Shown: piece after piece, positions 1 through 64,000 of the stretch | Position numbering within the stretch: position 1 is the stretch's first letter | How the letters are laid out: each line of letters starts with the position of its first letter | Notes under the pieces: generated by a model | What the model saw: the letters and a program-made list of their open reading frames with translations, nothing else | What the model was told of the DNA's origin: nothing | The model's database searches: none | Program-made: the position numbers and the translations under genes | Assembly (NCBI GenBank): GCA_963557965.1 | Contig: CAUWEX010000006.1 | Location: forward strand, 3 to 64,002 | Length of the DNA stretch: 64,000 nt | DNA from: an uncultured Clostridia bacterium | GTDB taxonomy: Bacteria; Bacillota; Clostridia; TANB77; CAG-508 | Direction: 5' to 3'

Positions 1-7870: not shown

Positions 7871-8860
7871 ATGAATAATATTGAATTATCAACAATATAT
7901 TTACCTATGCTAGATGAGGTATATAAAAATGAAGCAAAAACATCTATTTTGGATGGAGATGAAACAACTGTACAAAAAGGACTAAATGGCGAAATTAAAG
8001 TGGCTAAACTAGATATGGATGCACTAGGAGATTTTGATAGAAGCTCTGGTTATACTAAAGGTAATACAAAACTTACTTGGGAAACAGTAAAGTATGATAA
8101 AGAACGTTCTCAAGACTTAAGAATTGATAGACTAGATAATCAAGAAGCTTTAGGATTACCTTTTGCAAAATTATCTGGAGAATTTATTAGAACAAAAGTT
8201 GTACCAGAAACAGATGCTGCTAGAATTGCAAAAATATCAGGAGTAAAAGGAATTTCAACAAAGAGTGAAACTATTGAAAATGGTGCAGATGTTGTAACAG
8301 CATTAAGAACTTGCACAAATAAAATGGATGAAGATGAAGTATCAACCGAAAATAGAATACTATTTATTACTCCAACTTTAAAAGGAATGATAGATGACTT
8401 AGATACAACTAAATCTAAGAAAGTATTAGAAAGATTTTCAACTATAATTGAAGTTCCACAAACAAGAATGTATACAGCTGTAACATTAAACGATGGAAAA
8501 GAAAATTATGGTTATAAGAAAGCAGAGGCAGTTTATGAAAAATCTAAAGACACATCAGTGCAAGAAGAAAAAACATATTATACAGAAAGTCAAGGAAAAT
8601 ATATTAAAGTAAATAGTCCATCAGGAGACCCATCTGCATCTAATTATTATGAAAAAACACAAGAAGAAGGAAAACAAATTAACTTCTTATGTGTAGAAAG
8701 AACAGCTGCAGTAACAGCTATGGACCAGTATATTAAATACTTTACGCCAGACCAAGACCAAATTGCCGATGATAATGTATTTAAATATAGAAACAACAAC
8801 TTATATGGACATGTATATGAAAATAAATTAGCTGGTGTATATTGTTCATATGAGGGATAG
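7871..8860 (+). CDS. Major capsid protein
   Basis: 329 aa. Positioned after the scaffold, with a strong SD. No protease gene present, so a non-HK97-processing SPP1-like arrangement. Confidence 0.75.
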   Translation: MNNIELSTIYLPMLDEVYKNEAKTSILDGDETTVQKGLNGEIKVAKLDMDALGDFDRSSGYTKGNTKLTWETVKYDKERSQDLRIDRLDNQEALGLPFAKLSGEFIRTKVVPETDAARIAKISGVKGISTKSETIENGADVVTALRTCTNKMDEDEVSTENRILFITPTLKGMIDDLDTTKSKKVLERFSTIIEVPQTRMYTAVTLNDGKENYGYKKAEAVYEKSKDTSVQEEKTYYTESQGKYIKVNSPSGDPSASNYYEKTQEEGKQINFLCVERTAAVTAMDQYIKYFTPDQDQIADDNVFKYRNNNLYGHVYENKLAGVYCSYEG

Positions 8861-8984
8861 GAGGAAACAAGATGTCTAAGACTTTTATAGGAATGAAAAT
8901 AAAACCAAAAGAAGAAATTAAAGCAGATAAAAAAGAAACTGCAAAAAAAACAACAAAAAAGAAATAGAAAGGAAGGCAATAGAA

Positions 8985-9284
8985 ATGGCAGATAATCTAA
9001 AAAAGATAGAAACAGATTTAGGTGCTAATTATAGAAATGATGAAGATGTTTTAAAAGATATATTAGAGGAAGTTAGTTCTATTGCCTCTGATATTTCTAA
9101 TAGACCCAAAGATGATGAAAAGTTATTTCCATACATAAAAAAGGCTGTTAAAGCCGAATATCTTGCAAGAGGTACAGAAGGGCTAACAAGTAGAAATGAA
9201 GGAAGTATGTCTAGCTCGTTTGAAGACATTATAGATAAGTTAAGGAATAATATTATTAAATCTGGACTGAGGAGGATTAAATAA
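8985..9284 (+). CDS. Head-tail connector / DNA-packaging (gp6-like) protein
   Basis: 99 aa, first gene after the capsid. Assigned by size and position. Confidence 0.5.
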   Translation: MADNLKKIETDLGANYRNDEDVLKDILEEVSSIASDISNRPKDDEKLFPYIKKAVKAEYLARGTEGLTSRNEGSMSSSFEDIIDKLRNNIIKSGLRRIK

Positions 9285-9616
9285 TGCTATTAAAAGATTT
9301 AACTAAAGTTTGGATATCTGAATATGAGAAAATAAACGACCATGGGGAAACTAAAAAAGTGTGGAAATATAAAGATATTGCATATCTTAATTTGCAACAA
9401 GACCTAAATGAACTAGATAGAAATAGTGCAGGAGAAGTAGATTATAGTATAGAGAATGCAAGAACTGATATGGAATATGATATAAAAAAAGGAAACGGAA
9501 TATCTATTTCAGATATATCAAAGCTTGACACTTTTGTACCAGACTACTTAGTTACTAATTGCCCTAAGATAGGAAAAACTACTTTATACAAACTGGAGAA
9601 ATATAATGGCAATTAA
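9284..9616 (+). CDS. Head closure / head-tail adaptor protein
   Basis: 110 aa, translationally coupled (ATAATG overlap) to the neighbouring gene. Assigned by position. Confidence 0.45.
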   Translation: MLLKDLTKVWISEYEKINDHGETKKVWKYKDIAYLNLQQDLNELDRNSAGEVDYSIENARTDMEYDIKKGNGISISDISKLDTFVPDYLVTNCPKIGKTTLYKLEKYNGN

Positions 9617-10148
9617 GTTAAAATGTAAAATAAAAGCGAAACATAACTTAAAAAATTTTAATCAAATAGAAAAGAAACTTCCACAAGCAATACAAAAAGG
9701 CATAGAAGAAGTATTAGATAACCTACAAACAGAAGCTATAAGATTAGAAAAAGGTCATAATGAAGATGGTATCATAGTAGACAGAGTAGATTTATCAACA
9801 GGAGAAATAAAAGGCAGAGTATATGCAGATCCAGATAAGTTTATGAGTGAAGAACAATCTTATTTATGGTTTGAATATTTTGGAACAGGACAATATGCTG
9901 AACAAGACCATATAGGAACGACAAAGCACTTTATTGAAAGTGGATATACCGAATGGTTTATTCCAGTAAATAAAGTAGATAAAGAATTAGGATTACCTAA
10001 GATTGAAATACAAGGTATGCCGTTCTATATAGCACATGGTCAAGAACCTAATCATTTTTTACAAGATGCAGAATTTAAAACTAGAGATACTAATATAGAA
10101 GCAGTAGAAAAACACATATATGAAATGTTGAAAGGAGTTTGTAAATGA
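9606..10148 (+). CDS. Neck/tail component (HK97 gp10-like)
   Basis: 180 aa, overlapping starts and stops with neighbours. Assigned by position in the head-tail joining module. Confidence 0.45.
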   Translation: MAIKLKCKIKAKHNLKNFNQIEKKLPQAIQKGIEEVLDNLQTEAIRLEKGHNEDGIIVDRVDLSTGEIKGRVYADPDKFMSEEQSYLWFEYFGTGQYAEQDHIGTTKHFIESGYTEWFIPVNKVDKELGLPKIEIQGMPFYIAHGQEPNHFLQDAEFKTRDTNIEAVEKHIYEMLKGVCK

Positions 10149-10552
10149 TACATAATTTTAGCACAAAAGATATGTCAGATTTAATATATGATGACCTATC
10201 TATAATTCAAGATAATGAAGGAAAAAACACAGAAATGGTATTAAAAACTCCTACAACAGAAAGTATATTTCCATGTCGTGTAATGGCAACACCATTAGAA
10301 ATTACGAATAAAACTAACAACGGAATACCTATTTTAAAAACATTTCAATTATCGATAGAACACTGGGATAGCGAGCAAAGATTTTGCATGGAAATGGCAG
10401 ATAGAACAGATAAACAATTACAAAAAAGAAATTTTATAAGGACTAATTCTAGTCCTATTATTTTTGACCCAATAACCAAAAAATATAAATTCATAACTAC
10501 ATATGAGGTTCGTTACAATGCATTAACGAATGCTTTTAGTTATATAAGATAA
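10145..10552 (+). CDS. Tail completion / terminator protein
   Basis: 135 aa, immediately before the major tail gene. Confidence 0.4.
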   Translation: MIHNFSTKDMSDLIYDDLSIIQDNEGKNTEMVLKTPTTESIFPCRVMATPLEITNKTNNGIPILKTFQLSIEHWDSEQRFCMEMADRTDKQLQKRNFIRTNSSPIIFDPITKKYKFITTYEVRYNALTNAFSYIR

Positions 10553-10572
10553 ATTATAAAGGAGGAACAAAG

Positions 10573-11019
10573 ATGGAAACAGGAACACCATATTCAACAA
10601 TGCTTAGTAAATTATACTATAGCGAAACAAAAGAAGGGGAGAAAAAACAAGTAGCTTGGGTACAAGAAATTCCTGAGTTTGACCCAGCACCAGAAGGAAT
10701 AGAATTTAATGCATTAGATACAGATTATACAGGACAAGTTCCTGGAAGGAGAAAAGCAGATGCTATTCCAATTCCTGTATTATTTACTGAGCAACAACAT
10801 GATACATTAAAAGCATTAGACAAGACAAAAGATTACTATTGGTTTATTTTATTGCCAGAAGAAACAGCAACTTCATCAAGCAAACCACTATGCTTTTATT
10901 TCCAAGCCAAAATGAGACTTGGAATGAATGCATTAGCAGTAGATGAAATGTTACAAGAAACTTTAACATTATATAAATCTACAGCTGTTGAAGAAAATAA
11001 AGGCTTACCCACAGCCTAG
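10573..11019 (+). CDS. Major tail protein
   Basis: 148 aa with a strong SD (AAGGAGG). Followed by a terminator and then the G/T chaperone pair. Confidence 0.6.
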   Translation: METGTPYSTMLSKLYYSETKEGEKKQVAWVQEIPEFDPAPEGIEFNALDTDYTGQVPGRRKADAIPIPVLFTEQQHDTLKALDKTKDYYWFILLPEETATSSSKPLCFYFQAKMRLGMNALAVDEMLQETLTLYKSTAVEENKGLPTA

Positions 11020-11072
11020 TTCTACATTAAGTGCTAGGAGTAGAACGAAAGTAAAAGCTAGCACAAAAAACT

Positions 11073-11102
11073 AGAGAAGGCATATAAAGCCTTCTCTCTT
11101 TT
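11073..11102 (+). terminator. Rho-independent terminator/attenuator after the major tail gene
   Basis: AGAGAAGGC-atataaa-GCCTTCTCT followed by CTTTT. Confidence 0.7.
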
Positions 11103-11119
11103 GCAAAGGAGAGAATAAA

Positions 11120-11569
11120 ATGATATTAGAAACAAATAATAAAAAAATAAATTTAGTACTAAGAACAAGAAAAATAGCAGATATTGCTAAAAAATTAGAG
11201 GGAAAAAACTTTGAAGATGTTTACTTTAAAGCTATGAATGAGTTTGATTTAGATGCTTTAAGTAAAATAATATACATATTAGCAGAAAATGAAGATAAAA
11301 CAAATGCTTTTAAAAATAGCACAGAAGTATATGACTTTATAGATGATTATATGGCAGAAAATAATAAAACATATAAAGATATATTCCAAGAGATAGCAGA
11401 GGATATAAACGAAGAGGGTTTTTTCAACAGCAAAATGACGAAGGAAGAATTAAAAGACAAGATGTCAAATCCTTTATCGTCAATGAATATGAACGATGTT
11501 ATAAAGAGCTCAGCAGAAAAAGCAATAAGCAAAGTAGCAGAAGAACAGTTTCAAGGATACAGAGCTTAG
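11120..11569 (+). CDS. Tail assembly chaperone (gpG-like)
   Basis: 149-aa acidic protein between the major tail gene and the T-like ORF. The -1 frame is open from 11377 through 11919. Confidence 0.65.
   Translation: MILETNNKKINLVLRTRKIADIAKKLEGKNFEDVYFKAMNEFDLDALSKIIYILAENEDKTNAFKNSTEVYDFIDDYMAENNKTYKDIFQEIAEDINEEGFFNSKMTKEELKDKMSNPLSSMNMNDVIKSSAEKAISKVAEEQFQGYRA
11419..11425 (+). promoter_or_regulatory. Candidate -1 slippery heptamer U UUU UUC in phase with gpG
   Basis: gag ggT TTT TTC aac in the G frame. The -1 frame continues without a stop into ORF 11653-11919. Confidence 0.4.
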
Positions 11570-11652
11570 AAGATATAACAGATAATATTAAAGCAACAAA
11601 AACACTAAAAGAACTTATTTTTGCATTAGAGCCATTAGCATATTACTTCAAT

Positions 11653-11919
11653 ATGAAACCAGAAGAATTTTGGAACAGTGAATATAGAGCGATTAATTTG
11701 TTTTTGCAGACTAATATGACAAAAATATTAGATGATTTTAAAATACAAATAGTATTACAAGAAGCGGTCACAGATAAATTAATAAAAGCGGACAGTATGA
11801 GTAAAAGACCAAAAGTAGTTCCGCTAAAGAAAATGTTTGCTAAACTATTTCCTAAAGAGAAAAAAACGAAATATCAATCTCCTGAAGAACAAATTGCAAG
11901 ATTGAGAAAACTAAAATAA
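11653..11919 (+). CDS. Tail assembly chaperone, gpT-like portion (probably made only as a G-T fusion)
   Basis: Lies in the -1 frame relative to G. The upstream in-frame sequence SLEDITDNIKATKTLKELIFALEPLAYYFN looks coding. Contains KPEEFW... Confidence 0.55.
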   Translation: MKPEEFWNSEYRAINLFLQTNMTKILDDFKIQIVLQEAVTDKLIKADSMSKRPKVVPLKKMFAKLFPKEKKTKYQSPEEQIARLRKLK

Positions 11920-11922
11920 GTA

Positions 11923-11951
11923 TTGCATAATTTGTAAAATAATGGTATTAT
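11923..11951 (+). promoter_or_regulatory. Sigma-A-type promoter (TTGCAT-17-TATTAT)
   Basis: TTGCAT 11923-11928, 17-nt spacer, TATTAT 11946-11951. Upstream of the Zn-ribbon gene. Confidence 0.45.
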
Positions 11952-11971
11952 TTTATCGGAGGGGATTAATT

Positions 11972-12259
11972 ATGAAATGTCCAAATTGTGGTAGCGAAAA
12001 TGTTCAAGTTCAACTTGTTGAAGCAGGACAACAAACCAGCAAAAAAGGTGTTGGATTTGGAGGAAGAATGAATAATACAGCTAGAGGGTTCACAGCTCTT
12101 TGTACATTAGGATTTTCCAACTTATTTTGGAAAAAATCTAAAGGAACAAACAAAACAAAAACAATAAATTCAACTATGGGGATTTGTCAAAATTGTGGCA
12201 ATACATGGGTAATAAACAAAGGAAAGCTCGGAAAAGCACCTACAAGTATATTTAGATAA
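11972..12259 (+). CDS. Double zinc-ribbon protein with a short hydrophobic centre
   Basis: MKCPNCGS...(hydrophobic GFTALCTLGFSNLFW)...CQNCGN. GGAGGGG SD before ATG 11972. Confidence 0.5.
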   Translation: MKCPNCGSENVQVQLVEAGQQTSKKGVGFGGRMNNTARGFTALCTLGFSNLFWKKSKGTNKTKTINSTMGICQNCGNTWVINKGKLGKAPTSIFR

Positions 12260-12361
12260 CTACTTCAGTGCAATAATGTACAGAAGCAATAAGAAAACAC
12301 ACATTACAGATATGTAGTGTGTTTTTATTTTGAAAAAATAAAAAAGATTTTAAAATACCTC

Positions 12362-12390
12362 TTGACATTTGTATCACACTACTATATAAT
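12362..12390 (+). promoter_or_regulatory. Perfect consensus sigma-A promoter (TTGACA-17-TATAAT) inside the late operon
   Basis: TTGACA 12362-12367, exactly 17 nt, TATAAT 12385-12390. Confidence 0.65.
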
Positions 12391-12412
12391 GATAGCACGA
12401 TACAGTTAGGAG

Positions 12413-12595
12413 GTGTTTAAAATAGAAAATAAAAGTAGAGCCGAATATTTTAGAGAAAGAAGAAAAACAAGAAAAGCATTTAATGTATTATTACCAAAAG
12501 AGAAATACGATGACATAGATAAAACATTAAAACAAAAAAATAAAACTAAAACAGAATGGCTCATAGAAAAAATTGATGAAGAAATAAAAAAATAG
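12413..12595 (+). CDS. Small ribbon-helix-helix-like DNA-binding protein
   Basis: ...RAEYFRERRKTRKAFNVLLPKEKYDDIDKTLKQKNKTKTEWLIEKI. The start is uncertain: the GTG abuts AGGAGG, and an in-frame ATA at 12422 has better spacing. Confidence 0.45.
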   Translation: MFKIENKSRAEYFRERRKTRKAFNVLLPKEKYDDIDKTLKQKNKTKTEWLIEKIDEEIKK

Positions 12596-12723
12596 AGAGA
12601 TAACCTGCTAAGTTTTGGCGAACAGCACAGATTATCTCACAAGTAAGAATTTTAGTTCCTACAAATATATTGTATCATAGTAGGGACCGAAATTCAAGTA
12701 AAACTGAAGGAGGTCTTTTTATT

Positions 12724-13056
12724 ATGCAAGAAAGAGAAAAAATAAAACAAATTTATAAGAAAAATAATGTAAGAGTAAGTGAAGATTATATTGACGATAT
12801 CATGAACAATGAAGAAAGAGTTAAGTCTTTTATGAGGATGTATAAACAAGAAGAAATATGGAGTATGAACGAAATCTTAGGAAAGCCATATAACAATTTA
12901 GTTTTTACTAAATTTGAATTAAAGGCTTGTTCAAAAATAGACTTGTTTGATAGGGCACAAATTAAATGGTGCAAACTATTTTGGAAAAATAGAAATAATG
13001 AAGAAATTTATCAAGAATTGCAAAATGCACTAAATGAAAGAAGGTGTATGAAATAG
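12724..13056 (+). CDS. Hypothetical protein (111 aa)
   Basis: GAAGGAGG SD then ATG 12724 (MQEREKIKQIYKK...). Overlaps the next gene by 13 nt. Confidence 0.5.
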   Translation: MQEREKIKQIYKKNNVRVSEDYIDDIMNNEERVKSFMRMYKQEEIWSMNEILGKPYNNLVFTKFELKACSKIDLFDRAQIKWCKLFWKNRNNEEIYQELQNALNERRCMK

Positions 13057-13685
13057 GAAAGATAAAAGATATTACAAACCAAAGATTTGGAAAATTTATA
13101 GCCTTAAAATATAAATACTGTAAAAAGGGAGAAGGAGCTATGTGGGAATGTATCTGTGATTGTGGAAAAACAGCGATTGTATCTGGACATAATTTAAGAT
13201 TAGGGAGAATAAAAAGTTGTGGTTGCTTAAAACATGAAACGGCTCCACATACGATACATAATTTAAGCAATACTAAAATATATAATGCTTATTGTGCGAT
13301 GATACAAAGGTGCTACAACGAAAATAATAAAAACTATAAAGATTATGGAGGCAGAGGAATAAAAATTTGTGATGAATGGTTACAAGATTTTATGAATTTT
13401 TATAATTGGGCAATTAATAATGGATATAATGAAAAATTAACAATCGATAGAGTGGATAACAATAGAGGGTATGAGCCTAATAATTGTAGATGGGTTACAA
13501 TGAAAGTTCAATCTATGAATAGAAGAAACAACTTAAAATTCAAATATAAAGGAAAAGAAAGAACGGTTAAAGAATTAGCAAATATAGCTGGGATTACTGA
13601 AAAACAATTTAGGCACAGACTAGAAAGAGGTTGGAGTATATTCAGAATCATAAATACACCAATTAATGCAAGTAAAAGAAAATAA
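13044..13685 (+). CDS. Phage-associated Cys-cluster / HNH-like (DRVDN...N) DNA-binding protein
   Basis: WECICDCGK...SCGC cluster. YGGRGIKICDEW and LTIDRVDNNRGYEPNNCRWVTMKVQSMN. C-terminal HTH-like ELANIAGITEKQFRHRLERGWS. Confidence 0.55.
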   Translation: MYEIGKIKDITNQRFGKFIALKYKYCKKGEGAMWECICDCGKTAIVSGHNLRLGRIKSCGCLKHETAPHTIHNLSNTKIYNAYCAMIQRCYNENNKNYKDYGGRGIKICDEWLQDFMNFYNWAINNGYNEKLTIDRVDNNRGYEPNNCRWVTMKVQSMNRRNNLKFKYKGKERTVKELANIAGITEKQFRHRLERGWSIFRIINTPINASKRK

Positions 13686-13729
13686 GTTTAATTTTCCTTA
13701 TTTAGAAGGAAGAGAGGAAGGTAGAAGAT

Positions 13730-14623
13730 ATGAAAGAACTAACAGAGTTCAACATAGAAAAAACAACAGCAGAAATTCTTATACTAAAAGACCAAACAGC
13801 ACAAAATATAATAGAAATAGGTAAAAGGCTTATAGAAGTTAAAAAAAATTTAGAGCATGGGGAATTTACAAAATGGTTAGAGGAAAGAATAGATATAAGT
13901 CATAGAACAGCAAATAATTTTATGAAGGTTGCAAAAACTTTTTCAAATTCGCAATCGATTGCGAATTTAGGAAGTACAAAATTATTTCTTCTAGCGGGAC
14001 TTGATGAAGAAGATAGACAAAAATTAATACAAGAAAATAATGTAGAAGATATGACAACAAGAGAATTAGAACAAGTAGTAAGAGAAAAGAAAGAAATAAC
14101 AAAACAATTAAAAATAGAACAAGAATATTCAAACGAACTACAAGAATCAATCAAAGAAAAAGAAAATCAAATAAGAACTTTACAAAATGAAATAGAAAAG
14201 ATCCAAGTACCGGAAAAAGAAATAATTGAAAAAGAAGTTGTTAAAGAAGTAGTTCCACAAAAACTAATTTTAGAAAAACAAGCATTAGAAAAAGAACTTG
14301 AAACATTAAGAAAAAGAGCAGAAAAAGCAGAAAACACTTTAAGTAGAATAAAACTAGATAAAGAAATAAACCAAGATAAAGTATACAGCAATACAAAATT
14401 AGAACATTTACTTGTAAATATAAAAGATTTTCTTGATAATGCTTCAAAATATACTTACTTGAAAGATGAATTGCAAAAAATACCAACTCAAAATAAAAAA
14501 ATATTAGAAAGCAAAATTAATGAGGTAGAAAGTTGGACGATGTTAATGAAGCAAGCATTAAGAAATGAAGAAAATATGGTTGGAAATATAATCTTTGGAG
14601 AAGGAGAGATAATAAATGAGTGA
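13730..14623 (+). CDS. DUF3102-domain protein with a long coiled coil
   Basis: IIEIGKRLIEVKKNLEHGEFTKWLEERIDISHRTANNFMKVAKTF matches my memory of DUF3102. The remainder is E/K-rich coiled coil. Confidence 0.65.
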   Translation: MKELTEFNIEKTTAEILILKDQTAQNIIEIGKRLIEVKKNLEHGEFTKWLEERIDISHRTANNFMKVAKTFSNSQSIANLGSTKLFLLAGLDEEDRQKLIQENNVEDMTTRELEQVVREKKEITKQLKIEQEYSNELQESIKEKENQIRTLQNEIEKIQVPEKEIIEKEVVKEVVPQKLILEKQALEKELETLRKRAEKAENTLSRIKLDKEINQDKVYSNTKLEHLLVNIKDFLDNASKYTYLKDELQKIPTQNKKILESKINEVESWTMLMKQALRNEENMVGNIIFGEGEIINE

Positions 14624-15071
14624 TATGATATTAAAAGAAAATAAAGGAATTGAACAAAAAAGTAAAGGATTAGATATAAATGATTTAATAAAAGGGCTTA
14701 CAGAAAGCCAAACAGTAATGAATTATGCCTTTGCAGGATTTAAAACTGAAACAGAACAAAAATTTCAGGAAGTAGATAATAGATTACAAGAACATGACGA
14801 AATAATTAAAAAGAAAATATATTTAAGTTCAAATAAAGCTAGATTATTTAGAAAAGCAGTAAAAGAGAAAGTTAAATTAATATGTGAAGAAAATAAACTT
14901 GAATATCATCAAATGAAATCTAAAATATTTCCTAGAATATATGGAAAAATAAATGACCAATATGGAGTAGCAACATATAGAGAATTACCTGAATATTTTT
15001 GGGACGATATTTTAGAAAGCTTAAGAAATATTATAATCAATGTAAATGATTTAAAAAATCAAGTAGCATAG
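14616..15071 (+). CDS. ORF6C-like domain protein (antirepressor-associated family)
   Basis: Overlaps the upstream gene by 8 nt. C-terminal ...IFPRIYGKINDQYGVATYRELPEYFWDDILESL resembles the ORF6C domain. Confidence 0.45.
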   Translation: MSDMILKENKGIEQKSKGLDINDLIKGLTESQTVMNYAFAGFKTETEQKFQEVDNRLQEHDEIIKKKIYLSSNKARLFRKAVKEKVKLICEENKLEYHQMKSKIFPRIYGKINDQYGVATYRELPEYFWDDILESLRNIIINVNDLKNQVA

Positions 15072-15076
15072 AAATT

Positions 15077-15099
15077 AGCACCAATTTATGGTGCTTTTA
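15077..15099 (+). terminator. Rho-independent terminator closing the inserted block
   Basis: AGCACCA-attta-TGGTGCT followed by TTT. Confidence 0.6.
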
Positions 15100-15115
15100 T
15101 TATACCTGAAAAGAG

Positions 15116-31442: not shown

Positions 31443-31705
31443 AAAATACCCACTTTCATTTGTATGATAAGAATAGAAAATAGGGCAAACATAAAAAACA
31501 AATTCCCTAAATTTTCCAAAAACAATAACAATATATGATAAATAAATGCTAATGTCAAGTGCAATTTACAAAATTATCCAAAAAATAAAATGCAATGTAT
31601 GAATGCCATTACATAATGAAAAGAAACGTATCATTAAGAAAAACAAGTTCTATATTGAATGAAAAAGCATAAAGTTAATTATGAGAATAAGGTGGTGGAG
31701 TTAGC

Positions 31706-32509
31706 ATGACGAAAAAAAGCAAAATTATAATGATAGTTTTTTTAGTTATTACTATTATGATAATTACAATATTACAAAAAGCAGAAGAAAAAACCGTAAT
31801 TACATCAGCTAAGACAAATGATATTAAAAAAATAGAATGGGGAATAAAAAGAAATAGTAATCATGAACAACCTGATGTGGGAAATAAAAATAAAGAAGTT
31901 TTAGAAAGACTTAACGGAATATGTTTAGGAAGTAAGGAAAAGAAAAATATATATTTAACATTTGATGAAGGATATGAAGCAGGATATACTCCTAAAATAT
32001 TAGAAACACTTAAGAACAATAATGTAAAAGCAACTTTTTTTATAACCGCACATTTTGTAAATACTCAACCAGATTTAGTAAAACAGATAATAGAAGAAGG
32101 ACATATTGTAGGTAATCATACGGTAAATCATAAATCTATGCCATCATTATCAGATAAAGAAATAAGAAAAGAAGTTATGGAGTTGCATTCGGCTATATAT
32201 CAAAAGTTTGGTTATGACATGAAATATATAAGACCACCAAAAGGAGAATTTAGCGAAAAAAGTATAGAAAGTACAAATTCATTAGGATATAAAACAGTAA
32301 TGTGGTCTTTTGCATATGAAGATTGGAATGAGAATAAACAACCAAGTGAGGAAAAAGCAAAAGAAATTATTTTGAAAAATGTACATAATGGAGAAATTAT
32401 GTTATTACATGGAAATTCAAAAACTAATACAGATATTTTAGATAGTGTAATTAAAGAAATTCAGAAATTAGGGTATGAGTTTAAAAGTTTAGATGAATTT
32501 GAAAAATAA
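31706..32509 (+). CDS. pdaA: Polysaccharide deacetylase family sporulation protein (PdaA-like)
   Basis: IYLTFDEGYEAGYTPKILETLKNNNVKATFFITAHFV...EGHIVGNHTVNH...YIRPPKGEFS closely parallels B. subtilis PdaA as I remember it. Confidence 0.65.
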   Translation: MTKKSKIIMIVFLVITIMIITILQKAEEKTVITSAKTNDIKKIEWGIKRNSNHEQPDVGNKNKEVLERLNGICLGSKEKKNIYLTFDEGYEAGYTPKILETLKNNNVKATFFITAHFVNTQPDLVKQIIEEGHIVGNHTVNHKSMPSLSDKEIRKEVMELHSAIYQKFGYDMKYIRPPKGEFSEKSIESTNSLGYKTVMWSFAYEDWNENKQPSEEKAKEIILKNVHNGEIMLLHGNSKTNTDILDSVIKEIQKLGYEFKSLDEFEK

Positions 32510-32520
32510 AGGAGTTTATA

Positions 32521-32805
32521 ATGAAGAAAAAAAGAAATAATAGAATGAATAGATTATTGGAGTTTCCTGAAGAAGTATATTCTGACGTTCCTAAAATTAT
32601 AATAACAGGTTTTGAAGAACTAATAATCGAAAATTTTAAAGGTATATTAGAGTATGAAGAATTCTTAATAAGGATAAGTACATATATTGGGATAATAAAT
32701 ATAAATGGGTATAATTTAAATCTTGAAAATCTGACAAATGATGATATAAAAGTTACCGGAAAAATTGAAAATATAGAGATAGAAAGAACAATAGAGAAAG
32801 AGTAA
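32521..32805 (+). CDS. yqfC: Sporulation protein YqfC (YabP family)
   Basis: 94 aa. ...PKIIITGFEELIIENFKGILEYEE...DIKVTGKIENIEI. Immediately upstream of yqfD. Confidence 0.75.
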   Translation: MKKKRNNRMNRLLEFPEEVYSDVPKIIITGFEELIIENFKGILEYEEFLIRISTYIGIININGYNLNLENLTNDDIKVTGKIENIEIERTIEKE

Positions 32806-32813
32806 GGAGAATA

Positions 32814-34001
32814 ATGATGTTTTTTAAAATAATGCTTAGCTATATTGTAGGATATTTAACTGTATCTGTAGAGGGATATTATATAGAAAGATTTATAAAT
32901 ATATGTAAAAACCAAAAAGTTGTAATATGGAATTTAAAAAGGAAAAAAAATATTTTATTACTTCTAAATATAAGAACTAAAGATTTTAGAGAAATGTGTC
33001 AAATTGCTAAAAAGGTAAATTGTAAAGTTAAGATTTTAAACAAAAAAGGTTTACCTTTTTTAATGAACAAATATAAGAAAAGAAAAATATTTATAGTATT
33101 TTTATTAATAGTAGTAAATTGTATATGGATATCCTCAAGTTTTGTATGGAATGTGGATATTGTAGAAGAAAGTGGCAAAGAAATTAATAACCTTAGACAA
33201 GATTTAGAAAATGCAGGATTGAAATTTGGAGTGCCAAAATCAAAGATAAAAAGTAAAGAAATTATAAATCAGATACGTTTAAAAAGAAATGATATATCGT
33301 GGATAGGAATTGAATTAAAAGGAACGAATGCAATAGTAAAAGTAGCAAAAGCGGAAGAAAAGCCAGAGATAGTAGACAATAGTGAATATTGTAATGTGGT
33401 ATCAAATAAAACAGGAGTGATAACTAAAATAAATGTACAAAATGGAATGGCGAATGTAAAAAAAGGTGATATGATAAGGGAAGGTGATATCTTAATAAAC
33501 GGATGGATGGAAGGCAAATATACAGGGATTAGATATGTTCATGCAAAAGGCGAAATTGAAGCTAAAGTATGGCATACGAAAAGTAAAAAAATACCATATA
33601 CACTTACGCAAACAAGGCAAACGGGGAATGAAGAAAATAAATATGGAATAAAAATAAACAATTTTCAAATAAATTTTTCAAAAAAGTATTCAAAATTTAA
33701 AATTTATGATACAATAGAAACCGATAGTAAAATTAGAATATTTTCAAATTTTTATTTACCGATTTCGATTGTAAAAACAACATATAAAGAGACAGAACAA
33801 TATACTAAAAAATATACTCCAGAAGAAGCTATAAACCTAGGGGTAGAAGAACTTAAAAAGGAATTGGAACAGGAAATACAAGATAAAGAAAAAATTGTAA
33901 ATAAAAATGTAAATACCTATGAACATGAAAATGACGTGGAAGTTTATGTTACATATGAAGTATTGGAAAACATAGGTACAAATGAAAAAATAGTATTTTG
34001 A
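32814..34001 (+). CDS. yqfD: Sporulation protein YqfD (stage IV-type)
   Basis: 395 aa. N-terminal ...GYLTVSVEGYYIERFINIC..., central TM helix, ...GDILINGWMEGKYTGIRYVHAKGEIEAKVW. Confidence 0.8.
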   Translation: MMFFKIMLSYIVGYLTVSVEGYYIERFINICKNQKVVIWNLKRKKNILLLLNIRTKDFREMCQIAKKVNCKVKILNKKGLPFLMNKYKKRKIFIVFLLIVVNCIWISSSFVWNVDIVEESGKEINNLRQDLENAGLKFGVPKSKIKSKEIINQIRLKRNDISWIGIELKGTNAIVKVAKAEEKPEIVDNSEYCNVVSNKTGVITKINVQNGMANVKKGDMIREGDILINGWMEGKYTGIRYVHAKGEIEAKVWHTKSKKIPYTLTQTRQTGNEENKYGIKINNFQINFSKKYSKFKIYDTIETDSKIRIFSNFYLPISIVKTTYKETEQYTKKYTPEEAINLGVEELKKELEQEIQDKEKIVNKNVNTYEHENDVEVYVTYEVLENIGTNEKIVF

Positions 34002-34005
34002 AGGG

Positions 34006-35226
34006 ATGATAAAAATGGAAGAAAAAAGCCTTAGGATAGTTGGAACAGATACAAGTTTTTTAAATAAAATAACAAATACATTAACAAAAATATTAATACC
34101 TACAAAAATAGGGATTAATGGAATGTTAATTTCTATAAAAAGAAAAAGTCTTATAAAAGCATTTGATAATTACATGGGAGAAAGTGATGAATACGACAAA
34201 GAAGAATTAGAAAAAAAATATAATACAGCATATGAATTATATTTAGATGCTTTAGATAAATATGTAATGGATTCAATATATAAAAAAGTAAAAAATAATA
34301 CGGCATCGGAATTCGAACAAAGTGCAATGGCAAAATACTATGAAGTTACGAGCTTAAAAGAGAGTGAGTTTATAGAGTACAAATCAAGAAAACAAAAATA
34401 TTTATTAGAATTAGACTATGAAGAAATAAAAATAAGTGGAAAAGAAAAAGTTATTGAAAAATATAATAAATTTTATATTTCAAAAATGGATAGCTTATAT
34501 AAAGCAATATTAAAAAATTATTCTATAAAAGTGGCAGATACGACTAATATTTACGATGCAGCAAAAGAATGGATTTATGTAAAAATATTTAATACATTAG
34601 AGGATTATATTCAAAATATATTGCCATTAAAAATGCAATATAATATAAATGATAAAAGCCTGCAAGATGTATTATCTGAATATGAAAAATATGAAACATA
34701 CACAGTTGGAAAATTAGATATAAGAGATAATATTGAAAAAAATATGGTATTATTAGGAATAAGTAGAAAACTATTTACACATAGTTTGCCATTAATAGTT
34801 GCAGAACAATGTTATGAAAAGCTATTAAAAGATGCTAGAACATTAGTACAAGATACAAAAATGGCGGCTAAGAGGGAAAGAGCTTATTCGATGTTAATTA
34901 ATTTAATAGAAGATTATAATATAAAATTATTATCTACAAAAGTATATTGGGAAAGACCAAAAGATAGAGAAGAATACAAAAGTTTTTGGAGTAAATATAA
35001 GGAAATATCAAAATTAAAAGAAACAGATTTCATCGAATATGTAAAACAAAAAGAGATTTTATTTATAAAAGATGATATGAAAAAATTAGGAAAAGAAAAA
35101 TTAGACTATAGTAAAATAATGAAATATTATAAGAGAAAATTAATTGACTATGGAGCTATGAAAGAATTAAAAAATTCTTATACATCTAATGGTCATTATA
35201 TAAAAAAAGTTAAGGAAGCTGCATAA
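34006..35226 (+). CDS. Hypothetical all-helical protein with an internal duplication
   Basis: 406 aa. YEVTSLKESEFIEYKSRKQKY... recurs as YKEISKLKETDFIEYVKQKEI... No family recognised. Confidence 0.5.
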   Translation: MIKMEEKSLRIVGTDTSFLNKITNTLTKILIPTKIGINGMLISIKRKSLIKAFDNYMGESDEYDKEELEKKYNTAYELYLDALDKYVMDSIYKKVKNNTASEFEQSAMAKYYEVTSLKESEFIEYKSRKQKYLLELDYEEIKISGKEKVIEKYNKFYISKMDSLYKAILKNYSIKVADTTNIYDAAKEWIYVKIFNTLEDYIQNILPLKMQYNINDKSLQDVLSEYEKYETYTVGKLDIRDNIEKNMVLLGISRKLFTHSLPLIVAEQCYEKLLKDARTLVQDTKMAAKRERAYSMLINLIEDYNIKLLSTKVYWERPKDREEYKSFWSKYKEISKLKETDFIEYVKQKEILFIKDDMKKLGKEKLDYSKIMKYYKRKLIDYGAMKELKNSYTSNGHYIKKVKEAA

Positions 35227-35227
35227 A

Positions 35228-35701
35228 ATGTATGAAATTATATACAAAGATATAGAAGAAAATCAAGAATATGAAAGTACAATAAAAAAAGTTGTGGAAA
35301 AATGTTTTGAAGAAGAAGGACTAAATAACACTAAATTGTGTCTGACAATAACATTAACAAATCCAGAAAATATTAGAGAAATAAATAATTTATATAGAAA
35401 TATAGATAAAGAGACTGATGTATTATCATTTCCTATGTTTGAAAGAGATGAGTTGAATGAAAAAATTGCAAAAAATGATTTTGAGCATGAAGATATATTA
35501 GGAGATATTGTTGTTTCAATAGACAGAGTTAAAGAACAGGCAATAGAATATGGACACAGCTTTGAAAGAGAGTTAAGCTACATGATAGTTCATGGATTTT
35601 ACCATGTGATGGGTTATGACCATATAAAAGAAGAGGACAAGAAGATAATGAGACCCAAAGAAGAAAAAATTTTAAATGAACTAAAAATTGTTAGAAGATA
35701 G
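35228..35701 (+). CDS. ybeY: Endoribonuclease YbeY (rRNA maturation)
   Basis: ...LSYMIVHGFYHVMGYDH zinc-binding motif. 157 aa. Confidence 0.9.
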   Translation: MYEIIYKDIEENQEYESTIKKVVEKCFEEEGLNNTKLCLTITLTNPENIREINNLYRNIDKETDVLSFPMFERDELNEKIAKNDFEHEDILGDIVVSIDRVKEQAIEYGHSFERELSYMIVHGFYHVMGYDHIKEEDKKIMRPKEEKILNELKIVRR

Positions 35702-35711
35702 GAGAAATGCT

Positions 35712-36806
35712 ATGAAAGAAAAAGGTGGAATCAAAGTTCTTATTGCAATATTAGTGGTGCTAGTTATTGCGGCGGGGGCAGTATTAGCATATAAGATTAC
35801 AAAAAATAAAGATGGAGAGCAAGTATCAGCACAAGGAAATAATGTATTAGTGGGGGAAGCAAAAGAGGCTAAAAAAGTTCAAATATTTAAAGGAAATGAT
35901 AGACCAATAGCTGTAATGATAGATAACCATAAGGATGCGTGGCCACAAGCGGGATTGCAAAAAGCATATATGGTTTATGAAATTGTTGTTGAAGGTGGAG
36001 AAACTAGACTAATGGCGTTATTTAAAGGTGCAGATGTAGAAAAGATAGGTCCAGTTAGAAGTGCAAGACATTATTTTATAGATTATGCGATGGAAAATGA
36101 TGCAATGTATGTTCATTTTGGACAAAGTCCACAAGCGCAAAGTGATATAAAAAAATTTAGTATAAATGATATAAATGGTATTGCTGAAGACGGAAGTACA
36201 TTTTGGAGAGTAAAAGGAGAAAATAAAGTACATTATGCTCCACACAATGCAGTAACAAGTACTGAAAAATTATTAAAATCAGCTAAAAGTAAGAAATTTA
36301 GAACGACCTCAAAAGAAAAGAGTGTATTAAATTATGTTACAGATGAAGTGAATTTGGAAGAAGGCCAAAGCGCTGAAACAATAACAATTCCTCATTCAAA
36401 TTTACAAACAGTTAAATATGTATATGATAGTGAAAATAAAGTGTATAAAAGGTTTGCGAGAGGAGTACAGCAACAAGACTGGGATACTAAAGAAGATGTT
36501 ACTACGAAAAATATAATAATAACATTTTGCGACAATTATACTTTAAATGATGCAGAAAATAAAGGAAGACAAGGGCTAAAAAATATAGGAACATTTGATG
36601 GATATTATATAACAAATGGAAAAGCGATAAAAATAAAATGCACAAAATCTGCAAGAGATGAAAAAACAGAGTATAAAGATTTACAAGGAAATGTAATAAA
36701 AGTAAATGATGGAAACACATTTGTAAATATATGTCCAATAAATGCAAAAGTAAATATTGAAGGAAATGAAATAGAAGAAACAACAGGAGAAGCAGAAAAC
36801 GCTTAG
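35712..36806 (+). CDS. DUF3048-domain protein (YerB-like), membrane-anchored
   Basis: ATG 35712 (MKEKGGIKVLIAILVVLVIAAGAV). PIAVMIDNHKDAWPQAGLQKAYMVYEIVVEGGETRLMALF is characteristic of the family. Confidence 0.7.
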   Translation: MKEKGGIKVLIAILVVLVIAAGAVLAYKITKNKDGEQVSAQGNNVLVGEAKEAKKVQIFKGNDRPIAVMIDNHKDAWPQAGLQKAYMVYEIVVEGGETRLMALFKGADVEKIGPVRSARHYFIDYAMENDAMYVHFGQSPQAQSDIKKFSINDINGIAEDGSTFWRVKGENKVHYAPHNAVTSTEKLLKSAKSKKFRTTSKEKSVLNYVTDEVNLEEGQSAETITIPHSNLQTVKYVYDSENKVYKRFARGVQQQDWDTKEDVTTKNIIITFCDNYTLNDAENKGRQGLKNIGTFDGYYITNGKAIKIKCTKSARDEKTEYKDLQGNVIKVNDGNTFVNICPINAKVNIEGNEIEETTGEAENA

Positions 36807-36841
36807 TTATAAATTTAAAAATTATTTTACAGGAGGAAACG

Positions 36842-37177
36842 ATGAACGTATATGATACAGCCAACAGACTAGCAGCTGAAATAAAGCAGTCAGAAGAATA
36901 TGTTAATTATAAAATGGCAAAGCAAGCATTAAGCTTAAACACAACATTAAAAGGGAAAATAGATGATTTTGAAAAATTAAGATATGAATTACAATTAGAA
37001 ATTATGCAAACAGGAAAAAATAATGAAGAAAAAAACGCTAAACTACAAGAAACATATGCAGAATTAATAGAAAATTTGGATGCACAAAGATATTTTGAAG
37101 CGGAAACAAAATTTAATATATTAATAGCAGATGTCAATAAAATTATAGGTGAATCTATAAGAGATGTAATGCAATAG
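36842..37177 (+). CDS. YlbF/YmcA family regulatory protein
   Basis: MNVYDTANRLAAEIKQSEEYVNYKMAKQAL... 111 aa, helical. Confidence 0.65.
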   Translation: MNVYDTANRLAAEIKQSEEYVNYKMAKQALSLNTTLKGKIDDFEKLRYELQLEIMQTGKNNEEKNAKLQETYAELIENLDAQRYFEAETKFNILIADVNKIIGESIRDVMQ

Positions 37178-37185
37178 GAGAAAAT

Positions 37186-37875
37186 ATGGAATTTATAATA
37201 ATTACAATTGTAATATTAATAATATCTACAATTTTAGGGATGATTTTTAGCTATAATCTAAAGAAGATAAAACATATTGCCGATGATGGAGAACTTGATG
37301 AAATTGCTAAAAAACTTCCTTCTAATAAAGAAATATGTAAAAGCTATTTAAAGATACTAAAAAATGATAAAACTAAAATAGAAGAATGTGAAAATAATCA
37401 AGCGAGTTTATATATCGCATTAACAGATAAAATATTAATTGCTGATATAAAGAATACATATACAAGAGTGCAGACGTTAGCGCATGAATGTCTGCACTCT
37501 GTGCAAGATAAAAGAATTGTAAATTTTAATTTTATCTATTCAAATATATATCTTATATGTTATTTAGTAATGCTTGTATTAACCATTTTTAAAGTATTGC
37601 CATATAAAATGATGTTTTTTGCTATATTTTTAGTGTTAAGTTTAGTGTATTACATGGTAAGAATGTACTTAGAAAATGATGCAATGATAAAAGCTAGATA
37701 TTTAGCTAAAGAATATTTACAAGAACGAACAGAGGTTACAAAAGAAGAAACTGAGAAATTAGTAAATGGTTTTGACAAAATTAATTTACTTGGAATGAAA
37801 GCTATTCATTATCAAATGTTTTTTAATATCATAGTAAAAGCATTGATATTTTTAATAATTTGTATAATGAGATAA
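37186..37875 (+). CDS. Membrane protein with an HExxH motif (putative zinc metallopeptidase)
   Basis: N-terminal TM helix. LAHECLHSVQD. Two or three C-terminal TM helices. Confidence 0.45.
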   Translation: MEFIIITIVILIISTILGMIFSYNLKKIKHIADDGELDEIAKKLPSNKEICKSYLKILKNDKTKIEECENNQASLYIALTDKILIADIKNTYTRVQTLAHECLHSVQDKRIVNFNFIYSNIYLICYLVMLVLTIFKVLPYKMMFFAIFLVLSLVYYMVRMYLENDAMIKARYLAKEYLQERTEVTKEETEKLVNGFDKINLLGMKAIHYQMFFNIIVKALIFLIICIMR

Positions 37876-37963
37876 AGACTGTAAAAATATAAAGATTTTA
37901 TGGTCTTTTTTTACATTAAATATAAAAAAGAAGGCTCTTTATTACAAGAGCCTTTTGAAAAGT

Positions 37964-38515
37964 TTAATTATCTATATCTTCTAATAATAAATTTAATATT
38001 TTAGGGTATATAGAATTGGCATTTTTGTTCCAATTATCTACTATCTTTTTAGCTCTATCTCTAGAACCGACAAAAGATTTTACTTCAAATATTGTTTCAT
38101 TATTCTCTACGATTTTACATTTTACAGTATAGGAATTTTCGTTTTTAGGAATAAATTCAGCAATTATTGATGCTTCATTTTCGATAGAAGTAAATTCTTT
38201 TTGAAAAATATTATCTGCCTTTAATTTTAAAATTCCTGGTAAAACGTCTTTAGTAAGAATATATGCGTTTTTCCCTTCAGAAGTAATTTTTATTACTGGT
38301 TCGTCTTTGGTATAAGTACCTACTAATTTGGAATCAATTAAATCAGTTAAAATTTGCTTGAAAAAGAAATAATTAATATCATTAATTGAAGTTATAATTT
38401 TAAATAAGTCATCTTGCCTAATATCATTATCAATTAAAGTTAAAATGTATAAAATTAAAACCTTATTTTCTGCCAAAGTAGTAGCATTGTTTGAATCAGA
38501 ACCCATACATAGCAC
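37964..38515 (-). CDS. DUF4364 family protein
   Basis: ...NKVLILYILTLIDNDI...YFFFKQILTDLIDSKLV...KITSEGKNAYIL pattern. Confidence 0.55.
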   Translation of the reverse strand: MLCMGSDSNNATTLAENKVLILYILTLIDNDIRQDDLFKIITSINDINYFFFKQILTDLIDSKLVGTYTKDEPVIKITSEGKNAYILTKDVLPGILKLKADNIFQKEFTSIENEASIIAEFIPKNENSYTVKCKIVENNETIFEVKSFVGSRDRAKKIVDNWNKNANSIYPKILNLLLEDIDN

Positions 38516-38662
38516 TCCTTACTTTGTTTTCTTTTTGGAAATTATATCATAATTACTAAAAAAAGTAAAATAAATTTCAAAAAAACTTTCAAAACTAAAA
38601 AAAAGATGATATAATATATCCGCAAAAAATAAGACTACATTAAATAAAGGGAGTTGATAATA

Positions 38663-39619
38663 ATGAAAAAAGGAAAAGTAGTTTTAGTAGGAACAGGATT
38701 TGTAGGAATGAGTATGGCATATTCAATGCTAAACCAAGGAGGAGTAAACGAATTAGTTTTAATTGATATTGATAAAGACAAAACTAAAGGTGAAGAAATG
38801 GATATGGCACATGGACTTCCATATGCACCACAAAAAATGGTTATAAAAGCTGGAGATTATGATGAATGTAAAGATGCACAAGTTGTAGTAATTACAGCAG
38901 GAATAGCACAAAAACCAGGACAAACAAGACTAGAACTTTCTGAAGTAAATACAAAAATAATGAAGCAAATTACAGAAAGTATAATGGCAAGTGGTTTTGA
39001 TGGTATAATAGTAGTAGCAAGTAATCCGGTAGACTTAATGACATATGTGGTTGCAGAAGTTTCAGGATTACCTAAATCAAGAGTAATTGGTTCAGGAACT
39101 GTACTAGATACAGCAAGGCTTCGTTATTTATTAGCAGATTACCTAAAAATATCAAGTAAAAATATTCATGCATATATAATGGGAGAGCATGGAGATTCTT
39201 CATTCGTTCCTTGGGAACATGCATATGTAGGATGTAAAAAAATATCAGACGTAATGAAAGACAACAAACATCCTATGTCAAAATTAGACGAAATTCATAA
39301 AGGAGTTATAAATGCTGCATATGAAATAATAGAAAAGAAAAAAGCAACATATTATGGAATAGGAATGGCATTAAATCGTCTAGTTAAAGCAATATTAAAT
39401 AATGAGAACTCAATATTGACAGTATCAACATATTTAAAAGATGGAGAATATGGACAAGACGATATTTATATTGGAGTTCCAGCTATAATAAATAGCAAAG
39501 GTGTTCGTGAGTTAGTTTCTTTAGAATTAAATGAAGAAGAACAAGCGAAACTAAATCATAGTTGTGATGTTATCAAAGATATGAGAAAACAATCAATTGA
39601 CAAAATTATAAAAGGGTAG
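38663..39619 (+). CDS. ldh: L-lactate dehydrogenase
   Basis: KVVLVGTGFVGMSMAYS (NAD fold), ...ITAGIAQKPGQTRLEL..., ...IMGEHGDSSFVPW. Confidence 0.9.
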   Translation: MKKGKVVLVGTGFVGMSMAYSMLNQGGVNELVLIDIDKDKTKGEEMDMAHGLPYAPQKMVIKAGDYDECKDAQVVVITAGIAQKPGQTRLELSEVNTKIMKQITESIMASGFDGIIVVASNPVDLMTYVVAEVSGLPKSRVIGSGTVLDTARLRYLLADYLKISSKNIHAYIMGEHGDSSFVPWEHAYVGCKKISDVMKDNKHPMSKLDEIHKGVINAAYEIIEKKKATYYGIGMALNRLVKAILNNENSILTVSTYLKDGEYGQDDIYIGVPAIINSKGVRELVSLELNEEEQAKLNHSCDVIKDMRKQSIDKIIKG

Positions 39620-39648
39620 TGATTGATTAGTTTTTATCAATTATAAGT

Positions 39649-39690
39649 ACAAATAAAACTCGAATAGCTATATTCGAGTTTTATTTGTAT
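39649..39690 (+). terminator. Rho-independent terminator after ldh
   Basis: ACAAATAAAACTCGAATA-gcta-TATTCGAGTTTTATTTGT. Confidence 0.8.
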
Positions 39691-39758
39691 AAAAGTATGA
39701 ATAACAAAAAATATAAATACTATTTTATAATACATTTTGAGAAAATGTGTTAAAACTG

Positions 39759-39787
39759 TTGACTTTAGTGGAAAAGAATTGTATAAT
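39759..39787 (+). promoter_or_regulatory. Sigma-A promoter of the ribosomal protein cluster (TTGACT-17-TATAAT)
   Basis: TTGACT 39759-39764, 17-nt spacer, TATAAT 39782-39787. Confidence 0.6.
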
Positions 39788-39918
39788 ATATAAGCATGAA
39801 TTAAGCGATGAAGCTAAATGTGGCTACATTCCAACAATTAAGTAGGAGTGGAGGGAACTTTAGTGGAGTATGTCATGGCAAAGACCAGGCGGTAAGTTAT
39901 TTTAATAAAAAGCACTTA

Positions 39919-39951
39919 TCCCAAGATTATCATGCATATTTTGGGTTTTTA
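39919..39951 (+). terminator. Terminator-like hairpin with U-run inside the rpsJ leader (possible attenuator)
   Basis: CCCAA...TTGGG followed by TTTTT, about 120 nt upstream of the rpsJ start. Confidence 0.35.
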
Positions 39952-40070
39952 TATAGGTGAAATTGAAAACACCAGAGTGCGTTTTAACTTGCCACGGTAA
40001 TTTTGATAGCAAACTTGGCTATCTCCGGCAAAAGCCGAAAAGAAAAAACTAAAAAGGAGGGAAAATTACA

Positions 40071-40391
40071 ATGGCAAACTTAGCAACAAGTGAAAAAATT
40101 AGAATAAGACTTAAAGCATATGACCATGTAGTTTTAGATCAGTCTGCTGAAAAAATAGTAGATACTGCTAAAAAAACAGGAGCAAAGGTTTCAGGTCCTA
40201 TTCCATTACCAACACAAAAAGAAATCGTAACAATTTTACGTTCTCCACACAAATACAAAGATTCAAGAGAACAATTTGAAATGAGAACACATAAAAGAGT
40301 AATCGATATTCTTTATCCAACACAAAAAACAGTAGATAGCTTAATGAAATTAGAGCTACCAGCTGGTGTTGACATCGAAATAAAATTATAA
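40071..40391 (+). CDS. rpsJ: 30S ribosomal protein S10 (uS10)
   Basis: [21 protein letters not shown]... First gene of the cluster. Confidence 0.95.
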
Positions 40392-40467
40392 TTACAACTT
40401 TTAAAACAAACCAAGCTGATACATTATATGAAAATTATCAGCCAATAGTTAGGAGGAAAACAAAAAA

Positions 40468-41103
40468 ATGAAAAAAGGAATTATAGGAAAAAAAGTTGGT
40501 ATGACACAAATCTTTGACGAAAAAGGAAATGTTATACCAGTAACAGCTATAGAAACAGAAGGAAACATTGTAGCTCAAGTAAAAACAATAGAAACAGACG
40601 GATACCAAAGTATTCAATTAGGATATGGAGAAATAAAAGACAAACATATCAACAAACCAAGAGCAGGACATTTTGCAAAAGCAAAATTACCTAATAGAAA
40701 ACATTTAAGAGAATTTAGACTAGACTCAGTTGAAAACTATAAAGTTGGAGACGAAGTAAAGGTAGATATCTTTGAAGTTGGAGAAAAAGTAGATGTTCAA
40801 GGAACTTCAAAAGGTAAAGGATTCCAAGGTGTTATTAAAAGACATGGACAACACAGAGGGCCTATGAGCCATGGTTCTATGTATCATAGAAGACCAGGTT
40901 CAATGGGTGCAACATCAACACCAGGTAGAGTTTTCAAAGGTAAAAAACTACCAGGACATATGGGTAGAGTAACAGTAACAATACAAAACTTAGAAATAGT
41001 TAAAGTTGATACAGACAAAAATGTACTATTAGTAAAAGGTAGTGTTCCGGGACCAAAAGGAGCTATACTAAAAGTAAAATCAACTGTAAAAGCTAGTAAG
41101 TAG
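40468..41103 (+). CDS. rplC: 50S ribosomal protein L3
   Basis: [23 protein letters not shown]... Canonical order. Confidence 0.95.
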
Positions 41104-41123
41104 AAAGGAAGGAGGAATACGAA

Positions 41124-41747
41124 ATGCCAAAAGTAGACGTATATGATTTAAACGGTAAAAAAGTAAGTGATATAGAATTAGCTGAAAACGTATTTGGTAT
41201 AGAACCAAATGAAGCTATTGTCCACAGTGTGCTAAAAAACTATTTAGCTAATCAAAGACAAGGTACACAAAGCACAAAAACAAGATCAGAAGTTTCTGGT
41301 GGTGGTAAAAAACCATGGAGACAAAAAGGAACAGGTAGAGCAAGACAAGGTTCTACAAGAGCACCACAATGGATAAAAGGTGGTATAGCTTTAGGACCAA
41401 AACCACGTTCATACAGATATACTGTAAACAAAAAAGAAAGAAGACTTGCTATTAGATCTGTATTAAGTTCTAAAGTATTAGAAAAAGAATTAACAGTATT
41501 AGATAAAATAGAATTAAAAGAAATTAAAACAAAATCAATGGTAAAAGCTTTAGCAGCATTAAAATTAGAAGGAAAAACATTAATAGTTCTTCCAGAAAAC
41601 GATAAAAACGTTGTTATGTCAGCAAGAAACATTGAAGGAGTAAAAACAATTTCTGCAAACAATATAAATGTATTTGATTTATTAAAATACAGCAACCTAG
41701 TTTTACCAGTAGATACTGTTAAAAAATTAGAGGAGGTGTACGCATAA
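41124..41747 (+). CDS. rplD: 50S ribosomal protein L4
   Basis: ...SGGGKKPWRQKGTGRARQGS... Confidence 0.95.
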   Translation: MPKVDVYDLNGKKVSDIELAENVFGIEPNEAIVHSVLKNYLANQRQGTQSTKTRSEVSGGGKKPWRQKGTGRARQGSTRAPQWIKGGIALGPKPRSYRYTVNKKERRLAIRSVLSSKVLEKELTVLDKIELKEIKTKSMVKALAALKLEGKTLIVLPENDKNVVMSARNIEGVKTISANNINVFDLLKYSNLVLPVDTVKKLEEVYA

Positions 41748-42094
41748 TGTTACCAGAAGAAATTATAGTAGCACCAGTTGTTACAGAAAAAAGTAATGAT
41801 GAATTACAAGAAGGAAAATACACTTTCAAAGTTAACAAAAAAGCAACAAAAGTTGAAATAGCAAAAGCTGTTGAAAAATTATTTGGAGTTAAAGTGTTAA
41901 AAGTAAACACAATGAATGTAAATGGTAAGAAAAAAAGAGTTGGATACCATACAGGAAAAACTTCAGATTGGAAAAAAGCAATTGTTACAATAGATACAAA
42001 TCCATCAGAAAAAACATATTTAGCTAAAGGTGGAAAAGTAACAAAAATATCTAAAAAATATAAAGATAGTATTGAAGAATTTATGGGAGCTTAA
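41747..42094 (+). CDS. rplW: 50S ribosomal protein L23 (C-terminally extended, 115 aa)
   Basis: YTFKVNKKATKVEIAKAVEKLFGVKV... About 15 extra C-terminal residues. Confidence 0.93.
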   Translation: MLPEEIIVAPVVTEKSNDELQEGKYTFKVNKKATKVEIAKAVEKLFGVKVLKVNTMNVNGKKKRVGYHTGKTSDWKKAIVTIDTNPSEKTYLAKGGKVTKISKKYKDSIEEFMGA

Positions 42095-42160
42095 TTAAAA
42101 GCTTAATAAAAAATATCGAGAAAAAACTCGGAAAATAAATAATAAAGGAGAGAATTAAAA

Positions 42161-42994
42161 ATGGCAGTAAAACATTTTAAAGGTTATACACCATCTAGAA
42201 GAAATATGACAGTTTCTGATTTCGCAGAAGTAACTAAAAAAACTCCTGAAAAATCATTACTTGCAAAGAAAAAGAAACATGCAGGTAGAAACTCATATGG
42301 TAAAATAACAGTAAGACATCATGGTGGTGGAAACAGACAAAAATATAGAATAATTGATTTTAAAAGATTAAAAGATAATATGGAAGCAACAATAATTGGT
42401 GTTGAATATGACCCAAATAGAAGTGCTAACATAGCATTAATCCAATACGAAGATGGAGAAAAAGCATACATAATAGCTCCTCAAGGATTAACAGATGGAG
42501 ATAAAGTTATATCAGGAGAAAACGTTGATATAAAACCAGGTAACTGTATGCCAATTAGCAATATTCCAGTAGGTACATTAATTCATAATATAGAATTAAA
42601 TCCAAAACAAGGTGGAAAATTAGTTAAAGCTGCTGGACAAAGTGCTCAATTAATGGCTAAAGAAGGAAAATATGCTCACGTAAGATTACCATCAGGAGAA
42701 ATGAGATTAATCTTAGTAAAATGTAGAGCTACAATAGGTGTTGTTGGAAACAGCGAACACGAAAATATCAAAATCGGTAAAGCCGGAAGAAAACGTCATA
42801 TGGGTGTAAGACCAACAGTTAGAGGTTCTGTAATGAACCCAGTAGATCACCCTCATGGTGGTGGTAACGGTAAAGCTCCAGTAGGACACGCAGGACCATT
42901 AACTCCATGGAGTAAACCAGCACTTGGATATAAAACAAGAAATAAAAAGAAATTATCTAATAAATTTATTGTTAAGAGAAGAAACAGTAAATAG
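42161..42994 (+). CDS. rplB: 50S ribosomal protein L2
   Basis: ...[17 protein letters not shown]...HPHGGGNGK... Confidence 0.96.
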
Positions 42995-43011
42995 GAAGGA
43001 GGACATTCTTT

Positions 43012-43290
43012 ATGTCAAGATCAAGCAAGAAAAAACCATTTGTAGAAGCAAAACTATTAAAAAGAATAGAAGCTATGAACGAAAATGGAAGCAAAGAAGT
43101 TTTAAAAACATGGTCAAGAGCTTCTACAATTTATCCACAAATGGTTGGACATACAATTGCTGTACATGATGGAAGAAAACATGTACCAGTATATATAGCA
43201 GAAGAAATGATAGGTCATAAATTAGGTGAATTTGCTCCTACAAGAACATTTAAAGGTCATGCAGGAGACAAAACAACTAAATCAAGATAA
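43012..43290 (+). CDS. rpsS: 30S ribosomal protein S19
   Basis: ...[17 protein letters not shown]... Confidence 0.96.
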
Positions 43291-43330
43291 TTAATAAGAG
43301 AATAAATTAGTTGTTAAGGAGGGAAATAAA

Positions 43331-43696
43331 GTGCAAGAGCAAGAAACAGTTGTAGTAAACGAAGCGAGAGCAACTCTAAAATATACTAGAATATCAAGCA
43401 GAAAAGTAAAAATCGTTGCAGATTTAATTAGAGGAAAAAATGTTGATGAAGCATTAACAATCGTTAAATTCACACCAAAAGCTGCTTCAGAAATATTAGA
43501 AAAATTATTAAAATCAGCTATAGCAAATGCTGAAAATAACCATAATATGAAACATGAAAATTTATATGTTGCTGAAATTTACGCTAACCAAGGTCCAACT
43601 TTAAAAAGAATTAGACCAGCAGCAAAAGGTTCAGCAGTAAGAATTAGAAAAAGAACAAGTCATATAACAATAGTATTAAAAGAAAAGGAGGCTTAA
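43331..43696 (+). CDS. rplV: 50S ribosomal protein L22
   Basis: GTG start. [25 protein letters not shown]... Confidence 0.93.
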
Positions 43697-43700
43697 ATCC

Positions 43701-44357
43701 ATGGGACAAAAAGTACATCCAACAGGATTTAGAGTAGGTGTAATCAGAGATTGGAACTCAAAATGGTATGCTGATTCAAGAAACTTTGCAGACTATTTAG
43801 TAGAAGATCAAAAGATTCGTAAATTTTTAAAGAAAAAATTATATCTTGCTGGAATTTCTAAAATCGAAATAGAAAGAACAGCAAAAGCTGTAAAAGTAAA
43901 TTTATATGCTGCTAAACCAGGAATTATAATTGGAAAAGGTGGAGCAGGAGTTGAAAGCGTAAGAGCTGAACTTAAAAAATTAGTAGGAAAAGATATTAAT
44001 TTAAATATTGTAGAAGTAAAAAATGTTGATTTAGATGCACAATTAGTTGCTGAAAATATTGCTAATCAACTAGAAAGAAGAATTTCATTCAGACGTGCTA
44101 TGAAACAATGCATGCAAAAATCTGTAAAAGCAGGAGCTTTAGGAATCAAAACATCAGTATCTGGTAGATTAGGTGGAGCTGATATGGCTAGAACAGAATT
44201 CTATAAAGAAGGAAACATACCACTACAAACATTAAGAGCTGATATCGATTATGGATTTGCAGAAGCAGATACAACATATGGAAAAATCGGTGTAAAAGTT
44301 TGGATATATAAAGGAGAAATTCTTCCAGAAAAGAAAGTGGAAGGAGGAGACAAATAA
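43701..44357 (+). CDS. rpsC: 30S ribosomal protein S3
   Basis: [24 protein letters not shown]... Confidence 0.96.
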
Positions 44358-44800
44358 TGCCATTAATGCCAAAAAGAACAAAACATAGAAAAGTACAAAA
44401 AGGTAGAATGAGAGGAAAAGCTACAAGAGGAAATAGAGTAACAGATGGAGAATATGGAATACAAGCTGTAACAGGAGCGTTAGTTACAGGAAACCAAATC
44501 GAAGCAGCCAGAATTGCTATGACTCGTTATATTAAAAGAGGTGGTAAAGTTTGGATTAAAATATTCCCAGACAAACCATTAACAGCAAAACCAATTGGTA
44601 CTCGTATGGGTAAAGGTAAAGGTGCTCCAGAACGTTGGGTTGCAGTAGTAAAACCAGGTAGAGTTATGTTCGAAATTGCAGGAGTATCAGAAGAAGTTGC
44701 AAGAGAAGCTCTACGTTTAGCAATGCAAAAACTACCTAATAAAACTAAATTCGTAGTAAGAGAAACTGAAAAGGTAGGTGAAAATGATGAAGATAAATAA
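44357..44800 (+). CDS. rplP: 50S ribosomal protein L16
   Basis: [19 protein letters not shown]... Start may be 44366. Confidence 0.95.
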
Positions 44801-44993
44801 AATAAGAGAAATGTCTTCACCAGATTTAGAAAAAGAATTAGGTGAACTAAAAACAGAATTATTCAAATTAAAATTTAGTTTAGCTACAAACGGACTAGAT
44901 AATCCAATGAAAATAAAAGAAGTAAAGAAAGATATAGCTAAAATAAATACTGTATTAACAGAAAGAAAAATAGCAGAAGCTAAAAAAGCTTAA
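44787..44993 (+). CDS. rpmC: 50S ribosomal protein L29
   Basis: [30 protein letters not shown]... The ORF is open from GTG 44778. ATG 44787 was chosen by homology of the N-terminus. Confidence 0.9.
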
Positions 44994-45058
44994 TGTAGAA
45001 ACAGATATAAATCGATTTTTAATAGCAGGCTATTAAAAAGAGGAAAGGAGAAAACTAA

Positions 45059-45322
45059 ATGGAGGAAAGAAATCTTCGTAAAGTTATGATAGGAACTGTA
45101 TTATCTAACAAAATGGATAAAACAGTTGTAGTAGCTGTTCAAAGAAATGTAAGTCACGAAAAATATGGTAAAACAGTTAAAACAACATATAAATTAAAAG
45201 CTCATGATGAAGAAAATGTTTGCCAAATTGGTGATAAAGTAAAAGTAATGGAAACTAGACCACTTTCTAAAGATAAAAGATGGAGAGTAGTAGAGGTCGT
45301 AGAAAAAGCAATTATAAAATAA
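45059..45322 (+). CDS. rpsQ: 30S ribosomal protein S17
   Basis: [21 protein letters not shown]... Confidence 0.95.
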
Positions 45323-45338
45323 GAAAGGAGAAACCAAC

Positions 45339-45707
45339 ATGATACAACAACAAACAAGATTAAAGGTAGCAGACAACACAGGTGCAAAAGAAATTATGTG
45401 TATCAGATGTTTAGGTGGTTCTAACAGAAAAACATCTAACATAGGAGACGTAATTGTTGCTTCTGTTAAATCAGCAACACCAGGTGGAGTTGTTAAAAAA
45501 GGTGATGTTGTAAAAGCTGTTATCGTAAGATCTAAAAATGGATTAAGAAGATCAGATGGTTCATATATAAAATTTGATGAAAATGCAGCTGTAATAATAA
45601 AAGAAGATGGAACACCAAAAGGAACTCGTATTTTTGGACCAGTTGCAAGAGAATTAAGAGAAAAAGACTATATGAAAATACTTTCATTAGCACCAGAAGT
45701 TTTATAA
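45339..45707 (+). CDS. rplN: 50S ribosomal protein L14
   Basis: [23 protein letters not shown]... Confidence 0.97.
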
Positions 45708-45772
45708 AGTTGATTAATAAAATAGAACGGTGAAAACATTTTTGAAAAATAAAGAAAAGGAGGCAAGCTCTG

Positions 45773-46081
45773 ATGAAAATCAAAAAAGGAGATAACGTTC
45801 AAGTTTTATCTGGAAATGATAAAGGAAAAACAGGAGAAGTTTTAGAAGTTATACAAAAAGCTGATAAAGTAGTTGTAAAAGGCGTAAATGTTAGAAAAAA
45901 ACATGTTAAAGCAAGACGTCAAGGAGACGAAAGCGGAATTATAGCGGTAGAATGCAGTATTCCATCAGCAAAAGTAAATGTAGTATGTCCTAAATGTGGA
46001 AAAACTACAAAAGTAGGATATAAAGAAGAAAAAGATCAAAAAATTCGTATTTGTAAAAAATGTGGAGCAAAATTGAAATAG
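45773..46081 (+). CDS. rplX: 50S ribosomal protein L24 (Cys4 'C+' form)
   Basis: MKIKKGDNVQVLSGNDKGKTGEV (KOW motif). C-terminal CPKCGK...CKKCGA. Confidence 0.95.
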   Translation: MKIKKGDNVQVLSGNDKGKTGEVLEVIQKADKVVVKGVNVRKKHVKARRQGDESGIIAVECSIPSAKVNVVCPKCGKTTKVGYKEEKDQKIRICKKCGAKLK

Positions 46082-46100
46082 GAAGGAGGAATTTTGAGCA

Positions 46101-46640
46101 ATGGAAAAATTAAGAGAACAATACAACAATGAAGTAGTACCAGCATTAATGAAAAAATTTGGATATAAATCAATTATGCAAGTGCCAAAACTTGATAAAG
46201 TAGTAATAAATATTGGATTAGGAGATTTAAAAGAAAATCCAAAAGCCTTAGAAAATGCAATGAAAGATTTAACACAAATTACAGGTCAAAAACCAGTAAT
46301 TACAAAAGCTAGAAAATCTATAGCTGCATTTAAATTAAGAGAAGGTGTAAACATTGGTTGCAAAGTTACATTAAGAAGCGATAAAATGTACGATTTTGTA
46401 TATAAATTATTCAATGTAGCACTTCCAAGAGTTAGAGACTTCAGAGGAGTTTCAGCTAATTCATTTGATGGTAGAGGAAACTACGCAATGGGAATTAAAG
46501 AACAATTAATCTTCCCTGAAATCGAATATGATAAAGTAGATAAATTAAGAGGAATGGACATCATTTTTGCTACAACAGCAACAACTGATGAAGAATCAAA
46601 AGAATTATTAAAATTATTAGGAATGCCTTTTAAAAATTAA
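46101..46640 (+). CDS. rplE: 50S ribosomal protein L5
   Basis: ...[27 protein letters not shown]... Confidence 0.96.
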
Positions 46641-46672
46641 TCAGTAATTAGTCAAAGGAAAGGAGATAAACT

Positions 46673-46858
46673 ATGGCTAAAACATCAATGAAAATAAAAC
46701 AAGCCAGACCACAAAAATACAAAACAAGAGAATATAACAGATGTAAACTTTGTGGTAGACCACATTCATATATTAGAAAATATGGAATTTGCCGTGTTTG
46801 CTTTAGAGAGTTAGCACATAAAGGTGAAATTCCAGGTGTTAAAAAATCTAGCTGGTAA
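46673..46858 (+). CDS. rpsN: 30S ribosomal protein S14 type Z (zinc-binding, 61 aa)
   Basis: ...[38 protein letters not shown]. Confidence 0.96.
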
Positions 46859-46898
46859 AATAAAGTTAGAAAAATAGAAAAAAGGAGGTAAGTATTTA

Positions 46899-47297
46899 AT
46901 GAACATTACAGACCCAATTGCAGATATGCTAACAAGAATTAGAAATGCAAATAGTTCAAAACATAAAACAGTTGACATTCCAGCATCTAAAATGAAATTA
47001 GGAATAGCTGAAATATTAGCTGATGAAGGATATATAAAATCTTATGAAGAAATCAAAGATGATGCACAAGGTACTATAAGAATTACTTTAAAATATGATG
47101 AAAAAGGAACAAGAGTAATTGATGGTTTAAAAAGAATTAGTAAACCAGGTTTAAGAGTATATGCATCAAAAGACGAATTACCAAAAGTATTAAATGGATT
47201 AGGAATTGCAATTATCTCTACATCAAAAGGATTAAAAACAGACAAACAAGCAAGAGAATTAGGTGTAGGTGGAGAAGTACTAGCTTACATTTGGTAA
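46899..47297 (+). CDS. rpsH: 30S ribosomal protein S8
   Basis: [22 protein letters not shown]... Confidence 0.96.
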
Positions 47298-47333
47298 TAC
47301 ATAAAATATAAAAAGAAGGAGGAAAAACCTAAC

Positions 47334-47870
47334 ATGTCAAGAATAGGAAATAAACCTATTACAGTACCAGAAGGTGTTGAAATTAAATTAGATGGTCAAC
47401 ACATTACTGTAAAAGGACCAAAAGGTACATTAGAAAGAGATATACACAATAACATTTCAGTAGAAATGGAAGGAAATACAATTAATGTAACAAGAGTTAA
47501 TGACCAACCATTTAATAGAGGTTTACACGGATTAACAAGAACATTAATTAGTAACATGATTACAGGTGTAGTTAATGAATTTTCTAGAGAACTACAAGTT
47601 AATGGTGTTGGATATAGAGTAGCAAAACAAGGAACAGGATTAAACTTATCTTTAGGATTTTCACATCCTGTAGTATATGATGCACCAGAAGGAATTACTT
47701 TTGATGTTCCAAACGCTAACACAATTATCGTAAAAGGAATTGATAAAGAATTAGTAGGGCAAACAGCAGCAGAAATAAGATCTAAAAGACCACCAGAAGT
47801 TTACGGTGGAAAAGGTATTAAATATGCTGAAGAAGTTATTAGACGTAAAGAGGGTAAAACAGGTAAATAA
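47334..47870 (+). CDS. rplF: 50S ribosomal protein L6
   Basis: MSRIGNKPITVPEGVEIKLDGQHITVKGPKG... Confidence 0.96.
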   Translation: MSRIGNKPITVPEGVEIKLDGQHITVKGPKGTLERDIHNNISVEMEGNTINVTRVNDQPFNRGLHGLTRTLISNMITGVVNEFSRELQVNGVGYRVAKQGTGLNLSLGFSHPVVYDAPEGITFDVPNANTIIVKGIDKELVGQTAAEIRSKRPPEVYGGKGIKYAEEVIRRKEGKTGK

Positions 47871-48114
47871 AATTAATTCTAAGCTTCGTCTAACGTCGTT
47901 AACCTTCATTCAAAATTTTATCAACGTACACCAGTACGCCTCAAAAATTTTGAACTTGGTTGCCTAGTTATACTTGCTTATAATTAATTTACAAAAATTT
48001 TAATTTCAGCTTAAATATTGTATATTTTAATTTCATTAAAATGCACAATATGCAAAATTTAATTAAAATTGAAATAGGAAAAGAGAATTCGAATTTATAG
48101 AAAGGAGAATAGAA
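47871..48114. repeat. 244-nt structured/palindromic intergenic insert between rplF and rplR
   Basis: Nested inverted repeats: AATTAATTCTAAGC/GCTTATAATTAATT outer arms, TTCAAAATTTT/AAAATTTTGAA (11 bp), CGTAC-acca-GTACG. A second ~16-bp hairpin ATATTGTATATTTTAA/TTAAAATGCACAATAT lies at about 48013-48058. Confidence 0.6.
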
Positions 48115-48474
48115 ATGGTTAAGAAAACAGATAGAAAAATGGAAAGAGCTAGAAGACATGCAAGAGTTAGAACAAAAATTTCCGGAACAGCTGAAAGACC
48201 AAGATTATGTGTATACAGAAGTAACACAAATTTATATGTACAAGTTATAGATGATGTTGCAGGAAATACATTAGTTTCAGCTTCTACATTAGATAAAGAT
48301 ATAAAAACAAAACATGCTAATAAGGAAGCAGCTAAAGAATTAGGAACATTAATAGCTAAAAAAGCAGCTGACAAAAAAATCGAAACAGTAGTTTTTGACC
48401 GTGGAGGATATATCTATCATGGTGTAGTTAAAGAATTAGCAGAAGCTGCAAGAGAAGGCGGACTTAAATTTTAA
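48115..48474 (+). CDS. rplR: 50S ribosomal protein L18
   Basis: ...[35 protein letters not shown]... Confidence 0.96.
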
Positions 48475-48506
48475 TAGTATTAAAAAAGGAGGAAAAACTA
48501 AAACCT

Positions 48507-48992
48507 ATGGAAGAAAATAAAGAGTTAAAGGAAAAAGTTGTTGCAATAAACAGAGTTGCCAAAGTTGTTAAAGGTGGTAGAACTTTTAGATTTAGCGCCG
48601 TAGTAGTTGTTGGTGATGGAAATGGTCATGTAGGTGTTGGAAATGGTAAAGCTTCAGAAGTTCCAGAAGCTATAAGAAAAGCTATCCAAGAAGCTAAGAA
48701 AAATTTAGTAGAAGTACCAATTGTTGAAACAACAGTACCTCATGAATATTTAGGAACATTTGGTAGTGCCAAAGTTTTATTAAAACCAGCTGAACTAGGT
48801 AGTGGACTTATTGCTGGAGGTAGTGTAAGACCAGTACTAGAATTAGCAGGGTATAAAAACATTAGAACAAAAGTTATTGGAACAAACAATCCAAGAAACG
48901 TTGTTTATGCTACATTAGAAGGTTTAAAATCAATGCAAACAATTGAACAAGTAGCTAAAAAAAGAGGAAAAAAAGTAGAAGAAATTTTATAA
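48507..48992 (+). CDS. rpsE: 30S ribosomal protein S5
   Basis: ...[39 protein letters not shown]... Confidence 0.96.
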
Positions 48993-49035
48993 TTGATACA
49001 AACTAAAAGAAAAAAGAAGGAGGTGCGAACCAAGA

Positions 49036-49470
49036 ATGAAACTAGATGATTTAAAACCAGCTGTAAAAAAAGTAAATAGAAATAGAGTAGGTCGCGGTAT
49101 TGGTTCTGGAAACGGAAAAACATCAGGAAAAGGACAGAAAGGACAAAAAGCAAGAAGCGGTGGAGGAGTAAGACGTGGATTTGAAGGTGGTCAAACACCA
49201 TTATATAGAAGATTACCAAAAAGAGGATTCACTAATATTCATGCAAAAACATACACAGAAGTAACATTTAAAATGTTAAACAAAGTTAAAAACACTGAAG
49301 TTACTGCTGAAAGTCTATTAGAAGAAGGAATCATTGGAAAAATCAATGATGGTATCGTTATTTTAGCAACAGGAAAATTAGAGAAAAAAGTAAATGTAAA
49401 AGCTAAAAGATTTACAGCAAAAGCTAAAGAAGAAATCGAAGCTTTAGGCGGAAAGACAGAGGTGATTTAG
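49036..49470 (+). CDS. rplO: 50S ribosomal protein L15
   Basis: MKLDDLKPA...[27 protein letters not shown]... Confidence 0.96.
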
Positions 49471-50790
49471 TTGTTTAAAACGCTTAAAAATGCTATTGCA
49501 ACACCTGATGTTAGAAAAAGATTATTATACACCTTATTATTAATTGTTGTATTTAGATTTGGATGCTATATTACAGTACCAGGAGTAAATAGTATAGCAT
49601 TGAATGAAGCAATGGCTAATACTAATGGAATAGCTGGATTAATTGATATGATTTCCGGAGGAGCATTTTCAAGATTTTCAGTTTTCGCTATGTCAATTAG
49701 CCCTTATATCACAGCATCAATTGTTATTCAATTATTAGCTATGATTATTCCATCTCTAGAAAAATTAACTAAAGAAGGTGGAGAAGAAGGAAGAAAGAAA
49801 ATAAATAAATATACTAAAATTTTAACAGTTGTATTGGCTGTAATTGAAGGTATAGGAATTTATTTATCTTATAAATCATCAGGAATATTTGTAAATGATA
49901 GTTTCCTAACAGGAGCTTTAGTAGTAATTGGACTTGTTACAGGTACAGCTATATTAATGTGGCTAGGAGAACAAATTACTAATAAAGGTGTTGGAAACGG
50001 AATATCTTTACTAATTTTTGTAGGTATAATTTCTGGTCTACCAGCAGGAATTACAACTTTATGGGGATTAATAATGCCTGCTACAGGATTTAGTACAACA
50101 GGATTATTAACAGCCTTAGGAATTGTAATTGGAGCTATAATATTAATTGCTGGTGTTGTATTTGTACAACAAGCAGAAAGAAGAGTACCTGTTCAATATT
50201 CTAAAAAAGTGGTAGGAAGAAAAATGATGGGAGCACAAAATACACATATCCCACTAAAATTAGCTATGGCTGGGGTTATGCCAATAATCTTTGCTTCATC
50301 ATTTATGACATTTCCTGCTATGATAATACAAATTTTTGTATCAGACATAGCAAATCAAACAGGATTTTTAGCAGGAGTATATAAATTCTCAATTGCTACA
50401 TCAACTTCAAATGTAGAATGGGGATATTCATTAGGAAATGCTATTGTATACTTGCTATTAATCTTAGGATTTACATTTTTCTATACATATGCTACATTTA
50501 ACCCAGCAGAGGTTTCAAGTAATATTAAGAAAAATGGTGGATTTATTCCAGGAATAAGAGCTGGAAAGCCAACAACAGAATATTTATCATCAATAATATC
50601 TAAGTTAACTTGGTTTGGGGGATTATTCTTAGCAATAATCGCAATATTACCAATGTTATTAAGATTTACAAACTTAAATATTGCATTTGGTGGTACATCA
50701 ATATTAATCGTTGTAGGAGTTGCCCTAGAGACAATGCAACAATTAGAATCTTTCTTAGCAATGAGACACTATAAAGGATTCTTAGAATAG
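49471..50790 (+). CDS. secY: Preprotein translocase subunit SecY
   Basis: TTG start adjacent to the rplO stop. 10-TM profile. ...ITNKGVGNGISLLIFVGII... Confidence 0.95.
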   Translation: MFKTLKNAIATPDVRKRLLYTLLLIVVFRFGCYITVPGVNSIALNEAMANTNGIAGLIDMISGGAFSRFSVFAMSISPYITASIVIQLLAMIIPSLEKLTKEGGEEGRKKINKYTKILTVVLAVIEGIGIYLSYKSSGIFVNDSFLTGALVVIGLVTGTAILMWLGEQITNKGVGNGISLLIFVGIISGLPAGITTLWGLIMPATGFSTTGLLTALGIVIGAIILIAGVVFVQQAERRVPVQYSKKVVGRKMMGAQNTHIPLKLAMAGVMPIIFASSFMTFPAMIIQIFVSDIANQTGFLAGVYKFSIATSTSNVEWGYSLGNAIVYLLLILGFTFFYTYATFNPAEVSSNIKKNGGFIPGIRAGKPTTEYLSSIISKLTWFGGLFLAIIAILPMLLRFTNLNIAFGGTSILIVVGVALETMQQLESFLAMRHYKGFLE

Positions 50791-50930
50791 GATAATAAGG
50801 GACGTTGCCAATACTACAAAGTACGTCCCTATATCTTTGTTTATAATTTTTAGCATGTCTACTTAGAAAAGTAGATATGGTAAAGATTATAAAATAATCT
50901 AAAACAAAAGTAGAGGAAGTGTTTATAAAA

Positions 50931-51599
50931 ATGAACGTAATAATGTTAGGAGCACCTGGAACAGGTAAAGGAACAATTGCAGGAATTTTAACTGAAAAAA
51001 TGGGAATTCCACAAGTATCAACAGGAGACATTTTTAGAAAAAACATAAAAGAAGGAACAGAACTAGGGAAATTAGCAGAACAATATATAGAAAAAGGACA
51101 ACTAGTTCCTGATGAAGTTACTATAGGAATAGTAATAGACAGATTAAAAGAAGATGATGTTCAAAATGGTATCATATTAGATGGTTTCCCAAGAACAGTA
51201 AAGCAAGCAGAAGAATTAGATAAAATATTAGAAAAAGAAGGAAAAAAAGTTGATATAGTAATCAATTTAACAACACCTGAAGAAGAAATAATAGAAAGAA
51301 TAGTAAATAGAAGAATATGTTCAAATCAAGCTTGTAAAACAGTATATAATTTACAATTAAATCCACCAAAACAAGAAGGTATATGCGACAAATGTGGACA
51401 CGAATTAATTCAAAGAAAAGATGATACAGAAGAAACTGTAAAAGCTAGACTTGAAAGTTATTTTAAAGAAACTAGTCCACTTGTAGAGTATTATGAAAAA
51501 CAAGGAAAATTATATTCAAAATTAGTTAGTAAAACTGTAAATAAACTTGGAAAAGATGTCGCAGAAGATGTAATGAAATATATAGAAGAGAATTTTTAG
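50931..51599 (+). CDS. adk: Adenylate kinase (Zn-lid form)
   Basis: MNVIMLGAPGTGKGT... Lid CSNQACKTVYN...CDKCGHEL. Confidence 0.95.
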   Translation: MNVIMLGAPGTGKGTIAGILTEKMGIPQVSTGDIFRKNIKEGTELGKLAEQYIEKGQLVPDEVTIGIVIDRLKEDDVQNGIILDGFPRTVKQAEELDKILEKEGKKVDIVINLTTPEEEIIERIVNRRICSNQACKTVYNLQLNPPKQEGICDKCGHELIQRKDDTEETVKARLESYFKETSPLVEYYEKQGKLYSKLVSKTVNKLGKDVAEDVMKYIEENF

Positions 51600-51611
51600 G
51601 AGATGAGATAA

Positions 51612-52382
51612 TTGGTAACAATTAAATCAAAAAAAGAAATAGAATATATGAAAGAAGCGTGCAGAGTAGTTGCAGTAATGTATCAAGAATTGGAAAAAGC
51701 AATCAAACCAGGAATGTCAACATGGGATGTTGACCAATTGGCAGAAAAAATAATAAGAAGAGAAGGTGCTATTCCAGCCGAAAAAGGTTATCCATCAGGA
51801 ATAAGAGGTGTACCTAATTTTCCAGCTTCAATTTGTATATCTATTAATGATGAAGTAATTCATGGAGTACCTTCAAAACATAAATATATAAAAGAAGGAG
51901 ACATAGTAAGTGTAGACACAGTAGCTCTAAAAAATGGTTTTAATGGAGATGCTGCAAGAACATTTATGATAGGAAATGTTTCAAAAGATGCAAGAAAACT
52001 AGTAGAAGTAACTAAACAAGCATTTTTTGAAGGAATAAAATATGCAAAACCAGGAAATAGAATTGGAGATGTATGTCATGCAATAGGTGAATATGTACAT
52101 TCTCAGGGATATTCTGTCGTAAGAGAATTTCAAGGTCATGGAATAGGAAGACAAATGCATGAAGATCCAGGAATACCAAACTATGGAAAAGCAGGAAGAG
52201 GAATAAGATTAGAACCAGGAATGACATTAGCTATAGAACCTATGGTAATTCAAGGAAAACCAAATATTTTAGAATTAGAAGATGGATGGACAATAATAAC
52301 AGAAGATGGAAGTTTGGCGGCACATTATGAAAATACAATATTAATTACAGAAAAAGAGCCAGAGATATTGACAATTCTATAA
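51612..52382 (+). CDS. map: Methionine aminopeptidase type I
   Basis: TTG start. ...[14 protein letters not shown]...[18 protein letters not shown]...[12 protein letters not shown]...LAIEPM... Confidence 0.94.
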
Positions 52383-52468
52383 TAGTAATGTATAATAAAA
52401 TAGTTATTATGCACAATAGCCCAATTTTGCATAAAAATGTAAAACTCTTTAATAGGAGGGGAAGAAAG

Positions 52469-52687
52469 TTGGCAAAAGAAGATGTAATAGAAGTAGAAGG
52501 AACAGTTGTAGAAACGTTACCTAATACAGTATTTAAAGTAGAACTAAAGAATGGACATCAAATATTAGCTCATATCTCAGGAAAATTAAGAATGAATTAT
52601 ATTAAAATATTACCAGGAGATAAAGTAAAGGTAGAGCTTTCACCATATGATTTAACAAGAGGAAGAATTACATGGAGAGCTAAATAA
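52469..52687 (+). CDS. infA: Translation initiation factor IF-1
   Basis: TTG 52469 after [60 protein letters not shown]... The longer ORF-track start (52388) was rejected. Confidence 0.93.
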
Positions 52688-52741
52688 GATAGAAATTAAC
52701 CCAAATAAATAAAATAAGCAAGCCAAGGAGGTGCTAATAAA

Positions 52742-52855
52742 ATGAAAGTAAGACCATCAGTAAAACCAATGTGCGACAAATGCAAAGTAATAAAAAGAAA
52801 AGGGGTTATTAGAGTAATTTGTGAAAACCCTAAACACAAACAAAGACAAGGTTAA
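52742..52855 (+). CDS. rpmJ: 50S ribosomal protein L36 (C+ form, 37 aa)
   Basis: [46 protein letters not shown]. Below the ORF-track cutoff. Confidence 0.95.
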
Positions 52856-53045
52856 TCCTTAATAGTTAATAACACAAATGAGGTAGCGGCTGTGAATTCA
52901 GTTTTGAATTACATATCTAGTTTGTGTTTATATATATGTTCTAAAACTTAAAATGGCTAGAGTAAACGCTAGTGCATTTCACGTTTTAAGAGTTTAGGAC
53001 AAACAACAAATAAACAAAACAAAAAATTTGGAGGTGCAAAAAAAT

Positions 53046-53417
53046 ATGGCTCGTTTAGCAGGAGTAGACTTACCTAAAGAAAAAAGAGTAGAAATAGGAC
53101 TTACCTATATTTATGGGATTGGAGTATCAAGCTCAAGAAAAATCCTTGAAAAAGCAGGAGTTAATCCAGATATAAGAGTTAAAGATTTAACAGATGACCA
53201 AGTAAATGATATAAGAAAGGTAATCGACGAATCTTATACTGTAGAAGGAGACTTAAGAAGAGAAGTTGCATTAAATATAAAAAGATTAACAGAAATAGGA
53301 TGCTACAGAGGATTAAGACATAGAAGAGGTTTGCCAGTTAGAGGACAAAGAACAAAAACTAATGCTAGAACTAGAAAAGGTCCTAGAAAATTAGTTAGTA
53401 AAAGCAAAAAGAAATAG
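53046..53417 (+). CDS. rpsM: 30S ribosomal protein S13
   Basis: ATG 53046 ([26 protein letters not shown]...) after GGAGGTG. Confidence 0.95.
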
Positions 53418-53478
53418 AAAGTAATTTTAACAAATCGAATAAATTCAAAATAAATTTGAATAAGGAGGAAAAAGCAAA

Positions 53479-53874
53479 ATGGCTAAAAATGTAACAACAA
53501 AAAAAGTTGCTAGAAGAAATAGAAAAAACATCGAAAAAGGTGCTGCTCATATTCATTCTAGTTTTAACAACACAATAGTTACAATCACAGATACACAAGG
53601 AAATACAATATCATGGGGAAGTGCTGGAGAATTAGGATATAAAGGTTCAAGAAAAAGCACACCATTTGCTGCAGGTCAAGTTGCAGAAACAGCAGCTAAA
53701 ATAGCTATGGAACATGGTTTGAAATCAGTTGAAGTATTCGTAAAAGGTCCTGGTTCAGGAAGAGAAGCTGCAATTCGTTCATTACAAACTGCAGGATTAG
53801 AAATCAGTGCAATCAAAGATGTAACACCAATACCTCACAATGGTTGTAGACCACCAAAAAGAAGAAGAGTATAG
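53479..53874 (+). CDS. rpsK: 30S ribosomal protein S11
   Basis: ...[24 protein letters not shown]... Confidence 0.96.
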
Positions 53875-53903
53875 ATTAATAAAAAAGTGAAAGGAGTATA
53901 GAA

Positions 53904-54530
53904 ATGGCAAGATATATAGATGAACAATGCCGTAGATGCCGTAGAGAAGGACAAAAATTGTTCTTAAAAGGTGACAGATGTTATTCTGACAAATGCAGTA
54001 TTTCAAGAAGAAATTATGCACCAGGAGATCATGGTCAAAAAAGAGCAAAACTTTCTGAATACGGAACACAATTAAGAGAAAAACAAAAAACAAAAACATA
54101 CTATGGAGTTGGAGAAAAACAATTCAGAAAATATTTTGAAATGGCTTCTAATAAAAAAGGTGTAACAGGTGAAGCTTTATTACAAATATTAGAAAGTAGA
54201 TTAGATAATGTAGTATATAGATTAGGATTTGGTGCATCAAGAGCACAAGCAAGACAACTTGTAAACCATGCACAATTCGAAGTAAATGGAAAGAAAGTTA
54301 ATATACCATCTTACTTAGTAAAAGCTGGAGATGTTATTACAGTAAGAGAAAACAAAAAAGACAATGCTACATTAAAAGCAAATATAGAAGAAGCAGCAAA
54401 AAGACCAGTGCCAGCATGGCTTGAAAGAGATGCTGAAAAATTAAGTGGTAAAGTAATTAAATTAGCAACTAGAGAAGATATTGATATTCCAATCGAAGAA
54501 CATTTAATAGTAGAGCTTTACTCAAAATAA
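53904..54530 (+). CDS. rpsD: 30S ribosomal protein S4
   Basis: [26 protein letters not shown]... Confidence 0.96.
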
Positions 54531-54629
54531 TAATTAAAAGTCTAATAGATACTTTTAAAATTTTACTTGAAATAAACTTATGTCGGTTTAAAACAGTTTG
54601 AGATTAATCTCGAATATTAGGAGGTAAAA

Positions 54630-55577
54630 ATGATAGAATTTGAAAAGCCAAATATTGAATGTCTAGAAGTAGATGATGCAAAAAATTATGCAAAATTTGT
54701 ATGTGAACCATTAGAGAGAGGTTATGGAGTAACAATAGGAAACTCTTTAAGAAGAATTTTACTTTCATCACTTCCTGGATGTGCTATAACTAGTGTAAAA
54801 ATTGATGGAGTTTTACATGAATTTTCAGGAATAGACAACATAGTAGAAGATGTTCCAGAAATAATTGTAAACCTAAAAAATGTCAGATTAAAATTTGACG
54901 GAGAAGAAGAAAAAGTTCTAAGAATAGATGCTAAGGGTGAAGGAGAAGTGTTTGCAGGAGACATCATAACAGATGGAACAGTGGAAATACTAAACCCTGA
55001 TTTACATATAGCAACAATAGCTGAAGGTGGAAGTTTAAGAATGGAAATGACAGCAGATAGGGGTAGAGGATATAATTCTTCTGAAAAGAATAAAAAACCA
55101 AACCAAGATATCTCTGTACTTCCAATAGATTCAATATATACACCAGTAAAAAAAGTAAATTATCAAGTAGAAAACACAAGAGTTGGACAAATGGTAGATT
55201 TTGATAAATTAATAATCGAAGTTTGGACAGATGGAAGTTTAAAAGCTCATGAAGCACTTAGCTTAGCTGCTAAAGTTATGACAGGACATTTAGAATTATT
55301 TATAGATTTATCTGAAGCTACAAAAAATACACAAGTTATGATAGAAAAAGAAGAATCTAAAAAAGAAAAAGTTCTAGAAATGACAATAGAAGAATTAGAA
55401 TTGTCTGTAAGATCATTTAACTGCTTAAAAAGAGCTGGAATATCTACAGTAGAAGATTTAACAAACAAAACAGATACAGAAATGATGAAGGTAAGAAACC
55501 TTGGAAAGAAATCTTTAGAAGAAGTAACAGCAAAATTACAATCATTAGGATTAGGTTTTGCTAAAGATGATGAATAA
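54630..55577 (+). CDS. rpoA: DNA-directed RNA polymerase subunit alpha
   Basis: [14 protein letters not shown]..., ...[15 protein letters not shown]..., C-terminal ...[22 protein letters not shown]. Confidence 0.96.
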
Positions 55578-55601
55578 AATAGGAAGGTAAGGTGAAACAA
55601 A

Positions 55602-56129
55602 GTGGCTACTAATAGAAAATTAGGAAGAACTACAGATATTAGAATGGCAATGCTAAAAACATTAACAACAGACCTTATTATGCATGGAAAAATAGAAACT
55701 ACTTTACCAAGAGCAAAAGAAGTAAAATCAATCGCTGATAGCTTAATCTCATTAGCAATCAAAGAAAAAGACAACTTCGAAACAGTAGAAGTAAAAGTAG
55801 TAAAAGCAAAATTAGATGCAAAAGGTAACAAAGAAACAGAATTAGTAAAAAGCAAAAATGGAAAAGAATATCTAAAAGTAGTAAAAGAAGAGACTATGGA
55901 AAAAAGACAAAAAGATATGCCATCAAGATTAAATGCAAGAAGAAAAATGATGAAAAAAATTAACAAAGTTAAAGATAGCGAAGGAAACAATGTTGATTTA
56001 CCATCAAAACTATTCAATGAAATAGCTCCTAAATATGCTGGTAAAAACGTAGGTGGATATACACGTATCGTTAAAGCTGGCCCAAGAAGAGGAGATGGAG
56101 CAGAAGTTGCAATATTACAATTAATATAA
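55602..56129 (+). CDS. rplQ: 50S ribosomal protein L17 with a ~55-aa Lys/Glu-rich internal insertion
   Basis: GTG start. NRKLGRTTDIRMAMLKTL...GGYTRIVKAGPRRGDGAEVAILQLI. 175 aa versus about 113-127 usual. Confidence 0.93.
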   Translation: MATNRKLGRTTDIRMAMLKTLTTDLIMHGKIETTLPRAKEVKSIADSLISLAIKEKDNFETVEVKVVKAKLDAKGNKETELVKSKNGKEYLKVVKEETMEKRQKDMPSRLNARRKMMKKINKVKDSEGNNVDLPSKLFNEIAPKYAGKNVGGYTRIVKAGPRRGDGAEVAILQLI

Positions 56130-56130
56130 C

Positions 56131-56157
56131 AAAAAAATGGGGAAACCCATTTTTTTG
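56131..56157. terminator. Bidirectional terminator ending the ribosomal cluster
   Basis: AAAAAAA-ATGGG-gaaa-CCCAT-TTTTTTT. Confidence 0.8.
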
Positions 56158-56206
56158 TTGAATATAAATAAAATATAGAATTATAAGCAACATAAAAGAT
56201 TTAAAA

Positions 56207-56461
56207 TCAATTTCTAGGATATTCCGAAAATAAATCTAATATAGAAACTTTTAAAGCATTAGCAAAGCCATATACTTCAAAGTCTGTAATAAATTTCTTG
56301 CCGTTTTCTAATTTAGAAATGTCTGAACGACTAATTTGATATTCTAGAACTTGCATTCTTGCACATAAATCCTCTTGTGTAATTCCAAGCATTTTTCTAA
56401 TTTTTTTAATGTTTTTTCCAGTAATATTATAAATATTATCATTGACTTTTGAGCTTCTCAT
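56207..56461 (-). CDS. XRE-family HTH transcriptional regulator
   Basis: ...NIKKIRKMLGITQEDLCARMQV...ISKLENGKK... 84 aa. Confidence 0.8.
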   Translation of the reverse strand: MRSSKVNDNIYNITGKNIKKIRKMLGITQEDLCARMQVLEYQISRSDISKLENGKKFITDFEVYGFANALKVSILDLFSEYPRN

Positions 56462-56523
56462 ATTTATTTTATTCCTTCCTAAGGTATTAATAAAGTAAAA
56501 AATAACTAGTTCTATTTCAAAGA

Positions 56524-56592
56524 TGTTCTAAAATTGAACACTTTTATTGATTTTATAATATTAATATGATAAAATTGTTCTAAAATAGAACA
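56524..56592. promoter_or_regulatory. Two palindromic operators bracketing a promoter (TTGATT-17-TAAAAT)
   Basis: TGTTCTAAAATTGAACA (56524-56540) and TGTTCTAAAATAGAACA (56576-56592). The -35 lies at 56547-56552. Confidence 0.55.
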
Positions 56593-56613
56593 ATAAAAAA
56601 TGGGAGATAAGAT

Positions 56614-57822
56614 ATGAAAAAAATAGACAGAAGAAGAGGAGTAACACTTATTGCTTTAGTTGTTACAATAGTAATTTTATTAATAGTTGCATCAGTTTCA
56701 ATTGTTACATTAACTGGGGAAAACAGTATTATTAAGCAATCTATCGGAGCTAAAGATGCTACAGACCTAGCTACAGAAAAAGAAGCAATAGAACTTGATA
56801 TTTTAAATGAAGGAATAACAAAGGAAGAAACTGATTATATAGGTGAGAAATTATATGATAGAAACATAACAAACGGTAATAAATGGAAGATTATTATGTT
56901 AAAAAATAGCAAAGAAGTATTTGGAACTAATTGGAGATATATACCAGTCGGAACTGATATAGATCAATACGGAAAAACAAAGTTTGCTTGGGTATATGAT
57001 GAAGACACTTCTCAAGCAAAAGTCCTTGAACAGGATGGTTTTATGGAATTAGGATATGGAATGAATTTAGCTGTAAAAGATAATATAGTGTTAAATTTAG
57101 ATCCCATAAATATGGAAAATGAAGAAACTTGGGGGGATGTAAATTTATATGGATTTAATGGAGTTGAAAAAGATGAAAATGGAAATGTAATAAGTGGATT
57201 TTCAGGAAATAGTTTTAACTTTGATGGAGTAGATGATTATATAGAAATTTATACAGATGAGAGTTTTACAGATGAGGGAATAACTATAGAAACATATGGG
57301 AAGTTAGACGATAGAAGCAGAGGAATTGGGAATATATATAAAGGACCAGTAGAAGGAAGTGCATATGCTTTTAAATATTCCGTAGGCAACCGTGCTTGCG
57401 TGTGCACACCTATAAAATACTTTCAACTAACAGGAACATTTGTGCAGGGAATTCCTACGGAAGGAAAATATGAGTGCAGTGGAGCCGTAAATGACTGGAA
57501 TATTCATTTGGAAGAGCATGAACAAGAGGGAGAAGAGTATGTAACATATTCACTTAAAAATAATGGAGAATTTTTTGTTATGAGAAATGGGGAAGTAGTA
57601 GCAAGAGATAAATTTAGCGACGAATATGTAAAAAATTATAAAAAATATTTAGCTAATAAAAATTATCCTATAACCATAGGAAAGGGAGCTCATGGATATG
57701 AAATAAATTATATGGCTATTGAAACCTATGCTACTAGATTATATAGTAGAGCATTAACAGAAGAAGAAGCAAAAGAAAACCAAGAAAAAACAATAGCATA
57801 TCATGAAATAATGTCAAAATAA
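56614..57822 (+). CDS. Prepilin-type N-terminal (class III signal-like) protein with a LamG/concanavalin-like domain
   Basis: MKKIDRRRGVTLIALVVTIVILLIVASVSIV (pilin-like, Ala instead of Glu5). ...GNSFNFDGVDDYIEIY...ITIETYGKL (LamG pattern). Confidence 0.6.
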   Translation: MKKIDRRRGVTLIALVVTIVILLIVASVSIVTLTGENSIIKQSIGAKDATDLATEKEAIELDILNEGITKEETDYIGEKLYDRNITNGNKWKIIMLKNSKEVFGTNWRYIPVGTDIDQYGKTKFAWVYDEDTSQAKVLEQDGFMELGYGMNLAVKDNIVLNLDPINMENEETWGDVNLYGFNGVEKDENGNVISGFSGNSFNFDGVDDYIEIYTDESFTDEGITIETYGKLDDRSRGIGNIYKGPVEGSAYAFKYSVGNRACVCTPIKYFQLTGTFVQGIPTEGKYECSGAVNDWNIHLEEHEQEGEEYVTYSLKNNGEFFVMRNGEVVARDKFSDEYVKNYKKYLANKNYPITIGKGAHGYEINYMAIETYATRLYSRALTEEEAKENQEKTIAYHEIMSK

Positions 57823-57958
57823 AACTAAAAATATAAATAAATAAACCCAAAATTATTAAATAAATTTGTTTAATAATGAGGGTTTTTATTATTGAATATA
57901 GTTGTGCAAAGTAGCAAATTAAATATATACACATATAATAGCATAGGAGGAAGAAAAA

Positions 57959-58309
57959 ATGGAATGTATATTTAGTATAATATTTTGGACTCTGGCTATT
58001 TATGGACTATTCGAAATAATAAAAAATATAATTTATATAAATACATATACAAACTTTAAATCAGATGGAATTTATGTAATACTTGCAGTGAAAAATCAAG
58101 AAAATAAGATAGAGGGATTTTTGCGTTCGGCCTTATTTAAGTTATTATATGGAAAAGAAGAATATATAAAAAATATCCTGGTGGCAGATTTAAAATCAAC
58201 AGATAGCACAAAAGAAATCGTGAAAAAGCTTTCTAAAGAATATGAATGTTTGCAATTAGTTAATTGGAAAGAATGTAAAGAAATAATGGATAATATTGAT
58301 GAAGCTTAG
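57959..58309 (+). CDS. Small membrane-anchored hypothetical protein
   Basis: N-terminal TM helix (IFSIIFWTLAIYGLFEII), then ...GIYVILAVKNQENKIEGFLRS... 116 aa. Confidence 0.45.
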   Translation: MECIFSIIFWTLAIYGLFEIIKNIIYINTYTNFKSDGIYVILAVKNQENKIEGFLRSALFKLLYGKEEYIKNILVADLKSTDSTKEIVKKLSKEYECLQLVNWKECKEIMDNIDEA

Positions 58310-58369
58310 TTTGCTTGAAATATTATAGTATTTGTGATACACTAGCGTATATTAAATAAGGAGAAAATA

Positions 58370-60586
58370 ATGGAAATAATAGGAGAAATAACATCCATAA
58401 TATATAGAAATGAAGTAAATAGCTATACAATAGCAGAATTGGAAACAGAGGAAGAAGTAACAACAATAGTAGGATATTTACCTTTTATAAATTTAGGGGA
58501 TACAGTAAAAGCAATAGGGAAATTTGTAGAGCATAAAGAATATGGAAGACAGTTTAAAGTAGACACATTTGAGAAATTATTACCACAAACTACAGCAGCA
58601 CTTGAAAGATATTTGGCAAATGGAAATATCAAGGGTATAGGAGAAGCATTAGCTAAAAGGATAATCAATAAATTTGGAGAAGAAACGATACATGTTTTTA
58701 AATATGAACCCTCAAGATTAGCTGAGATAAGAGGGATCTCCAAAGAAGGTGCAAAAGAAATGTCAGCAAGTTTTGTGGAAAATTGGGAAGTATGGCAGAT
58801 TGTAGGATTTTTAGAAAGGTTTGGGATAGGTGCAGAATATGCAAAAAAAGTTTTTGACTTACTTGGAGCAAATGCAATTGAACAAATCGAAACAAATCCA
58901 TATATATTAATTGATATAACAAAAGGTGTTGATTTTAAAAGAGTTGATAAAATGGCACTTGATTTAGGAATTAGCTATGATAATCAAACGAGAGTAGAAA
59001 GTGGAATAAAATATGGATTAATAAGAAGTACATATAATGGTAATTCGTGTGTAGCAAAAGAAAATTTAATAGAATTTGTACTAAATTTATTAGATGTATC
59101 AACTGAAAACATTGAAGATGCTATGATAAGTTTAAATATGAAAAAAGAAATTGCAATTGAAAAAAGAGAAAATATAGAATATATATACTTATATAGTTTT
59201 TTTCAAACAGAAGAAGAAATAGCATATAGGATAAAAAAACTACAGCAAGCAAGAAATGTAAAAAAAATTTCAGGATTAAAAAATATTCTCAAAAATATCG
59301 AAAAAAACTCTAGTATTGAATTATCGGAAAAGCAAAAAGAAGCAATACAGATGATTAACGAAAACAACGTAACAATAATAACAGGAGGACCAGGAACAGG
59401 AAAAACAACAATTATAAAAAACATTATTGATATATATGAAGAAAAGGATAAAAAAGTTATACTTACAGCACCTACAGGAAGAGCAGCAAAAAGAATGACA
59501 GAAACAACAGGAAAAGAAGCATCAACATTACATAGACTATTAGAAATCGGAAAGATAGATGAAGATAGCTTGTTTAAAGAGAATAATACATATCAAGGAG
59601 CACCAATTGATGCTGATGTAATAATAGTAGATGAAGTTTCAATGATGGACATGTTTGTTATGAATTATTTATTAAAATGTGTATATCAAGGAACAAAATT
59701 AGTATTAGTTGGAGATGTTGATCAGCTTGCTTCTGTAGGACCAGGAAGTGTATTAAAAGACTTGATAAATTCAGAACAAGTTGCGACTATAAGGTTAGAT
59801 AAAATTTTCAGACAAGCCGCAAAAAGCAAAATAATATTAAATGCACATAGAGTAAATGAGGGAGAAACATTTTTAACCAAAGAGGAAGGCGATGAAATGC
59901 AAGAAGACTTTTTCTTTATAAAGGAAAATGTACAAGAAAAAATGTTAGGACAAGTTGTATCGTTATGCACAGGAAGGCTTGAAAAGTATGGCAATTATGA
60001 TTTCTTTCAAAACATTCAAGTATTATCGCCAACTAAAAAAGGAGCGCTCGGAACAAGAGAATTAAACAAAGTATTACAAGAGCAATTAAATCCCAATATA
60101 AATAATTACTCTGAAAAAGCTAGTATGGGAGCAATTTATAGACCAGGAGATAGGGTAATGCAAATAAAAAATAATTACGATATTTACTGGGAAAAGGATA
60201 ATAAATTAGGGCAAAAAGAAATGGGCAGTGGTGTATTTAATGGAGAAATTGGAACAATAATAGAAGTAAATGAAAGAGAAAAACAAGTAGAAATACAGTT
60301 TGACGATGAAAAGGTTGCGTGGTATGAATTTACAGATTTAGACCAAATTGAACATAGCTATGCAATAACAATTCATAAAGCTCAAGGAAGTGAGTTTGAT
60401 GTTGTAATCATGGTAATACCGCCAACTGCACCAATGCTTTTAACTAGAAATTTACTTTATACGGGAATTACTAGAGCAAAAAAATTATTGATTGTTGTAA
60501 GTAGCGAAAAAGTAATTGAATTTATGATACAAAATGTTGATAGTCGAAAAAGAAATACAGGTTTAGAATTTAAAATGAGACAATAG
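58370..60586 (+). CDS. recD2: ATP-dependent RecD2-like SF1 DNA helicase
   Basis: ...VTIITGGPGTGKTT (Walker A), ...VIIVDEVSMMD (Walker B), ...YAITIHKAQGSEFD... 738 aa. Confidence 0.9.
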   Translation: MEIIGEITSIIYRNEVNSYTIAELETEEEVTTIVGYLPFINLGDTVKAIGKFVEHKEYGRQFKVDTFEKLLPQTTAALERYLANGNIKGIGEALAKRIINKFGEETIHVFKYEPSRLAEIRGISKEGAKEMSASFVENWEVWQIVGFLERFGIGAEYAKKVFDLLGANAIEQIETNPYILIDITKGVDFKRVDKMALDLGISYDNQTRVESGIKYGLIRSTYNGNSCVAKENLIEFVLNLLDVSTENIEDAMISLNMKKEIAIEKRENIEYIYLYSFFQTEEEIAYRIKKLQQARNVKKISGLKNILKNIEKNSSIELSEKQKEAIQMINENNVTIITGGPGTGKTTIIKNIIDIYEEKDKKVILTAPTGRAAKRMTETTGKEASTLHRLLEIGKIDEDSLFKENNTYQGAPIDADVIIVDEVSMMDMFVMNYLLKCVYQGTKLVLVGDVDQLASVGPGSVLKDLINSEQVATIRLDKIFRQAAKSKIILNAHRVNEGETFLTKEEGDEMQEDFFFIKENVQEKMLGQVVSLCTGRLEKYGNYDFFQNIQVLSPTKKGALGTRELNKVLQEQLNPNINNYSEKASMGAIYRPGDRVMQIKNNYDIYWEKDNKLGQKEMGSGVFNGEIGTIIEVNEREKQVEIQFDDEKVAWYEFTDLDQIEHSYAITIHKAQGSEFDVVIMVIPPTAPMLLTRNLLYTGITRAKKLLIVVSSEKVIEFMIQNVDSRKRNTGLEFKMRQ

Positions 60587-60632
60587 GGAAGCTTCCCTTT
60601 TGTCTCATAAAAAGTAGTTAAGGAGGATACGT

Positions 60633-61307
60633 ATAATAAAAAATAAAAAGCTAGAACAAGAATTTTCTAAAATTCTTAATCTAATTTATCCACCAGTTTG
60701 TGGGATTTGTGGAAAGTTAAATCAAGAATTTTTATGTCCAAAATGTTTAAATATGTTGAAAAATCAAGCAGAATTTAAAATCGAAAAATTTCAAAATCAA
60801 GATAAGTATTTTAGCAAATTATTATATTTTTTTAAATATGAGGGAACAATAAGAAAAATAATATTAAAATATAAGTTTCAAGAAAAATCATATTTATATA
60901 AAACCTTGGTGAATTTTATGTTAAAAAATCAAAAATTCTTTGAATTTATCCAAAAATATGATACAATTGTACCAGTTCCAATTAGTAGAAAACGATATAA
61001 TCAAAGAGGTTATAATCAAAGTTATTTAATAGCAAAGGAAATTGCAAACAATACTAATTTAAAAGTGGAAAATAATAGCTTGCATAAAATAAAAAACATT
61101 ATAGAACAAAGCAAGTTAAATAGAGATGAGCGAGAAAAAAATATACAAGGTGTGTATTTTTTAAGAAATCCACAGGAATTAAATAATAAAAAAGTAATTT
61201 TATTAGACGATATATATACAACTGGAAGTACTGCGAATGAATGTAGCAAAACCTTAATGCAGGCTAACCCTAAAGAAATTGCAGTTTTTACAATAGCAAA
61301 AGATTAG
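60633..61307 (+). CDS. comFC: ComF family protein (ComFC; N-terminal Zn finger plus phosphoribosyltransferase fold), with a non-canonical start
   Basis: The in-frame upstream sequence encodes YPPVCGICGK...FLCPKCL (the ComFC Zn finger), but there is no ATG/GTG/TTG between the stop at 60615 and 60753. AGGAGG lies 6 nt before ATA 60633. C-terminal VILLDDIYTTGST. Confidence 0.7.
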   Translation: MIKNKKLEQEFSKILNLIYPPVCGICGKLNQEFLCPKCLNMLKNQAEFKIEKFQNQDKYFSKLLYFFKYEGTIRKIILKYKFQEKSYLYKTLVNFMLKNQKFFEFIQKYDTIVPVPISRKRYNQRGYNQSYLIAKEIANNTNLKVENNSLHKIKNIIEQSKLNRDEREKNIQGVYFLRNPQELNNKKVILLDDIYTTGSTANECSKTLMQANPKEIAVFTIAKD

Positions 61308-61337
61308 AAAAATTATACAAAGGAGGAAAAGGTACAA

Positions 61338-64000: not shown

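Follow-up and report, generated by a model that had tools for sequence, protein, structure and literature searches.

A variable cargo site in the tail operon

What are six genes with promoters and terminators of their own doing between two tail genes of a prophage? The prophage comes from a gut Clostridia bacterium and was analysed within a stretch of 64,000 nucleotides (64 kb), here called the window. Its interval between the chaperone extension T and the tape measure gene holds six plus-strand ORFs (b1-b6), two promoters and two terminators. A first-pass annotation had described the interval as a single self-promoted six-gene block. All the features that it listed were found in place or within a few bases, but the single block is in fact two independent cassettes with a later HNH insertion.

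11120-11569, + strand: tail assembly chaperone gene G (phrog_183, E 9e-9; DUF6096/Phage_TAC_12)
11653-11919, + strand: T extension, in a frame open over 11377-11919 and -1 relative to G; left border of the variable site
11923-12332: cassette 1, with a promoter, a Zn-ribbon gene and a terminator
12347-15103: cassette 2, with a promoter and two operator-like sites, an RHH-like gene, an antisense RNA gene, b3, the DUF3102 and ORF6C genes and a terminator
15116-17788, + strand: tail tape measure gene (phrog_1535, E 6e-90); right border of the variable site

The T frame stays open from 11377 past the stop codon of G, which matches the need of a -1 frameshift. With the tape measure gene 42 related loci were found, and G and T are conserved in 41 related loci. 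The gap between T and the tape measure gene ranges from 17 bp to 3.7 kb among 40 related prophages, and its differing contents come from at least 12 gene families. Related phages lacking the insert, as the first-pass annotation anticipated, do exist: the closest relatives (L002 and L011) carry other cargo between flanks with 80% DNA identity, and two loci are nearly gapless, with the two genes spaced 17 bp (L016) and 31 bp (L032) apart. A hairpin with a T-run before the tape measure gene accompanies cargo and is missing from the two cargo-free loci. Other cargo at the site includes membrane, TM2, SHOCT and DUF5067 proteins and, in L003, an Mrr-type nuclease matching PADLOC PDC-S02 and ZorD; some of it (the membrane proteins and the nuclease) looks like exclusion or defence genes.

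The cassettes of the window have relatives of different ages. In L025, b3, b5 and b6 are 88-95% identical in amino acids to those of the window and the flanks only 41-62%, which indicates recent transfer. L105 keeps the order b1-b2-b3-b5-b6 at 36-61% identity, similar to the identity of its flanks, which indicates old co-inheritance. Comparison of these loci establishes the cargo status of the interval and its mosaic structure. The 3.2 kb between T and the tape measure gene is, on this comparative evidence, a hot spot for accessory cassettes (morons), with two in tandem here, and the block is a composite of these two cassettes and a separately inserted HNH-like gene. The earlier reading as accessory, moron-type cargo is borne out, since a variable site with its own promoters and terminators is what defines a moron. 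We also agree that none of the six proteins looks structural and that they match no named defence system, with no hit among the PADLOC models.

Cassette 1

11923-11951, + strand: promoter P1, TTGCAT-17-TATTAT, with an extended -10 (TGgTATTAT)
11972-12259 (ORF start at 11942 or 11972), + strand: b1, 95 aa, with two CxxC..CxxC zinc ribbons and weak Zn-ribbon Pfam matches
12299-12332, + strand: terminator T1, a hairpin at 12299-12322 with a 10-bp stem, followed by a T-run; closes cassette 1

Although the -35 of P1 is weak (3/6), the promoter proposed in the first-pass annotation appears real. It has the extended -10, the element is conserved ahead of three different cargo genes (in the window, L002 and L010), and DNA homology between the window and L002 passes through it as far as 11966. 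The ATG of b1 at 11972 is preceded by the Shine-Dalgarno sequence GGAGGGG. A hydrophobic centre had been ascribed to b1, but its best 19-residue Kyte-Doolittle mean is 0.52, too weak for a membrane helix, and b1 is probably a soluble zinc-ribbon protein. In L026 (80% identity), L015, L033 and L042 it occupies this site by itself. T1 is homologous to a hairpin directly 5' of the tape measure gene in L011, L002 and L003.

Control region of cassette 2

12362-12390, + strand: promoter P2, a perfect TTGACA-17-TATAAT
12370-12382: operator-like site O1, TGTATCACACTAC, within the P2 spacer
12391-12405: operator-like site O2, GATAGCACGATACAG, directly 3' of the P2 -10
12413-12595, + strand: b2, an RHH-like small DNA-binding protein of 57-60 aa (PHROG 3896; phrog_3896, E 3e-24)
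12586-12663, - strand: predicted antisense small RNA of ~78 nt, unannotated, complementary to the b2-b3 intercistronic RNA and the last b2 codons
12597-12638, - strand: hairpin of the antisense RNA terminator, followed by a U-run
12669-12697, - strand: antisense promoter TTGAAT-17-TACAAT, with an extended -10 (TGaTACAAT), in the loop of a second inverted repeat

P2 is the sole 12/12 consensus match in 13 kb, and the whole window holds two such matches against 0.05 expected. A promoter of the form TTGAC[AT]-17-TAnnnT is found at the equivalent position upstream of b2-family genes, in 28 of the 30 distinct regions. The O1 and O2 sites of the window are imperfect copies that share only a 6-nt inverted repeat. 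Across the family, a locus-specific site of ~12 nt (consensus TGTAGnnnnCTACA) occurs in two copies at the O1/O2 positions, and repeats of at least 9 nt are present there in 57% of b2-family loci compared to 0.7% of shuffles. The site changes with the RHH type, being TGGAACTC twice in L025 and TGACGTCA twice in L044, and each of three RHH types has its own repeat.

The GTG at 12413, listed earlier as the start of a 60-aa ORF, lies inside the gene's own Shine-Dalgarno sequence, so b2 probably starts a few codons downstream, near 12422. Its 49 viral relatives share an invariant SRAEYFRERRK arm followed by a strand-helix-GKT-helix pattern. b2 aligns in register with P22 Arc (hhalign E 0.0016, probability 16%), and a profile search of the PDB returned no match; RHH-like thus describes the sequence pattern of b2 and not an established fold. 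The genes at the b2 position in L025 and L044 match repressor and Arc-like PHROGs. We propose that b2 is the autorepressor of P2, and we infer that it binds O1 and O2.

The predicted antisense RNA is supported by several strand-specific features. In the window the hairpin stem has G.U pairs on the minus strand only, and transition mismatches across the family give 20 G.U pairs on the minus strand versus 2 on the plus strand. An A-run lies upstream of the hairpin in 19/28 sequences and a T-run downstream in 0/28, and the minus-strand fold is the more stable one in 21/21. The region 12596-12723 folds well (-33.9 kcal/mol, z = -3.7), with no match among Rfam families. A minus-strand extended -10 is present at the equivalent position in 24 of 33 distinct family regions versus 3 on the plus strand (shuffle control: mean 1.5, maximum 5). 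The antisense promoter and the strand-specific terminator are conserved by comparison, and from them we infer that the RNA is made and acts. It would leave ~46 nt between its near end and the b3 ribosome-binding site uncovered, and its mode of action cannot be exactly that of sar on ant.

The combination of promoter, operators, RHH gene and antisense unit recurs in >50 phage loci. It usually drives antirepressor-type genes within head or tail operons (Bro-N+KilAC or AntA genes in at least 15 loci), and L079 and L085 have the cassette between the genes for the minor head protein and the scaffold. Comparison of these loci shows that the promoter, the operators, the small regulator gene, the antisense promoter and the strand-specific terminator are conserved across them. 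The first-pass annotation had taken consensus promoters in a late operon to imply expression from the repressed prophage. However, P2 carries two operator-like repeats, and it is followed by a small gene of repressor type and a predicted convergent antisense RNA gene. Conservation of this arrangement in dozens of loci suggests that P2 is kept under tight self-limitation, in the manner of P22 immI, and is not constitutive.

Payload of cassette 2 and the HNH-like insertion

12724-13056 (ORF start at 12670 or 12724), + strand: b3, 110 aa, all-helical
13044-13685, + strand: b4, 213-aa HNH-like protein with a Cys cluster, a DRVDN..N motif and a C-terminal helix-turn-helix-like tail
13730-14623, + strand: b5, 297-aa DUF3102 protein (PF11300, E 3e-25)
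14616-15071, + strand: b6, 151-aa ORF6C-domain protein (PF10552, 22.5 bits; antirepressor PHROGs 373 and 463)
15077-15103, + strand: terminator T2, a hairpin at 15077-15095 with a 7-bp stem, followed by a T-rich tail; closes cassette 2

Judged by its AlphaFold model (pLDDT 91.9), b3 is a small novel-fold protein: a structure search of PDB and BFVD found no structural neighbour, and its 101 homologues are all unnamed and carry no Pfam domains. It is present in L025 (88%), L105, L039, L063, L049 and L014. The next gene, b4, matches the phage HNH family phrog_374 (E 2e-72) and has no match in Pfam, HNH models included. In L025 window positions 13073-13698 are replaced by 54 bp between flanks of 88-89% identity, b4 is also absent from L105 and L044, and L039 has a 44%-identical copy between b2 and b3. 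By these comparisons b4 is a separately inserted later gene outside the cassette 2 circuit, and it is probably mobile. Its nuclease activity is uncertain, with DRVDN standing where HNH enzymes carry the catalytic His.

In the AlphaFold model of b5 (pLDDT 80.5), a helical domain at the N-terminus leads into a long coiled coil. The sole compact Foldseek matches are 4umk_C, 1vz0 and 6y93_B (probability 0.94-0.99, rmsd 2.7-3.3, E 0.4-1.1); the modelled N-domain resembles the ParB/Spo0J/Noc DNA-binding domain, with poor structural E-values. b5 has >500 close homologues. Three papers were found to mention DUF3102, none of them dealing with its function, and it has no studied member. The score of b6 lies barely above the PF10552 cut-off of 22. 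b6 begins 8 nt before b5 ends and never occurs without b5 as its partner; the two are adjacent in L019, L025, L044-L049, L051-L056 and L105. Streptococcus phage Javan642 likewise has an overlapping DUF3102-ORF6C pair after cro, with the ORF6C gene annotated as antirepressor, and DUF3102 with ORF6C is an antirepressor-annotated early-operon pair of streptococcal prophages. For Bro-N/KilAC, AntA and ORF6C alike, "antirepressor" is annotation by family name. These parallels point to an antirepressor-like role of b5/b6, and the earlier description of the encoded domains as early and antirepressor-associated holds for this pair.

T2 ends ~15 nt ahead of the Shine-Dalgarno sequence of the tape measure gene, and hairpins of the T2 family precede that gene in L011, L019 and L033. 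Late transcription would have to get past both T1 and T2, an observation that speaks against a P22-like reading.

Proposed function and alternatives

We estimate a probability of about 0.5 that cassette 2 is analogous to the immI "ant moron" of P22 and makes a DNA-binding antirepressor-type effector in a short burst that limits itself. The near-perfect sigma-70 promoter P2 would fire once the DNA is repressor-free, at entry or induction. The first product, the small RHH-type b2, would bind the two sites bracketing the -10 and shut P2 again, and the convergent ~78-nt RNA could further restrict the downstream genes through pairing with the sense transcript or transcriptional collision. The payload made in this short burst would be the small helical b3 and the products of the overlapping DUF3102 and ORF6C genes, and it may target transcriptional control, of its own prophage or another, in antirepressor fashion. 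T2 and autorepression would guard against mistimed transcription of the tape measure and later tail genes from the strong P2. The HNH-like b4 would be a selfish later insertion with no part in the circuit. Among the three functions offered in the first-pass annotation, a cross-regulatory module fits best; superinfection exclusion and anti-phage activity are without direct support for these six genes.

The same wiring (strong promoter, paired repeats around the -10, small repressor gene, structural-operon setting) would suit an acr-aca-type anti-defence locus, with host-immunity inhibitors (b3, perhaps b5/b6) made in an immediate burst on entry and then shut off. b3 and the position-equivalent genes of 69-100 aa are small, variable and without known folds, and the L079/L085 cassette occupies what we take to be the equivalent of the anti-CRISPR locus site in Mu-like Pseudomonas phages. 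We nevertheless consider this explanation unlikely: the constant payload of the family (Bro-N/KilAC, AntA or DUF3102+ORF6C) is of the DNA-binding regulator type, DUF3102+ORF6C occurs after cro in streptococcal early operons, and we know of no counterpart of the antisense RNA in known acr loci. Rather doubtful, too, is that the cassettes are lysogenic-conversion or defence cargo, transcribed in the lysogen and protecting it by superinfection exclusion or abortive infection. The defence-like cargo of relatives, the cassettes' own promoters and terminators, and sieA of P22 in the same kind of moron (PMC2629481) would fit, and cassette 1, with no visible repressor, could be constitutive. On the other hand, the six proteins match no PADLOC model and b1 lacks a membrane segment, and cassette 2 has a self-repressing architecture and effector families that occur in early lytic operons.

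A selfish element, in which the HNH endonuclease homes into the T/tape-measure junction and drags its neighbours along with no benefit to phage or host, would account for the membership of b4 in a large phage HNH family, for its presence or absence between nearly identical flanks and for related copies at differing places near b2-type cassettes (L039, L069, L073, L078, L098). The rest of cassette 2 occurs without the HNH gene in L025, L105, L019, L044-L049 and L051-L056, though, which makes b4 a passenger and not the driver. As the spread of the cassette is also largely uncorrelated with b4 and the activity of b4 is itself in doubt, we regard this as very improbable. We give even less credence to b5/b6 being accessory tail-assembly or virion proteins that adjoin the tape measure gene because they work with it. 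Three unrelated backbones do have the DUF3102-ORF6C pair next to that gene, between it and the major tail gene, but neither the closest relatives nor most of the 42 related loci carry the pair. It also comes with a promoter, repressor and terminator of its own, recurs in the Javan642 early operon and includes, in b5, a modelled fold of DNA-binding type.

Comparison with known systems

The pair of Javan642 (MK449002) is built like that of the window: its gene 0011 product is 35% identical to b5 over 172 residues, the next gene, 0012, encodes an ORF6C-domain protein, and the overlap between them is 8 nt, the same as between b5 and b6. The ORF6C proteins are not alignable by BLASTP, and the Javan642 pair belongs to the early operon, where it immediately follows a Cro-type gene, whereas that of the window lies in a separate tail-operon cassette. 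In the Aca autorepressor anti-CRISPR operons of Pseudomonas Mu-like phages, a strong early promoter carries repeats bound by a small autorepressor. Like cassette 2, these operons lie inside a structural operon, and repression shields downstream late genes from untimely transcription. Cassette 2 differs in having the regulator gene first, a predicted antisense RNA and a payload of DNA-binding regulator type, and we know of no Acr homology in it.

The morons of lambdoid and HK97-like phages are units of promoter, gene and terminator that have been inserted among the late genes (Hendrix and colleagues, cited in PMC2629481). They share with the block the presence or absence between conserved neighbours and the own promoter and terminator and, as with them, the closest relatives of the window differ in the insert only. 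A classic moron is usually one gene that is expressed in the prophage state, whereas the five genes of cassette 2 form a unit that has negative control built in. In the immI of P1/P7 the c4 antisense RNA controls icd-ant, and Gifsy prophages have trans-acting antirepressors (PMC3121763). As proposed for cassette 2, an RNA or dedicated repressor restrains antirepressor expression, and these antirepressors are able to act on other prophages in the same cell. The regulators (processed c4 RNA in P1/P7, LexA in Gifsy) and genomic positions differ, with no homology.

The closest parallel to the proposed circuit is P22, in which mnt, arc, the sar antisense RNA, ant and sieA form a variable late-operon "ant moron" (PMC2629481). 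There is no detectable sequence homology to Arc, sar or Ant beyond the weak in-register Arc profile match, and no Mnt-like second repressor is found in the window. The P22 region lies upstream of the tailspike gene, whereas cassette 2 occurs in Firmicutes siphoviruses at the T/tape-measure or head-protein/scaffold position. Additionally, the predicted RNA, unlike sar, leaves the ribosome-binding site of the next gene uncovered, and the payload, unlike that of P22, is DUF3102+ORF6C with a novel small protein. In both, however, a variable and independently transcribed insert within the late operon has a strong promoter whose first gene encodes a ~55-aa RHH-type repressor of that promoter (putative in cassette 2), a small convergent antisense RNA (predicted in cassette 2) starting between cistrons and ending at the 3' end of the repressor gene, and an antirepressor-class payload downstream. 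Both also have many alternative versions in related phages, with exclusion-type cargo at the same site. Cassette 2, wired like the P22 "second immunity region", would be a known kind of element in a new form, one that is widespread among Firmicutes phages.

Composite structure of the cargo block

The first-pass annotation described the DNA between the tail chaperone extension gene T and the tape measure gene as a single, self-promoted moron block of six genes. Its status as moron-type cargo stands, but its unity does not. By sequence comparison the block is a composite of cassette 1 (promoter P1, the Zn-ribbon gene b1 and terminator T1, all signals being predicted), cassette 2 (promoter P2, the genes b2 to b6 and terminator T2) and an inserted HNH-like gene, b4. 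Within cassette 2, b2 encodes an RHH-like protein, b3 a small helical protein, b5 a DUF3102 protein and b6 an ORF6C protein.

Features of the prophage and its surroundings
2000-3400 (terminase) to 24793-25557 (amidase lysin): prophage late region
10573-11019, + strand: major tail protein
11120-11569, + strand: tail chaperone G
11653-11919, + strand: T, in the -1 frame, open from 11377 through the G stop
11923-12332, + strand: cassette 1
12347-15103, + strand: cassette 2
15116-17788, + strand: tape measure gene, 3' of the six cargo ORFs
28.5-31.4 kb: host genes beyond the prophage, agr-type quorum-sensing set
From 40 kb: host genes beyond the prophage, ribosomal-protein-sized ORFs

Every feature listed at first pass is present in the sequence. 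The perfect TTGACA-17-TATAAT of P2 (12362-12390) is the sole 12/12 promoter match in 13 kb, and two such matches occur in the whole window against 0.05 expected. The other lies in the host region at 52368-52396 (+), beside ribosomal-protein-sized genes. The TTGCAT-17-TATTAT of P1 at 11923 is a weaker promoter with an extended -10, and terminator-like hairpins with T-runs are found at 12299-12322 and 15077-15095. Two details were corrected. The 'hydrophobic centre' ascribed to the Zn-ribbon protein contains no segment hydrophobic enough for a membrane helix, and b1 was rejected as a membrane protein on this hydropathy. In addition, the GTG start listed for the 60-aa ORF (b2) sits within that ORF's own ribosome-binding site.

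The cassette borders were set by DNA comparison with relatives. Homology between the window and the related locus L002 runs up to 11966 and resumes from 15095, and in L011 a hairpin homologous to 12299-12346 sits immediately before the tape measure gene. The simplest history would be an arrangement of T, one cargo gene, a terminator and the tape measure gene, with 12347-15086 added later behind the first terminator. b1 is found alone at the site in L026 (80% identity), L015, L033 and L042. Over b3, b5, b6 and the tape measure gene's first 190 nt, L025 is 88-89% identical to the window in DNA while its structural genes are only ~69-78% identical, which indicates recent transfer. The viral contig L105 shares the backbone of the window and, at 36-61% protein identity, its gene order b1, b2, b3, b5, b6, with no HNH gene. 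Its cargo has diverged about as much as its flanks, so the gene combination is also old in one sub-lineage.

In L025, 54 bp take the place of 13073-13698 of the window, with 88-89% identity to either side, and this missing segment coincides exactly with the HNH-like gene. b4 alone is present or absent between homologous flanks, a pattern expected of free-standing homing endonuclease genes, and its first-pass domain call is upheld by a match to the large phage family phrog_374 'HNH endonuclease' (E 2e-72). Pfam HNH models gave no match to b4 at E below 0.1. The motif reads IDRVDNNRGYEPNNCRW, in which DRVDN has Asp-Arg at the position of His-His in HNH_3 enzymes. Movement of the whole block with the HNH gene was considered and rejected, as the cassettes of L025 and L105 lack b4.

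A cargo hot spot between T and the tape measure gene

Scanning species-representative genomes with the tape measure protein gave 42 related prophages, all from uncultured gut Clostridia, and the T-to-tape-measure gap was measured in the 40 where both genes could be placed. The gap ranges from 17 bp (L016) and 31 bp (L032) up to 3.7 kb (L039 and L040). The two short-gap loci have the canonical layout expected at first pass and are the insert-free relatives that had been sought, and L002 and L011 carry different cargo between flanks that are 80% DNA-identical to those of the window. The commonest cargo is a single membrane-like protein of ~200 aa (16 loci). Further cargo includes SHOCT/DUF4429, DUF5067 and TM2-domain proteins and an Mrr-type nuclease, and some loci have Bro-N/KilAC antirepressor-type genes immediately 5' of the tape measure gene. 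The nuclease, a 315-aa protein with an Mrr_cat domain (L003, 9030-9977), matches the PADLOC model PDC-S02 (E 1e-16) and the nuclease end of ZorD (E 5e-24), so the hot spot carries defence-like genes in some phages. A different 2.4-kb insert is found at the same site in bajarodcaudo virus 4, the nearest deposited phage, with a tape measure identity of only 39%; in a megablast search of 50,697 phage records, 10.5-18 kb had no match.

A strong hairpin with a T-run lies 15-30 nt before the tape measure ribosome-binding site in nearly all cargo loci and in neither of the two cargo-free loci, and most related loci have a promoter-like element directly 3' of the T stop. The cargo is present or absent between the same conserved neighbours, and the predicted P1, P2, T1 and T2 are conserved with it. 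Such variable cargo with its own predicted promoters and terminators fits the classical moron definition. Flanking direct or inverted repeats, which would mark a transposon or integrative element, were looked for without result.

In most related prophages, the first ~75 nt past the T stop contain, before the first cargo gene, a tandem repeat TTCGACA-N3-5-TTCGACA, followed after 11-25 nt by an extended -10 (TGnTATAAT or TGnTATACT). The repeat is found in L008, L009, L011, L015, L017, L020, L021, L024, L025, L027, L028, L033-L036 and L041-L043; the window, L002 and L010 have TTGCAT-17-TGgTATTAT instead. The repeat element looks like a promoter controlled by a repeat-binding factor.

The DNA of the window is of low GC content (~29%) and represents a chromosome of Clostridia type. 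A tRNA gene (930-1002, +, 67 bits) lies within the prophage, upstream of the terminase genes, and the window does not include the prophage's CI-type repressor. Just past the lysin gene is a skipping-rope RNA (Rfam RF02924, 63 bits, E 8e-13; 25956-26039, +), adjoined by a minus-strand gene for a PBECR3 (barnase/EndoU/RelE-like) nuclease at 26071-26496. The run of genes at 27298-31442 starts with a YhgA-like transposase/nuclease gene (27298-28353) and continues with agrB, a GHKL histidine kinase and a LytTR response regulator; it probably marks the right prophage end at ~26-28 kb. A second variable site is the interval between the tape measure and Dit genes, which spans 2-9 kb in L009, L016, L039 and L040 and <10 bp in many others. 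In the window (17793-18303) it holds two ORFs that match no family, one of 67 aa on the plus strand and one of 106 aa on the minus strand.

Promoter, operator-like sites and first gene of cassette 2

For b2, the first gene of cassette 2 (60 aa, PHROG 3896, 'unknown function'), IMG/VR contigs contain 49 relatives, and a TTGAC[AT]-17-TAnnnT promoter is found immediately 5' of the b2-family gene in 28 of 30 distinct upstream sequences. A locus-specific site of ~12 nt, typically TGTAGnnnnCTACA, occurs there twice, once in the -35/-10 spacer and once just past the -10. A paired repeat of at least 9 nt is present in 57% of cases, compared with 0.7% of shuffles; the two copies in the window, TGTATCACACTAC and GATAGCACGATACAG, are less perfect. 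Homologous cassettes with another first gene have another repeat at the same two positions. In L025, the first gene encodes a 57-aa protein matching the repressor family phrog_876 and the site is TGGAACTC, present twice, and in L044 a 44-aa protein with weak matches to Arc-like/repressor PHROGs goes with two copies of the palindrome TGACGTCA. Regulator type and sites co-vary, as would follow from binding of the sites by the first gene product. Three regulator and operator specificity types on one chassis resemble heteroimmune variants, a hint that recognition among co-resident phages is of importance.

An invariant SRAEYFRERRK arm characterises the b2 family; after it, the sequence pattern is strand, helix, G-K-T turn and second helix. 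hhalign places the family in register with P22 Arc at low confidence (E 0.0016, probability 16%; Arc sequence entered by hand), and a search of PDB sequences with the family profile gave no match. An RHH fold is likely for b2, supported by this pattern, the weak Arc alignment and the repressor-PHROG matches of position-equivalent genes. In L105 (5537-5761) and L071, a second small repressor-type gene of the L025 type lies upstream of the b2-type gene, ~470 nt upstream in L071. These tandem RHH-like genes are reminiscent of mnt and arc; the window has a single RHH-like gene.

A candidate antisense RNA

The position of the two hairpins at 12600-12700 is conserved across very different sequences, and the hairpins appear to encode an antisense RNA:

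12697-12669, - strand: predicted antisense promoter TTGAAT-17-(TGa)TACAAT
~12663 to ~12586, - strand: predicted antisense RNA, ~78 nt

On the minus strand, the loop of the second hairpin contains an extended -10 (TGnTAnnnT, at least 5/6 to TATAAT) in 24 of 33 distinct family regions; its distance from the stop codon is 75-90 nt in every case, and a TTGnnn -35 is found at 17-18 nt. On the plus strand, 3 of these regions have an extended -10 (shuffles: mean 1.5, maximum 5). The first hairpin begins directly after the b2 stop codon and has a T-run only when read on the minus strand (A-run upstream in 19/28, T-run downstream in 0/28). The sequences proved too divergent for alignment, MAFFT and RNAalifold yielding no consensus for 18 candidates, and wobble pairs were instead counted by strand, anchored on the stem. 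Non-Watson-Crick positions of the first hairpin are G.U on the minus strand in 20 cases and on the plus strand in 2, and in all 21 sequences the minus-strand RNA has a more stable fold than its complement.

The predicted RNA is complementary to the b2-b3 intercistronic transcript, its end falling ~46 nt short of the b3 ribosome-binding site. The hairpin region matched no Rfam family, whether at gathering or at relaxed thresholds, and the RNA is a candidate for a new small-RNA family. The 16-20-nt loop of the antisense terminator hairpin (12597-12638 in the window) contains CCAAG or CAAAG on the plus strand, YTTGG on the minus strand. This semi-conserved motif is kept in very diverged loci (the window, L039, L061, L073, L079 and L105) and may be a recognition loop for RNA-RNA pairing.

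Payload of the cassette

The b2-type chassis precedes more than one payload. At least 15 loci (e.g., L057 and L079) have a 69-100-aa ORF followed by a 234-285-aa Bro-N+KilAC protein, and L066 has an AntA-domain protein. In the window, L105, L025 and the L044 group, the payload is DUF3102 followed by ORF6C with an 8-nt overlap, preceded by b3 in the first three and by unrelated small ORFs in L044. The first-pass domain calls hold for both genes: b5 scores 89.2 bits for DUF3102 (PF11300, E 3e-25; Pfam cut-off 24.4) and b6 lies just over the cut-off for ORF6C (PF10552, 22.5 bits against 22), the latter call being supported by matches to the antirepressor PHROGs 373 and 463.

The two genes are always adjacent, and gut metagenomes contain >500 homologues of the pair at 77-97% identity. 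Two further, unrelated phage backbones have it between the major tail and tape measure genes: L049 and a common HK97/ClpP-type prophage whose tape measure protein has 1115 aa. Prophages of cultured streptococci (Javan642) have an overlapping DUF3102-ORF6C pair in the early operon, directly after a Cro-type gene, and the ORF6C member in Javan642 is annotated as antirepressor; BLASTP gave no alignment between this protein and b6, and the link rests on Pfam only.

The AlphaFold model of b5 (pLDDT 80.5) has a six-helix N-terminal domain and a long coiled coil. Compact Foldseek matches were obtained only to the DNA-binding domains of Spo0J/ParB and Noc (probability 0.94-0.99, rmsd 2.7-3.3 A over ~100-117 columns, E 0.4-1.1); the list for full-length b5, mostly coiled-coil/BAR matches, was discarded as meaningless. 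b3 is confidently modelled as six helices (pLDDT 91.9), with no structural neighbours in PDB or BFVD and no relatives in the scan of viral contigs. Sequence searches of PDB with b4, b5 and b6 gave nothing usable, and literature searches on DUF3102, ORF6C and 'ant moron' returned no functional study of either family.

Function and comparison with known systems

We read cassette 2 as an analogue of the immI 'ant moron' of phage P22, with a probability of about one half. The cassette would then produce a self-limiting burst of a DNA-binding effector upon entry or induction, with T2 and autorepression shielding the tape measure gene from the strong P2. A more far-reaching reading, which we consider unlikely, takes the promoter/operator, RHH gene and antisense RNA as a portable 'early-burst' chassis of many Firmicutes phages, in three or more specificity types that each have their own matching operators. 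The payload (b3, whose fold has no neighbour, and the DUF3102/ORF6C pair) would be a new class of inter-phage weapon, waking or disarming rival prophages or satellites via their DNA or repressors, or blocking host defence, and the RNA a new widespread phage family absent from Rfam. The regulation also resembles that of acr-aca loci, and an anti-defence role of this kind seems to us quite doubtful. Slightly less probable still is that cassette 2 is a defence module expressed from the prophage, which fits cassette 1 and other cargo at the site better. PADLOC-DB v2 gave no credible match for the six proteins, only 16-17-bit fragments, in agreement with the first-pass remark that the gene combination was not recognised as any named defence system.

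Reading cassette 2 as an immI analogue suggests testable roles for the uncharacterised DUF3102 and PHROG 3896 families and for a novel-fold protein (b3). The chassis is exchanged between phages with structural genes only 40-60% identical, and the T/tape-measure site is a defined hot spot for exchangeable gut-prophage cargo, defence-like genes included. Should the effectors act on other prophages in trans, they would affect prophage co-induction in the gut.

Textbook second immunity regions combine an Arc-type repressor with an antisense RNA and an antirepressor, and those known come mainly from P22-like and P1-like enterobacterial phages. The P22 region, described as an 'ant moron', comprises mnt, arc, sar and ant, has sieA in its vicinity and exists in ten versions among sixteen genomes (PMC2629481). 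Trans-acting antirepressors that couple prophages are documented in other systems (PMC3121763). Five features shared with P22 immI lead us to read cassette 2 as its analogue: a strong promoter, a small first gene (Arc in P22, the probably RHH-type b2 here) with operators (operator-like sites here) on that promoter, a small RNA (predicted here from sequence) that runs convergently out of the intercistronic region between repressor and antirepressor, antirepressor-class genes downstream, and late-operon insertion at a site that varies between relatives. Unlike in P22, the payload (DUF3102 and ORF6C) is not homologous to Ant, the RNA has no homology to sar and would be unable to mask the next ribosome-binding site, and no minus-strand or second, Mnt-type repressor gene is found in 11.9-15.1 kb of the window. 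By its payload and the missing Mnt-type gene, cassette 2 is not a member of the P22 family. Collectively, cassette 2 is not a new principle but a widespread, undescribed regulatory cassette with a candidate new small RNA; unrelated components would here reproduce the logic of immI, inside tail or head operons at >50 loci in phages of gut Firmicutes.
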